Below are positions 1-50,712 of a stretch of 50,712 nt of DNA, piece after piece. The first letter of the stretch is position 1, and every line of letters starts with the position of its first letter. Below the pieces are notes generated by a model that made no database searches, was not told the DNA's origin, and worked only from the letters and a program-made list of their open reading frames with translations. The stretch covers positions 104,282 through 154,993 of the forward strand of contig CBFHKU010000006.1 in the NCBI GenBank assembly GCA_965656495.1, read 5' to 3'. The position numbers and the translations under genes were made by a program. The DNA is from Coraliomargaritaceae bacterium. Its GTDB lineage: Bacteria > Verrucomicrobiota > Verrucomicrobiia > Opitutales > Coraliomargaritaceae.

Positions 1-1395
1 AGGGGCTATAACTTTGAGTCAAAATTTGCGACCGGGCTGGAATCAATCGGGATTTACCTGCACTTGGGCTTGAATGGGATTTCCCTCCCGCTGTTTTTGC
101 TCGCCGGGGTGGTTGGTTTTGCGGCGGGACTCTACGCCATGTTTTCAAATGCCGAGCGCCCGCACCTCTACCTTGCGCTCATGCTCTTCATGCAGGGCGG
201 TCTCATGGGCACCTTTGCCTCGGTTGATATTTTCTTCTTCTATTTCTTCCATGAGTTTGCCCTCATCCCGACCTTTATCATGATCGCGGTTTGGGGTGGA
301 ACCGGTCGCCGCAGCGCCGCGATGGAGATGACCATCTACCTCACGCTGGGCGCAATGCTTTCCTTGCTCGGTCTCATCGCGCTTTACGTGACGAGCGGGG
401 CGGAATCCTTCTCCCTTCCCGAATTGCGCGCCTACCTCGCGGCGCAGCCCTTGTCCGAGACCTTGCAGGCCAATATCTTTGCCCTCCTTTTGTTTGGCTT
501 CGGTATTTTGGTTTCGCTGTTCCCCTTTCACAGTTGGGCACCCAAGGGTTACGCCGCCGCGCCGACCGGAGCTGCGATGTTGCACGCCGGGGTCTTGAAG
601 AAGTTCGGGCTATATGGCCTGCTGCAAATTGCGGCTCCGCTCTTGCCTGCGGGACTGGCGCACTGGTTCCCTTGGCTCGCATGGCTCGCTTTGGGCAATA
701 TCATAATCATTGGCCTCATCACGATCGCGCAGCGCGACCTCAAGATGATGTTGGGCTACAGTTCGGTCATGCACATGGGTTATGCCTTTCTCGGTATAGC
801 GGCCTTCTCGGTTGTCGGGGTGGGCGGGGCTTTGTTGATGATGGTGGCGCACGGTTTGTCGGTGGCTCTGTTATTCATGCTCTCGACCTGCATTTATCAC
901 CGCAGCCTTACTTTTGATTTAAAGACAATGGGTGGACTTGCGACAAAGGCCCCGGTGCTTTGTGCGTTCTTTGTTGCCGCCTCGATGGCAAGTATTGGGC
1001 TACCGGGATTTGGAAATTTCTGGGGCGAGTTTACGATTTTCGTCGCCTTGGCGGAAACGGAAGCAACCCGTTGGCTCGTGCTGCCCGCCGCACTCGGCAT
1101 TATTATTTCCGCGATTTACGGCTTGCGGGCGGTCGCCAATATTTTCTTTGGGAGCCCCCGGGCGGAGTTCGCGGCGCGCCTTGAAAGCGATGCCGTCAAG
1201 GATGTGCAGGGATTTGAAAAAGCGCCCGCTCTGGTACTGCTGGCGGCGCTTGTCTTGATTGGAATCTTTCCCCGCTTGATTTCGGATCGGGCGGACGCGG
1301 AATTGGCGGGGCTCTATCCGGCGGGGGAGTCTCTGCCGCAATTTGAACCCATAGCCGTTGCACCTGAAAAAGTAGCCAAGGAGGAAACCCATTAA
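1..1395 (+). CDS. nuoM: NADH-quinone oxidoreductase subunit M (5'-partial, frame open from base 1)
   Basis: Polytopic membrane protein with FFxFHEFALIP, PFHSWAPKGY, HAGVLKKFGLYG, YSSVMHMG, MVAHGL and GLPGFGNFWGE motifs; stop overlaps the nuoN start (TAATG). Confidence 0.93.
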   Translation, partial: RGYNFESKFATGLESIGIYLHLGLNGISLPLFLLAGVVGFAAGLYAMFSNAERPHLYLALMLFMQGGLMGTFASVDIFFFYFFHEFALIPTFIMIAVWGGTGRRSAAMEMTIYLTLGAMLSLLGLIALYVTSGAESFSLPELRAYLAAQPLSETLQANIFALLLFGFGILVSLFPFHSWAPKGYAAAPTGAAMLHAGVLKKFGLYGLLQIAAPLLPAGLAHWFPWLAWLALGNIIIIGLITIAQRDLKMMLGYSSVMHMGYAFLGIAAFSVVGVGGALLMMVAHGLSVALLFMLSTCIYHRSLTFDLKTMGGLATKAPVLCAFFVAASMASIGLPGFGNFWGEFTIFVALAETEATRWLVLPAALGIIISAIYGLRAVANIFFGSPRAEFAARLESDAVKDVQGFEKAPALVLLAALVLIGIFPRLISDRADAELAGLYPAGESLPQFEPIAVAPEKVAKEETH

Positions 1396-2900
1396 TGAAC
1401 GAAGGATTGGCAGATTTTCTCCGCGGGATCGCGGCGACGAATGAGTGGTGGGTCATCCTGCCAGAGATCTTATTGGCGGTGCTGGCATTGGGCTTGTTGG
1501 TACTGGAATTACTTTCGCCCAAAATACGCAAACTAGTTCCGAGGGTAGCGCTTGCCGGACAGGGTCTGGTTCTGGCTTTACTCTTGGTCTTTGGATGTAG
1601 TGATTGCGCTGGAGAAATTGGGCAGTCCTACTTTGGGGGGCTTTTGCAGTCCAATGAATGGACGCTGCTTATGCGGGTCTTCTTTTTGTTCAGCGCCCTG
1701 ATGGTGTCTTATCTGGGGGGGCTCTTTTTGGCGCGGCAAAATTTGGCGCATTCGGAATTCTACCATTTGGTGATTCTGGTTGCGGCGGCGATGATGCTGC
1801 TGGTGCAGAGCAACAATTTTGTAATGCTCTTTGTGGCGCTCGAGATGGTTACGGTCGCCTTCTATGTTCTCGTGGCGTATCGCCGGAGCAGTTCGCTCTC
1901 TTTGGAGGCGGGTATCAAATACCTGATTATGGGAGCCTTGAGTTCCTCCATTCTTCTTTTTGGTATTGTCCTATTATATGGCGTGGGGGGAAATCCCGCG
2001 CTGGCAGGTGCAACCGGCGATTCCCTTAATTTTGATGCCTTGGGCAGCTTCATTGCCTTGAACCCGGACAACCTGCTGGTCTTGATCGGGGCGTTGTTGG
2101 TCTTGGCGGGGCTTTGTTTTAAGATTGGCGCGGTTCCGTTTCAGATTTGGGTTCCGGATGTTTATCAGGGTGCGCCGACTCCGATTACGGCTTATCTGGC
2201 GGTGGCTTCGAAGGCCGCAGGCTTCATGGTGTTGCTGGTCTTACTGCACGGGCCTTTCATTTCTATACAGGAATTTTTGATTCCGGTGTTGGTCGTCATT
2301 GCGGCAGCGTCTATTTTGTTTGGAAACATTGCAGCCGTTACGCAGAGCAACCTTAAAAGACTGCTGGGTCTTTCGGGGGTTGCGCACGCGGGTTACCTCC
2401 TGATGGGAGTGGTGGCATCCTGTACGATCGCATGGGCTGAAAGTGCCGTGATCTTTTATTTGATCACCTACCTGCTCGCATCGTTTGCGGTATTCTTGGT
2501 CCTCTCACTGAGCGGGGAGGGTGACGACGCAGATTTGAATGTAGAGCACTACCGGAATTTCGCACAGCAACAACCCTTTCTCGGCGGGGTTCTGACCCTC
2601 GGTTTGGGCTCGTTGGCAGGTATTCCTCCCTTGGGTGGATTCGTAGCGAAGCTTTTTCTTTTCGTAGCGGCGTTTCAAGCCGGGCTTTACGGCTTGCTGG
2701 CGGTGGCGGTGATCGGAGTGGTGATCTCGATTTATTACTACTTCGGCTGGATTCGCGCACTTTATTTTAATGGCGCGGGTAGTGAAGCGATGAATCAAGC
2801 AGGTGAATTGCCAACGACTCAAAATCGATGCGTGATGGGTCTGCTGGTTGCCGCAATCATCGTGCTGGGTATTTTCCCGGGCGTGCTGGGCTTTATTTAA
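1395..2900 (+). CDS. nuoN: NADH-quinone oxidoreductase subunit N
   Basis: SLEAGIKYLIMGALSS, FKIGAVPFQIWVPDVYQGAPTP and SLAGIPPLGGFVAK motifs; follows nuoM. Confidence 0.95.
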   Translation: MNEGLADFLRGIAATNEWWVILPEILLAVLALGLLVLELLSPKIRKLVPRVALAGQGLVLALLLVFGCSDCAGEIGQSYFGGLLQSNEWTLLMRVFFLFSALMVSYLGGLFLARQNLAHSEFYHLVILVAAAMMLLVQSNNFVMLFVALEMVTVAFYVLVAYRRSSSLSLEAGIKYLIMGALSSSILLFGIVLLYGVGGNPALAGATGDSLNFDALGSFIALNPDNLLVLIGALLVLAGLCFKIGAVPFQIWVPDVYQGAPTPITAYLAVASKAAGFMVLLVLLHGPFISIQEFLIPVLVVIAAASILFGNIAAVTQSNLKRLLGLSGVAHAGYLLMGVVASCTIAWAESAVIFYLITYLLASFAVFLVLSLSGEGDDADLNVEHYRNFAQQQPFLGGVLTLGLGSLAGIPPLGGFVAKLFLFVAAFQAGLYGLLAVAVIGVVISIYYYFGWIRALYFNGAGSEAMNQAGELPTTQNRCVMGLLVAAIIVLGIFPGVLGFI

Positions 2901-2905
2901 GCTGG

Positions 2906-4501
2906 CTATTCCGTTGGGGTGTCGGCAGCAGCCTCGCGGAGTTGTTGAATCCTTTGGCGGGCTTTTTCTGCCTCAAAGTTCAGGTTTCGAAATACAAGAA
3001 ATTCGGCAGCATCTTCCAGGAACGCAATATCACTGGTTCCCTCGCGCAGGACTCGGCGATATTCCCGCAAAGCATTGTTCGGTTGGTTGGCCTCCTCCAT
3101 GGTACGCGCCATTAGTTTACGGATTTCAATAAGCTCCGGTTCTTTTTCAAGCAGGGCTTGCATCATAAGAATGAGCGTATCTTTTTTGATTTCGGTATTT
3201 TCTTGGCTGATGATGCTCTCAAGATAGGCGATTTGTGCCTGACTGGATCCGGGCCACTGGTTGGCAATCGACTGCCACATCTTTTGAGGATGGTTAACTT
3301 CCAAGGCAAAGGTGAAGCTAAAGATGGAAAGGATGCCTGCTACTGTGTAGAGTGCAAGATTACGCATCATACCCATCATTAGGCCCAGTTTGCTGCACAC
3401 CTTATCCAGGGCAAAGACACAGGAGACGCAGAGGACTGAGAGTGCCGCATAGTAGGTGAATAATTCATAGGCGGGCGTGCCGTCGATAAAGCTTCCAGTC
3501 CCGGAAATCACGGAAATAACGAGCAGGATGTAGGTGATGACCCCAAGTAAGAGGTTGCGTGCCCAATGATGCTTACGGTTTAAAACACCTAATACAATAA
3601 ATGGCGGGAAGAGTAGAAAAGGAGCAAGATTGATTCCCGTATTCACTGAATAACTCAGGTTTTCCGGAAGCGGCTGGTAGAATATCAGCTCAGCGGGGCT
3701 AAAGCTTTGTCTTAATAAATATTGCATGTAATGCCCGCTTTCAAAACTCCACTCGCTTAAGACAAAACGAGTCACTTCCAAGCCATCTTTACTGAACAGC
3801 CAGACGCCCACGAATAGATTGATGCAAAGAATCGGCAGGATCCAGTTATACTGATTTAATCTTGTGGGATAATCTTTACTGTAGGTTATTAAGGCAAAAA
3901 TAAGTGGAAGAAAGAGTAACTGCTTATTAATCAGCAAACCAATCGTCGAGAGCGCGATCATTAGTGAATAGCGCCGGGTGCTCAGCTTGTCTTGCGCAAG
4001 ATTGAGCACTGCGAGCATGATAATAAAGCCGAGTATGACATGCCGATGACCCGGCCAGAATAGGACCGGTATAATTGCCGGATGCACCGCAAACAGTAGC
4101 ACTGCCAGCCAAGTCCTCTTCAGGCGCAATTTTCTCAGTAAGGACCAGAGCAGACAAACTGCCAAAAAGTGTAGCGCGAGGTTGATGGCGCGATGCGTAA
4201 AGGCCGGGTCGAGGGGGATGTATGATTCCAGAAAATAGGAACTCAGGCTTATAGGGTCATATTTCCGGATCATTTCCGGCGCCCAGGCCTCAGTCCATGA
4301 AGTGATTTCGTAAAAGCCGCTCACAGTTGCCGGGGCATTTTTATTCCATAACTCCGATGATAGGAGGAGGGGGCCAAAGGCGAGCAGCACTAAAGCAAAG
4401 AGCAGGACATATTGCCGGGGAGTCGCGGATTCTCTTTTGCGCCGGTGTGATTTGGTAGCTTCGGTGGTGGCCGTTTGTGAGTCTGGGATCGCTTCGTGCA
4501 T
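2906..4501 (-). CDS. Multi-pass membrane protein, TMTC/GT-C-like, with C-terminal TPR-like region
   Basis: HRAINLALH...LLFAVHP...LFWPGHR resembles the TMTC-type N-terminal motif; many hydrophobic segments; helical C-terminus. Confidence 0.6.
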   Translation of the reverse strand: MHEAIPDSQTATTEATKSHRRKRESATPRQYVLLFALVLLAFGPLLLSSELWNKNAPATVSGFYEITSWTEAWAPEMIRKYDPISLSSYFLESYIPLDPAFTHRAINLALHFLAVCLLWSLLRKLRLKRTWLAVLLFAVHPAIIPVLFWPGHRHVILGFIIMLAVLNLAQDKLSTRRYSLMIALSTIGLLINKQLLFLPLIFALITYSKDYPTRLNQYNWILPILCINLFVGVWLFSKDGLEVTRFVLSEWSFESGHYMQYLLRQSFSPAELIFYQPLPENLSYSVNTGINLAPFLLFPPFIVLGVLNRKHHWARNLLLGVITYILLVISVISGTGSFIDGTPAYELFTYYAALSVLCVSCVFALDKVCSKLGLMMGMMRNLALYTVAGILSIFSFTFALEVNHPQKMWQSIANQWPGSSQAQIAYLESIISQENTEIKKDTLILMMQALLEKEPELIEIRKLMARTMEEANQPNNALREYRRVLREGTSDIAFLEDAAEFLVFRNLNFEAEKARQRIQQLREAAADTPTE

Positions 4502-4507
4502 TATGAA

Positions 4508-5026
4508 TCAGTGGTGTATATACGATTTAGGATCAAGTCCTCGGGCGGTGAGCGCCTGCGCAAGTGCGTTTAGGTCAATAGAATCGCCGATTTCGATCCC
4601 GAGCGCTGCCATTTGTCCCTGCTCAAGCTCAAGGGCAAATTTGATTTCATTACTGCGTGAAAGAACCGGGCGTTCATCGTACGGAAACAAGCGGTGCGAT
4701 TCAACGAGCCTTCCTTCCGCAGTAAAATAGGCAAGGTCGAGCGGTAGCGGGGTGTTACGCATCCAAAAAGAGCGTTGTTTGGGTTCTGCAAAAATAAAAA
4801 GCATCCCATGGCGCGGAGCAAGTGCCTCGCGAAACATCAAACCGCGTGCCTGCTCGTTCGGATGAACCGCCAATTGCAATTCCAGTGGAGCGTCTCCCAC
4901 CGCGATGGGGAAGCAGTCTTCTGGCCCGGCAGGGGCGGACTCTTGGGGCGTGGGGGAACAAGCCGCTAAGCAGAGCAGGAGCAGCCATTTCGTGAAGGAG
5001 ATTTGCGATAAAAACTTGCAGGCCAT
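4508..5026 (-). CDS. DUF192 family protein, probable lipoprotein
   Basis: ARGLMFRE, GMLFIF, FWMRNTPLPLD and ALEL motifs; LAAC lipobox. Confidence 0.88.
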   Translation of the reverse strand: MACKFLSQISFTKWLLLLCLAACSPTPQESAPAGPEDCFPIAVGDAPLELQLAVHPNEQARGLMFREALAPRHGMLFIFAEPKQRSFWMRNTPLPLDLAYFTAEGRLVESHRLFPYDERPVLSRSNEIKFALELEQGQMAALGIEIGDSIDLNALAQALTARGLDPKSYIHH

Positions 5027-5095
5027 GCGTTAAATCAAGGTAATTCAGTTAATCCTTTTTAACACATAGATGCTTTTTACTAAGAATCAAACGTT

Positions 5096-6241
5096 ATGAG
5101 CCGTCAAATATCCAAGGCGCGCTTTCTTTACAGCAGCACCGCGCAATGCGCCGATCTCTTCTATCTGTGCGGGGTTCAGGTGCCGGACGCATTTCTTGCA
5201 GGTGTGATACGCGGGGAATCCTTCGCGGTGGTCAATCGCCTGGAGTTTAGCCGGGTTGCTTCAAATGGTTTGTTGGGCGAGGTGCGTTTGCTTGAGACGG
5301 AGCAGCGCAAGGCGAGTGAAGTTTTGGGCATGGCGCTCGCTGATGTTGGCCCCTCAGAACTCATTCTCTACTACTTGCGTCGTGCGCGTCTGCGTTCGAT
5401 CGAGGTTCCATGCGATTTCCCTGCGGCGCTCTACGCGCGACTGGTAGCGGCCGGGATCCGGGTTGAGTTTGGCCCGGAACCTTTTTTCAAGGAGCGCGAA
5501 TGCAAAACCGAAGCGGAGGCAAAAGCGATCCGCGCCGGGAATGCCGCAAGTGCCGCCGGGATTCGCGCTGCGGAAAAAGTACTCCGGGAAGCGGTCATTG
5601 TGGGCAACTATTTGAAATACAAAGGGCGCACCCTGACCTCGGAGGTTTTGCGAGCGGCCGTCGACCGCGCGTGCCTCGAACGCGGGGCGCTTGCGCAAAA
5701 CACGATTGTGGCAGGCGGCAACCAGGCGTGCGATCCCCACGAGGGCGGGCATGGCCCCTTGCGCCCCCATCAATTGATTATCGTGGATTGTTTTCCCCGT
5801 ATTCAAGCAACGGGTTATCATGGCGATATGACGCGTACCTTTCTCAAAGGGCGGGCAAACGACGCCCAGCGTGCCTTGGTGGCAGCGGTGCGCGCCGCGC
5901 AACTTGCCTCGCTTTCAAAGGTGAAACATGGCGCACGCGGCTCCGCGGTGCACGCCGCAGGGGAGGCCGTTTTTAAAGAACGCGGTTACCGTACCGAGCG
6001 TCGCGGGGACGCTTTTGTTGGATTTATTCATTCCACGGGCCATGGCCTCGGCTTGGAGGTGCATGAATGTCCCCGGGTCTCACGCGGAGCGCCTGCCTTA
6101 AAAGCCGGGCAGGTCATTACGGTTGAACCGGGACTTTATTATCCCGGCCTCGGAGCCTGTCGCATTGAGGACGTGGTACAGGTGACCCGCAAGGGCTATG
6201 AACCCCTTTCCTCCATGCATTACCGTTGGGAGATTCGCTAG
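5096..6241 (+). CDS. M24 family Xaa-Pro aminopeptidase
   Basis: GYHGDMTRT, HSTGHGLGLEVHE, TVEPGLY and RIED motifs. Confidence 0.92.
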   Translation: MSRQISKARFLYSSTAQCADLFYLCGVQVPDAFLAGVIRGESFAVVNRLEFSRVASNGLLGEVRLLETEQRKASEVLGMALADVGPSELILYYLRRARLRSIEVPCDFPAALYARLVAAGIRVEFGPEPFFKERECKTEAEAKAIRAGNAASAAGIRAAEKVLREAVIVGNYLKYKGRTLTSEVLRAAVDRACLERGALAQNTIVAGGNQACDPHEGGHGPLRPHQLIIVDCFPRIQATGYHGDMTRTFLKGRANDAQRALVAAVRAAQLASLSKVKHGARGSAVHAAGEAVFKERGYRTERRGDAFVGFIHSTGHGLGLEVHECPRVSRGAPALKAGQVITVEPGLYYPGLGACRIEDVVQVTRKGYEPLSSMHYRWEIR

Positions 6242-6248
6242 TCCGCTG

Positions 6249-7493
6249 CTAAAATTCGAACTGGTATTTCGCGAGGCGGGTGCCGATCTCCTTGAGAATT
6301 GACGCTTCACCTTCCAGACCGTCCGCCGCAAAGGTCACCGAGAAGCGCACAAAATGACCGCAGTCATCCCACGGCACGGTGCTGATCAATTCATTCGTAA
6401 TGAGCCATTGACTGAAGGCTTCGCCGTTTTCGAAGGTTTCGGTCTCGCCCGCCAGCGTAGCGGATTTTGGAGCGGCAACATAAAGGAAGAAACTCCCCTC
6501 CGGTTTGGTGGCGTTGAAGCCACTCGCTCCGAGGATTTCAACCAGATGATCCATGCGGCGGGAATACTTTGCCGCAATGGCCTCGGTTATCTCGGGGTGC
6601 TCGAGCGCCGCCGCACCTGCTTTCTGAATCGCGAGGAATTGCCCGGAATCGGAATTGTCCTTCATGTCGCCATATGCCTTCACGATCAGGGGATTGCCCA
6701 CCACAAAGCCGATGCGCCAGCCCGTCATGTTGTAGCTCTTCGAAAGCGAGTGAAGTTCCACCGCGACATCCTTGGCGCCCTCCACTTGTAGGATGGATTG
6801 CGGCTCGCCGTTAAAGATGAGGGAAGCATAGGCGGCGTCCTGCACGATGATGAGGTCATTGGCTTTGGCGAATTCGATAGCCTCGAGGTAGAATTCACGG
6901 GTTGCGGATGCCCCGGTCGGGTTGTTCGGGTAATTCAGCACCATCATTTTTGCCTTTGCGCAAATCTCGGATGGCACCGCCTTGAGGTCGGGCAGGAAAT
7001 TATTGGCAGCCTCGAGCGGCATATTGTAGACCTCGCCTCCGTAGAATTTCGCATGACTGCCAAGGACCGGATAACCCGGCACCGTCATCAGGACAACATC
7101 ACCCGGATTAATGAAACAGGCGGGCAGCATCGTCAGGGCGGTTTTGGAGCCGATCGAGTGGATGACTTCCGTCTCTGCGTCGATTCCCTTCACCCCAAAG
7201 ACTTCCTCCATGTAGCGCGCTGCGGCGTGCTTGAAAGCGTCGCCCCCGTTATCGGCGTAGCCCCGGTTCTCCGGTTTGGCGGCTTCCGCCTGTAAGGTCT
7301 CCACTACAACCGGAAAGGCCATTTCGTCCGGTTCACCGACGCCCATATCAATGAGGGTGACCTCCGGCTTTGCAGTCATCGCCGCTTTTTTAGCGCGCTT
7401 GATCTTCTCAAACTTATAGATTGCGGTAGATTTACCGTATTGATTGCCACCGATGCGTTCGGCGAAGAGTTCCTGAATATATGGATCGCTCAT
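6249..7493 (-). CDS. dapL: LL-diaminopimelate aminotransferase (class I/II PLP aminotransferase)
   Basis: DMGVGEPD, NYPNNPTG, DAAY and HSLSKSYNMTGWRIG motifs; N-terminal YKFEKIKRAK typical of DapL-like proteins. Confidence 0.82.
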   Translation of the reverse strand: MSDPYIQELFAERIGGNQYGKSTAIYKFEKIKRAKKAAMTAKPEVTLIDMGVGEPDEMAFPVVVETLQAEAAKPENRGYADNGGDAFKHAAARYMEEVFGVKGIDAETEVIHSIGSKTALTMLPACFINPGDVVLMTVPGYPVLGSHAKFYGGEVYNMPLEAANNFLPDLKAVPSEICAKAKMMVLNYPNNPTGASATREFYLEAIEFAKANDLIIVQDAAYASLIFNGEPQSILQVEGAKDVAVELHSLSKSYNMTGWRIGFVVGNPLIVKAYGDMKDNSDSGQFLAIQKAGAAALEHPEITEAIAAKYSRRMDHLVEILGASGFNATKPEGSFFLYVAAPKSATLAGETETFENGEAFSQWLITNELISTVPWDDCGHFVRFSVTFAADGLEGEASILKEIGTRLAKYQFEF

Positions 7494-7577
7494 GAATAAT
7501 GCTTTAGAGGTTACTAATTGGTTACTATAGGGTTGAGATGTTTAAGGTCTCCGTTAAATTTTTGGATTTTCTGATAT

Positions 7578-8420
7578 ATGCAAACAATACAATCGATTCA
7601 TGAGATGCAATCTTCTGCGATCGCTTTGCGTTCAAGCGGGCATTTGATTGCGCTCGTGCCAACAATGGGTTGCTTGCATGAAGGCCATGCAGATTTGATT
7701 GATATTGCCCGCGAGAAGGCTGACAAGGTCATAGTCTCAATTTTTGTCAATCCCGCCCAATTTGGTCCCAACGAGGACTTCGCAAAATACCCCCGCGCCT
7801 TGGATGCCGATCTGGAGCTCTGTCGCGAGCACGGGGTTGATTTTGTCTTCAACCCGCAGGCCGAGGCGCTCTATCCCGCAGATTTCTCGACCTTTGTCGT
7901 AGAGGAAAAACTCAGCGCGGGCCTCTGTGGGATTTCCCGCCCCAATCATTTCCGCGGGGTCGCCACCATCTGCCTGAAGCTCTTCAACATCACCCGCCCG
8001 GATGTTGCGGTCTTTGGACAAAAGGATGCCCAACAACTCGCGCTCATCCGCAAAATGACCGCCGACCTCAACCTCCCGCTCGAAATCGTAGCGGGGCCAA
8101 CCCGCCGCGATCCGGACGGCCTTGCCACCAGTTCCCGCAATCGTTACCTCAGCGACAGCCAACGCGAGGACGCCCTGCGTATACCACGCGCCCTTGAAAC
8201 CGCCCGCGAACTGGTCGCCTCCGGGGTGCGCCAAGTGGATCGCGTCATCGCCGAGATCACCCATGAACTCACTCAGTCCCGCCGGATTCGCGTGATCTAT
8301 GTGCAGGTTGTGGACCGTGACACCATGGGACCCGCCCGCGAAATCGTTCCCGGGCGCCACCTCGCAACCGTCGCGGTCTGGGTCGAAGACACCCGTTTGA
8401 TCGACAATATCGAGCTCTAA
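7578..8420 (+). CDS. panC: Pantoate--beta-alanine ligase
   Basis: VPTMGCLHEGH, SIFVNPAQF, FGQKDAQQ, SSRNRYL and RLIDN motifs. Confidence 0.97.
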   Translation: MQTIQSIHEMQSSAIALRSSGHLIALVPTMGCLHEGHADLIDIAREKADKVIVSIFVNPAQFGPNEDFAKYPRALDADLELCREHGVDFVFNPQAEALYPADFSTFVVEEKLSAGLCGISRPNHFRGVATICLKLFNITRPDVAVFGQKDAQQLALIRKMTADLNLPLEIVAGPTRRDPDGLATSSRNRYLSDSQREDALRIPRALETARELVASGVRQVDRVIAEITHELTQSRRIRVIYVQVVDRDTMGPAREIVPGRHLATVAVWVEDTRLIDNIEL

Positions 8421-8426
8421 TCAAGC

Positions 8427-10013
8427 ATGTCGCATCAATATGACGTCGTGGTGGTTGGCAGTGGAATTGCCGGCCTGAGTTTTGCCCTCAAAGTCGCGGC
8501 GGCGGGTCAATCTGTTGCGATCATCACCAAAAAAAACTCGGCGGAATCGAACACCAATTACGCCCAGGGTGGAATCGCCGCAGTCACTTCCCGCACCGAT
8601 GATGTCGAGACCCACGTCGCCGACACGCTCGATGCCGGTGACGGGCTTTGTAATGCCGACGCGGTTCGCGAAATTTTAAAAGACGGCCCCGCCTGTATTG
8701 AGGAACTGATTGAATACGGAGTGGCCTTCAGTCAACTGGAAGACGGTCGCGTTTCCCTCGGCAAAGAGGGCGGGCATACCAAGCGCCGCATCCTTCACGT
8801 CAAAGACGTCACGGGCAAAGCGATCGAGCAGGCGCTCCTGCAGGCCGTGGCAGACAGCCCCCGGATCCAAACCCTGGAGCACCATTTTGCAATCGAGTTG
8901 ATCACCACCGCGAAGCTTCGCTGCGCGGGCCCCAATCGGGTCCTCGGGCTTTACGTGCTCGATACTCAGACGGAACGAGTCGAAACCTTCCACGCCGGGG
9001 CAGTCTTGCTGGCGACCGGCGGCATTGGGCAGGTCTATGCCTACACCACCAACCCTGCCATTGCGACCGGCGACGGCATTGCGATGGCAGCCCGTGCCGG
9101 CGTCGAAATCCGCAATATGGAATTCATCCAATTCCACCCCACCGCTTTTTATTCATCCGACGGCAGCCGTTTCCTAGTCAGTGAAGCGGTTCGCGGCGAG
9201 GGCGGGATCCTTCGCAACCTGCAGGGCGAAGCGTTCATGGCACGTTATGACGCCCGCGCCGACCTTGCCCCCCGCGATATCGTGGCACGTGCCATTGATA
9301 CCGAAATGAAGGAATCCGGTTCCCGACACGTTTGGCTCGACGTGCGCCATCTTCCCGAAGCGACCCTTCGCGAACGCTTCCCGAATATTTATGATTATTG
9401 CGCCGGGCAGGGCATTCGCATCGAGGAGGCGATGATCCCGGTGGTTCCCGCCGCGCATTACCTCTGTGGGGGTGTTGCCACCGCGCTCGATGGTGCTACC
9501 GATTTACCCGGTCTCTACGCCTGTGGCGAAGTCGCCTGCACCGGTCTGCACGGCGCCAACCGTCTCGCCAGCAATTCCCTCCTCGAAGCGGTCGTGATGG
9601 CGCGTCGGGGTTCGGCGGCAGTTTGCGATTACCTTACCCAGGGCAATTTTGAATCTGTCACGATTCCAGATTGGGCGGACGGCGATCTTCGCGATTCCGA
9701 CGAGCGGGTGGTGCTCACGCACAACCGTGACGAGTTAAAACGCACCCTCTGGGACTATGTCAGTATTGTGCGCACCGATAAACGCCTCGAACGCGCCCGC
9801 ACCCGCATTCAAGTGCTGGATAAGGAAATCAATGACTATTACTGGAACTTCAAAGTCGATGTGCCGCTCCTTGAACTGCGCAACATGATCCTCGTCGCTT
9901 CCTTGGTCATTGATTGCGCCCTCCAGCGCCGCGAGAGCCGCGGCCTCCATTTCACCGCCGACCACCCGGAGCAAACCGACCCCGCAGTCGATAGCTCCAT
10001 CCGCCTTTCCTGA
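8427..10013 (+). CDS. nadB: L-aspartate oxidase
   Basis: GSGIAGL, YAQGGIAA, EGGHTKRRILH, QFHPT, GLHGANRLASNSLLE and ESRGLH motifs. Confidence 0.96.
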   Translation: MSHQYDVVVVGSGIAGLSFALKVAAAGQSVAIITKKNSAESNTNYAQGGIAAVTSRTDDVETHVADTLDAGDGLCNADAVREILKDGPACIEELIEYGVAFSQLEDGRVSLGKEGGHTKRRILHVKDVTGKAIEQALLQAVADSPRIQTLEHHFAIELITTAKLRCAGPNRVLGLYVLDTQTERVETFHAGAVLLATGGIGQVYAYTTNPAIATGDGIAMAARAGVEIRNMEFIQFHPTAFYSSDGSRFLVSEAVRGEGGILRNLQGEAFMARYDARADLAPRDIVARAIDTEMKESGSRHVWLDVRHLPEATLRERFPNIYDYCAGQGIRIEEAMIPVVPAAHYLCGGVATALDGATDLPGLYACGEVACTGLHGANRLASNSLLEAVVMARRGSAAVCDYLTQGNFESVTIPDWADGDLRDSDERVVLTHNRDELKRTLWDYVSIVRTDKRLERARTRIQVLDKEINDYYWNFKVDVPLLELRNMILVASLVIDCALQRRESRGLHFTADHPEQTDPAVDSSIRLS

Positions 10014-10027
10014 TTCCGCTCCACCTT

Positions 10028-10681
10028 ATGCTCAAAGCAGAACGCGTCGCCCATATTCAAGAGACCCTCGAACGGCTCTACCCGGAGACCCCCGTACCGC
10101 TGGACCACCGCGACCCCTACACCCTCCTTGTCGCGGTCCTCCTCTCCGCCCAATGCACGGATGCCCGCGTCAACCAAATCACCCCACTGCTCTTTGCAAA
10201 GGCGGATAACCCACACGATATGGTCAAACTTTCTGTTGAGGACATCCACGCCATCATTCGGCCCTGCGGACTCGCCCCCATGAAGTCCAAGGGCATTGCA
10301 GGACTCTCGCGCATCCTCGTCGATCAATACGACGGCAAAGTACCGGCAGACATGGCGGCGCTGGAAGCCCTTCCCGCTGTGGGGCACAAGACCGCCTCGG
10401 TGGTCATGAGTCAGGCATTTGGGGTGCCCGCCTTTCCGGTCGATACCCATATTCATCGCCTCGCACAACGATGGGGCCTCAGTTCCGGAAAAAACGTCGT
10501 GCAGACCGAGAAGGATTTGAAGCGCCTCTTCCCCCGCGAGAAGTGGAACGCCCTGCATTTACAGATTATCTTCTACGGTCGCGAATATTGCACCGCCCGC
10601 GGTTGCGACGGCACCGTCTGCCCGCTCTGTCGCGAGCTTTACCCCCAGCGCAAAAAACCGGTCGTCACCCGAAAGGGCTAG
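10028..10681 (+). CDS. nth: Endonuclease III
   Basis: LLSAQCTDARVN, HhH motif LPAVGHKTASVV, VDTHIHR, C-terminal 4-Cys Fe-S motif. Confidence 0.96.
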   Translation: MLKAERVAHIQETLERLYPETPVPLDHRDPYTLLVAVLLSAQCTDARVNQITPLLFAKADNPHDMVKLSVEDIHAIIRPCGLAPMKSKGIAGLSRILVDQYDGKVPADMAALEALPAVGHKTASVVMSQAFGVPAFPVDTHIHRLAQRWGLSSGKNVVQTEKDLKRLFPREKWNALHLQIIFYGREYCTARGCDGTVCPLCRELYPQRKKPVVTRKG

Positions 10682-10789
10682 GGAAGAAACTTATGCAGGA
10701 ATCATTAAAACGGCTTTCTATTCAAGAGGCTAAATCCGCCTGAGAAGTCACTTTCAAAACGAATTCAGCAGCGGCAAGACGTTCCAGAA

Positions 10790-10850
10790 CCCCCTCTGAT
10801 CCTCCGCTCCTCCGCGTTAAAAAAAATAAACGCAGAGTAGCAAAGGAGCT
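10790..10850. repeat. Short REP-like imperfect palindrome
   Basis: ctccgcgtt-(A-rich)-aacgcagag inverted arms downstream of nth. Confidence 0.4.
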
Positions 10851-11005
10851 GATGGTAAGAATATTGATTATACAACTTTCAACCAACAACTTACAACGTC
10901 CATCCCCATAAAAAAAGCTCCCGTATACGTTTCCCTTAAAATAGCATCACTGGCAGGCATGCTATTGGTTGGCTTGTGAGTTACTTTTTAATTCCAAAGC
11001 TTTAG

Positions 11006-11188
11006 TCAGAGCGTGCGTTTACTCGTAGGAACTGGCCCACGACCTAATGCCTCGCCAACCGCACGCGCTTCCTCATCTGTTGCCGCCCTACGATTTTCAG
11101 AACTAGGCCCGCCGCTCTGGTAGCCATCTTTACCGAATAATGACTTCTTACGCTTGATGGGTGCCTTTTTCTTCGTGGAAGTTTTCAT
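11006..11188 (-). CDS. Small basic protein, islet family C (GYQSGGP...LGRGPxPT...KRTL)
   Basis: 60 aa; paralog at 13316-13501 and fused copy at the end of 12517-12861. Confidence 0.72.
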   Translation of the reverse strand: MKTSTKKKAPIKRKKSLFGKDGYQSGGPSSENRRAATDEEARAVGEALGRGPVPTSKRTL

Positions 11189-11193
11189 AAATT

Positions 11194-11355
11194 TTAGTCT
11201 CTTTTCGCCCGCTTTTTAGGTCTGCGCCGCCGTGATGTGGTGCTTAGAAATTTATCAACCTCTTGCCATTTGGGGTCGTTTGGATCAGCCAACCGTATAG
11301 AGTGAACGCCCAGTTCTTTGGCGGCCTCTTTCAATAGTTTATTTTTGCTGCTCAT
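11194..11355 (-). CDS. Small protein in antitoxin position, islet family B
   Basis: 53 aa from ATG 11355 overlapping the BrnT-like 3' end; LADPNDPxWQ and RRRRPKKRAK shared with paralogs. Confidence 0.68.
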   Translation of the reverse strand: MSSKNKLLKEAAKELGVHSIRLADPNDPKWQEVDKFLSTTSRRRRPKKRAKRD

Positions 11356-11638
11356 AGTAACTCCGTAATTTCCTATTATCCCCAACAATTATAATTCTAA
11401 TGCGTTTACCGCGCAAACAAAAAACTATATATAAAAGTTTTCCCGATTGGGATTTTCCAAAAACTGCAGTCCGGACTTCGCCGTCAGCAACCCGGGTTAC
11501 ATCAAATTTTATCTTATCCTTGTCCTTAAAAACTGAGATTGCCGCGCTGAAAGGTGGCCGTCCTAGTTGAATATTTCGGTCGGACTTCCACTTGCTCCAA
11601 ATAAACTTGCCGGAAATTACGTCTTTCTGCATATCCAT
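11339..11638 (-). CDS. BrnT (DUF497)-like toxin, copy A
   Basis: FxW..K...N......F..A..VF.D, GEVR...G, LLYIVF..RG..IRII pattern of the BrnT family; 99 aa from ATG 11638. Confidence 0.78.
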   Translation of the reverse strand: MDMQKDVISGKFIWSKWKSDRNIQLGRPPFSAAISVFKDKDKIKFDVTRVADGEVRTAVFGKSQSGKLLYIVFCLRGKRIRIIIVGDNRKLRSYYEQQK

Positions 11639-11641
11639 CGC

Positions 11642-11824
11642 TAAAAAGGACACTCGGTTCCGATGCCCAGTCGTTATTCCTTAAAAAAATACTTTTCCAA
11701 TCGTCCGTCCCGGTGCTGTTTAAATCACCCGGATCTGAAGTTTAGGAAGCTGTCTGGATTTTCAGCATTTATGCGGGTTACAGACCAAAAAGCCCGCTTG
11801 GGAATATCTCGGGAATAATTTTAA
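11642..11824. repeat. 183-bp inter-cassette repeat, copy R1
   Basis: taaaaaggacactcgg...cgggaataattttaa; ungapped alignment to R2/R3, diverged mainly in the right half. Confidence 0.93.
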
Positions 11825-12033
11825 CTCATAAGCCAATGAGAAATTGACTCAAAAAAGCTCCTCTTTTTTGCCCGCTTTTTAGGTCTGCGCCGCCGTAATG
11901 GTCTATTAAACTCTTTCCTGATCTTTTGAATAACCGGATCGCTGTCAGATGCTACTTCCCATTGAATGCCGCCGAGATTTTCAGCCTCTTCTTTCAGAAT
12001 CTTATTAATTTTAACTTTATCGGCTTTGTTCAT
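11821..12033 (-). CDS. Small protein in antitoxin position, islet family B
   Basis: 70 aa from ATG 12033 overlapping the BrnT-like copy B 3' end; MNKADK..INKIL.E.A and RRRRPKKRAK. Confidence 0.68.
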   Translation of the reverse strand: MNKADKVKINKILKEEAENLGGIQWEVASDSDPVIQKIRKEFNRPLRRRRPKKRAKKRSFFESISHWLMS

Positions 12034-12316
12034 GATAGATCTTTTTAAGCTTACTATTTTCAAAAACACTAATAATTCGCCTATACTGTTGCTGATAACA
12101 ATAGACTACAAACAAGCATTTACCGCAAGTGCTTTTCCCGAATACTGCGTAACGCTTTGCACCTTGCCCTTCTTTTGCTTCAACGTCGAAGGCTAGCTTG
12201 TCTTTAAAGACTGAGATTGCAGCGCTGAAAGGTGGCCGTCCTAGTTGAATATTTCGGTCGGACTTCCACTTGCTCCAAATAAACTTGCCGGAAATTACGT
12301 CTTTCTGCATATCCAT
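12017..12316 (-). CDS. BrnT (DUF497)-like toxin, copy B
   Basis: First 40 aa identical to copy A; KRYAVFGK...LFVVY...RRIIS pattern. Confidence 0.78.
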   Translation of the reverse strand: MDMQKDVISGKFIWSKWKSDRNIQLGRPPFSAAISVFKDKLAFDVEAKEGQGAKRYAVFGKSTCGKCLFVVYCYQQQYRRIISVFENSKLKKIYHEQSR

Positions 12317-12319
12317 CGC

Positions 12320-12502
12320 TAAAAAGGACACTCGGCCCCGTTGCCCAGTCGTTATTCCTTAAGAAAATACTTTTCCAATCGTCTGTCCCGGCACTGCTGA
12401 AATCACCCGGATCTGAAATTTAGGAAGCTTTGGAGCAATCGAACAATTAAGCGGATTAGATCAAGAAAAGCCCGCCTAGGAACAAATCGGGAATAATTTT
12501 AA
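12320..12502. repeat. 183-bp inter-cassette repeat, copy R2
   Basis: Nearly identical to R3 with only a few substitutions. Confidence 0.95.
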
Positions 12503-12516
12503 TTCCAAAGCTTTAG

Positions 12517-12861
12517 TTAGAGCGTGCGTTTTGTTGTCGGCTCTGGTCCCCGCCCGAGTGCATCACCAATTAACTTTGCCTCGGCATCCGTCAAAGGTCT
12601 TGAGTTGTCAAGATCAGGCCCGCCGCTCTGGTAGCCAGCTTTGCCCAGCACGGGCCTTTTTTGCCTAGTCGCTTTGATCGGACCAAAATCTTTAATTTGT
12701 TCGTCAACAGCATCCTTTAAATTTTCCCGTAATTCTTTGACGCTGGTTCCGGAGATATAGGCAACTTGCCTTTTATTGAATATCACACTTGCGCAAAAAT
12801 GCCCCGCTTCGGAATCATAAGTCGGGAATAATTTAACACCCTTATATTCTATTGCATTCAT
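12517..12861 (-). CDS. HicB-like antitoxin N-terminal domain fused to the family C peptide
   Basis: MNAIEYKG......YD.E.G.F...V.......ISGTSVKELRENLKDAVDE matches the HicB N-domain; overlaps hicA; tail GYQSGGP...LGRGPEPTTKRTL. Confidence 0.8.
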   Translation of the reverse strand: MNAIEYKGVKLFPTYDSEAGHFCASVIFNKRQVAYISGTSVKELRENLKDAVDEQIKDFGPIKATRQKRPVLGKAGYQSGGPDLDNSRPLTDAEAKLIGDALGRGPEPTTKRTL

Positions 12862-13114
12862 CGTGATTTAAAAACTCCTCTATTACTAATGATACAGTTG
12901 TTAAACAACCCTTGTCAACATCCGGACGGGGGTGCGGAGGGTGCAAACTAATTTTGAAATCCCCGTTTAGGAATTTGCATCCGTTTGCCGTGTTAATTTT
13001 TTTGAAACCTAAAGCTTTTAACAAAGCTTCTAAATCTCTGAATTTTAAATTACCTGGCTTAGGGTTGGCTCTTATTCGCGCTAAAGTACGCTGATGTTTT
13101 TTAGCTAGTTTCAT
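12842..13114 (-). CDS. HicA-like toxin
   Basis: KKHQRTLARI...P...NLKFRDLEALLKALG...HPPHPRPDVDKG matches the HicA family pattern; hicB-like gene directly downstream. Confidence 0.82.
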   Translation of the reverse strand: MKLAKKHQRTLARIRANPKPGNLKFRDLEALLKALGFKKINTANGCKFLNGDFKISLHPPHPRPDVDKGCLTTVSLVIEEFLNHDECNRI

Positions 13115-13118
13115 TTCA

Positions 13119-13301
13119 TAAAAAGGACACTCGGTCCCGATGCCCAGTCGTTATTCCTTAAGAAAATACTTTGCCAATCGTCCGTCCCGGTGCTGCTGAA
13201 ATCACCCGGATCTGAAATTTAGGAAGCTTTGGAGCAATCGAACAATTAAGCGGATTAGATCAAGAAAAGCCCGCCTAGGAACAAATCGGGAATAATTTTA
13301 A
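13119..13301. repeat. 183-bp inter-cassette repeat, copy R3
   Basis: Same ends and length as R1/R2. Confidence 0.95.
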
Positions 13302-13315
13302 TTCCAAAGCTTTAG

Positions 13316-13501
13316 TTAGAGCGTGCGTTTTTTTAAAGTAGGAACTGGCCCACGCCCCAAGGCCTTCCCTATCGCCTTCGCTTCTGCCTCTGTAACGGGT
13401 TGCAAATTATCCATATCAGGCCCGCCGCTCTGGTAGCCATCTTTGCCGAATAATGACTTCTTGCGCTTAATGGGTGCCTTTTTCTTTGTGGTAGATTTCA
13501 T
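13316..13501 (-). CDS. Small basic protein, islet family C
   Basis: 61 aa; shares KKKAPIKRKKSLFGKDGYQSGGP with 11006-11188; start overlaps the upstream stop. Confidence 0.72.
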   Translation of the reverse strand: MKSTTKKKAPIKRKKSLFGKDGYQSGGPDMDNLQPVTEAEAKAIGKALGRGPVPTLKKRTL

Positions 13502-13752
13502 ATATTTTTGCCTCTTTTTGCCCGCTTTTTAAGTCTGCTTCTCGGTGATGGAGTGCCTAGAATTTTATCCAACTTTTGCCATTGTGGATCGTTTGGATCA
13601 GCAAGCTTCATAGAGTCAAAGCCCATTTCCTTAGCGGCCTCCATCAAGGTTTTATTAATTCTATCTTTTTCAGCTTGGTTCATAGCAGGATTCTTTTCGT
13701 TTAATTTATCCGATATTTTATTAATCGCTTTGTCGGGTAATGTTTTAGACAT
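13498..13752 (-). CDS. Small protein, islet family B with no upstream toxin (alternative start 13683)
   Basis: MNQAEKDRINKTLMEAAKEMG...LADPNDPQWQKLDK...KKRAKR paralogous to the other two family B ORFs. Confidence 0.65.
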   Translation of the reverse strand: MSKTLPDKAINKISDKLNEKNPAMNQAEKDRINKTLMEAAKEMGFDSMKLADPNDPQWQKLDKILGTPSPRSRLKKRAKRGKNI

Positions 13753-13861
13753 GATTCGGATCGCAGGGGGAAAGTTGAGATATATGAATATAAAACGTTA
13801 AATGTAAAGTTTTTAATTTCTGTTCGTTACAGGAGCTAAAAGCGGCCTGTTGCCTGGAGTC

Positions 13862-14848
13862 TTACTTGCTCCACTCGAGCATACGCTTGATGGGGGCGTA
13901 GGCTTTTTGGCGGATGTCTTCGGGCATCTCGATGGCGGGGCCCTGATCGCGAAGGCAGTCGCGCAGTTTTTCGATGGTGTTCATCTTCATGTAGCGACAT
14001 TCGTTGCAGGCGCAGGTATCGGTGGGGCCCGCGATAAATGTTTTGTTGGGGATTTCGCTCTGGAGGCGATGAATCATTCCGGTCTCAGTAATCACAATAA
14101 ATTCACGGGCGTCGTCGTCACGGCAATAGTGCACCATTTTCTCGGTGCTGCATACGACGTCGGCATTGTCGCGGACGGTCTCGACGCATTCCGGGTGGGC
14201 GACCACTTTGGCGTCGGGAAATTTGAGTTTGAGTCGTTCGATGGCCTGTTGGGTAAAGAGGACGTGGGCGTAACAGGACCCCGGCCAGAGTTGCATGCGG
14301 CGGCCGGTTTCTTTGCTGACCCATTGGCCGAGGTTTTGGTCGGGGACAAAGAGGATCTCGCGGTCGGCGGGGATGCGCTCCACGATTTTGGTGGCGTTGC
14401 CGCTGGTGCAGATGACATCGCTCAGGGCTTTGACGGCGGCGGAGCAATTGATGTATGCAACGACGTAGGTGTCGGGGTGGGCCTCTTTGTAGGCCGCGAG
14501 TTTTTCGGCGGGGCAGGAATCGGAGAGGGAGCAACCTGCGGCGAGGTCGGGCAGATAAACGGGGGTCTGGGGATTGATGATTTTGGCGGTCTCTGCCATG
14601 AAGTGGACGCCGCAAAAAACAATGGCATCGCAGTCGGCTGCTTCAGCGTGGTAGGCGAGGCCGAGGGAATCGCCCACGTAATCGGCGACCCGCTGGATCG
14701 CTTCGATTTGATAATTGTGGGCGAGGATGACGGCGTTGCGTTCCTTTTTCAGGGCGAGGATTTCTTCCTGAATCGCGGAGAGGGGTGCTTCGTCTCCGGT
14801 GCGGGGAGCGAAAACCATCGGTTCGTAGTTAAGCGGAGCGGTAGCCAT
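13862..14848 (-). CDS. nadA: Quinolinate synthase
   Basis: ILAHNYQ, GDSL, FCGVHFMAETAK, AGCSL, YINCS and AHPEC motifs; ATG 14848 preferred start. Confidence 0.97.
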   Translation of the reverse strand: MATAPLNYEPMVFAPRTGDEAPLSAIQEEILALKKERNAVILAHNYQIEAIQRVADYVGDSLGLAYHAEAADCDAIVFCGVHFMAETAKIINPQTPVYLPDLAAGCSLSDSCPAEKLAAYKEAHPDTYVVAYINCSAAVKALSDVICTSGNATKIVERIPADREILFVPDQNLGQWVSKETGRRMQLWPGSCYAHVLFTQQAIERLKLKFPDAKVVAHPECVETVRDNADVVCSTEKMVHYCRDDDAREFIVITETGMIHRLQSEIPNKTFIAGPTDTCACNECRYMKMNTIEKLRDCLRDQGPAIEMPEDIRQKAYAPIKRMLEWSK

Positions 14849-14926
14849 AGGGGAGCGTCGTTTAGAAAACAGAACGTTCAGACCCCAGGAGGGGAATGTC
14901 AAGCGGAGGCTGGAGTTGGGCGGTTG

Positions 14927-16924
14927 TTATGCTTGGGCGGCCGCTACGATTTTTTCGGCGGTGAGCCCGAGGGTTTCCATGACCTGGCCGCCGGGAGCGG
15001 AGAGGCCGAAGCGGTCGATACAGACGGCACGTCCGTCGAGTCCAAGGTATTTGCCCCAAGTAAGGGAGACGCCTGCCTCCACTGCAACGCGGCGGGTGCA
15101 GGTGGATGGAAGGACGGATTCGCGATACTCGGCGGGTTGGCGATCAAAGCGCTCGAAGGAGGGCATGGAGACCACGCGGGTGCCGCTGCCGAGGGTTTCG
15201 GCGGCTTCGAGGGCGAGGGCCAATTCCGAACCGGATGCCATGAGAATGCATTCCAGGGTGCCGGATTCCGCGCGGGCGATGTAGCCGCCCTTGAGGGTGC
15301 CTTCCCGGCGTTCGTTGGCACTGAGGGCATCGTTGGCGGCGACGCCCTGACGGGTGAAGATTAGTGCGGTGGGGCCATCCTGACGCTGCATCGCGGCGGT
15401 ATAGGCGCCCGCGACTTCTTCCGCATCGGCGGGGCGAATGACGTCGAGGTTTGGAATGACGCGGAGTCCGCTGACGGTTTCAACAGGTTGGTGCGTGGGG
15501 CCGTCTTCGCCAACGCCAACGGAGTCGTGGGTGAAGATGTAGGTGACCGGAAGTTTAGCGAGCGCCGCGAGGCGGATGGAGGGGCGCAGGTAGTCAGCGA
15601 AGACGAGGAAGGTGGCACCGCTGGCACGGAAGATTCCGTCGTAAGCGATTCCGTTGCAGATTGCGCCCATGGCGTGTTCGCGGATGCCGAACCAGATATT
15701 GCGACCGGCGGGATTTGCGGGGCCGAAGTCGCCACCGTCTTTGATGTAATTTTTGGTGGAGCCGTAGAGGTCTGCGGAACCGGTGATGAGTTGCGGGATG
15801 GCTTGCGCGACGGCATTGATGACGGTGCCGCCAGTGGCGCGGGTCGCCGCTTTATTACCGGCCTCAAATTCCGGGATGTGGCTGGAAAGATCGGCGGGGA
15901 TGGCATTGCCGGCGCCGCCTTCGAGTTCAGCGGCGAGTTCGGGGTTGGCGGATTTCCAGGCAGCGTAGGTCGCGTCCCATTCGATGCGGGCGGCTTGGGC
16001 GGCTTGGGCGAGGCTTGCAAAATGTGCTCGGACTTCGGGCGAGACGTGGAAGGTTTCGGCGGGGAGCCCGAGGCCGGCGCGGGCGGACTCCGCAAATTTG
16101 GCACCGCCTTCACCGTGACCTCCGGCGGTTCCCTCGACTTCGGGGATGCCTTTGGCGATGGTGGTTTTGGCAATCAGGACGGTGGGCTTGCCGTTGTCGT
16201 TGGCTTTTGCGGCGGCGAGGGCCTCGGTGAGGGCCTGCAGGTCGTGCCCGTCAAGGGTGACGGCATCCCAGCCCTGTGATTGAAAATAGGCAGCGGGATC
16301 CTCGCTTTGGGATTGTTCCGCCATGGCGTCGAGGGTAACGTCATTGGCATCATAGATGAGGATGAGGTTGTCGAGTTTATTGTGACCGGCAAAGGCGATC
16401 GCTTCTTTGGCGACGCCTTCCTGGAGGCAACCGTCACCGTGGAGGGCGATGACGTGGTGATCAAAGAGGGTGTGTTCAGCGGTGTTGAACTTCGCGGCGG
16501 CGCGTTTACCGGAGAGGGCAAAACCGGCGGCGTTGGCGATGCCCTGACCGAGGGGTCCGGTGGTGGCTTCTACGCCTACGGTGTCGCCGAACTCCGGGTG
16601 ACCGGGGGTCTCGGAGCCAAGGACGCGGAAGTTTTTGACCTCATCCAGCGAGAGGGCGTATCCGGAAAGGTGTAGCCAGGTGTAGAGGAACATGGAGCCG
16701 TGACCACCGGAGAGCACAAAGCGGTCGCGATTGAGCCAGCGGGGAGCGGAGGGATCGTGACGGAGGCCGCCGTTGCCGTAGAGGGCGGCGCCGATTTCGG
16801 CACAACCAAGCGGCAGGCCAAGGTGGCCGGAACTGCAGGCGTGTACCGCATCAATGGCGAGGCCGCGGGCTTGCGTGGCGGCGTCCTGAAGAATGGAAAG
16901 GGAGGTGGATTGCGAATCGGACAT
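14927..16924 (-). CDS. tkt: Transketolase
   Basis: [42 protein letters not shown] and [16 protein letters not shown] motifs. Confidence 0.97.
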
Positions 16925-17095
16925 AATAAGTACGTTGTCTATGCGTGGATAATTGCTTTTGAATTACAAGAATTTGCTTATTCAAGCGTTGTTTAGGGTA
17001 AGGTGGAAAGGAAAAAGGATGTCTTGGGTTAGAATTTCCGAATTTGTAATAATCCGGACTGGACGTATATCCGGCTTGAAAGTTAGGCTTCAGGG

Positions 17096-17521
17096 ATGTC
17101 ACACAAGGAAATAGAAGAAGGTAATGAATTCCAAATGGACTTCACGAAGTTGCGGAAGGTTGCGAATTGCGGAACCGATGTGGTGCCTGCGATTGCGCAG
17201 GATTCGGCAACGGGGGAGGTCTTGATTGTGGGCTACGCAAATCGCGAGGCTCTGGATACTGCTCTGGAGTGCGGGATGGCTACATTTTGGAGCACGAGCC
17301 GCAATGAACTTTGGATCAAGGGGAAGACCAGCGGTGATTATTTGAAGTTGCTGGAGGTACGGGTTAACTGTGAGCAGAATTCCCTCTTGTATTTGGTGGA
17401 GCCGGCGGGGCAGGGTGCCTGTCACACGAAGGATGCCTCCGGCGTGGCGCGGAGCGGGTGTTACTATCGCCGTTTGAATGCCGGGGGTAGGCTGGAGTTT
17501 GTGGACGGCTCGAAGCGCTAG
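17096..17521 (+). CDS. hisI: Phosphoribosyl-AMP cyclohydrolase
   Basis: PAIAQD, FWSTSRNELWIKGKTSG, NCEQNSLL, ACHT...CYYR motifs. Confidence 0.92.
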   Translation: MSHKEIEEGNEFQMDFTKLRKVANCGTDVVPAIAQDSATGEVLIVGYANREALDTALECGMATFWSTSRNELWIKGKTSGDYLKLLEVRVNCEQNSLLYLVEPAGQGACHTKDASGVARSGCYYRRLNAGGRLEFVDGSKR

Positions 17522-17528
17522 GTTTTTC

Positions 17529-18065
17529 TTACCAAACGCCGAGTATTTCATCAGCAATGCTGTTTGCGAGATCTTCGGTCAGGCGCGGTATGGCTTGGTG
17601 TTCGGACAGGCTGAAGTTGTCTTCGCCCGTGATGGGATCGCTTGCAAAGGTGCTGGTACTGGCGCTGAGGTCGCGGGCTTTAATGAGGTATTTGGAGGCG
17701 CTTTGGTCAAAGAGTGCAATTCGGGCTTCGAGAACGAGATCAAAGCCAATGGCAAGTTCGCTGTCTCGACTGCTGCGAACTGAAGTATTACGGCGGTAAT
17801 GGGTTAGGTTGACCTGGAGGATGGCCTCCGCCTCGGCGGGCTTGCTCACCAAGCGGAGTCGTCCGTCGCGGATGAGGGCTTGCCTGATTTGGGCGCTAAG
17901 GCTGGCTTGTGCCTGTGGCGCGGAGCTGTCGTTGGTTGCCGCTTGGACGAAGATCGTTTTAAAGGGTGGAGCGGGGCGGCTCCATTCATAGTGACTGCAC
18001 CCATTTAAAAAAAGCAGGGAGAGAATCGCGAGAGAAAGAAGGAAGCTTGAGCGAAGCGAGTGCAT
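17529..18065 (-). CDS. lptE: LPS assembly lipoprotein LptE-like
   Basis: LNGC lipobox, EAILQVNL, C-terminal helix LTEDLANSIADEI; downstream of a BamD-like gene. Confidence 0.62.
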   Translation of the reverse strand: MHSLRSSFLLSLAILSLLFLNGCSHYEWSRPAPPFKTIFVQAATNDSSAPQAQASLSAQIRQALIRDGRLRLVSKPAEAEAILQVNLTHYRRNTSVRSSRDSELAIGFDLVLEARIALFDQSASKYLIKARDLSASTSTFASDPITGEDNFSLSEHQAIPRLTEDLANSIADEILGVW

Positions 18066-18082
18066 ATCAACGGGAACAGTTG

Positions 18083-19114
18083 TTAGTCTGCGAGGAGAAG
18101 CTTGCGGAGGAGTTTTGAGCGAGTGACCGGCCGCACGCCGGCCTCGATGTCTTTAATGCGCTGCCGCGCTTCATCGGCGGCCTCGGATTCGGGGGCGATG
18201 GTGATGGTCTCGTTGTAGAAGGTAAGGGCGGCGGTGTTGTTGTTGCGGTAGAGGTAGAAGAAATCACCCAACTCCAAGCGGCTCCCCGCGAGCAGATTTT
18301 GCATTTGCGCGAGGTTAGCCTCGACTTCGCCAACATTGGAGTTTTCCGGGAAGAGCGCGAGGAAGTCTTCGTAGTAACTGATGGCCTGCCGGGTGGAACC
18401 TTGGTCATACTCGTAGCTTTTGACGAGGTCGGCGAAGGTTTTGGCAAGGTGGTAGTAGGCATCCGAGGCGAGCATGCTTTGGGGGTAGTAATTAATGAGG
18501 CGGTCGAGGGCGTCGATCGCGAGGTCGGCCTCATTTTGTTTTTCGGCGATGAACGCGATATTCATTAAAGCGAGGGGTGCGTAGTCACCGTAAGGAGCGT
18601 TGGCGACGACGAATTCAAATTGTTTAATGGCTTCGCCGTATTGCCGGAAGCCGGGAATGATAAATAGAATCTTTGAACGCGCCCCCTCCATTAAGGTGGT
18701 GGCGCATTGAAATTGGGCGCTGATGACGCCCTGAACGTTAGGGTAATCGGGGTTGTTAAAGATTATCTCCTGAAGGAGGGCGTGGGCACGAACAAACTGC
18801 CCGCGCTCCATTCGGATCTGAGCATGGAGGAAACGGGCTTCGCCGGCGGCTTGGCTCAGCGGGTATTTTTTGGCAATTTTTTTAAAGCTGCGTCGGGCGC
18901 TCCAATAATGCCCCTTCTCAAATTTTTGCCGGCCCTTCTCCAGCAGCTTGTTGGCGGCCTGCTCCAATGCCTGTTTTTCCAAGGCAAGGTCTGCTTGATC
19001 CGCCTCAGCGGAACCGGAAAACCAGTTGAGAGGGTTGATAGAAAATTCTGCATGAAGCGAACCTGCACCGAGGAAGGCGGTGAGCAGAACAAATAGAACG
19101 GCGCGTGGCATCAT
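18083..19114 (-). CDS. bamD: Outer membrane protein assembly factor BamD/YfiO-like TPR protein
   Basis: Signal peptide; repeated ..YP.S.. TPR ends; YDQGSTRQAISYYEDFLALFP; start overlaps the fabH stop (TAATG). Confidence 0.7.
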   Translation of the reverse strand: MMPRAVLFVLLTAFLGAGSLHAEFSINPLNWFSGSAEADQADLALEKQALEQAANKLLEKGRQKFEKGHYWSARRSFKKIAKKYPLSQAAGEARFLHAQIRMERGQFVRAHALLQEIIFNNPDYPNVQGVISAQFQCATTLMEGARSKILFIIPGFRQYGEAIKQFEFVVANAPYGDYAPLALMNIAFIAEKQNEADLAIDALDRLINYYPQSMLASDAYYHLAKTFADLVKSYEYDQGSTRQAISYYEDFLALFPENSNVGEVEANLAQMQNLLAGSRLELGDFFYLYRNNNTAALTFYNETITIAPESEAADEARQRIKDIEAGVRPVTRSKLLRKLLLAD

Positions 19115-20112
19115 TATTGCCATTTGACCATACTGGCACCCCAGGTCAAGCCTGCCCCAAAGGCAACCAGCAGGATTTGGTCGTTGGTTTGGATGCGACT
19201 GGCGCGCCGGGCTTCATCGAGGGCGATGCCAACCGAGGCGGCGGAGGTGTTCCCATAATCCTGTAAGTTGATGAAAACCGATTCCGCCGGGACGCCGAGT
19301 CGTTTGGTGAGACTGTCAATGATGCGAAGATTTGCCTGATGGGGAATGATGAGGGCGAGGTCTTCGGAATCGATGGCGGTTTTTTCCAAGAGGTCGGTAC
19401 TGGCTTGACCCATGACGCGGACCGCCTGCTTGAAGATCTCTTTCCCGTTCATTTTGAGGAAATGTTGCCGTTGATCGATGGAGTTGGCGCTGGGTGGGAT
19501 CGCGGAACCTCCTCCCGGCTGGCAGAGGACTTCCGGGTTGGAGCCGTCGGCGCCGCCGATGCCGCCAATGATCCCCACTCCGGGGGTGTCGCTCCGGCCC
19601 AAGACCGCTGCTCCGGCACCATCGCCAAAAAGGACGCAAGTGGTGCGGTCTTCAAAATCGAGGATGCCGCTCAATTTTTCGGCACCGATGACAAGGGCCT
19701 TATTGAAATTGCCCGATTGCAGCATGCTGGTGGCAATATTGAGACCATAAACAAAACCGGAACAGGCCGCCTGAATATCGAAGGCGGTGCATTGGGGCAG
19801 ATTGAGCTGACTTTGAACCAGACATGCGGTGGAGGGGAAGGGCATGTCGGGCGTCATGGTGGCCACGAGAATGAGATCAATTTCCGAGGGGTCGATACCG
19901 GCGTCTTCAATGGCACGGCGCGCCGCGGCGGTCGCCATATGGCTGGTGTGTTCGTCCTCCGCGGCAAAGCGGCGTTGACGAATGCCGGTGCGGGTTTGGA
20001 TCCACTCGTCGGAGGTTTCCACGAGTTGCGCCATGTCGTCATTGGTCACGACTCGCTCGGGCAGGTAGGAGCCGGTTCCGAGGATGACGATCGAAGGTGC
20101 GGGTGGGTTCAT
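19114..20112 (-). CDS. fabH: Beta-ketoacyl-ACP synthase III
   Basis: [36 protein letters not shown] and FGAGLTWG motifs. Confidence 0.97.
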
Positions 20113-20138
20113 AGGAAGTCGGGCAAAAACCGAATCAC

Positions 20139-21209
20139 TTATTCGGGCGAGGCGGTTTCTGATGGTTCAAGCAGGGTAGCGTTGGCCTGAAGAATGTCTG
20201 ACTGAATCGAATCCAACATATCATGGCGAACAATTTCGGTTGCAATCCGTATGGCGTTGGCAATCGCGATGTAATTAGAGGAACCGTGGGATTTGAGGAT
20301 GTTGCCCTTGAGGCCAAGGAGCGGTGCGCCGGCATGGTGGTCGGGGCTCAGGCGGGTTCGCATGTCACTGAAGGCGGATTTGGCAAGCGCGGCGCCGAGC
20401 ATACGCTTGGCATTGCGGCGAAGTTCGTCCCGCATGGTTTTACCCACAAACTTGAAGACTGCCTCACTGGACTTTAGGAGAACATTACCCACAAAACCGT
20501 CACACACGACAACATCGACCTCTCCCTCAAAAATTTGGAAACCCTCAACCGGACCGACGTAATGGATGATGTCACCGATTTGCTTTAGCTTGGAATGGGT
20601 TTCATTAATGAGGCTATTGCCTTTGCCGTCTTCGGTGCCGATGGTGAGCAGGCCGACCCGGGGTTGCTCAAGGTTCAGGGCGGAGCGGGCATAGTTCGTG
20701 CCCAGGATGGCGTTGTGGACCAGATTTTGGGAATTGCACTCCGGGTTGGCACCCACGTCGATGAGGACACAGGGGTTTTGCTTGGTTGGGATAATGGTTG
20801 CGAGGGCAGGGCGCTCGACCCCTTCCAGCGGGCGGAGGCGGATCGTCCCCGCAGCCATCAAGGCACCGGTGTTGCCGCAACTGACAACCGCACGGGCTTC
20901 GCCTTCCTTGACTAAATTTACCGCCTGAAACATGGACGCGTCTTTTTTGCTGCGCATTGCCATGACCGGCTTGTCGTCCATATCGACTACCTCGCTGGCG
21001 TGGTGAATGCGAAGCTTGTCCAGCGCGGATTTTGATTTTTGGGCTTTGAGGAGTCGCTCAATGAGTCGTTCTTTTCCGACGAGGATAATTTCGCTGTCGA
21101 GCTTGAGTTCCTCGCGGGCATATAAAAGCCCGCGGATAAATTCCGAGGGCCCGAGATCGCTTCCCATCACATCGACCGCGATGGTGCAGGGTGCTGCGCT
21201 ACCGGTCAT
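20139..21209 (-). CDS. plsX: Phosphate acyltransferase PlsX
   Basis: [33 protein letters not shown] and KSHGSS motifs. Confidence 0.96.
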
Positions 21210-21244
21210 GAGTTGAGTATGGGTTTTAACTTGGCAGCGCGCGT

Positions 21245-21424
21245 TTAAATTTCGACGTCCAGAACCTGGCGCCCGCGATACATGCCGTTGGCGGGGTTGA
21301 TACGGTGCGGACGGAAGCGGGTGCCGTCTTGGGGATCTTTTGCCAGTTGAGGCAGTTCGAAACGAACGGCGCCACGGCGTTTGCGGCTGCGTTGCTTGGA
21401 TTGTTTGCGTTTTGGCTGTGCCAT
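21245..21424 (-). CDS. rpmF: 50S ribosomal protein L32, Cys-free type (absent from the ORF track)
   Basis: Translated by hand: MAQPKRKQSKQRSRKRRGAVRFELPQLAKDPQDGTRFRPHRINPANGMYRGRQVLDVEI; canonical rpmF-plsX-fabH order. Confidence 0.95.
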   Translation of the reverse strand: MAQPKRKQSKQRSRKRRGAVRFELPQLAKDPQDGTRFRPHRINPANGMYRGRQVLDVEI

Positions 21425-21516
21425 GACTATTAAATGCTAAATGAGAGTGTTGCGGTGGGTGTTTTACCCAAGTGAACGGTGGATAAAAACAGTTATAAGA
21501 AACGCGTCAAGTATTC

Positions 21517-22176
21517 TTACGCACAGAGTTCGAGGAGTGAATCAATCATTTTATTAATGCCGGCCTCGGCTTGGAGAAGGGTTTGGGCCTCCATATAGGC
21601 GGGTGTTGTGACAATTTTGTTGTCGCGGTCAACAACCGCAGAATCGGCGTCACAGGGGGTATGGATTGCGCCACGGCCTTCGATTTTAGCGGCGGTATCG
21701 CGGTCATGCCCGATGGTTACGCGAATCTTTTTTGAGCCGAGGACCGCCGCCGCGAGGACGGGGGCGATGCACATGAACCCGAGCGGTTTGCCCGCGGCGT
21801 GCACCTCTTCAATAAGATCGCGCACCATGGGATCCACGTCGAATTCCGCGCCATCCGAGGCGAAGCTGGATAAATTTTTAGCGACGCCAAAGCCGCCAAC
21901 AAAGACAAGGGCGTCCATATCTTGGGGCCGCAGTTCGCTCAGTTGTTTGATTTCGCCGCGGGCGATGCGGGCAGATTCCTCGAGGACGTTGCGAAATTCA
22001 TCCTCTTGGGCGGTGCCGCTTTGGTGGTTGATCACTTCACGTTGCGCGATGTCGGGCGCCGCGCATATAGCTTGAGCGCCGGCGCGCTCCAGGGCCAGCA
22101 AAGTAAGGACCGCTTCATGGATTTCCGCGCCGTCGTAAACGCCGCAGCCGGATAAAATCACCGCTACTTTTTTCAT
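21517..22176 (-). CDS. elbB: ElbB/ES1 family glyoxalase (DJ-1/PfpI superfamily)
   Basis: ILSGCGVYDGAEIHE, ESARIARG, GGFGVAKNLS, CIAP and TTPAYM motifs. Confidence 0.93.
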   Translation of the reverse strand: MKKVAVILSGCGVYDGAEIHEAVLTLLALERAGAQAICAAPDIAQREVINHQSGTAQEDEFRNVLEESARIARGEIKQLSELRPQDMDALVFVGGFGVAKNLSSFASDGAEFDVDPMVRDLIEEVHAAGKPLGFMCIAPVLAAAVLGSKKIRVTIGHDRDTAAKIEGRGAIHTPCDADSAVVDRDNKIVTTPAYMEAQTLLQAEAGINKMIDSLLELCA

Positions 22177-22208
22177 TTTGCTAAACTACATTTTTTACCG
22201 GTGCAGGG

Positions 22209-23225
22209 CTAGGCAAAAGTTAACAAAACCATCGCGGCAAGGCCAAGGCGATACCAGGCAAAGAGGCCGAGGCCGTGGCGCGTCAGGAAGGAGACCAGCC
22301 ACTTGACCGCAAGGGCCGCGGAAACGGTGGCGACCGCGATACCGAGCAGGAGGGGTCCGAGCGGAACGGTTTGCAGGATCTGCGGGCCCACGCTCAGGGC
22401 TTTATAAGCGGAGGCTGCCGAGAGGGTGACCAAGCCGAGCAGGAAACTGAATTCTGCGGCGCGCACCGGGCTGAGTCCGATGAGGTAACCGCCTACGATG
22501 GTCATCATGGAGCGACTGGTTCCGGGCCACATCGCGATGCATTGCAGGCAGCCGACCGTGAGGCATTGGCGGGTGCTGAGTTCATGGAGATCCGGGCCGG
22601 TTTGCGAGCTGTCGGGGTTTTTGCGGCGGTGCCAGAAATCCACTGCGAGCATGAGGAGGGAACCCGCCACGAGGGCAATGACAACCGGGATGATGCCAAA
22701 GAGGGCGGCCTCGATCCAGTCATCCAGCAAGAGTCCGAACACGGCGGCGGGCAGGAAGGCCACGATAAGATTGCGGAGGAGGCGCAAGCCGTTTGGGTCT
22801 TTGCCCAGAACCCCCATAAGGATGGTGAGGAGCCGTTTCCAGTAGAGGATGACGACTGCAAGGATGGCACCAAATTGAATGATGATAGCGTAGGCATCGG
22901 CGGCGTTGGACAGAGTAAAGGGGCGTTGTCCGTTTTCGCTTTCAGGATCTTCAACCCAGAGGATGGCGCCATCGCGGTTGAGGAGGGGGGTCTCGGAATC
23001 GAGACCCAGCGCGGCGTTCGTCAGGATCAGGTGACCGGTCGAGGAAACCGGTAGGTATTCGGTGATGCCTTCAACGAGCCCGAGGATGGCTGCGTCGGAG
23101 TAGGTGAATTGGCGGGTCGAAGCTTCCGGTATATCACTTGCCTGCGCAAGCGATGGCATCGCAGCGGCAAGAAGCGCGAGAAGGCCGAGGAGGAGGGAAC
23201 GTTGCAGGGATTGAGTCACAGGCAT
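22209..23225 (-). CDS. uppP: Undecaprenyl-diphosphate phosphatase
   Basis: GLVEGITEYLPVSSTGHLIL, IQFGAILAV, PGTSRS and AAEFSFLL motifs; start 23225 avoids overlap with trpD. Confidence 0.94.
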   Translation of the reverse strand: MPVTQSLQRSLLLGLLALLAAAMPSLAQASDIPEASTRQFTYSDAAILGLVEGITEYLPVSSTGHLILTNAALGLDSETPLLNRDGAILWVEDPESENGQRPFTLSNAADAYAIIIQFGAILAVVILYWKRLLTILMGVLGKDPNGLRLLRNLIVAFLPAAVFGLLLDDWIEAALFGIIPVVIALVAGSLLMLAVDFWHRRKNPDSSQTGPDLHELSTRQCLTVGCLQCIAMWPGTSRSMMTIVGGYLIGLSPVRAAEFSFLLGLVTLSAASAYKALSVGPQILQTVPLGPLLLGIAVATVSAALAVKWLVSFLTRHGLGLFAWYRLGLAAMVLLTFA

Positions 23226-23332
23226 AAGCTGCAGTTTGTTGGCGCGGATTGGAAGCCGTAAAATGCGTCCGCGTTCAAGTTGGTAATTAGGCTTGAGCTT
23301 CGGTGCGGATGCGTTTGTTTTGCACCAACCCA

Positions 23333-24394
23333 ATGGCGACACTCGAAGAACTCAGGAAAACGATAACAAACGGCGGGGATCTCGACTGGGAGGCCGCGAC
23401 ACAGGCGGCGTTGGCTTTGGCGAATGAAGACCTTGCGAATCCGGAGAAGGCCGCTTTTTTAGTGGCGCTGGCGGAGAAGGGTGAAACCGCGACCGAGGTG
23501 GCGGCGTTTGCGGCGACCTTCCGCAAGTTGGCGGTGGATCCAGAGGTCGGCGAGTGGGCCGCTGATGCGGTGGATGTCTGCGGGACCGGTGGGGACGGAT
23601 CCGGCACCTTTAATATTTCGACAACGGTTTCTTTTATCGCGGCGACTGCCGGGGTTCCGGTTTTCAAGCATGGCAATCGTTCCATTACCTCAAAATGCGG
23701 CAGCGCCGACCTGTTGGAGGCTTTGGGGTTTAAATTGGATGCACCCCTTCCGATCCTGCGGGAATCTTTGAGGGAATTGAATTTTTGCTTCTTTTTTGCG
23801 CCGGCGTTTCATCCTGCCTTCAAGGCGATCATGCCGGTGCGAAAGGAATTGGCGGGGCAGGGAGTACGCACTATTTTTAATCTGCTGGGACCATTGATTA
23901 ATCCCGGTCAACCCGCGCATCAACTCTTGGGGGTCTTCTCGGATGAATGGGTTGCGCCTTTGGCGGAGGCTTTGGGAGCTTTGGATTTAAAGGCGGGTCT
24001 GGTGGTGAATGGAAAGCCGGAGGCGGGTCGCGCTTTGGATGAGCTGAGTTGCGCTGGAAGCAATACGGTCGCGGGCTTGGGTGGCTTGGATGCCTTAGCG
24101 GGAGCTTTGAACGCCGCCGATGCGGGGCTCATGGAATGCGATTTTGCGGATTTGCGGGGCGGGGATGTCGCGGTGAATATGGAACTGCTGGATGGATTGG
24201 TAGGACGTGCCGGGGCGGAGCAGGTGCCGGCGGGTTTGCGTGATACCGTGCTCATGAATGCGGGGGCAGCGCTTTGGGTTGCGGGACGTGCCGGTGATCT
24301 GAAGGACGGTGTCGGGCAAGCGAGGGAACTTTTGGAAAGTGGCGCGGTGCGCGAATGGTTGGACAAAGCCCGGAACTTCTATGCGGTGCTTTGA
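23333..24394 (+). CDS. trpD: Anthranilate phosphoribosyltransferase
   Basis: DVCGTGGDG, FNIST, KHGNRSITSKCGSADLLEALG and RTIFNLLGPLINP motifs. Confidence 0.97.
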   Translation: MATLEELRKTITNGGDLDWEAATQAALALANEDLANPEKAAFLVALAEKGETATEVAAFAATFRKLAVDPEVGEWAADAVDVCGTGGDGSGTFNISTTVSFIAATAGVPVFKHGNRSITSKCGSADLLEALGFKLDAPLPILRESLRELNFCFFFAPAFHPAFKAIMPVRKELAGQGVRTIFNLLGPLINPGQPAHQLLGVFSDEWVAPLAEALGALDLKAGLVVNGKPEAGRALDELSCAGSNTVAGLGGLDALAGALNAADAGLMECDFADLRGGDVAVNMELLDGLVGRAGAEQVPAGLRDTVLMNAGAALWVAGRAGDLKDGVGQARELLESGAVREWLDKARNFYAVL

Positions 24395-24418
24395 TCCGGC
24401 AATAATTGGTTATTTGTA

Positions 24419-25753
24419 ATGGGTAAATATTTTGGAACGGATGGAATACGGGGGACCTATGGGGATGCCTGTATTAATACAGATTTTGCTTACCGCATGG
24501 GAGTTGCGCTGGGGGCGATGCTTCCCGAGGGGGCACGCGTGATCTTGGGGCGCGACACACGGCAAAGCGGACCGGATTTGTGCGGGGCGCTGGCGGGCGG
24601 CCTGCATAGCGAGGGGGTCGCAATTGATGATTTGGGGGTGGTGCCCACGCCGGCGGTGGCGGGCGCAGTCTTGCGAGAGGCGGCTGCCTTGGGCATCGCG
24701 GTAACGGCTTCCCACAATCCCGCCTGCGATAACGGGATCAAGTTATTTGACCGCAAGGGTTGTAAGCTGACGCCGCAGGAAGAACTTGAAATCGAAGCGG
24801 CGATCGATGCGGTGCCGGCCCCCGGGGGAGCACTGCCGGACGCGGTGATTCATTCGCTGGACGGCACGCAGCAATACATCGACGGGGTGTGCGGTTTGTT
24901 TGCGGCGAATCTCTTGCAAGGCTTGAAGGTGGTTTTAGACACTGCCAACGGGGCGACCTTTCAGACGAGCCCGGCGGTTTTAGAAGCGCTCGGCGCGGAG
25001 GTCGTTTTGCTGGGCGCCGACCCGGATGGTTTAAATATCAACCTTGGGCTTGGCAGTGAACACCCCGAGAAGCTGGCGGCGGCGGTATTGGAGCACCATG
25101 CGGATTACGGCATTGCCCACGATGGTGATGGCGACCGTTTGGTCATTTGTGATCATGCCGGCCTTATCTTGGACGGAGATGTTTTGCTTGGAATCCTGGG
25201 TTTGCATGCGCTGGAGACGGGTCGCCTCGGGGCACGTACCTTGGTTGCTACGGTCCAAAGTAACCTTGGCCTGGACCACGCGGTGAAAGCGGCGGGCGGA
25301 GTAATTGTTCGCACCGATGTCGGTGACCGCAATGTCGCAAGCCGGATGCGTGAACTCGGTGCAACGGTGGGCGGCGAGAATTCCGGTCATATTATTCTGA
25401 GTGATTACGCAAGTACGGGGGATGGTTTATTGGCGGCGCTGGAATTGATGCGGGTCTTGCGTGAGAGCGGTCAATCGCTCGGGGATTGGCGCGGGCGGGT
25501 GGAGCTTTTTCCGCAGGCGACCCGCAATCTACGCCTGGAGGAGAAATTGCCATTTGAAAGCCTGATATCCCTGCATGCAGCGCAAAGGACGGTGGAAGCT
25601 GAGTTTGGTGATGCCGGTCGGGTTTTGATACGCTATTCCGGTACGGAGCCAAAATTGCGTCTCTTGGTTGAGGGGCGTGACCCCGTAGCGGTGGAAGCGG
25701 CGATGGGGACGTTGGAACTCGCGGCACGTGCCGATCTCAAGGTGCTGGATTAG
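24419..25753 (+). CDS. glmM: Phosphoglucosamine mutase
   Basis: YFGTDGIRG, TASHNP, DGDGDR, GGENSGH and RYSGTEPKLR motifs. Confidence 0.93.
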   Translation: MGKYFGTDGIRGTYGDACINTDFAYRMGVALGAMLPEGARVILGRDTRQSGPDLCGALAGGLHSEGVAIDDLGVVPTPAVAGAVLREAAALGIAVTASHNPACDNGIKLFDRKGCKLTPQEELEIEAAIDAVPAPGGALPDAVIHSLDGTQQYIDGVCGLFAANLLQGLKVVLDTANGATFQTSPAVLEALGAEVVLLGADPDGLNINLGLGSEHPEKLAAAVLEHHADYGIAHDGDGDRLVICDHAGLILDGDVLLGILGLHALETGRLGARTLVATVQSNLGLDHAVKAAGGVIVRTDVGDRNVASRMRELGATVGGENSGHIILSDYASTGDGLLAALELMRVLRESGQSLGDWRGRVELFPQATRNLRLEEKLPFESLISLHAAQRTVEAEFGDAGRVLIRYSGTEPKLRLLVEGRDPVAVEAAMGTLELAARADLKVLD

Positions 25754-25827
25754 GGCTTTACCAGTAGGCGCTTTGTTTGGCATAATTTAGTTTTTAATTT
25801 GTACCAATCACTCCAAGCCAAAGTTTC

Positions 25828-27231
25828 ATGAAAGAAGTTGCCCTCGATAGTCTTGACCCCCGTGAGCAGAAACAGGTGCAGAACGCCATTAAGGCGATCG
25901 GCAAAAACCCTGCCTACGCCATTGATATTTTATCCAACATTATCCAGCGCCACCCCGGTTGTCTGGAAGTGCGCCGCAATCTGAGGCAGGCGCAACAACG
26001 GGTCACGCAAGGAAAATCAGCGGGCTTGTCGGGCTTGATGTCGAAAGTCAGTGGTCTCGGAATGAGCCTGCGGGCACCGAAGGTGGAGAAGGATCCACAG
26101 AAGGCGCTCGAAGCAGCGGAGGAAATGCTGCGTGCAAACTCCGGCAATATCGCGGCGCACCAACTTCTGGGTGAAGCTGCGGGCGCGCTGGAATTAAACG
26201 AGACCGCCGCGTTTGCCTACGAGGAAATTTACCGCATCGAACCCGGCAATGCCGGCAATGTCAAAGACCTCATGGAAGCCTATATCTTAATCGGCAAGAA
26301 TGAGGATGCCATTCGCATCGGGGAGGCGGCTTACCGTGCCAACCCCAATGACGATGCCATTGAGTCGCTGGTAAAGAAGGCCTCGGTTCAGCAAACCGTG
26401 AACAAAGGCCGTTGGGAAGAAGAGGAGAGTTTCCGTGATAAACTCAAGGACGAGGAAGAGGCGCAGAAACTCGAACAAGCGAGCCGCGCCAAGACCGGCG
26501 AAGCCGGATTGCGCTCCCTTATCGAGGATGCCTTGCAAGCGGTCGAAGCGGAACCCGACAATATCAACCTCTATCGCGACCTCGCGGGTAATTACCGCAA
26601 GCTGGGTGAATTTGAAAACGCTCTGGAATGGGTCCAGAAGGCGCGTCAATTAGACGGGGGCAAGGCCGATGTGAATCTGGAGCGTCTGGCTTCCGCGCTG
26701 CAGCGCGAGAAAATGCAGGCCGCCATTCAAACGCAGGAAGCGATCCTTGAAAAAGATCCGGACAACGCGGAGGCGAAGGCGGCGCTCGATGCGATCCGTG
26801 CCGAGGCGCACACCATGCAGCGCGAGCAAGCGGAGCATCTCGTGCAGCGTTACCCCAACGAATTCAGCTACCGCTTCGAATTGGGCGAACTTTACCTCGA
26901 GGACGGCGAAACCGATGCCGCGATCAAGGAACTGCAATTGGCGCAGCGTAGCCCCAAGGTGCGGGTGCAGGCGCTCATCCTCCTCGGAAAGGCCTACAAG
27001 ACCAAGGGATTCTACGACCTTGCCGTCGAGCAATTCATCAGCGCCAAGGGCGAAATCCCCGGCGTCACCGATATCAAGAAGGACGTCCTCTACGTGCTTG
27101 GGGAATGCTACGAGCTTCAGGGTGACATGGAGAAGGCGATGGTCGAATACAAGGCGCTCTATGGGGCCGATATCGCCTTCCGCGACGTTGCTCAAAAGAT
27201 CGACGACTTCTACTCAAAACAAAACAGTTAG
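25828..27231 (+). CDS. Tetratricopeptide repeat protein
   Basis: Multiple helical repeats with LG..Y...G....A and (E/D)P.N patterns. Confidence 0.8.
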   Translation: MKEVALDSLDPREQKQVQNAIKAIGKNPAYAIDILSNIIQRHPGCLEVRRNLRQAQQRVTQGKSAGLSGLMSKVSGLGMSLRAPKVEKDPQKALEAAEEMLRANSGNIAAHQLLGEAAGALELNETAAFAYEEIYRIEPGNAGNVKDLMEAYILIGKNEDAIRIGEAAYRANPNDDAIESLVKKASVQQTVNKGRWEEEESFRDKLKDEEEAQKLEQASRAKTGEAGLRSLIEDALQAVEAEPDNINLYRDLAGNYRKLGEFENALEWVQKARQLDGGKADVNLERLASALQREKMQAAIQTQEAILEKDPDNAEAKAALDAIRAEAHTMQREQAEHLVQRYPNEFSYRFELGELYLEDGETDAAIKELQLAQRSPKVRVQALILLGKAYKTKGFYDLAVEQFISAKGEIPGVTDIKKDVLYVLGECYELQGDMEKAMVEYKALYGADIAFRDVAQKIDDFYSKQNS

Positions 27232-27298
27232 TTCAGCTTGGCAGGATGGCCTCAACTGAGGCTGGACAGTTGGGCACCGAGAGAGCAAATTAGAGGGT

Positions 27299-28360
27299 AT
27301 GCAAATAAAACGAGTAGCCTTGACGATGTTCATCGTCGTTCTGTCGTTTTATTTATTGAACCTCGGGCAATCAATACTGCTTCCGCTCGTCATCGCGGGT
27401 GCAATCGCGTTTTTGATCAGTGCGCTCGCACACGCGATCGGCTCGATTTCCTGGCGCGGCATACAGTTGCCAAAGATCCTCACCTTCGTGCTCGCGGTCG
27501 TTTTGATTCTGGCTTCCCTGAGTTGGGTGATTCAATTGATCACAGACAACGTTGCGCACGTCATTAAACAGACCCCGGTTTATCAGGCCAATCTGGAGGT
27601 ACGCATCAATACGATTTACGCTATGCTTGGCCTGGAGCAATCCCCCAGCGTGCATGAAATTTTAAAGAGTGCGAATCTCAGCGGGCTCCTCCAGGGCTTC
27701 GCTAAAACCGTCAGCGGTCTCGCGGGAAGCACCGGTATCATTTTCGTTTACCTCATCTTTATCATCCTGGAACAACGCACCTTTGAATCAAAGATCCGCG
27801 CCCTTTTTCCACAGGTCGAACAACAGGAAGCGGTTTTCAGTCTCATGCAGCGGATCAACCGCGACATCCGCACTTATATTGGAATCAAGGTGCTCACCAG
27901 TGCCGCAACCGGACTGCTCAGCTACCTTATCCTGGAGTGGGTTGGGGTGGATTCCGCGAGCTTCTGGGCGGTCCTTATTTTCCTCCTCAACTTTATTCCC
28001 ACCATCGGTTCTATTATTGCGACCGCCTTTCCCGCGCTCCTGACCTTGGTGCAATTCGAAACCTGGACGCCCTTCATCGTCGTTGTGCTGGTCATTACCG
28101 CGATCCAGTTTTGCATCGGGAGTATCGTTGAGCCGCGCCTCATGGGTAGTAAATTGAATTTAAGCCCGCTCATTCTCCTGCTCTCGCTCGCTTTGTGGGG
28201 CTCGATTTGGGGCATCCCCGGGATGTTCCTCTGCGTGCCGATTACCGTTATAATCGTTATCATCTGTTCCTATTTCCCGCAGACCCGTGCCCTGGCAGTG
28301 ATCCTCTCCGGCGATGGCAGTCTATCTGCCGGTTCCGATGCGGAGGCCGCCGGTGATTGA
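27299..28360 (+). CDS. AI-2E family transporter
   Basis: FLLNFIPTIGS, VEPRLMG..LNLSP and WGIPGMFLCVP motifs. Confidence 0.92.
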   Translation: MQIKRVALTMFIVVLSFYLLNLGQSILLPLVIAGAIAFLISALAHAIGSISWRGIQLPKILTFVLAVVLILASLSWVIQLITDNVAHVIKQTPVYQANLEVRINTIYAMLGLEQSPSVHEILKSANLSGLLQGFAKTVSGLAGSTGIIFVYLIFIILEQRTFESKIRALFPQVEQQEAVFSLMQRINRDIRTYIGIKVLTSAATGLLSYLILEWVGVDSASFWAVLIFLLNFIPTIGSIIATAFPALLTLVQFETWTPFIVVVLVITAIQFCIGSIVEPRLMGSKLNLSPLILLLSLALWGSIWGIPGMFLCVPITVIIVIICSYFPQTRALAVILSGDGSLSAGSDAEAAGD

Positions 28361-29312
28361 TCGCCTGCGACGGCACTGGTTCACCCTCGGCCTGCTGGGG
28401 GTAATCGCGCTCGCGCTTTTTGGGTTTAGCTTACCTGCCTCCGAGGTGCTCGTCTCGGTCGGTATATGGATTATTTTCCTTTCGCAGGGGATGGTCATGG
28501 GTCAGGGAGCGGCGGAAACGGGCCAAAATTGGCGGGGGACGCTGGCCTTTGTTCTGAGTTGGAACTTCCTGCTTTTCCCGCTCCTAACGGTGGGTCTATT
28601 GCTACTCACCGGTCGCTGGGGACAGAGCGAATTCTGTTTTGGTTATTGGCTCCTTGCGTTTCTTCCAACCACCATTGCCTCGGCAGTTGCGATGACTGCC
28701 GCGGCTGAGGGTCGGGTGGGGTATGCCTTGCTTGCCACCGTGAGCTCAAATTTGCTCGCCGTCTGGGTGGTTCCGGCTGCGGCGGTCTTTTACCTCGCGA
28801 TTGAAACACAGATTGAAATTGCCCTCCTCCCGCTCGTGCTACGAATCGCAACCCTCATCGTCCTGCCCCTGATTATCGGCTACGGCCTGCGCCGCATGAA
28901 GCTCCCCGGCACGCTTGAGCTGGCAGGGGTCGCCCGCCCGCTGACGCAGGGCGTTTTATTGTTCATTATCTTCGCGAGCTTTTCACGCAGTGTTGCCTCC
29001 GGGCAACTGGCGAATCTCGGGCCGGGCTCGATACTCGAATTGCTCCTGGTTTGCGGCGCCTTGCTTTTGCTCGTGAGCATTGCGGTATGGTTCAGTGCCG
29101 GCAGGTGTGGCTTTGCCCGCCGCGAACGTGTCGCGGCCTTTTATTGCGCGAGCCAGAAGTCCCTTGCGACCGGAGTCCCCATGATTGGATCCGTCTTGCT
29201 TTCGGTCGGACCCGAAAACGCCAGTGCCCTTACCCTCCTGCCCATCCTTTGTTATTCCCCCATGCAACTACTGCTCGGGGGCCTGCTCGTGCCGCACCTG
29301 TCTAAAGAGTGA
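28353..29312 (+). CDS. Bile acid:sodium symporter family protein
   Basis: LPTTIASAVAMT...G, SNLLAV and CASQKSLATGVPM motifs; GTG 28353 is the likely start. Confidence 0.85.
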   Translation: MIDRLRRHWFTLGLLGVIALALFGFSLPASEVLVSVGIWIIFLSQGMVMGQGAAETGQNWRGTLAFVLSWNFLLFPLLTVGLLLLTGRWGQSEFCFGYWLLAFLPTTIASAVAMTAAAEGRVGYALLATVSSNLLAVWVVPAAAVFYLAIETQIEIALLPLVLRIATLIVLPLIIGYGLRRMKLPGTLELAGVARPLTQGVLLFIIFASFSRSVASGQLANLGPGSILELLLVCGALLLLVSIAVWFSAGRCGFARRERVAAFYCASQKSLATGVPMIGSVLLSVGPENASALTLLPILCYSPMQLLLGGLLVPHLSKE

Positions 29313-29323
29313 GGTTCGACCCC

Positions 29324-30613
29324 TTAATCCGCCCGCACTAAAAGGAAGGCGCCGGCGCCATCGTGTCCCGTTTCCCAGGGGTAGCTCAAGCGCTGCTCTT
29401 TGAGCTCAAAGGCTTTCCCACTCGGACTTTTAAGAAAGGCGTCCACCACGTCCCGGTTTTCAGCGGCCTCGATACTGCAGGTGCTGTAAACGAGGCGACC
29501 GCCGGGTTTTACGAATCGACTGGCGGCGGCGAGCAGTTGCGATTGAAGCTCGGCGCAGGCGCTGAGGTCTTTGGCTTGCAAGCGCCATTTGACGTCGGTG
29601 CGGCGCTGAATGACGCCGGTGTTGCTACAGGGGGCGTCGAGGAGAACGGCGTCGAAGGCTTTGGGCAGGTCATGTTTCTCCAGATCGTCTGCTTGCAGGG
29701 TGAGGAGGTCATGGGCGAGGCGGGTACAACTGAGCCCGGTACTTTTGAGGCGGGCAAGATTTTGATCGAGGCGTTCCATGCGTTCGCCCGGCAGGTCGAG
29801 CGCGACGAGTGAACCATTCCCTTTTAAACCTTGAGCCATTTCATAGGCTTTACCGCCCGGGGCAGCGCAGAGGTCAAGGATTGCCTCGCCGGGTTGGGAA
29901 TTGAGCAGGGCGGGGGCAAGCCGGGTCGAGGGGTCTTTGACATAGGCACCGCCGCTCTCGAGAAGGGGACGGATTGCTTCGAGCCAGGGCGTATCGGTGG
30001 GGGCGCGGTAAAAGCCGGGCCATTGACTGGCTTCGAAAGAGTCGGGCAGGGCTTCCTCGGAACGGATATAGGTGATGGGGATTTGTTGGTTCCAGCGCAG
30101 GAGGGCTTCGCAGTCTTCGGTTCCGTAGGCTTGGGTCCAATGCCGGACGAGCCATTCGGGGTGGCTGTGCTTGTTTGCGGCTTGAGTGGTATCGTTTTCG
30201 ATTTCCGCGAATGCGGCGGGCAGTTTGCGAAGGACGGCATTGATGAGGGCACTCTCGGGTTTACTGACGTGCTTTTTGCTTCCCTGCACCGCGTGGTGGA
30301 TAATTTTAGGGATTTTTTCTTTATCGGCCTGGAATAATTCGTAGCCGGCGACAAGAAAGATGGCCTCGACCCAGTGGCGCGGGGCTTTGCGCAGGAAGGG
30401 TTTTAGGGCGGCGCGGGTGCGATGTCCATGGCGCAGGGCACCGAGAAAAAGTGACTGGCAGCTCTTGCGGCGACCGCCATGAAAACCGCTTGGCAACTGT
30501 TCCAGTAGTTGATCTGCCTTCCATCCACCATCGAGATAAGTAGCCGTCAGAAATACTGCGGCATCCCAACCCGAGGCATTTGTTTCAGATAGGTTAAACT
30601 TAAGGCTTCTCAT
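29324..30613 (-). CDS. rsmB: RsmB/NOP family RNA m5C methyltransferase with NusB-like N-terminus
   Basis: INAVLR, SHPEWLV, LDLCAAPGGK, LDAPCSNTG and LVYSTCS motifs. Confidence 0.85.
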   Translation of the reverse strand: MRSLKFNLSETNASGWDAAVFLTATYLDGGWKADQLLEQLPSGFHGGRRKSCQSLFLGALRHGHRTRAALKPFLRKAPRHWVEAIFLVAGYELFQADKEKIPKIIHHAVQGSKKHVSKPESALINAVLRKLPAAFAEIENDTTQAANKHSHPEWLVRHWTQAYGTEDCEALLRWNQQIPITYIRSEEALPDSFEASQWPGFYRAPTDTPWLEAIRPLLESGGAYVKDPSTRLAPALLNSQPGEAILDLCAAPGGKAYEMAQGLKGNGSLVALDLPGERMERLDQNLARLKSTGLSCTRLAHDLLTLQADDLEKHDLPKAFDAVLLDAPCSNTGVIQRRTDVKWRLQAKDLSACAELQSQLLAAASRFVKPGGRLVYSTCSIEAAENRDVVDAFLKSPSGKAFELKEQRLSYPWETGHDGAGAFLLVRAD

Positions 30614-30673
30614 AAGCGTAAAAATTGTGCATTGTATTGTGTTTACCTACCTGACTAGCATTCGCAAACAATT

Positions 30674-32536
30674 ATGAACGAAGCGGCCATAGACGCATTA
30701 ATAGAAAACAATCCCAAGTTGGCGCACGCCCGTGCCAAACTCGAGAGCATGGCGCCCGGCAATTTTTGCCTGCACCGCAGCTGGGGATTTGGGAAAATAG
30801 TGGATTTTGATGAGGCGCAAGCCAAGATCGTTATCGATTTTGAGGAGGGTGACAAGACCGGTCATGCCATGGGTATTGCCTTCTGTGTTGATAAATTGGA
30901 AATCCTCAAGGCGAATGATATTTTAGTACGTTCACGTACCGAGGCGGATGTGATTGAGGAAATGATCAAGAAGGCGCCGGCTGATTTAATTTGTGAGATT
31001 TTGGCGGGAAGCGATGACATGGCGATGATGGCTTCCGAAATTGAGCGCTCGCTGGCTCGCGTGATTGGGCCGGTTAAGTACAAGAAATGGTGGACTGCCA
31101 CCAAGAAAATACTGGAAAAGGATCCCCGCGTTGGTGTGCCGAATAAAAAGACCGAACCGTTTATCCTGCGTGATGAACCCGTTAAACCGGAGGAGGAAAT
31201 CCTCGAACAGTTTCACGGCACCCGTAATTCCAAAGAGAAGATCCTGCTCGGAGAGAAACTTTTTGCATTGTCCGAAAATATCTCGGTTATTCGTGAAGAA
31301 TTGCCGGAGATTCTCGCCGAACTGACCGATGCGATCAAAAATGCGAAGTCTTTGAGTCAGGCGGACCGCCTGCACGGAGTTTGGGTTCGTAATGACCTCG
31401 CCCGCGATTTGCACGAAGACGTTGAAACGCTGGAGCCTTCCTCGGCATCGATTCTCGATTCCACCAATGATTATTCGGAACTGGCTTCGGAGCTCCCGGC
31501 TAATTTCTACAAGCGTTATCTCGATTTGATTCGCCGCACCTATGAGGACAAATGGCAATCAATGCTGGAAGACCTCCTTCGCAATTCCAGCGGTAAATTC
31601 ACCAGCGAATGCATCAATTTCATGCTGGAGCATGGGTTCGATGGTCGCATCGCGCACTGCCTGAGTCGCTGGCTCAACGACCAGACCATCAAGGGGCCGC
31701 TCCTGCTTTGGGTGGTGAAAAATCGTAACTCCAAGAAATACTCGCCGATTATCGCGCCACTGGTTTCTCCGCGTCTGCTCTCGGCGATGTTCTATGCAAT
31801 CGATTATGAGGCGCTGCAAAACGCGAGTGCGCGACGCATCCCCCTTGCGGATCTGCTCAGCGAGGACGGTGAATTGATCCCCGACCTATTGGCGGATGCC
31901 AATGTTGAGACCGCGCAGGATCTCGCTCAAACCCTCCTCTTGAATCAAGGCTTTGAGGATTTGACAAAAAAATCACTTATTGCCCGCTTCATTAAGAAAT
32001 TCCCAACCGTGCAGTCCTTGATTGCCGGAGAAGGTTCCGGGGCTTCCGAGGAAGAGGGGCTGATCGTTTCGCAAGCCAGCTTCGATACTGCCAAGGCGGA
32101 ATACGAAGACCTCATTACAGTTAAGATTCCGGAGAATAAAGAAGCGATCGCCACTGCCCGCGAGCATGGTGACCTTAAGGAAAATTCGGAATACAAGATG
32201 GCGCGTCAGGATCAGGACATCCTCCTCTCTCGCAAGAACGAGCTGGAAGTCGATCTTTCCCGCGCCCGCGTGACTGATTTCAGCGAAGTGACGAATGACA
32301 ATATCGGTATCGGTAGCGTCGTTGAATTAAAGGAAGGCTCCAGCGGCAAGACGCAACGTTATGCCATCCTCGGCGCGTGGGATTCCGACCCGGAAAACGA
32401 TATTCTTTCCTACAAGACTCCGCTCGCGCAGCAATTGCTGGGTAAGAAGAGTTCGGATTCCGTGACCATCGAGATCGGTGGCAATACGGAGGACTGGACC
32501 GTCCTGAAGATCGAGCGCTGGATCGACCAAAAGTAG
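30674..32536 (+). CDS. greA: Long GreA/GreB-family transcription elongation factor
   Basis: C-terminal IATAREHGDLKENSEYKMAR, IGIGSVV, ILGAWDSDP and SYKTPLAQQLLG; ~460-aa N-terminal extension. Confidence 0.88.
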   Translation: MNEAAIDALIENNPKLAHARAKLESMAPGNFCLHRSWGFGKIVDFDEAQAKIVIDFEEGDKTGHAMGIAFCVDKLEILKANDILVRSRTEADVIEEMIKKAPADLICEILAGSDDMAMMASEIERSLARVIGPVKYKKWWTATKKILEKDPRVGVPNKKTEPFILRDEPVKPEEEILEQFHGTRNSKEKILLGEKLFALSENISVIREELPEILAELTDAIKNAKSLSQADRLHGVWVRNDLARDLHEDVETLEPSSASILDSTNDYSELASELPANFYKRYLDLIRRTYEDKWQSMLEDLLRNSSGKFTSECINFMLEHGFDGRIAHCLSRWLNDQTIKGPLLLWVVKNRNSKKYSPIIAPLVSPRLLSAMFYAIDYEALQNASARRIPLADLLSEDGELIPDLLADANVETAQDLAQTLLLNQGFEDLTKKSLIARFIKKFPTVQSLIAGEGSGASEEEGLIVSQASFDTAKAEYEDLITVKIPENKEAIATAREHGDLKENSEYKMARQDQDILLSRKNELEVDLSRARVTDFSEVTNDNIGIGSVVELKEGSSGKTQRYAILGAWDSDPENDILSYKTPLAQQLLGKKSSDSVTIEIGGNTEDWTVLKIERWIDQK

Positions 32537-32586
32537 CCCTCGGGCTTGGGCTTGACCGTCGGGTGTCGGGGTACAGACTGTGAGGT

Positions 32587-33012
32587 ATGAAAATACCTGC
32601 AATCTTTACCAAAACCAGCTCCACTCTTGCTTTACTCCCGTTGCGAATTGGAATTGGCATCAGTATGTTCTACCATGGTGCTCAAAAGCTATTTGGTTGG
32701 TATGGTGGTAAAGGGCTTGATGCGACTGCTAAAGGTTTTGCTGAGAACCTGGGCTTGGAACCCGGCATCGTTATGGCTTCGCTTGCTGGTGGTGCTGAAT
32801 TTTTGGGTGGCATTGGTCTGATTATTGGATTTGCTACCCGGCTTTGGGGCGCAGCTATTGCCTTCACTATGGGGGTCGCCATTTATACAGTCCATCTGGA
32901 CGGCTTTTGGGGCGGAATGGAAAAACCAATGATCTTGCTGCTCGGAAGCCTTACGCTTATGATTGCAGGAGCGGGTCGCCTTTCAGTCGACTACGGTTCT
33001 TCTCGCAGTTAA
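32587..33012 (+). CDS. DoxX family membrane protein
   Basis: [29 protein letters not shown] and GAGRLSVD motifs. Confidence 0.93.
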
Positions 33013-33449
33013 TGCTCCCTCAGGCGAATCGTATGCCTTCCTTCGCGGGAACTTGCGAGGTCGAGGTGCCATGCTTCGGGCGGGATCGTCTCTGCGATTC
33101 GCTCCGGCCATTCGACCGCGAGGCACCAGGGTGAAGTCAGGAAATCCTCCAGCATGAGGGCGTCGAGATCGGCGCCGGATTCGAGTCGATAGGCATCCAG
33201 ATGCAGGAGTTTCCGCTCACCATCGTAGAGGGTGTAGAGATTAAAGGTGGGGCTGGTGACGGGTTCGGTGATGCCCCAGGCACGCGCCAGCCCGCGAACA
33301 AAAGTGGTTTTACCGGCTCCCAAATCGCCGTGCAGCGCGAGTACTTGATCGGGCGGCAGGCAGTCCGCTAGCGCGAAAGCGACGGCTTCGGTTTCCTCCG
33401 CGCTTTCAGTGGTGATGCCCGCGCGCAATTGGTCTAGAATTTCAGCCAT
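33009..33449 (-). CDS. tsaE: tRNA threonylcarbamoyladenosine biosynthesis ATPase TsaE
   Basis: [23 protein letters not shown] and VEWPE motifs; true start ATG 33449. Confidence 0.95.
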
Positions 33450-34434
33450 CGTTGTTCCAGTGTTCGTAGCCCCGGGTCCAGGGAATGGGATCGCCGCTAC
33501 CAGCCTCGATAAAAATACCATCGGGATTTGCGGGGATGATTTGCCCGATACGGGTAAGGGGGAGTTCGGGAAAGTCGGCCTGCCAGCGTGTTTCAAAAGC
33601 GGAACGATCGGCCTCGCCGGATAGCGCGAGGAGGATTTCGTAATCCTCGCCATCGCAAAAGGCGTGCTCGAGCGCCGATTGACCATCGCGCTTGGCGAGT
33701 TCTTTGGCGGCATCGGCAAGCGGAATTTGATCGAGTTCAATCGCAGCGCTGCTTCCCTGCGGCAGGAGGGCCTGCAGGTCTTTGCCGAGTCCATCGGTCA
33801 AATCGATCATGGCGCGGCACTCGTTTTGTTGCGCGAGCCACTGCCCCGCTTGGAGCCGTGGCTCAAAGCGATAGTGCTTGCCAAGGATGCTGCCGCCCAG
33901 CGTGCCGCTTACATAAAGCGAATCGCCAACCGAGGCGCTCGTCCTGAGCAGGGGGCGCGGACATTGCCCCAAGAGAGTGAGGCTTGCGGAGAAATGCCCC
34001 CTTTCAAGAGTGCTGAGATCGCCGCCCACAATCTTTAACTTGTACTGCTCGCAACTGGAACGGACTCCCGCAAAGAAGGCTTGGAGCCATTCAAAGGCAA
34101 GGTCCGGGCCGCTCAGGAGGGTAAGTACGGCGCTATGCGGGCTCGCGCCCATCGCGGCGAGGTCGCTGAGATTGCGGTGGATGAGTTTCACTCCGGCTTC
34201 AAAGGGCGTCAGGCTCGCGTCGATATGTTGGCCGTATGTGATCGCATCGGTAGTGATGCAGGTCTTCTGTTGGGGATCAAATTCGAGCAGGGCGCAATCA
34301 TCACCCATCCCGGCGGGAGCGGCGGGGGTGATCGCACCGAGCCAGGTCTGGATGTGTTCCAAGAGCGCGCTTTCCCCCAGCCGCGCGATTTGATGCGCGG
34401 GGTCTTTGCTAAATGGAGGGTGATCCGTTTTCAT
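33442..34434 (-). CDS. thiL: Thiamine-monophosphate kinase
   Basis: [26 protein letters not shown] and GEDYEIL motifs; start overlaps the xth stop. Confidence 0.94.
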
Positions 34435-35222
34435 TAATGGGAAAGCGTCAAGCTGACGGGGCAATGGTCTGAGCCTTCAACCTGATCAAGGATCTCAGCT
34501 GATTTGAGCTGTGGTATGAGGCCGGGGGAAGTGCAGAAATAATCGATGCGCCAGCCGATGTTGCGTTTGCGGGCTCCGGCGCGGTAGGACCACCAACTGT
34601 AACGCTCGGTGGCTTCCGGATAAAAATGGCGAAAGGTGTCGACAAAGCCAGCTTCGAGAATCGCATCAAATCGGGCGCGTTCCTCGTCGGTGAATCCGGC
34701 GTTCTTGCGATTGGTTTTTGGATTGGCGAGGTCGATTTCGGTATGGGCGACATTCAGATCGCCGCAGAAAATGACGGGTTTTTCTTTTTCGAGATTTTTG
34801 CAATACGCGAGAAAATCGACATCCCACTCGAGGGTGCGGTAATCGAGGCGGCGGGGGCGTTTGTGCTCGTCGTGGTTTTGTGAATTGGGGGTATAGACCG
34901 TGACGAGGTAGTAATCGGGGAATTCAGCGGTTAGGACGCGGCCCTCCGTATCATGTTTTTGAATACCGATGCCCTTGGTGACGGAGAGGGGTTCCGAGCG
35001 GCAGAGGAGGGCGGTCCCGGAGTAGCCCTTTTTCTCGGCGCAATTCCAATAGAGGTGCGGGTAGTCCGTAAACGCAAAGCCCGAGACCAGATCCTCCGAG
35101 ATTTTTGTTTCCTGCAGGCAAAGCACCTCGGGTTTTTCATGCGCGAGGAAATCCTCAAAGCCTTTTTTTAGGACGGCTCGGAGGCCATTGACGTTCCAGG
35201 AGATAAGTTTGGTTTCGGGCAT
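34434..35222 (-). CDS. xth: Exodeoxyribonuclease III / AP endonuclease
   Basis: [28 protein letters not shown] and SDHCP motifs. Confidence 0.95.
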
Positions 35223-35227
35223 GGTAT

Positions 35228-36298
35228 TTATCGGTAGAAGCCGCCACCTAAGAGGGTTTTGTCGCGGTAGAGGGCTAGGATTTGTCCGGAGGCGAGGGCG
35301 CGTTGGGGTTCGTCAAAGCGGACCCGGGCGGAGTCTGTTCCGGTGGGGGTATAAGTGATCGCCTGCGCGGGGTCGCGGTAACGCGGTTTTGCGAGGAGGC
35401 GGCAGCTTTCCGTGACGGGTTTATTGATGAAACTGAGGCCGTAGACTTCCACTTCAGAGGTAAAGAGGCCCGGGGCATCCGGTTCGTCAAAGGCGACGAC
35501 CAACTCGTTTTGCTCGATATTGAATCCGACCACCACGAAGAATTGATTGTCGGTATTTGAGGGGACGCCGATGCCGCGACGCTGGCCCATCGTGAAACGG
35601 TGGAGGCCGCGGTGCTGCCCGAGGATTTTACCTTCGGGGTCGACGATATTACCGGGTTTGTCCTCGATGTAATATTCGAGGAATCGGTTGATATTCATAT
35701 CGCCGAGAAAACAGATTCCTTGGCTGTCCTTTTTTTCGGCATTCGGTAATTTGAATTTCTGGGCGAGTTCACGAACCTGGGGCTTTTGAAGTTCCCCAAC
35801 CGGGAAAATTGCAGGGGCAAGCTGTTCCTGACGGAGGAGGGCGAGGAAATAGCTCTGGTCTTTGTTTGGGTCGAGGCCTTCAAGGAGGTCGAAGCTGTTA
35901 TCCGCCTGCGCGAGCTTGCGAACGTAATGTCCGGTTGCGATCCCATCAAAGCCTTGGGAGCGGGCATAGTTTTCGAAGATCCCGAATTTCATCTCGCGGT
36001 TACACATGATATCGGGGTTGGGGGTGATGCCCTTGCGGTAACCTTCGACGAGGTATTGCACCACGTGTTCGCGGTATTCGTTGACGAAGTTGACGATTTC
36101 GTAGTCGATCCCGAGGTGCGTCGCGACTGCGCGGGAATCCTCGATGTCTTGCTGGGCGGGGCAGTCCGCGAGCGGCATTTCCTCGTTCATCCAGGTGCGG
36201 ATATAAGCGGCAGAAACGGCGTAGCCTTGCTCCCGGAGGAGGGCTGCCGCAACGGCGGAATCAACCCCGCCGGAAAGTGCCACTAGAATCTTTTGCAT
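35228..36298 (-). CDS. mnmA: tRNA-specific 2-thiouridylase
   Basis: [34 protein letters not shown] and DSQGICF motifs. Confidence 0.97.
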
Positions 36299-36429
36299 GG
36301 ACTAAGGAAAGCAGGCGGCGGGAGACAGTCAACAAGCGTTGGCGGGCGTGTCATTTTTTGCTAAAATTTTTCTGGTTTGTGTGAATGGGGATTGCAGGAT
36401 GGGGGACGAAGTGGCGATACTTGAAGGGT

Positions 36430-38862
36430 ATGTCGAAGGGAACAAAACAGTTGGAGACAGCCTATTGGGAGAACGGAAGCGCGGTTCTGGTCTTTCTGGC
36501 GGAGGATCGCGACCTGAGCGCGGGCAACCCGCCACTGAAGCTTGGTCCGAAGGGAACAGGTTTTGCCTCGATTGAGCGATTGTCGCCGGTGGAGGCGGCT
36601 CGTTACACGCGTTATTATCGCGAGGAAGACAAGTGGGTTTTTCGATTACAGGCAAAGCGGTACCCTCAATTGCAGAATCCTGAACTGGAGGTCTATCTCG
36701 GTGCGGATTTTAATGATTGGGAGATGGCAATTGGCTTGAAGGCTTGGCGTCTGAATCCGCAGGAAATTGATGGCGAGTTGATTTATGAATTGAAGGTCAA
36801 GGCGGAGGTGGTTCCGGAAGCGGGTCCTTCGGCGTTCAAATTTGTGACGGCGGAGGGTGAATGGCTGGATGTTCCCGATGGGGCGCCCAATCTCATGCTG
36901 ACGCATACCGGGGTGCGCAATTTCAAGTTGAACCCGCAGCAAAGCGGGGCACACCTCTATCGCTGTTATTTGCCGCATGAGTACAAGCCCAATGGCGCAG
37001 AATCTTTGGTTTGGGAGGATGCCGCGTCGCACGAGGTGCTGGAATTGCCGCACACGCAATTCCTGAGGGAGGCCTCCAGCAATTTGGAATTGGGCGCGCG
37101 GGTATTGCATGGGGCGACGCGTTTTTGCCTGTTCGCCCCCCGGGCGCGCGAGGTGTATGTCGTTTTTGGGCAAAGGGCGGATGGTTCGGATGCGCAGACC
37201 GTGGCGCTTGAGCGTGCGGATGCCTCGACTTGGGAAGTCCTGGTGGAGGGTGAGTTGGATGGGTGGTTTTACAGCTACCGTGTCGCCGGTGGAAATGATG
37301 ACGGCACAACGCACTTTGACGCGCATTTCCCGATATTGGATCCCTACGCGCGTGCCTGCCTGAGTGCGCGCGGTCCGGGGATTGTGCTTTCGGATGCGCG
37401 CACGGCTCCGGTGGAGCGTCCTTTTGTGCCGCCAAACTGGCATGACCTCGTCATTCTGGAGGGTCATGTTCGCGATCTCGCAGCGCACGCGCCGATCACG
37501 CTGAGCCCGCAGGAACGGCACGGTTATGCGGGGTTGCGCAAATGGTTGCGGGCGGAGGGTTCCTATCTGCGCGATTTGGGAATCAATGCCCTCGAACTCC
37601 AACCGATACAGGAATTTGATAACGAGTTGCCCTCGGATTACCACTGGGGCTACATGACCGCCAATTATTTTTCACCGGAGAGTAGTTATGCCGCGAATCC
37701 GTCTGCCGCATCTCAGGTGGAGGAATTTCGCGGCCTGGTGCAGGATTGTCACGATGCGGGCATGGCGGTTATTTTGGACGTGGTCTACAATCATGTCGGT
37801 GAACCGAATCACCTCCTATTTATCGACAAGTATTACTACTTCCACCTGGACAAGGCCAACGATTTGATGAACTGGAGCGGGTGCGGTAACGACTTGCGAT
37901 GCGATACCCCGATGGGGCGCCGCCTGATCCTCGAGAGCCTCAAGCATTTGATACGCACCTTTGATGTGGACGGATTCCGTTTCGACTTGGCGGAATTAAT
38001 CGGGATCGAGGTGCTGCGAGCAATTGAGGATGAATTGAAGGCCCTCAAGCCGGGGATTATTCTTATCGCGGAGCCTTGGAGTTTTCGGGGACACATTCAG
38101 GATGAATTAAAGGACTCGGGTTTTGCCTCTTGGAACGACGGCTTCCGGGAGGGGATTGCGGACTACGTCTGTGGACATGGAAAGCAGGAATCCATCCAGT
38201 ATTTCCTTTCGGGTTCGCCCGGAACGAGTCGTTTTGCCGCGCAGAGTATCAACTACACCGAGTCGCACGATGATCACTGCTGGCTGGATCGCATCACGGA
38301 ACGCGCCGAGCACGATGGTTCGGACCCCACCGTTTTGGATCGTCGCCGAACGCACCTGATGGCCTCCATCCTTTTTGGTTCGCTTGGGGTGCCCATGTTG
38401 GCGGCGGGGCAGGATCTCCTGCGTTCAAAATGTGGAGTCGCCAATACCTACCAGCGGGGCGATCTCAACGCCCTGGATTACAATAAACGCTATGTGTATT
38501 CCGGGACGCACCAGTATTTCCGCGATTGGATTCGCTTCCGGCGCTCTGATGACGGGAGGGCGCTGCGTTTTGACGGGGGCGTGCCGAAAGGCTATGTCGA
38601 ATGTTATTTTGCGGAGGGTTCCAGCGCGGTGGTGGCGGTCTTTAACGCCGATCAATCCGTCGCGGCACCCCGCGTGGTGCTCGGCATTAACCCGCATTTG
38701 GAATTTGCGGACATCGCAGTTCCGGAGGGGACCATGAAAGGACTGCGACAAGTCGCGGATGCCGAACGTTTTGACGAGCGCGGCCTCGGCCTTGCGGATA
38801 TCCCGCAATCCGAGGGACAGGTGAGCCTGCCGCCGATCAGTTGTGGCCTCTGGGTGGGCTAG
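36430..38862 (+). CDS. GH13 pullulanase/isoamylase-like debranching enzyme
   Basis: [25 protein letters not shown] and NYTESHD conserved regions; ATG 36430 preferred over 36385. Confidence 0.88.
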
Positions 38863-38904
38863 TTGAATCTACCGCTGCGCGGTGCCTGATTACTGCCGGC
38901 CCGG

Positions 38905-40014
38905 CTAGTGGGCGTGGACGATGTCGTACTGCCGAACCGTCGCAGTGGTGAGATCCACCCATTCGCTCCAACTGCGCTTAAGGCCGCGGCGAAGTTCCTT
39001 GATCTCGGCTTGAAGGTGGGCGCGTTGTGACTGGCTGACTTCTTTGATTTCGCGGAGCTTATTCATGAGCTCCTGGGTTTTTTCGTCAAAGTGGGCGGCC
39101 AATTCTTCAATTTTCGTGCGCAGTTCTTGTGCGGCCTCGTCGACCTCCTCGTTGAGGTGCGCAATGAGGAGTTTCCGGTCTTTCTGGATGAGGGATTTGC
39201 GGAGGGTGAGGGTGTTGAGGGAGCGCAGGTTTTTCGTGAGCCCTACTTTTGAGGCGAGCCAGATGGTCCATTTTGTTGGGTCAAAGTGATACCAGCGGAT
39301 GCCGTTCCGGTAATCTCCGGCAAAGGCGTGGTGGTAATTGTGGTAGCCTTCCCCAAAGGTAAGGAATGCCATAATGGCATTGTCGACCGCGCTGAGTTCG
39401 CGGGCGTAGGTTTTGGCGCCCACGGTGTGGCAGAGGGAATTGATGAACCAGGTACAGTGGTGAATGAAGGCCAAGCGCAAGAGAAAGCCCATATAAAAGG
39501 AGGCAATTGCGCTGCCGGTGACCCACCAACCGATGAGGAAGACCGCGAAATTCACGCCCAGCAGGAAAAGGCCGTAGTGTTTATGCTGCAGCATGATGCG
39601 CGGGTTCTTCTCGAGGTCTGCGACCAGCGTGGCGTCATACTTGCGTTCAAAGTCAAAGAGCCAAAGGATGTGCGCATACCAGAAACCCTTCTTGATAGAG
39701 TAGGGGTCTTTCTCAGTATCGCAGTGATTGTGATGCAGGCGGTGGTCGTGGGACCACTTGAGCGCCGACATTTCAAAGGATAGGGCTGAGCTCAAGAGGA
39801 CAATCCATTCAAAGAGGGGATTGGCGGTGTAGGCGCGGTGCGCATACAGGCGATGATAACCAACTGTAATTGCCATACCGCCCATGATGTAGGTCACCAG
39901 GAAAAGCCAAAACGCCGCCCAGGAGAAGTTGGCTATGCATGCGGGAAGGAGGGCCAGCAGCAAAATGTGGTAGCCGAGTACAAAGGCGAACATATCCCAG
40001 TGTTTGATTTTCAT
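38905..40014 (-). CDS. Delta-9-type membrane fatty acid desaturase
   Basis: His boxes HRLYAH, HRLHH and HNYHH; WFINSLCH; D.TKW.IW. Confidence 0.93.
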   Translation of the reverse strand: MKIKHWDMFAFVLGYHILLLALLPACIANFSWAAFWLFLVTYIMGGMAITVGYHRLYAHRAYTANPLFEWIVLLSSALSFEMSALKWSHDHRLHHNHCDTEKDPYSIKKGFWYAHILWLFDFERKYDATLVADLEKNPRIMLQHKHYGLFLLGVNFAVFLIGWWVTGSAIASFYMGFLLRLAFIHHCTWFINSLCHTVGAKTYARELSAVDNAIMAFLTFGEGYHNYHHAFAGDYRNGIRWYHFDPTKWTIWLASKVGLTKNLRSLNTLTLRKSLIQKDRKLLIAHLNEEVDEAAQELRTKIEELAAHFDEKTQELMNKLREIKEVSQSQRAHLQAEIKELRRGLKRSWSEWVDLTTATVRQYDIVHAH

Positions 40015-40282
40015 GATTCTTCGGTGTTGATTGGGGGAGGCGATTGGTTGGATATCAATCATTATGGGCACTGCGGCACGGTTTTACAAAAATGCCACAA
40101 TTAGGCAGAAGTCAAGGTGATTGCTCAATTCCACTCCTGCGCCTCGGTCAAGGATCGGCTCAAAATGGGCCTAAAAATCGGACTTTTCCCTTTGTTGGGT
40201 TGCCTCTGTTGCCGGGCGCCACATAAATTCTTGCTTTGGGTCGCTAAATCGCTTCAAGTGCGCGTTCCCACATTTAATCTAA

Positions 40283-41332
<1,050 letters not shown>

Positions 41333-41365
41333 TCTCAACGCGGTTTACCGCACCGGACTTTAGCG

Positions 41366-41414
41366 GCCGTCGTGGTTGGGTTCCCCAGAGTAACCCCGCC
41401 ACGGCGGCTTTTTT
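41366..41414 (+). terminator. Hairpin plus T-run between gap and pgk
   Basis: gccgtcgtgg...ccacggcggc followed by tttttt. Confidence 0.7.
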
Positions 41415-41457
41415 CCGTTAAAGCCCGCACATATAAATTTTTTCATCCAAAAAAATC

Positions 41458-42651
41458 ATGGCCACTCAAACTATCAAAGACGTCAACCTCGCCGGGCAGC
41501 GTGTGCTTGTTCGCTGCGACTTTAATGTTCCCCTGAAGGACGGGGCGGTTTCTGACGATTCCCGAATCGTGGCGGCGCTTCCCACGATTCGCCACCTCGT
41601 CGAACAGGGCGCCAAAGTTGTCCTTTGCAGCCACCTCGGTCGACCCAAAGGACAAAAGAATGCCGACTTCAGTCTTTCGCCTGTCGCCGAGGATCTAGCT
41701 GCCAAGCTCGGGCAACCGGTTACCTTTATCGAGGACTGCGTTGGTGCGGAGGTTGAAGCGGAGGTCGCGCAACTGGGCGACGGGGACATCGCCCTCCTTG
41801 AAAACGTGCGTTTCTACGAAGGCGAGGAGAAGAACGATCCGGAATTTGCGGCGTCCCTGGCGAAGCTCGCGGATGCATTTGTAAACGACGCCTTTGGTAC
41901 GGCCCACCGCGCACACGCCTCTACCGCAGGCGTTGCCGACCATCTCTCTCCCTGTGTTTGCGGTTTCCTGATCGAAAAAGAACTCGCCTACCTCGGTGAG
42001 AAGACTGCCAATCCCGAGCGTCCCTTTACCGTGATTCTCGGTGGTGCAAAGGTCTCTGATAAAATCAAAGTGATTGATGCCCTCCTGGAAAAAGCGGACA
42101 CCATCATCATCGGTGGTGCGATGGCCTACACCTTCGCGCTTGCGGAAGGCCGGGCGATTGGCGAATCCCTCAGCGAACCGGATCATATCGCAACCGCGCA
42201 AGCCGCGCTGGATAAAGCCAAAGCCAAAGGCGTTAAGTTCCTCCTCCCTCTGGATAATCTCGCGGTTAAGGATCTCGACTTTGGTGCCGGCACCGTCGGT
42301 GAATCCTCTTTCTTTGAGGGCAACATCGAGGATGGCTGGGAAGGCGTCGACATCGGCCCCAAGAGTATCGAGCTTTTCAAGGCGGAGGTCGCCGGAGCCA
42401 AGACCGTCCTCTGGAACGGTCCTATGGGAATCTTTGAAATCGACGCCTGCAACAAGGGCACCTTCGCCATTGCTGAAACCATCGCAGAGTCCGACGGCAT
42501 CTCCATCATCGGCGGCGGCGACTCCGTCAAAGCCATCAAGATGTCCGGTCACAGTGACAAGGTGACCTTCATGAGCACCGGCGGCGGCGCTTCCCTCGAA
42601 TTCCTTGAAGGCAAGGAACTGCCCGGCGTTTCCGCCCTCGACCCAGCTTAA
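41458..42651 (+). CDS. pgk: Phosphoglycerate kinase
   Basis: RCDFNVP, SHLGRPKG, DAFGTAHRAHAS and STGGGASLEFLEG motifs. Confidence 0.98.
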   Translation: MATQTIKDVNLAGQRVLVRCDFNVPLKDGAVSDDSRIVAALPTIRHLVEQGAKVVLCSHLGRPKGQKNADFSLSPVAEDLAAKLGQPVTFIEDCVGAEVEAEVAQLGDGDIALLENVRFYEGEEKNDPEFAASLAKLADAFVNDAFGTAHRAHASTAGVADHLSPCVCGFLIEKELAYLGEKTANPERPFTVILGGAKVSDKIKVIDALLEKADTIIIGGAMAYTFALAEGRAIGESLSEPDHIATAQAALDKAKAKGVKFLLPLDNLAVKDLDFGAGTVGESSFFEGNIEDGWEGVDIGPKSIELFKAEVAGAKTVLWNGPMGIFEIDACNKGTFAIAETIAESDGISIIGGGDSVKAIKMSGHSDKVTFMSTGGGASLEFLEGKELPGVSALDPA

Positions 42652-42680
42652 AAATACCATACACATAAACTAAAATAATT

Positions 42681-43457
42681 ATGAGCCACTCACGTAAATA
42701 TCTCATCGCCGGTAACTGGAAGATGAACCTCAATTCCGCCGAAGGCGCCGAGTTAGCGCAGGACGTTGCCGGTCTCGTCGGGCAACAGACCGAGGTCACC
42801 GTCTGCCTATGCCCCACCTTTACCACGCTTGAATCCGTTTCCCGCGTCGTTAACGAGTCCAACCTCGCACTCGGTGCGCAAAACATGCACTTCGAAGCCT
42901 CCGGTGCCTATACCGGTGAAATCTCCGCCGAGATGCTCCGTCATCTCTTTGCCAGCTTCGTGATCCTCGGGCACTCGGAGCGCCGTGAATATTTTGGAGA
43001 AACCGACGCGATTGTGAACAAAAAGACCCTCGTCGCTTTGGAGGCGAACTTAAAGCCGATCGTCTGCGTAGGCGAGACCCTCGAGGAACGCGAGGCGGGC
43101 CGCATCTCAGAAGTCATTAAAACGCAAGTCGAGGGTGCTCTCGCCGGGGTCAACGCCGCACAGGCGGAGCACCTCGTGATTGCATACGAGCCCGTCTGGG
43201 CGATCGGCACTGGCAAGACCGCCACCCCCGAAATGGCGGAAGCGGTGCATGCCGAGATCCGGGCCCTCTTGACCGCCCTCTTTGGTGCAGAGGCTGCTGA
43301 AAAGGTTCGCATCCTCTACGGTGGTTCCATGAAGCCAGAAAATGCGGATGATCTGCTCGCGCAGCCCAATATCGACGGCGGACTCATCGGCGGTGCATCC
43401 CTCAAAGCCAGCGCCTTCGCCGGAATCGTCGAAAGCGCCCTCAAGCTTTCCAAGTAG
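42681..43457 (+). CDS. tpiA: Triosephosphate isomerase
   Basis: AGNWKMN, GHSERR, AYEPVWAIGTG, YGGS and GGASL motifs. Confidence 0.98.
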   Translation: MSHSRKYLIAGNWKMNLNSAEGAELAQDVAGLVGQQTEVTVCLCPTFTTLESVSRVVNESNLALGAQNMHFEASGAYTGEISAEMLRHLFASFVILGHSERREYFGETDAIVNKKTLVALEANLKPIVCVGETLEEREAGRISEVIKTQVEGALAGVNAAQAEHLVIAYEPVWAIGTGKTATPEMAEAVHAEIRALLTALFGAEAAEKVRILYGGSMKPENADDLLAQPNIDGGLIGGASLKASAFAGIVESALKLSK

Positions 43458-43481
43458 CACCCTCCTAAAATTACCACACCC

Positions 43482-43512
43482 AAGCCGGTCGGAGCCATCC
43501 GCCGGCTTTTTT
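43482..43512 (+). terminator. Intrinsic terminator after tpiA
   Basis: aagccggtcgga-gcca-tccgccggc followed by tttttt. Confidence 0.8.
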
Positions 43513-43556
43513 GTCGCTCGATTTTCTGCGCCCAATAGCATAGTAATAATAGAACT

Positions 43557-43952
43557 ATGGAAAACCAAGCCAGTCCCCATAAAGGCAAACGCGGCCTCAA
43601 GCGCATCTTCAACGCCTTCAATTATTCCCTTGAAGGTCTGGGTTCCACCCTGAAGCACGAATGCGCCTTTCGTCAGGAAGTCATCCTCGCGGCCATCCTC
43701 CTGCCGCTCTCGCTCGCCTTTAAACTCAGCCTCGTTGAGCACCTCATCCTCGTAGCCAGCCTCATCCTTGTGCTCATCGTGGAACTCATAAACTCCGCGA
43801 TCGAGGCCGTGGTAGATGATCATTCCTTGCGCGACCGCCCCCTTGCCAAACGCGCCAAAGACATCGGCAGCGCCGCCGTCCTTCTCAGTCTCCTGAATGC
43901 CTTCATCTGCTGGGTTGCGGTCCTTGCCGTCAATTGGAAACAACTGTTCTAG
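43557..43952 (+). CDS. dgkA: Diacylglycerol kinase
   Basis: YSLEGL, E.AFRQE, ELINSAIEAVVD and AKDIGSAAV motifs. Confidence 0.94.
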   Translation: MENQASPHKGKRGLKRIFNAFNYSLEGLGSTLKHECAFRQEVILAAILLPLSLAFKLSLVEHLILVASLILVLIVELINSAIEAVVDDHSLRDRPLAKRAKDIGSAAVLLSLLNAFICWVAVLAVNWKQLF

Positions 43953-43966
43953 TCCCCACACCCTCC

Positions 43967-44419
43967 ATGCTTCACCTGATCCTTTTTAACCCCGAGATCC
44001 CACAGAATACCGGCAACATCGGGCGCCTCTGCGCGATCACTCAAAGCCGCCTCCACCTCATTCACCCGCTCGGCTTCAACATCACCGATAAACAAATCCG
44101 TCGCAGCGGGATGGACTACTGGCACGACCTCGATATCCATCACCACGATGACTGGAACGCCTTCCGCGCCAGCCCCGGGGGCCCCAAGCGAATCTGGCTT
44201 TTCACCACCAAGGCCGAAAACCTGTATTGGGATGTTGAATACACAGATGGCGACGGGCTTCTCTTCGGAAACGAAGGACACGGCGCCCCGGAATGGTTAC
44301 ACCAGGAACTTCAGAGCAACCGCATCACCATCCCACAAGCCAATCCCGAGTTGCGCTCCCTCAACCTTTCCACCGCTGCCGGCATCGCCACTTACGAGGC
44401 CCTGCGTCAAATCCGCTGA
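43967..44419 (+). CDS. trmL: tRNA (cytidine/uridine-34 2'-O)-methyltransferase, SPOUT family
   Basis: PEIPQNTGNIGR, RRSGMDYW, FGNE..G and RSLNLS motifs; start ATG 43967. Confidence 0.93.
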   Translation: MLHLILFNPEIPQNTGNIGRLCAITQSRLHLIHPLGFNITDKQIRRSGMDYWHDLDIHHHDDWNAFRASPGGPKRIWLFTTKAENLYWDVEYTDGDGLLFGNEGHGAPEWLHQELQSNRITIPQANPELRSLNLSTAAGIATYEALRQIR

Positions 44420-44563
44420 GAGAGTTGTGGGGGTTGTTCGTTGGGATTACTCTTAATCTTACGCTTAATCGTAATCTTACTCTTAGGAACATCGAACGTT
44501 GTGGGGCGAGCACTTCCAACAATCAACTAACAACATTCAACTCCACACTCTTAATCTTTATCT

Positions 44564-44589
44564 CGTGGAAGCGGCAATCCTGCCGCTTT
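44564..44589. repeat. REP-like palindrome (GTGG type)
   Basis: cgtgg-aagcggca-atcc-tgccgctt. Confidence 0.7.
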
Positions 44590-44795
44590 GGAATCAAGGT
44601 TTTGTTTTCACCACCGAGGCGCGGAGAACACGGAGATTAATTGGTGGGAAAGTATGAAAGTTGGAAGGTATGAAAGTTGAAGTTTGGCGTTCGATGTTGG
44701 ACGTTTTTCCGGTGCTCTGCCCTGAGGCCAGCTTAGCTGGCGACCGCTAATGGGCGCTTATTTTCGCTGATCTTAATAAGAAAAGGGTTGTATCA

Positions 44796-44867
44796 CGTGG
44801 AAGCGACAATCTTGTCGCTTTGCTTGGGCGGCTTGGGTTGAAAAGCGACAGGATTGTCGCTTCCACG
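44796..44867. repeat. REPIN-like inverted doublet of the same REP family
   Basis: cgtggaagcgacaatcttgtcgcttt ... aaagcgacaggattgtcgcttccacg. Confidence 0.78.
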
Positions 44868-44905
44868 GCCGGTGGTTGAACATCGAACGTTGAAGGGGAT
44901 TAATT

Positions 44906-44993
44906 GGTGTGAAAGTATGAAGGTGTGAAAGTATGAAGGTGTGAAAGTATGAAGGTGTGAAAGTGGGAAGGTGTAGAGGTGTGAAAGTATGAA
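44906..44993. repeat. Tandem 16-bp (2x8) repeat ggtgtgaaagtatgaa
   Basis: Three perfect units (44906-44953), a variant, a half unit and a further perfect unit (44978-44993); shorter related tract near 44643-44680. Confidence 0.9.
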
Positions 44994-45089
44994 AGTTGAA
45001 GTTCGGCGTTCGATGTTCAGTGTTCGATGTTGGACGTTCTTCCGGTGCGCTCCCATGCCGGCTCTATGGAATTGCATCGCGCTGAGGCA

Positions 45090-46388
45090 CTAACGCAAAT
45101 CCACCCGGATCCCCTCAGCAATACGCTCGCTGCTGCCGCCATTCCGCGCGTGCCAGGCACGACCCGCCGCGCCCATTTCTGCACGTGCCGCCGGATCGCC
45201 CGCCAGTTCCAAAACCGCGTCCCGCAGACCCGCCGCATCATGAATCACCCGCGCCGCACCACATCCCTGCAACACCCGCGCCACATCCTTGAAATTGCTC
45301 ATCCGGGGCCCAAATAGAATCGGCAGGCCCAGAGCCGCTGATTCAATCGGATTCTGCCCGCCTTCATTGGGATCCAGACTCTTGCCGATAAAGACCAGAT
45401 CCGCGATCTGGGTCAAACGCGACAACTCACCGGTTGTATCTGCCAGATAAATCAAAGTTCCCGGAGCCGCTTGTCGCTCAAGCGAACGTTGATGCCAGGC
45501 AAGCGATTGCCCGTTCAATTCCTTCGCCACACTGCGGCCCCGCTCCGCATGACGCGGCACCAGCAAGAGGCGGCAGTCCACCCCCGTGTCCCTCAAAGCC
45601 GCCTGTGCCTCAAGTAAAGCGGTTTCCTCGCCCGGCCAGGTCGAAGAACCCAGCAACACAAAAGCCCCCTCATTATCAAAGCCCAATTCAGTGCGCAGTT
45701 CCGCCCGCGCCGCCGCATCCAGTTCCTCCGGGCATGCCGCGTCAAATTTCACATTCCCCGCACAGGTCACCTTCACGGCATCGCCCCCCAATTCAAGAAT
45801 CCGTTGCTGGTCCCGCTCACTCGAAGTGTAAATATGATCCAGTTGCGCAAAAAGCCATGCCGCCAAATGCCCCACCCGTCCATAACGTGCGAAACTCCGG
45901 TCCGACATCCGCGCATTGATCAAAATCGCGGGCACCCCCCGCACCCGCGCCTGATGCAAATGCTCCGGCCACAACTCGCTCTCCATCAGAACCACTGCAT
46001 CCGGACGAATCCGGCGCCACGCCAGCGCCGCGCACGGCCAAAAATCCAACGGAAAAATCCCCAACTGCGCCACCTTGCCTGCATAGCGTTCACGTGCCGC
46101 CGCATAGCCCGTGCTCGTCGTGGTTGTCAAAACAACCTCCACCTGCCCATTCCGCTGCAGCGATTCAACCAAAGGCCCCACCGCCAGCACCTCGCCCACA
46201 CTCACCGCCTGCAGCCAAACCCGCTTGCACTCCGGCCCCGTGGACTCCAAACGCGGCAAAAACCCCAGGCGATGCTTGAAATCACGCGCATAGCCCCCCC
46301 GCCGCCACATTCGCAAGCCATAGTACGGCAAGGCCAGCAAAAGCAGTGGAATAAAAATGAGGCGATAGAGCAGAATCATGAACCCCAA
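45090..46388 (-). CDS. waaA: 3-deoxy-D-manno-octulosonic acid transferase
   Basis: WLQAVSVGE, ESELWP, INARMS, LVPRHAER, DTTGEL and GGQNPIE motifs. Confidence 0.95.
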   Translation of the reverse strand: MGFMILLYRLIFIPLLLLALPYYGLRMWRRGGYARDFKHRLGFLPRLESTGPECKRVWLQAVSVGEVLAVGPLVESLQRNGQVEVVLTTTTSTGYAAARERYAGKVAQLGIFPLDFWPCAALAWRRIRPDAVVLMESELWPEHLHQARVRGVPAILINARMSDRSFARYGRVGHLAAWLFAQLDHIYTSSERDQQRILELGGDAVKVTCAGNVKFDAACPEELDAAARAELRTELGFDNEGAFVLLGSSTWPGEETALLEAQAALRDTGVDCRLLLVPRHAERGRSVAKELNGQSLAWHQRSLERQAAPGTLIYLADTTGELSRLTQIADLVFIGKSLDPNEGGQNPIESAALGLPILFGPRMSNFKDVARVLQGCGAARVIHDAAGLRDAVLELAGDPAARAEMGAAGRAWHARNGGSSERIAEGIRVDLR

Positions 46389-46614
46389 CAGATATGAGCA
46401 AGCCTCCCCCGTTTTCCAAGGTTCTTTTCTTATTACTCATGACCTGTAGGGGTAAGGTTCGCTCTGCAAACGCTAGCAGACAATGAAGGAAAATCCGTTC
46501 AAAGATTTGAATATTAATGCCGTAAACGCCGGAACAAGGTTGGAACTATTGACAGCATCCAGTCGCGTCTGATATCAATTACGCCTCAAACAGTCCGTTA
46601 CGCCTTCATTTATT

Positions 46615-47310
46615 ATGCACCCCACCAAGCCAAGCTCTCGAAATTCGCAACGCAAACATTCTTCAAAGACCGGGTTCACCTTGATCGAACTCTTAGTGGT
46701 CATCGCAGTGGTGGGGGTACTGGTGAGTATCACTTTCGGGGTATCGCGGGGCGTGCAGAGCGCCCGTTCACGTGCCCTCGCAAAAGCGGAGTTATCGGTC
46801 CTTGCGCAGGCGCTGGAACAATTCAAGTCGCGTTACGGCGATTACCCCTGGCATGATTCGGGCGCCGGCGACTACCCCACACCCAGCGGGGGTGACGAGA
46901 ACAATACCATGCTGCTCTATGCCCTGACCGGGCGCATGGAAATGGAACGGGTTACCAACGGTAGCGGTGGAACCAAGGTGGAAATTTCAAAAGTGGATGA
47001 TAAACTGGATGATGCTACCGTGATCAACCGACCGCAGTTCATTGAGACCAGTAAATTTAAAACCAGCGGCGACCTCAACGAACCCAACCAACTAATCGAT
47101 CCCTGGGGAAATCCCTACATCTATATGTATAAAACGGAGGGAAGCTCCAATGATTGGGAGGTCTACGGTTACCACCTTTATTCAACCGGACCCAACGGTG
47201 CGGAAGCGAATGAAACCATCAAAGCCGAAATCGATGACTCAACCGGAGTGATGGATCCCGATATCAGGGAGACCGCCGATGCGGAGGGTATCATTTTTGC
47301 CGGGGAATAG
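46615..47310 (+). CDS. Prepilin-type N-terminal cleavage/methylation protein (GspG-like)
   Basis: GFTLIELLVVIAVVGVL, ALEQFKSRYGDYP, DPWGNPY and LYSTGPNG motifs. Confidence 0.9.
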   Translation: MHPTKPSSRNSQRKHSSKTGFTLIELLVVIAVVGVLVSITFGVSRGVQSARSRALAKAELSVLAQALEQFKSRYGDYPWHDSGAGDYPTPSGGDENNTMLLYALTGRMEMERVTNGSGGTKVEISKVDDKLDDATVINRPQFIETSKFKTSGDLNEPNQLIDPWGNPYIYMYKTEGSSNDWEVYGYHLYSTGPNGAEANETIKAEIDDSTGVMDPDIRETADAEGIIFAGE

Positions 47311-47411
47311 CATCGGGTATTTGAATATTTAAGCCGAGGGCTGCCAAGGCGCCGCATCTATCGCTTCACCAGCTTCGGCCACGAAGTATAACTCTCCAAG
47401 CCCGCCGCAAA

Positions 47412-47476
47412 AGAGTGATGACAGCGTAGCCGATTGTGCATCCCTGGAAAGGATGTGTACCGGAAACGGTGCCGAG
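47412..47476 (+). pseudogene. Decayed 5'/central copy of tRNA-Ser(GGA)
   Basis: 42-bp exact match (47429-47470 = 49010-49051) with a mutated 5' acceptor strand and no intact T-arm or 3' end. Confidence 0.85.
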
Positions 47477-47602
47477 CGTGAGGGTTGAGCCCGAGAAAGC
47501 AGATTAACTCGGACAAAACTGATTACTGAAACGATCCCTGAGGGATGCGTTCATGTGCATTCTCCGCCCCTTGAGGCGTTTTGATGCTTCCTGAAGGAAG
47601 AC

Positions 47603-48334
47603 TTATTGCTTTCTTCTGAATACGACTCGCGCTAAGGCAATCCCACCGCAAAGAAGCACGTAAATTGAGGGTTCGGGCACATTCGTAGCCGTTATCACGT
47701 CAGATATGTTCTCAATGCTGCTGTAATCCGAGTACTGGATACTTAATGAATTCGTATTAAAGTAATCATTGTCCGCATAATAATCAGAACCTGTGCTTCC
47801 ATTGGAAAAGTCAATCGTCGTCGCCAAAGATACGGTTTGTAAAACAAAATTCTCTTCTGGAAGCAGATTGAACTCCAATGCCAAACTGAGCGTCTCGCTG
47901 TGCGTGGACAGGTAGATGACGCTGTGCGTGGTGTTCGCATTTGAGTAAGAACTTATTTCAGACCCGTTTATTTTCACATCAATCAAGCCAGCATTGCCTC
48001 CATCGGTGAGATCGATCACGGGATTGACGGCCATACCACTTTTGAAACTGCTCAAACGAAAGGAAAGCCCCTTGGCATGGTTTAACTGAATGCCGCCGAA
48101 ATCATAAACGAACTCCAAGGATGCGGGGTTGCCTTGTCCGTAGCCATTCAGATTAAAACTGATGCCCTCTGACGGCTGGTTGTATTCAATCTTCTTACCG
48201 TAAGAATCATAATCCTCTTCAAGAGAAAACAAGTCCGGATTTATAGTGAGTACATTAGACACGGTTAAAGCTTCCAGAGAAAGACTTGCAAGGAGCAGCA
48301 GGCCAGCGAGTAGATTTAGATATTTATTTTTCAT
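47603..48334 (-). CDS. PEP-CTERM sorting-domain surface protein
   Basis: Signal peptide; C-terminal VPEPS plus hydrophobic helix plus RRKQ; lower GC than the core genes. Confidence 0.9.
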   Translation of the reverse strand: MKNKYLNLLAGLLLLASLSLEALTVSNVLTINPDLFSLEEDYDSYGKKIEYNQPSEGISFNLNGYGQGNPASLEFVYDFGGIQLNHAKGLSFRLSSFKSGMAVNPVIDLTDGGNAGLIDVKINGSEISSYSNANTTHSVIYLSTHSETLSLALEFNLLPEENFVLQTVSLATTIDFSNGSTGSDYYADNDYFNTNSLSIQYSDYSSIENISDVITATNVPEPSIYVLLCGGIALARVVFRRKQ

Positions 48335-48802
48335 GAGTTGGTAGTGTTAAGGATTTAGAATCGCTAAAGTTGTGATTCTAAGGGGGATAATCTAATCCGG
48401 CCCATTCAATGCAACTGCTATTTCAAACTCACAAAAAATAAGCAAAGGAGGCTTGATACAGGCAAGTTACTTACCCTCACAATCGACAATAAAAGACAAA
48501 TAGCATCAGCCAGGTCTGCCTTCATTGGTTCGCTGCATTTGCATGAAGTGCCGTTCAAAAATCAAGATACACTTGGTTTTGTTTTGAGTTATACCACCTG
48601 GATGTCATTGAGCAGACATGAAATCATTCGGAAATACTCAATCGAGCCAGGCTGTGGATCTCTTTCAATGATCCAATGCATCGAGCATGCAGGTCGATAT
48701 CTGCAATTATGGCGGCATTACTGATAGGAATTTGCTTTTTGGCGGCGCTAGTCGCCGGGGTTGAGGGTTGGGGATACGGGGCGCATTCAAAGTTTGGCGC
48801 GA

Positions 48803-48875
48803 TCAGGACATAGGTAACACTTTAGGTTCAAGACATAGGTAACACTCTGGTAGTTTTCGGTGACACTTTTTGTCA
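48803..48875. mobile_element. Probable IS481-like terminal remnant with no transposase
   Basis: tca(g/a)gacataggtaacact twice at 25-bp spacing (48803-48821, 48828-48846) plus partial ggtgacact; resembles the iterated binding sites of IS481-family ends. Confidence 0.5.
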
Positions 48876-48948
48876 GAAAGCGTTATCGCGGAGCAATGGC
48901 GCCGCCACCAATCCCGACCGAACCGCCCCCGCTTCCGACGCTTTATGA

Positions 48949-48975
48949 TTGACCCCCGCAGCCGCGAAGTATGTT
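48949..48975 (+). promoter_or_regulatory. Possible sigma70 promoter of tRNA-Ser
   Basis: TTGACC-15 nt-TATGTT, 17 nt upstream of the tRNA; spacing is suboptimal. Confidence 0.35.
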
Positions 48976-48992
48976 TCTAAAACCTCGGCATA

Positions 48993-49082
<90 letters not shown>

Positions 49083-49106
49083 TTTTAAAGAAAACATAAA
49101 CCACTG

Positions 49107-49140
49107 AAAAAGAGAAACTTATAAAAGGTTTCTCTTTTTT
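49107..49140 (+). terminator. Bidirectional-type terminator after tRNA-Ser
   Basis: aaaaagagaaac...gtttctctttttt inverted repeat. Confidence 0.75.
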
Positions 49141-49179
49141 GTTTTCAACATCCTATCCCTTGTATTATCCTTTTGGATC

Positions 49180-50454
49180 ATGAGGGAGTTGAAGAAACAC
49201 ACCATCTCCACCGTTGTTAACAAGAACGGGAAAACGTCCTTTCGTATCTACCTGGGTCTTTTCGACGGAAAAAGACGTTACAAACAGTTCATCGACTTCA
49301 AAAATGCAGAATCGTTTTGTTCCAAACTTAACCGAGATCTCGAACTGAAGAAAATCGGATATGACAAACAGTTCGGAAAAATGTTGGATCAGAAGAATGA
49401 GATTCTCTTCTGTCTCGAAAAGATCGAAGACCTTGGTGTCTCATTGACCGAGGTAGTTCAATTTTACGAGAAATTTGGTGAATGTTCAAAGGGGGATATC
49501 TCGATCGAGGATTCGATCAAGTTATTCAGGAAAGAGAAGGAGAAGACTGGAAAGAGTAAGATTTACTTAGATAAATCCATACACAGTTACCTCTCCCCAT
49601 TTTCAACCCATGTTGGTCGTGAAACTTTGGTGTCTGGAATCAATGAAAAGATGATCGAGGACTACGTTTACAAGACTAGGAAAAATGTTTCCCCCAGAAC
49701 AAAGGTTAATCTGATCAATCAACTATCGATCCTCTTCAATTTTTTGATCAAGAAGGGTCACCTGAAATTCAATCCGACACAAAATATTGAGAGACCAAAA
49801 GTTCTGAAAAAGAAACCGACCATCATTAAAGTCGGTGATCTTCGTAAACTATTGGATCGTGGTCTGAAAGATGGGAAATTCGAAGAAGTGACAATCTTAG
49901 TCCTCCAGTGTTTCTGTGGTGTTCGATCTTATGAATCTGGTCGAATGGTGTGGGGAGATATTGATTGGAATCGGAAAGTAGTTCAGGTAAGGTCTGAGGT
50001 ATCAAAGATGTCGAGTCATCGAATCTGTAAGATTCCTCCCAATTGTTTTGAATTCCTACGAATCGTGAGGGAAAATCTCTTTATTCGAGTCAAAGACAAG
50101 GATCGGAGGATCATTAAGAATTTCGAACACCGTATGAGGAAGTTTCGAGGAGGTTTAGGAGTCGATCTTCCAACTAATATTCTCCGACATAGTTTCGGAT
50201 CCTATCACTTCTCTCGATGGGGAGATTCAAACAAGACCAGGAATCAGATGGGACATCACGAAGGAGAATTCACTTTCCTCAATCATTATCGGGACCTAGT
50301 TCACAAGGACATGTCAGTAAAGTATTTTGACATCTATCCCTTCAATACCACCGAGAAAACATTCCGGTATGATCCTGAGAAACACATCGTGACTGGTCCT
50401 CGTGATCGAGTTACCCAAACTGGGCCAGAGCTTTCGTTAGTCTGGATGGGTTAA
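49180..50454 (+). CDS. Tyrosine recombinase/integrase of a tRNA-Ser-integrated element (last 16 aa read from the inserted IS end)
   Basis: GVRSYE (R), NILRHSFGSYH, QMGH and NHYR (Y) motifs; NP....RPK linker; immediately downstream of the tRNA. Confidence 0.93.
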   Translation: MRELKKHTISTVVNKNGKTSFRIYLGLFDGKRRYKQFIDFKNAESFCSKLNRDLELKKIGYDKQFGKMLDQKNEILFCLEKIEDLGVSLTEVVQFYEKFGECSKGDISIEDSIKLFRKEKEKTGKSKIYLDKSIHSYLSPFSTHVGRETLVSGINEKMIEDYVYKTRKNVSPRTKVNLINQLSILFNFLIKKGHLKFNPTQNIERPKVLKKKPTIIKVGDLRKLLDRGLKDGKFEEVTILVLQCFCGVRSYESGRMVWGDIDWNRKVVQVRSEVSKMSSHRICKIPPNCFEFLRIVRENLFIRVKDKDRRIIKNFEHRMRKFRGGLGVDLPTNILRHSFGSYHFSRWGDSNKTRNQMGHHEGEFTFLNHYRDLVHKDMSVKYFDIYPFNTTEKTFRYDPEKHIVTGPRDRVTQTGPELSLVWMG

Positions 50455-50578
50455 TGATGTGTTCTAAGTTGTAGAGTAAGTCAATGCTGGGGCGCAGGGA
50501 GGGCGTAGCCCGACCGGAGGCCCAGCATTGGGTTGGTGGTTCTTCTTTGATCTCCTCCTGAGCAAACTCAAGAGGCGT
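50403..50578 (-). mobile_element. Right end of an IS3-family element with transposase C-terminal fragment
   Basis: Terminal TG; minus-strand frame 50578-50411 reads TPLEFAQEE...ASGRATPSLRP...RLTKALAQFG*, like an IS3-family OrfB tail whose stop lies in the IR. Confidence 0.7.
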
Positions 50579-50712
50579 TGATCGAGTTACCCAAACTGGG
50601 CCAGAGCTTTCGTTAGTCTGGATGGGTTAATGATGTGTTCTAAGTTGTAGAGTAAGTCAATGCTGGGGCGCAGGGAGGGCGTAGCCCGACCGGAGGCCCA
50701 GCATTGGGTTGG
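50579..50712 (-). mobile_element. Second identical IS right end, truncated by the window edge
   Basis: 50579-50712 is identical to 50403-50536 (134 bp, period 176). Confidence 0.7.

Follow-up and report, generated by a model that had tools for sequence, protein, structure and literature searches.

An islet of toxin-antitoxin modules with a shared 183-nt unit between nth and nadA in a marine Opitutales bacterium

Between the convergent housekeeping genes nth and nadA of a marine Opitutales bacterium lies an islet of ~3.2 kb (10682-13861 of the window, that is, of the whole 50,712-nt stretch of DNA analysed), which holds four toxin-antitoxin (TA) modules separated by a 183-nt unit, R. Comparison with congeners shows that the islet was inserted between nth and nadA in one Opitutales sub-lineage, and alignment of its parts shows a common frame, R - X - C - t, in which X is a canonical BrnT gene (in relatives), a pair of genes encoding a divergent BrnT-fold toxin (BrnTx) and its partner B, or HicA together with a HicB-like domain fused to C. 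We lean towards the view that R is an intergenic promoter/leader and spacer shared by the TA operons, and that R and C together act as a homology scaffold on which modules are duplicated, deleted, and swapped by ordinary recombination.

The islet and its modules

The GC content of the islet is 42.8%, against 54.5% for the whole window, and no recombinase gene lies within it. Its features, in window coordinates, are as follows.

10682..10985, no strand: nth-proximal non-coding islet end, conserved in congener G097 (82.7% match)
10986..11005, minus: t, conserved ~20 nt past the C stop (35-nt repeat family, three copies, 97-100%)
11006..11188, minus: C1, small basic protein of 60 aa, family C (ORF list and family alignment)
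11194..11388, minus: B1, family B; ORF listed with 64 aa, likely start an internal Met (MSSKNK...)
11339..11638, minus: BrnTx-1, divergent BrnT-fold toxin (PF04365, 6.8e-11, 42.8 bits)
11642..11824, minus: R1, 183-nt unit (ungapped alignment of the three units)
11821..12069, minus: B2, family B; likely start Met at 12033, no C after it
12017..12316, minus: BrnTx-2 (PF04365, 5.6e-11, 43.0 bits)
12320..12502, minus: R2, 183-nt unit (same alignment)
12517..12861, minus: HicB-like domain (residues ~1-58) continuing in frame as a C domain (~62-114) (alignment and AF2 model)
12842..13114, minus: HicA toxin, 90 aa (PF07927, 2.7e-6, 27.8 bits)
13119..13301, minus: R3, 183-nt unit (same alignment)
13316..13501, minus: C3, 61 aa, family C (ORF list and family alignment)
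13498..13752, minus: B3 ORF, 84 aa, a chimera with no toxin gene ahead
13753..13861, minus: upstream region also found ahead of a 331-aa gene in congeners G097 and G095; promoter-like site 13816-13787

R1 thus precedes BrnTx-1, R2 precedes BrnTx-2, and R3 precedes hicA. An earlier sequence-only reading of this DNA had described an AT-rich islet between convergent nth and nadA with no integrase or transposase inside, the same gene order, and three ungapped 183-nt repeats, all of which the analysis confirmed. Its notion of a fixed-length repeat holds for the three ungapped copies, but the repeated tracts overrun 183 nt on different sides. Among its module labels, BrnT-like (twice) and HicA are supported by Pfam, whereas "HicB" has no HMM match and the B ORF of the first module is chimeric.

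Both BrnT-like ORFs of the window exceed the PF04365 gathering score of 34.5, and the canonical BrnT of G097 reaches 54.3 bits. The first ~45 codons of BrnTx-2 are identical to those of BrnTx-1 and the remainder has diverged, with 68% identity overall; the start of BrnTx-1 is placed at ATG 11638, and its ORF listing begins at GTG 11653. In the four canonical BrnT proteins compared here, K19-H20-G21, H44-S45, and E48 (G097 numbering) are invariant; in the alignment, four BrnTx paralogues carry L/M-G-R at the K-H-G position and lack H-S..E. BrnTx-B pairs occur at four places in the genome and, because two of them stand alone on contig C1, without R, gene order identifies B as the partner of the divergent BrnTx. 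B2 has an aberrant tail that terminates at a TAA inside the first TTAAAA of R1. In the B3 ORF, remnants of a 331-aa dCTP-deaminase-like gene (13752-13684) are joined to a B gene whose true start is probably the ATG at 13683; 13862-13718 matches the upstream region and first codons of the congener's 331-aa gene, and 13722-13694 matches an internal piece.

HicA is barely over the PF07927 cut-off (27.8 versus 27 bits), and PF07927 is also present in a relative with 65% identity. Inside hicA lies a promoter-like site for hicB::C (12918-12889, 11/12 matches). The HicB domain has a derived RNase H-like fold. The HicB-like part gave no HMM match; it is so labelled because it comes after hicA and because a low-confidence AF2 model (pLDDT 62.6) gives residues 1-58 four strands and a helix (pLDDT 67-78). 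Its last 53 residues are the C domain, with no RHH or Xre-HTH (no Pfam match); the model leaves most of this C part disordered, apart from a short strand and a single helix.

Gene neighbourhood in relatives pairs C with canonical BrnT: the BrnT-C pair is present in G097, G095, and a metagenome contig (L019), and a BrnT gene with an overlapping, diverged C-like ORF is present in another genus (G012). The predicted BrnT+C complex scored 0.38 versus 0.02 for the best of three controls, a weak pass. Of 157 solved complexes, 116 reached the mark, and of 215 mismatched pairs, 2 did so; at scores of 0.60 or below, however, only 18 of the 157 solved complexes reached it, against both passing mismatches. 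Contact agreement among the runs was at least 84%, with a partner pLDDT of at least 54. The predicted model of C has no recognisable DNA-binding fold, and C has no PDB or Pfam relative; both B and C are without a match in Pfam, NCBIfam, or PADLOC models, and the BrnA profile (PF14384) matched neither at E<=1. One protein (P0007) joins a C domain to a degenerate tyrosine-recombinase-like domain (PF00589, E 0.025, below the cut-off), and a homologue of the latter is encoded in the bacterium's own genome (C4:137391-138068, E 1.2e-45).

Variants of the islet among related genomes

In three of six congeners (G096, G098, and G100), the nth-nadA gap is only 6-7 nt, which identifies the islet as an insertion. 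Other versions were found in two congeners and in L019: the islet measures 3181 nt here, 2010 nt in G097, and 755 nt in G095, and window 11192-10682 matches G097 at 82.7% over 513 nt. A ~45-nt genome-wide repeat has one copy at about 10791-10823, with contig depth in excess there and 46 matches in the bacterium's own genome.

In both G097 and L019, canonical BrnT is preceded by R or its 3′ half. In G097 it follows the 3′ half (94% over 88 nt), which itself comes after a gene of unrelated function, encoding a 331-aa dCTP-deaminase-like membrane protein (PF22769, 27.3 bits); in L019 it comes after a half R and also after a full R. G095 has canonical BrnT after a 21-nt R remnant, along with a frameshifted B2-like remnant. 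The block formed by part of C, t, and R2 (12645-12320) is 96.7% identical to L019 858-1187, and the next gene is canonical BrnT in L019 and BrnTx in the window. An extra joint, 11865->11202, which yields a B1/B2 hybrid, was found in contigs from three studies (X10, X16, and X8); this joint and G097-like joints co-occur in contigs with the window arrangement.

Properties of the 183-nt unit

R2 and R3 are 97% identical (E 1.2e-83), and R2 and R1 82% (E 2.5e-46). In the 5′ 95 nt, R2 equals R3 (100%) and both are 74% identical to R1; the 3′ 88 nt are 90-94% identical across all three pairs (93% for R2 versus R3) and remain at 90-95% in every copy and strain, including those without the 5′ half. 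Homology between R1 and R2 continues into the BrnT-like gene, covering its first ~125 nt (300 nt, 88%; 11519-11818 versus 12197-12496). Between R2 and R3 it continues on the other side, through the 20 nt that follow C and into the last ~30 nt of that gene (12497-12531 versus 13296-13330, 97%). At its right edge, R breaks off sharply ahead of three different toxins; X starts 2-8 nt past the last R base and ends within 4 nt of the C start or, in frame, within C. The sequence upstream of the half unit in G097 and L019 does not match the 5′ half of R, and simple tandem duplication of that arrangement therefore fails to explain its origin.

R is non-coding, with stops in every frame in the window and a frame that varies among copies. 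Folded as DNA, R2 reaches -11.7 kcal/mol, and 195 of 200 shuffles fold at least as well (z +1.89); folded as RNA, R shows no excess stability over shuffles (z +1.48), and compensatory change occurs in 0 of 24 predicted pairs. Rfam gave no match (a single hit, with E 0.83, at 11822-11899), and no inverted ends were seen in R. A consensus scan for sigma-70-like promoters returned four sites in the region against 5.4 expected, none within any R, and the best candidate read by hand, TTGGAA-16-AATAAC, is weak. A terminator-like hairpin with a 5-bp stem (GGGAC...GTCC plus a T-run) ends R3 at 13138-13124 and is retained in all copies, with changes preserving G-U pairing. TTAAAA is shared by two independent junctions, namely the array end (…GGAATTAAAA then unrelated DNA) and the B2/R1 junction; at the array end, t finishes in TTAAAA, where homology to R stops. 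The bacterium's 2,062,385-base genome holds no further copy of R (the other three of six matches are 15-17 nt, E>1), the sole long match among 101 family genomes, beyond the bacterium's own, is the 88 nt in G097, and viral contigs gave 0 matches.

A proposed recombination-based explanation and its alternatives

Under the explanation that we favour, the 3′ 88 nt of R would provide a promoter/operator and a short leader, with the 5-bp hairpin and U-run just before the start codon, and the 5′ 95 nt may be a spacer or the 3′ region of the preceding operon. C may be a common repressor and/or BrnT neutraliser, placed where HicB proteins have their DNA-binding domain, which is often a fused RHH or Xre-HTH (PMC2701414, available part). 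In that case, regulation would cross between modules, and [BrnTx-B-C] would have three components, like the known TA systems in which the repressor is separate (PMC3337138, available part). Co-regulation of the modules via the putative shared control unit R is plausible. Differences among strains would arise from unequal crossing-over and gene conversion between copies of R and C, with microhomology-mediated deletion adding to them. High identity overruns R on different sides in each pair, and the 331-aa gene remnants 13862-13718 and 13722-13694 overlap by 5 nt, a microhomology at a deletion junction; together, the staggered tracts and this microhomology point to homologous and illegitimate recombination. 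Replacement of X precisely at both ends, at least twice, is not easily achieved by homologous recombination alone, and needs rare illegitimate events plus selection, or donor DNA already carrying R and C.

Other roles for R would make it an RNA element. The whole array might be a single transcript from the promoter-like site at 13816-13787, with R as an intercistronic element, not a promoter, whose hairpin and U-run attenuate or process the RNA and so keep toxin levels below those of the upstream antitoxin genes. The absence of a consensus promoter from R, the retained hairpin and T-run, and the placement of every gene on one strand with short gaps agree with this. However, the fold of R is no stabler than shuffles and shows no compensatory change, its stem is only 5 bp, the promoter-like site inside hicA makes some internal starts plausible, and the half unit in G097 follows the functionally unrelated 331-aa gene; we consider a single transcript unlikely. 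Quite unlikely, in our judgement, is a small regulatory RNA encoded by R, cis or trans (a type I/III-like antitoxin or antisense RNA) and common to the modules: R is indeed non-coding, and its 3′ half is more conserved than the neighbouring coding DNA (90-95% versus ~70% in C), but Rfam, folding energy, and covariation lend it nothing, R lacks the internal tandem repeats of type III antitoxins, and each toxin already has a protein partner.

A very unlikely alternative is that R is the site of an undescribed site-specific cassette system, in which a recombinase supplied in trans cuts the TTAAAA that borders R on its 5′ side and mobilises R-module units. The array end and the B2/R1 junction both fall at TTAAAA, the right edge of R is sharp before three toxins, and the C domain is fused in P0007 to a recombinase-like domain with a homologue in the genome. 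Yet the coding strand of the 3181-nt islet has 11 copies of TTAAAA, which makes the coincidence weak; R is confined to one locus, and identity tracts overrun it on different sides. attC sites form imperfect hairpins in the single-stranded bottom strand and carry the core consensus R'' RYYYAAC and R' GTTRRRY at their ends; no such pair 40-200 nt apart occurs at any R, the sole pair in the islet being in hicA/hicB coding DNA (12831-12906), and R has neither hairpin nor inverted ends. None of five matches to the integron integrase profile TIGR02249 in the genome reaches the cut-off (best 80.8 versus 265 bits), and the integrase-like proteins, judged by eye from their sequences, appear to have no arginine at the usual first catalytic position. 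Of four PF00589 genes in the genome, the closest lies at window 49180-50454; this nearest tyrosine recombinase is 35 kb from the islet, beside a tRNA. A more novel reading treats R and C as a portable landing frame, in which a TA pair dropped between them would be expressed from R and repressed by C, while C would bring a tyrosine-recombinase-like protein, as in P0007, to R, giving a minimal integrase-in-trans cassette system without attC hairpins; we regard this, too, as very unlikely. Least credible is an assembly artefact, with metagenome strain variants collapsed or chained. The assembly is of metagenome type (31 contigs), several strain variants of the locus share the same samples, and the array is nowhere covered end to end by one contig or read. 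Against mis-assembly, which the sequence-only reading had named as a possible undoing of its proposal, Logan contigs from two studies give shared pieces about twice the depth of unique ones (X1, 93-95 versus 42-50; X5, 97-100 versus 37-44), in agreement with the assembled copy numbers; moreover, each unique module occurs at 99-100% identity in runs of several studies, and L019 independently shows C - t - full R - next toxin.

That reading had also suggested a possible cassette system, distinct from attC integrons, with a shared non-coding unit that captures, shuffles, or co-regulates TA modules; this is partly supported. One non-coding unit does precede unrelated toxins (BrnTx twice and HicA here; canonical BrnT in G097, G095, and L019), and module content and order do vary among strains at one site, as the versions of 3181, 2010, and 755 nt, L019, and the joint 11865->11202 attest; such variation was the outcome that the sequence-only reading had named in favour of its proposal. 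No sign of a capture system distinct from integrons emerged, however, with R at one locus of one sub-lineage and devoid of fold or attC core.

Relation to known systems

CALINs are clusters of attC sites without an integron integrase (PMC4889954, available part), the integrase being needed for a complete integron but not for a CALIN. As far as the available part of that source describes integron arrays and CALINs, the islet resembles them in its tandem small one-strand modules, often of TA type, its recurring non-coding unit, its strain-variable content, and the lack of a nearby integrase. Unlike theirs, R has no hairpin and no R''/R' cores, is 183 nt long with nearly identical copies, and sits 5′ of each module up to the start codon; identity tracts overrun it, and the genome has no IntI. 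The integron reading was rejected on hairpin potential, attC core, IntI, and confinement to one locus. The locus is a lineage-restricted curiosity rather than a new kind of integron, and the evidence so far points to no new class of mobile element.

The small adjacent or overlapping toxin and partner genes, in pairs that recur in independent contexts, place the modules with type II TA systems. They share with type II "mix and match" (PMC3337138, available part) small overlapping genes and toxin families joined to unrelated partner families, and with three-component systems a possible separate repressor gene, C, after antitoxin B. In contrast to the cases in the available part of that source, swapping is seen here at nucleotide resolution in one locus, with a shared upstream unit and downstream gene; B and C, moreover, fall in no antitoxin family described, by profile and sequence searches. 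As in HicAB (PMC2701414, available part), hicA lies upstream of a partner with a predicted small sheet-and-helix N-terminal domain and a C-terminal extension where the DNA-binding domain usually sits, but the extension is the C domain common to BrnT modules, not RHH or Xre-HTH. As in BrnT/BrnA (PF04365 with PF14384), a BrnT-fold toxin gene is followed by a small overlapping partner gene; here, however, canonical BrnT pairs with C and BrnTx with B. In CDI and Rhs loci, downstream orphan toxin-immunity modules are exchanged by homologous recombination over conserved stretches. The islet likewise has variable toxin/protector pairs between conserved recombining blocks, although theirs are secreted polymorphic toxins with a coding block; in the islet, intergenic R and the small partner gene C take that role. 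Like defence/TA hotspots between core genes, the islet occupies a fixed site that is empty in some species and holds other defence-like cargo in others, but it is tiny (0.75-3.2 kb), has no mobility gene, and repeats one frame.

Implications

As a rule, TA "mix and match" is deduced by comparing distant systems, whereas here the exchange is preserved at nucleotide resolution: in strains found together in seawater, three toxin cargos sit between one upstream unit and one downstream partner gene, and a natural HicB::C chimera has formed at one junction. The locus is therefore a small, tractable test system, which may address how new combinations of toxin, antitoxin, and regulator originate, whether tandem TA modules are cross-regulated via a shared operator, and what roles the orphan partner families B and C play with BrnT-fold toxins.

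Organization of the islet

The AT-rich islet (42.8% GC vs 54.5% in the window) lies between the convergent genes nth and nadA, and its coordinates and gene order, as proposed in the sequence-only reading, were borne out by the ORF listing and by alignment of its three non-coding units, R1, R2, and R3. Its features, with B and C denoting two families of small partner genes, are given below in minus-strand order between the two flanks.

Features of the islet
13862-14902, minus strand: nadA, islet flank
minus strand: B and C (first module)
13119-13301, minus strand: R3
minus strand: hicA and a 114-aa ORF ending in a C domain (HicB::C, a HicB-like domain fused to C)
12320-12502, minus strand: R2
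minus strand: BrnT-like gene and B
11642-11824, minus strand: R1
minus strand: BrnT-like gene, B, and C
10028-10681, plus strand: nth, islet flank

The proposed toxin identities were backed by Pfam for both BrnT-like genes (43.0 and 42.8 bits; cut-off 34.5) and only narrowly for HicA (27.8 bits; cut-off 27), while B, C, and the HicB-like part matched no Pfam, NCBIfam, or PADLOC model, and a PADLOC run on nine islet proteins matched none of them. The first module lacks a toxin gene; its C stands as described, but the ORF listed as its B is a chimera, in which 13862-13718 corresponds to the upstream region and first codons of a congener's 331-aa gene and 13722-13694 to an internal 29-nt piece of the same gene, the two pieces overlapping by 5 nt. 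Separately, 10791-10823 (within 10760-10860) holds one copy of a ~45-nt palindrome-containing repeat that has 46 matches in the genome, often in tandem clusters (e.g., C8:27489-28056 and C3:108522-109470), and here has a contig depth 8-10 times that of its neighbours.

The repeated unit and its frame

The three units have the same length, 183 nt, and align without gaps, with 97% identity between R2 and R3 (E = 1.2e-83) and 82% between R2 and R1 (E = 2.5e-46). To this extent the description of a fixed 183-nt repeat holds, but the repeated tracts exceed 183 nt on different sides: R1/R2 homology extends over 300 nt at 88%, covering the initial ~125 nt of the BrnT-like gene, and R2/R3 homology takes in, on the other side, the ~20-nt stretch downstream of C plus ~30 nt at the C 3′ end (97%), after which it falls to ~70%. 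The 5′ 95 nt are identical in R2 and R3, whose 3′ 88 nt show 93% identity; R1 matches the other copies at 74% in the 5′ half and 90-94% in the 3′ half. This 3′ half is kept at 90-95% across every copy and strain, even in those lacking the 5′ half.

All versions of the islet fit one frame, R - X - C - t, where X is a variable toxin-bearing segment and t is a conserved stretch of ~20 nt after the C stop codon. X begins 2-8 nt past the last base of R (…CCTTTTTA), which is true of the divergent BrnT-like toxin BrnTx, of HicA, and of canonical BrnT, and it ends within ~4 nt of the C ATG or in frame inside C, as in HicB::C. A block comprising part of C, t, and R2 is 96.7% identical to a block of L019, a metagenome contig with its own islet version; the next gene is BrnTx here and canonical BrnT in L019. 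The module R2-BrnTx-B2 has lost C and t, and its B2 has an aberrant tail, read through to a stop (TAA) within R1's first TTAAAA.

Searches for R outside the islet locus gave only short matches or none. In the own genome (2,062,385 bases), the BLASTN comparison suggested earlier revealed no further copy, matches beyond R1-R3 being no longer than 15-17 nt; a search of family genomes gave short 25-34-nt matches in G091 and G022, and the R pattern had 0 matches in viral contigs. Matches of 24 nt in G003 and in G012, a member of another genus, were rejected as chance, as they fall inside a conserved sufD-like coding region. R is not a MITE, because no copy occurs outside the locus, and it is not coding, because of its stops and a frame that differs between copies.

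Variation at the nth/nadA site

By the names in source records, the organism falls in the Opitutales/Opitutia, and nadA is present in all seven genomes of its genus. The stop codons of nth and nadA lie 6-7 nt apart in three congeners (G096, G098, and G100), G099 has a different neighbour, and the two congeners nearest in nadA (97% protein identity), G097 and G095, carry islets of 2010 and 755 nt, respectively, at the same site, compared with 3181 nt in the window. From these sequences we conclude that the islet is an insertion gained in one sub-lineage and remodelled since.

Layouts in two congeners
G097: 331-aa gene; 3′ 88 nt of R (94%); canonical BrnT (54.3 bits); C; ~20-nt t
G095: start of the 331-aa gene; frameshifted B2-like remnant; last ~21 nt of R; canonical BrnT; C

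The contig L019 has the G097 layout and, beyond it, a complete R carrying a 5-nt insertion and then another canonical BrnT. In G095, the end of the C gene is fused to nth-proximal DNA, and P0003, a protein fragment from another MAG, is a HicB::C with the same fused end. The 331-aa protein of G097 is dCTP-deaminase-like (PF22769, 27.3 bits; TIGR02274, 1.9e-9) with a membrane tail. Its gene (L007 1636-2631), at the same hotspot, encodes an N-terminal dCTP-deaminase-like domain and a C-terminal membrane segment, and is defence-like cargo of which the window retains just two short remnants (13684-13752). Elsewhere in G097, a BrnTx-type ORF (L058, C46:11662-11784) has its first 41 residues 85% identical to the islet copies and the rest unmatched, and may mark another mosaic breakpoint inside a toxin gene.

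Logan contigs from eight sequencing runs in six studies (P1-P6) also contain the window's arrangement, its unique pieces being 99-100% identical and its shared pieces at ~2x depth in runs X1 and X5. That the array is a mis-assembly is hardly credible. The contigs also carry G097-like joints and a third arrangement, in which a B1-like body is joined to the B2 tail (11865->11202; X10, X16, and X8, from three studies), along with low-depth joints at 11237->13634 in X17 (depth 5.1, side 22) and 12673->13479 in X20 (depth 4.6). As these are 31-mer contigs and R is longer than the word, excised circles look the same in them as the tandem form. Taken together, the four layouts (window, G097, L019, and G095) and the contig joints show that R precedes three toxin types, BrnTx, HicA, and canonical BrnT, as the claim of one unit before unrelated toxins had it, and that module content differs among co-occurring strains.

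Partner families B and C

Contig C1 of the own genome carries two further BrnT-like and B pairs, stand-alone, with overlapping genes and without R. These pairs (271957-272407 and 294314-294764; L055 and L054) show 59% protein identity to the islet copies, and each is flanked by unrelated housekeeping-type genes; in their upstream regions, similarity to R is limited to the final ~15 nt ahead of the ATG. Since BrnTx-B pairs thus occur on their own elsewhere in the genome, B is, judged by gene context, the cognate partner of the divergent BrnT subfamily BrnTx, a subfamily without the K-H-G and H-S..E residues found unchanged in all four canonical BrnT sequences that were compared. No relative of B was found in 400 other genomes of the phylum, where the same query also overlooked the G095 B2-like pseudogene, or in a 5.8-billion-protein index, and the ESM Atlas gave no usable match.

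In G097, G095, and L019, C comes after canonical BrnT, and the two genes overlap. The sole C relative outside the genus among the genomes searched is a diverged 55-aa C-like ORF of G012, which overlaps a canonical BrnT (L016 1209-1647) and has phage-like neighbours. C is very rare, occurring in four of 401 genomes of the order and in five of 1.84 billion representatives; in one of these five, P0007, C precedes a degenerate domain resembling an integrase (PF00589, E = 0.025, under the cut-off). A C profile detected at least one locus each in metagenome and genome collections and two 26-residue matches in viral contigs (E = 1e-4 and 3e-4); in a phylum search with alignment A4, dominated by the integrase-like part of P0007, the C part was matched only by G000 (the own genome), G095, and G097 among the matches listed. 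In the ESM Atlas, C reached only scores of 0.80, a level that shuffled proteins attain one third of the time, and a PDB sequence search gave nothing meaningful for C or HicB::C.

Complex prediction lent weak support to a BrnT-C pairing, with a score of 0.38 (best of three controls, 0.02). Of 157 solved complexes, 116 attained the mark, as did 2 of 215 mismatched pairs, and passing scores of 0.60 or below included only 18 of the 157 together with both passing mismatches. The predicted runs share at least 84% of contacts, with a partner pLDDT of at least 54. In the model of HicB::C, the C part is largely disordered and has a single strand and a single helix; according to PMC2701414, HicB proteins often bear an RHH or Xre-HTH domain, at the position that C takes in the islet's HicB-like protein.

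At another locus of the own genome (L032, C4:135891-139568), three peptide motifs recur in the ORF translations with a ~61-nt period, a pattern that we read as the signature of a CRISPR-like array. An adjacent 196-aa ORF, degenerate and integrase-like, is a homologue of the P0007 C-terminal portion (E = 1.2e-45).

Integron and other readings

The evidence speaks against the islet being an integron. According to PMC4889954, the defining feature of an attC site is a folded palindrome carrying R and L boxes, and a CALIN requires at least two of them; by contrast, the islet's R folds no better than shuffles (195 of 200 DNA shuffles and 188 of 200 RNA shuffles are at least as stable as R), and no RYYYAAC/GTTRRRY pair was found at any R. 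The position of R, 5′ of each module and reaching its start codon, also counts against an integron, and the own genome has no integron integrase (best 80.8 bits; cut-off 265). The nearest tyrosine recombinase (49180-50454) adjoins a tRNA-Ser 35 kb away. There, at 48993-50454, tRNA-Ser (GGA) is directly followed by a 424-aa recombinase of Xer/phage-integrase type, scoring far below the integron-integrase cut-off, and the pair is possibly the border of an integrated element that runs off the window. An undescribed site-specific system, possibly with integrase-like relatives of P0007, is very improbable: R is confined to the islet locus across the own genome, family genomes, and viral contigs, and two junctions falling at one TTAAAA carry little weight, as the islet coding strand has 11 such hexamers. 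Of the cassette-system reading, the varied modules behind a common unit remain, but a capture system of its own is not supported, R being confined to a single locus and no integron integrase being present.

That R is a small RNA gene is quite improbable; Rfam at E <= 1 returned a single chance match (BSnc120, E = 0.83), and RNAalifold on six copies of the 3′ half found compensatory change in 0 of 24 pairs, a result compatible with R having a structure or none. That the whole array is transcribed as one polycistronic RNA, in which R would be an intercistronic attenuator, is unlikely. Inside hicA, upstream of hicB::C, lies the region's best sigma-70-like match (TTGACA-18-TATCAT, matching 11 of 12 positions; 12918-12889, minus strand), which suggests a separate antitoxin promoter.

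Proposed mechanism and significance

In the reading we favour, the conserved 3′ half of R would be a common promoter/operator and leader, and the 5′ half a spacer, although a consensus scan detected no promoter within R. C is the sole component common to the BrnT, BrnTx-B-C, and HicA modules, and may act as a common repressor and/or as a BrnT neutraliser. In such a role it would leave the modules cross-regulated and make BrnTx-B-C a three-component system, the kind of toxin-antitoxin system noted in PMC3337138. Near-identical copies of R and C, staggered tracts, and microhomology junctions indicate how the array changes size and order, likely via unequal crossing-over, gene conversion, and slippage-type deletion, and new cargo would first be placed between R and C by rare illegitimate events or come from donors that already have the frame.

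The original observation is thus confirmed, and its interpretation is supported in part. Toxin-antitoxin hotspots, "mix and match" exchange, and repeat-mediated recombination are already known; what sets this islet apart is its pair of orphan partner families and its naturally occurring HicB::C chimera.

Follow-up and report, generated by a model that had tools for sequence, protein, structure and literature searches.

The locus described here raises the question of why a stretch of DNA beside a tRNA gene should have lost nearly every copy of one dinucleotide, 5'-GC-3' (GpC), and what could have removed it. Across the window (the whole stretch of 50,712 nucleotides that was analysed) the odds ratio rho(GpC) is 1.15, compared with 0.019 at positions 49083-50402 (1320 nt, 39.7% G+C). 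That segment should hold 51.8 GpC and holds 1 (Poisson P(<=1) = 1.7e-21); the fewest seen in 20,000 shuffles was 27. The nearest GpCs on either side lie at 49079, within the tRNA gene, and at 50424, within an insertion sequence (IS), and outside this segment no stretch of the window without GpC is longer than 138 nt. The first-pass annotation, made from the letters alone, had described a single GpC where several tens would be expected, with a depletion that begins at the tRNA end and GpC returning only inside the IS, and the counts agree on every point. They also agree that CpG, GG and CC remain plentiful (52, 69 and 51 copies; rho 1.00, 1.18 and 1.11).

Alanine codons are all of the form GCN. 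The 424-aa integrase reading frame of this segment has, on translation, the one Ala that had been reported for it, and the sole GpC lies in that codon. In a permutation of the synonymous codons of this frame that held the protein and the codon usage constant, the mean was 14.8 GpC and the minimum 5 (n=5000), compared with 1 observed, so that the codon junctions must have been purged as well. The depletion stands out on the scale of the genome too. Sliding one-kb windows over all 2.06 Mb (20,256 windows) give rho below 0.6 in just two stretches, the segment itself, which as claimed is far below 1, and about 1.2-4.6 kb on contig C1; otherwise the next lowest value is 0.66 and the median 1.15.

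The host is a marine verrucomicrobium (Opitutia), and the segment forms the left arm of an integrative island that has decayed; Table 1 collects the features of this arm. The IS that interrupts it has normal GpC, contains a 134-bp stretch in two copies 176 bp apart, and adds a foreign tail of 17 residues to the integrase frame (49180-50454); contigs C15, C17, C18, C19 and C28 terminate with the same IS end. The right arm, on contig C1, carries a truncated HNH nuclease, an uncharacterised gene, a lipoprotein-like gene, a candidate defence gene of the PDC-S18 type and attR. We infer the join between the two arms (contigs C6 and C1) from synteny and the att repeats, since the IS is the point at which the assembly is broken. 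The right arm retains 14 GpC, and its genes contain little Ala (counts of 1/119, 3/245, 0/165 and 0/320), which supports the earlier suggestion that the depletion is element-wide.

Table 1. Features of the left arm and its borders, in window coordinates
Feature	Position	Strand	Basis
tRNA-Ser (anticodon GGA), integration target	48993..49082	+	ARAGORN; the same tRNA adjoins relatives L002 and L003
attL, 26-bp core TTCGAATCCCTCTCTCTCCGCCATTT	49060..49085	.	Longest common substring of tRNA region and C1; attR at C1:4502-4527
Non-coding leader without GpC, tRNA end to integrase start	49083..49179	+	No GpC between 49079 and 49306
Tyrosine integrase, native part, residues 1-407 of a 410-aa protein	49180..50400	+	ORF; PF00589; one Ala (A43)
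Single GpC of the arm, codon GCA of Ala43	49306..49307	+	Dinucleotide count
End of multi-copy IS, truncates integrase 3' end and closes the contig	50401..50712	.	Junction from collinearity with L002

Intact relatives have further genes: a small tyrosine recombinase, the second in the element, and a Rep for rolling-circle replication (ORF2/G2P type). Their defence cargo is interchangeable. A tblastn search of the present genome found neither Rep nor the small recombinase nor four further backbone genes, so this copy of the island is probably immobile. The annotation had suggested looking for a C5 methyltransferase, nuclease or modification enzyme in the rest of the element. Inside the element we found no C5 methyltransferase, no deaminase and no nuclease with recognisable GpC specificity; immediately beyond attR lies a methylase with a normal GpC content, paired with an MvaI/BcnI-type nuclease.

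The integrase matches PF00589 at 29.2 bits (cut-off 27.1), and its catalytic boxes (R249, R336-H337 and a downstream HY) align with five homologues. It is 98% identical to the L002 copy and 95% identical to that of L003, and collinearity with L002 ends at about 50400, three codons ahead of the native stop. Synonymous and non-synonymous codon differences number 37 and 7 relative to L002, and 96 and 19 relative to L003; the island proteins are under purifying selection. Three motifs had been proposed as places where the integrase replaced a usual Ala. The proposal stands for FCGVR, which reads FAGLR in three of four distant homologues, and is weak for KTRNQMGH (one of four). It fails for FGSYH, because all six aligned integrases, the Ala-rich ones included, share RHSFG(S/T)Y without variation. 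No relatives of the integrase were found among species-representative genomes or viral contigs.

Complete relatives of 8-11 kb lack GpC precisely between their att repeats. Across the wider set, the GpC-free tract between the repeats measures 8.15 kb in L002, 11.2 kb in L003, 15.8 kb in L046 and 15.7 kb in L060, with repeats of 38, 25, 15 and 21 bp, respectively. In one complete relative there is a type I restriction system, and its HsdR is free of Ala over all 979 aa. Through homologues of the HsdM of this system we reached islands of 12-16 kb in Bacteroidota, SAR86 and other groups, with 13-19 consecutive Ala-free genes, and each of the best 120 HsdM homologues contains 0-6 Ala. At the 80 genome loci examined, which span several phyla, rho is 0 in 12 and below 0.5 in 39. 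The GpC-free state is thus old and widespread. In the phylogenetic tree, which is open to distortion by composition and by the chosen root, the Ala-free proteins form a single derived clade within which relaxed copies are nested many times. The strict copies are about 60-65% identical and occur in different phyla, all at rho 0. Each strict island keeps 3-16 GpC and these residual sites are polymorphic, so a single GpC is not lethal.

Cargo differs from island to island: type I restriction-modification in L003 and the Bacteroidota islands, HNH and PDC-S18 in the present island, and a CmoX-type protein in the L088 group only. The candidate defence gene PDC-S18 is 96.6% identical between the present island and L002, where it matches PADLOC model PDLC04945 over residues 1-313 of 319 (E = 2.1e-95). 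NCBIfam assigns no name to this protein, to the 238-aa HNH protein (HNH238), to Rep, to the 165-aa lipoprotein-like protein or to proteins p257 and p247; for the last two the ESM Atlas gave no usable match or unnamed clusters only, and HNH238 has no sequence relative in the PDB. Relatives of Rep were absent from viral contigs and from the phage collection. The GpC-free HsdM retrieved 815 records from sequenced plasmids, all below 60% identity (best 49%), and three from sequenced phages, at 37-39%, so no vehicle was found. Recoding of a stop codon to alanine was considered and rejected: the reading frames are open and full-length under table 11, and no tRNA genes lie inside the elements of L002, L003, L036, L046, L059, L060 or L088.

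These islands resemble the tycheposons and PICI-like islands (bioRxiv 10.1101/2020.12.28.424599), which are likewise small cargo elements of marine bacteria with tyrosine recombinases, inserted at tRNA 3' ends and flanked by partial tRNA repeats. They differ, in a comparison by description only, in that the replication gene of the present family is a small Rep of the ORF2/G2P type. The text of that preprint makes no mention of dinucleotide, GpC, alanine, restriction or rolling, and our literature search, which covered sources outside subscription journals, found no publication on GpC-free or alanine-free mobile elements.

The purge is directed at the dinucleotide rather than at alanine. Over 25 genes, the GpC that remains is spread across the three codon phases (24, 21 and 16), and non-coding DNA is affected as well. 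The intergenic DNA of L002 has 3 GpC where 35 are expected; in 11 strict islands the intergenic total is 10 compared with 172 expected, and the spacers between divergent genes hold 8 compared with 77.5. Avoidance of alanine or of tRNA-Ala alone is insufficient, because silent phases and codon junctions are purged equally. The annotation had also held that the pressure overrides constraint on the proteins, and this is borne out by the HsdR of the relative, in which DEAH has become DEVH, FTATP has become FTGTP and QHSAGSGK has become QHTTGSGK.

Decay of CpG by methylation and deamination, as in vertebrate genomes or with M.SssI-type methylases, leaves an excess of deamination products. The islands are similar in that a self-complementary dinucleotide is depleted on both strands; they differ in what has taken its place. 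In three island sets GT and AC are at or below expectation (rho(GT) = rho(AC) = 0.79-0.99), whereas GA/TC and GG/CC are elevated, which speaks against the proposal of methylation followed by deamination as the cause. Formerly conserved Ala columns are now Ser, Gly or Cys in 17 of 22 cases in HsdR and 16 of 18 in HsdM (33/40 together), compared with two each for Val or Thr (4/40 together). By the reasoning of the annotation, in which Ser, Gly and Cys would mark avoidance and Val and Thr deamination, this tabulation favours selection for avoidance.

Avoidance of short palindromic restriction sites is known from phages, plasmids and other mobile DNA (PMC6286503, PMC10359461). The likeness is that a short word is depleted in mobile DNA and not in the host, presumably through DNA-cutting enzymes; the present element also avoids GTAC (0.32-0.41 in its family), as does its host (0.51). 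Unlike in those cases, the word is only two bases long, the purge is near total (rho 0.00-0.1 over 8-16 kb), a whole amino acid is lost from 13-19 consecutive proteins, and other 4-bp palindromes are not avoided in the present family. General restriction avoidance is rejected for this family because GATC (1.03-1.08), TCGA (1.0-1.09) and CCGG (0.88-1.18) are at expectation. The contexts of the residual GpCs differ from group to group and give no consistent clue to what the agent recognises: AGCT and AGCA/TGCT are favoured in the present family, AGCA/TGCT with no AGCT in L088, and the strict islands are patternless.

The history of individual copies indicates that GpC avoidance is still being maintained. 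In four comparisons between relatives, differences that involve GpC number 0, 4, 17 and 12, compared with 5.5, 16.3, 78.6 and 30.8 expected. A recently acquired gene has GpC left almost solely in its Ala codons (phases 15/0/3). The reverse is seen in copies that have settled in chromosomes (analysed in L008 and L012), where silent GpC is back and the proteins are still Ala-poor; L008, with no recombinase nearby, has phases 3/20/28. Given that settled copies regain GpC, gained genes are purged and new substitutions avoid GpC, the GpC-free state decays unless it is maintained.

Enzymes that read GpC are described from phages. C5-methyltransferases of aquatic phages (the C5-MT/TET systems of Burke et al. 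2021) prefer GpC (PMC8256090), and the CmoX of Synechococcus phage S-B43, which has CmoA, CmoX and CmoY, carboxymethylates the C of a GC motif (PMC12783734). The recognition unit is the same GpC step, and L088, one of the related islands, has genes for a CmoA-like protein and for a fusion of CmoY with CmoX, co-oriented with its type I restriction-modification genes. The difference is that phages keep and decorate their GpCs, whereas the islands delete them, and the present island has no such enzyme. The L088 fusion has an Asn_synthase domain at its N-terminus, matches PDB 8YF3 (E = 2.6e-77), contains a DGSPPC motif and conserves, at the R350 position of 8YF3 (counted by hand along the alignment), the Arg to which the carboxymethyl group binds; the neighbouring gene matches CmoA at 2.9e-29, under the cut-off of NCBIfam. 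L088 is thus a probable carrier of a GpC hypermodification system of the CmoA/CmoX/CmoY type, with predicted GC specificity. It is still GpC-poor (99 compared with 551 expected), which does not fit a simple alternative of modifying or eliminating GpC. In the present host, in a search that was not systematic for nucleases, we identified no GpC-specific nuclease or modification enzyme. The motifs of its two C5 methyltransferases are of the ordinary PC type (GPPC, FPC) and differ from the SPPC of CmoX, and one of these enzymes pairs with an MvaI/BcnI-type nuclease. Among five hosts of strict islands none has a close CmoX relative, and two have generic C5 methyltransferases (29-35% identity) alone.

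Our preferred reading, to which we assign a probability of roughly 0.6, is that this is a mobile island under DNA-level selection against 5'-GC-3', which keeps it invisible to GpC-reading enzymes, and that the pressure lifts once a copy has settled. The island lineage would be under strong and continuing selection on the DNA itself. Silent sites, codon junctions and non-coding DNA would be purged first, and alanine codons would then give way to codons for Ser, Gly or Cys, with catalytic motifs no exception. The benefit may be invisibility to GpC-reading enzymes met when moving between hosts or in phage-infected cells. The agent could be a nuclease that cleaves DNA in which GpC is present and unmodified. 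Alternatively, enzymes of aquatic phages that specifically modify the cytosine of GpC could act in combination with nucleases directed at the modified DNA. Once a copy is no longer mobile and has become part of the ordinary chromosomal gene set, the pressure would be gone, silent GpC would return and the proteins would remain Ala-poor. We favour DNA-level selection over deamination because all phases and non-coding DNA are purged, Ala is replaced by Ser, Gly or Cys, GT and AC show no excess and settled copies regain GpC.

An alternative is self-immunity: islands of this family would themselves encode a weapon or modifier aimed at GpC, for which the HNH nuclease, PDC-S18 and a CmoX-type enzyme are candidates, and would have to lack the target in order to survive while host and phage DNA is destroyed or marked. 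Defence genes and nucleases do make up the cargo: in L002 the HNH protein (238 aa) weakly resembles PADLOC models for HNH, type II and type IV restriction, the PDC-S18 model is matched at 2e-95, and GpC-poor L088 encodes a predicted GpC modifier of the CmoX type. We nevertheless consider this unlikely. Only generic recombinases and Rep are common to all GpC-free islands, with varying cargo; the present copy is purged without an HNH domain; and equal purging of islands that lack HNH, PDC-S18 and the L088 enzymes, which would count against it, is partly already the case. Type I restriction enzymes, moreover, do not read a dinucleotide. Composition inherited from a GpC-lacking donor virus or cell, with no pressure in the present hosts, would account for the low G+C of the island (35-40%, compared with 54% in the host). 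It sits badly with divergent strict copies in different phyla that are all at rho 0, with recent substitutions that avoid making GpC and newly gained genes being purged within islands, and with the return of GpC in copies no longer mobile, and we regard it as highly improbable.

Mutational decay, in which GpC would be eroded at a pace that selection could not match, is very unlikely in our view, whether by C5 methylation of GpC and deamination or by a GpC-context deaminase acting on a single-stranded rolling-circle intermediate. The Rep of intact relatives implies a single-stranded stage, phages have GpC-specific methyltransferases, and polymorphic GpC is often paired with GT or AC, yet the share of transitions is that of other differences. 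Against this, GA/TC and GG/CC are raised and GT/AC are not, Val and Thr fill few of the formerly conserved Ala columns, no stop-codon debris is seen, and invariant catalytic Ala is lost from intact reading frames under purifying selection, which mutation pressure alone rarely achieves. Selection could also act on RNA or translation, if transcripts escape a GC-cutting ribonuclease (for example an abortive-infection toxin) or if the proteins are made without tRNA-Ala. Defence genes may need expression while a toxin is active, and the symmetry of the depletion is compatible; GpC reads the same on both strands, so a comparison of strands is no help in telling selection on DNA from selection on RNA. 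The case for the DNA level comes from non-coding spacers, which may in part be transcribed. These are purged equally, including those between divergent genes and the region beside the att site, and the purge has gone as far in silent phases and at codon junctions as in Ala codons, so that we see little more than an outside chance for selection on RNA or translation.

A broader proposal can be put forward tentatively, as one that may well fail: aquatic bacteria or their phages could widely deploy an undescribed DNA-targeting activity that recognises bare GpC. Phages would evade it by decorating GpC (C5-MT/TET, CmoX/CmoY), and a large family of small rolling-circle/integrase islands with defence cargo, spread over different phyla, would evade it by deleting GpC and remaking its helicases, methylases, nucleases and recombinases without alanine. 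On this view, an Ala-poor protein encoded in an ordinary chromosome would be a fossil of a gene once borne on an island. The observations would imply that a force directed at GpC acts unrecognised among aquatic microbes, and this would also explain why marine phages modify GpC specifically. In practice, rho(GpC) near 0 may serve as a simple signature of mobile defence islands, and Ala-poor proteins in DNA of normal composition as a signature of their settled descendants. The islands suggest how strong selection on a DNA word of two letters can be: it can deprive entire sets of working enzymes of one amino acid out of twenty, giving natural 19-amino-acid helicases, methyltransferases, nucleases and recombinases that may provide templates for alanine-free protein engineering.

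Between positions 49083 and 50402 of the window (1320 nt, 39.7% G+C) there is a single GpC, at 49306-49307, where 51.8 are expected (Poisson P(<=1) = 1.7e-21), and rho(GpC), the ratio of observed to expected dinucleotides, is 0.019 compared with 1.15 for the whole window. The lowest GpC count in 20,000 shuffles of this arm was 27; neither CpG (52) nor GG (69) nor CC (51) falls short of its expected count. The bordering GpCs lie at 49079, in the tRNA, and at 50424, in an insertion sequence (IS); GpC-free gaps elsewhere in the window reach 138 nt at most. The integrase ORF (424 aa) has one alanine, A43, encoded by GCA, compared with a mean of 10.7% alanine in host ORFs of the window (n = 8). Both the single GpC with its single alanine and the return of GpC only inside the IS had been claimed in the first-pass annotation, and both are borne out. 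Permuting synonymous codons of the integrase, with protein and codon usage kept, gave a mean of 14.8 GpCs and a minimum of 5 versus 1 observed, which indicates that GpC is avoided across codon junctions also.

The window lies at the end of contig C6 of the host assembly (2.06 Mb, 31 contigs, rated 99.4% complete), and the named proteins nearest to one window protein are from Opitutia and Coraliomargarita-type Verrucomicrobiota, with Opitutia bacterium UBA7350 at 79%. A genome-wide scan of rho(GpC), which had been proposed as a check, found GpC-free DNA at only two places among 20,256 one-kb windows: this arm and ~1.2-4.6 kb of contig C1; the next lowest rho is 0.66. C1 starts with IS3-like genes, followed by four reverse-strand ORFs and attR, and with these the remainder of the element is recovered, as the first-pass annotation had envisaged. 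The IS interrupts the integrase three codons upstream of its native stop. Because the same IS end recurs at five further contig ends (C15, C17, C18, C19, C28), we attribute the assembly break to it, and we therefore infer the join of C6 to C1 from att repeats and synteny, which suggest that the two arms form one island. The host genome gives no tblastn match to six backbone genes (lipoprotein, small recombinase, p247, Rep, p195 and p106) of L002, a complete metagenomic relative, so the window copy is a deletion derivative. The repetition within the IS end could be genuine, or could have arisen in assembly, the IS being multi-copy. Outside attR, the second partial att core is probably left over from a previous integration event at this tRNA, and the nuclease and C5 methyltransferase genes, normal in GpC and alanine, are a separate R-M module at this hotspot.

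Features of the host-genome island, its surroundings and related loci
Feature	Location	Size	Ala	Observation
Secreted protein	window 47603-48334 (-)	243 aa		C-terminal VPEPS, hydrophobic stretch and RRKQ, presumably a PEP-CTERM-like sorting signal
attL (tRNA-Ser 3' end)	window 49060-49085	26 bp		
IS end	window 50401-50712			134-bp stretch twice, 176 bp apart, at extreme contig end
HNH fragment	C1	119 aa	1	first ~126 residues of 238-aa HNH nuclease
Unknown function	L001:1969-2706 (on C1)	245 aa	3	
Lipoprotein-like	C1	165 aa	0	
PDC-S18	C1	320 aa	0	
attR	C1:4502-4527	26 bp		repeats attL
Second partial att core	C1:4653-4673	21 bp		126 bp past attR, in GpC-rich DNA
MvaI/BcnI-family restriction nuclease and C5 cytosine methyltransferase	C1:4980-7444			directly outside attR; 1.1e-57 and 4.5e-64
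L002 copy of gene between HNH and PDC-S18	L002:16048-16821			
GpC-free tract, Maribacter sp.	L046	15.9 kb		4 GpC vs 345 expected
GpC-free tract	L060	15.9 kb		4 GpC vs 338 expected
GpC-free tract	L036	14.0 kb		3 GpC vs 420 expected
Ala-poor R-M, Arenicellales and Thermodesulfobacteriota MAG chromosomes	L008:9992-15992; L012:9995-11707		0.5-2.8%	near-normal silent GpC
Ala-poor hsdM, Nitrospira lenta MAG	L072:2797-4506		3	
Co-oriented array	L088:1082-11348			CmoA-like carboxy-SAM synthase, unknown 323-aa protein, CmoY-CmoX fusion, hsdM, hsdS, hsdR, T5orf172 protein

Homologues of the integrase are few: a cluster at 95% identity, a single protein at 81% (8 Ala), and the rest at 26-30% with normal alanine. 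Among the six metagenome loci with the integrase, L002 and L003 are complete elements adjoining the same tRNA-Ser, with repeats of 38 and 25 bp that lie 8.15 and 11.2 kb apart, and the GpC-poor DNA occupies exactly the interval between the repeats. Their backbone comprises the integrase, a small lipoprotein, a second tyrosine recombinase (206 aa), an unknown 247-aa protein, a 170-aa Rep of the ORF2/G2P (rolling-circle) type and two small ORFs. The L002 cargo (HNH, p257 and the candidate defence gene PDC-S18) is that of the host-genome island; L003 carries a complete type I R-M system whose 979-aa HsdR has no alanine and no GpC in 2940 nt (131 expected), with 1 Ala in HsdM and 6 in HsdS. The gene between HNH and PDC-S18, without family or ESM Atlas match, is the least purged of the element (10-11 GpC, 3-4 Ala), with GpC sites that differ between the host-genome and L002 copies; it may be the newest acquisition.

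The R-M genes reveal a wider family. The best 120 homologues of the L003 HsdM (83-100% identity), with Rhodoferax, Litorivicinus and an alphaproteobacterium among the named sources, each have 0-6 Ala per ~570 residues. A scan of species-representative genomes gave 546 relatives; of the best 80, 12 have an hsdM with a rho(GpC) of 0 and 39 have one with a value below 0.5. Strict (GpC-free) copies lie inside sharp-bordered GpC-free tracts of 6-16 kb, with 13-19 successive, essentially alanine-free ORFs and host genes of normal alanine content on either side. These tracts adjoin tRNA-Met, tRNA-Arg or tmRNA genes; for L046 and L060, att repeats could be identified as well. That the strict islands have HsdRMS in common follows from how the search was made. 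A PDC-S18-like gene is within the R-M operon at seven loci (L002 included), serine recombinases occur at six and tyrosine integrases at five (L002 again included). G2P-type Reps and, now and then, HNH nucleases also occur. No cytosine methylase or deaminase is among the annotated proteins of these strict islands. In 108 full-length HsdR cluster representatives median alanine is 7%, and two clusters, 46-48% identical to the L003 HsdR, have none.

The target of the purge is the dinucleotide, not the amino acid. Leftover GpCs in 25 genes are spread over the codon phases (24/21/16), and intergenic DNA is depleted in L002 (3 versus 35 expected) and in 11 strict islands (10 versus 172), including spacers between divergent genes (8 versus 77.5). 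This purging of all codon phases and of untranslated DNA weakens explanations at the level of RNA or tRNA-Ala. GpC-targeted mutation, which the first-pass annotation had listed among its candidate causes as GpC methylation with deamination, is argued against by the replacements of alanine, mostly S, G or C with few V or T (conserved columns in HsdR, n = 22: G7, S6, C4 and one each of I, T, F, V and E; in strict HsdM, n = 18: S9, C4, G3, V1, T1), and by GT/AC, which show no excess. Even motifs have changed (QHSAGSGK to QHTTGSGK, DEAH to DEVH, FTATP to FTGTP). The pressure continues to act: in comparisons of close relatives, the differences involve a GpC 0, 4, 17 and 12 times, against 5.5, 16.3, 78.6 and 30.8 if they were placed at random, and synonymous to non-synonymous codon differences number 37 to 7 and 96 to 19 in the integrase and 36 to 11 in PDC-S18. 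Passive import of GpC-free DNA and self-immunity to weapons borne by the island are likewise weakened.

GpC avoidance is specific. In the family of the window island GATC, TCGA and CCGG are at expectation and GTAC alone is low (0.32-0.41); Bacteroidota islands also avoid GATC, CTAG, CATG, ACGT and CCGG ~2-3-fold, with GpC at 0.02. The host genome itself is low in GTAC (observed/expected 0.51), GGCC (0.60) and CTAG (0.63), and shares only GTAC avoidance with the island.

In a tree of 70 HsdM sequences, subject to composition bias and rooted by our choice, copies of normal composition, themselves with just 21-37 Ala per ~565 aa, are basal, a single derived clade holds every strict copy, and relaxed copies branch from inside that clade many times. 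Codon phases were tabulated for 68 of the 80 hsdM genes (the other 12 being mostly partial matches and further Poribacteria and Bacteroidota copies). Relaxed copies keep 3-8 Ala and have regained GpC in silent phases (L008 3/20/28, L072 3/14/14); at L008 the three R-M genes sit amid ordinary genes with no recombinase nearby. The pressure is conditional. The reverse pattern also occurs, in a gene of the island L088 that looks recently gained: 15 Ala-codon GpCs remain, and the silent phases hold 0 and 3.

L088, a contig of the IMG/VR viral collection (15.3 kb, 99 GpCs versus 551 expected), encodes resolvases, the same small Rep and type I R-M, and none of its annotated ORFs is a capsid gene. A CmoA-like protein is also encoded, as is a protein of 662 aa in which an Asn-synthase-like domain is fused to a C5 methyltransferase. 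The fusion contains both DGSPPC and the conserved Arg, and its match to PDB 8YF3 is at E = 2.6e-77 (next match 1e-15); four more viral-collection contigs (L108-L111) carry this fusion at 92-97% identity. Published work reports that TET-associated phage C5 methyltransferases favour GpC, one subclade methylating any GpC (Burke et al. 2021, PMC8256090). In Synechococcus phage S-B43, CmoX uses carboxy-SAM from CmoA to carboxymethylate cytosine in a GC motif, and the asparagine-synthetase homologue CmoY adds glycine; CmoX-type enzymes have SPPC and Arg350 (structure PDB 8YF3; 2025, PMC12783734). The L088 array is apparently a GpC-type cytosine hypermodification cassette that is coupled, on a non-phage island, to type I R-M; published CmoX systems come from phages. 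Enzymes acting on the bare GpC step are therefore present in this habitat and, judging by L088, apparently within the island family as well; none was found in the host genome or in five strict-island hosts.

Taken together, these results show an island lineage held GpC-free by selection at the DNA level while mobile, with alanine as the cost. GpC-free or alanine-free mobile elements are not described in the literature searched, and the tycheposon preprint mentions neither dinucleotides nor alanine. We infer that the purpose would be to evade cutting or marking directed at GpC during transfer or phage infection; the threat would be either a nuclease that targets GpC in its unmodified state or the effects of being modified there. 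The alanine-poor R-M genes on chromosomes may then be "alanine-poor fossils", markers of former carriage on a GpC-free island.
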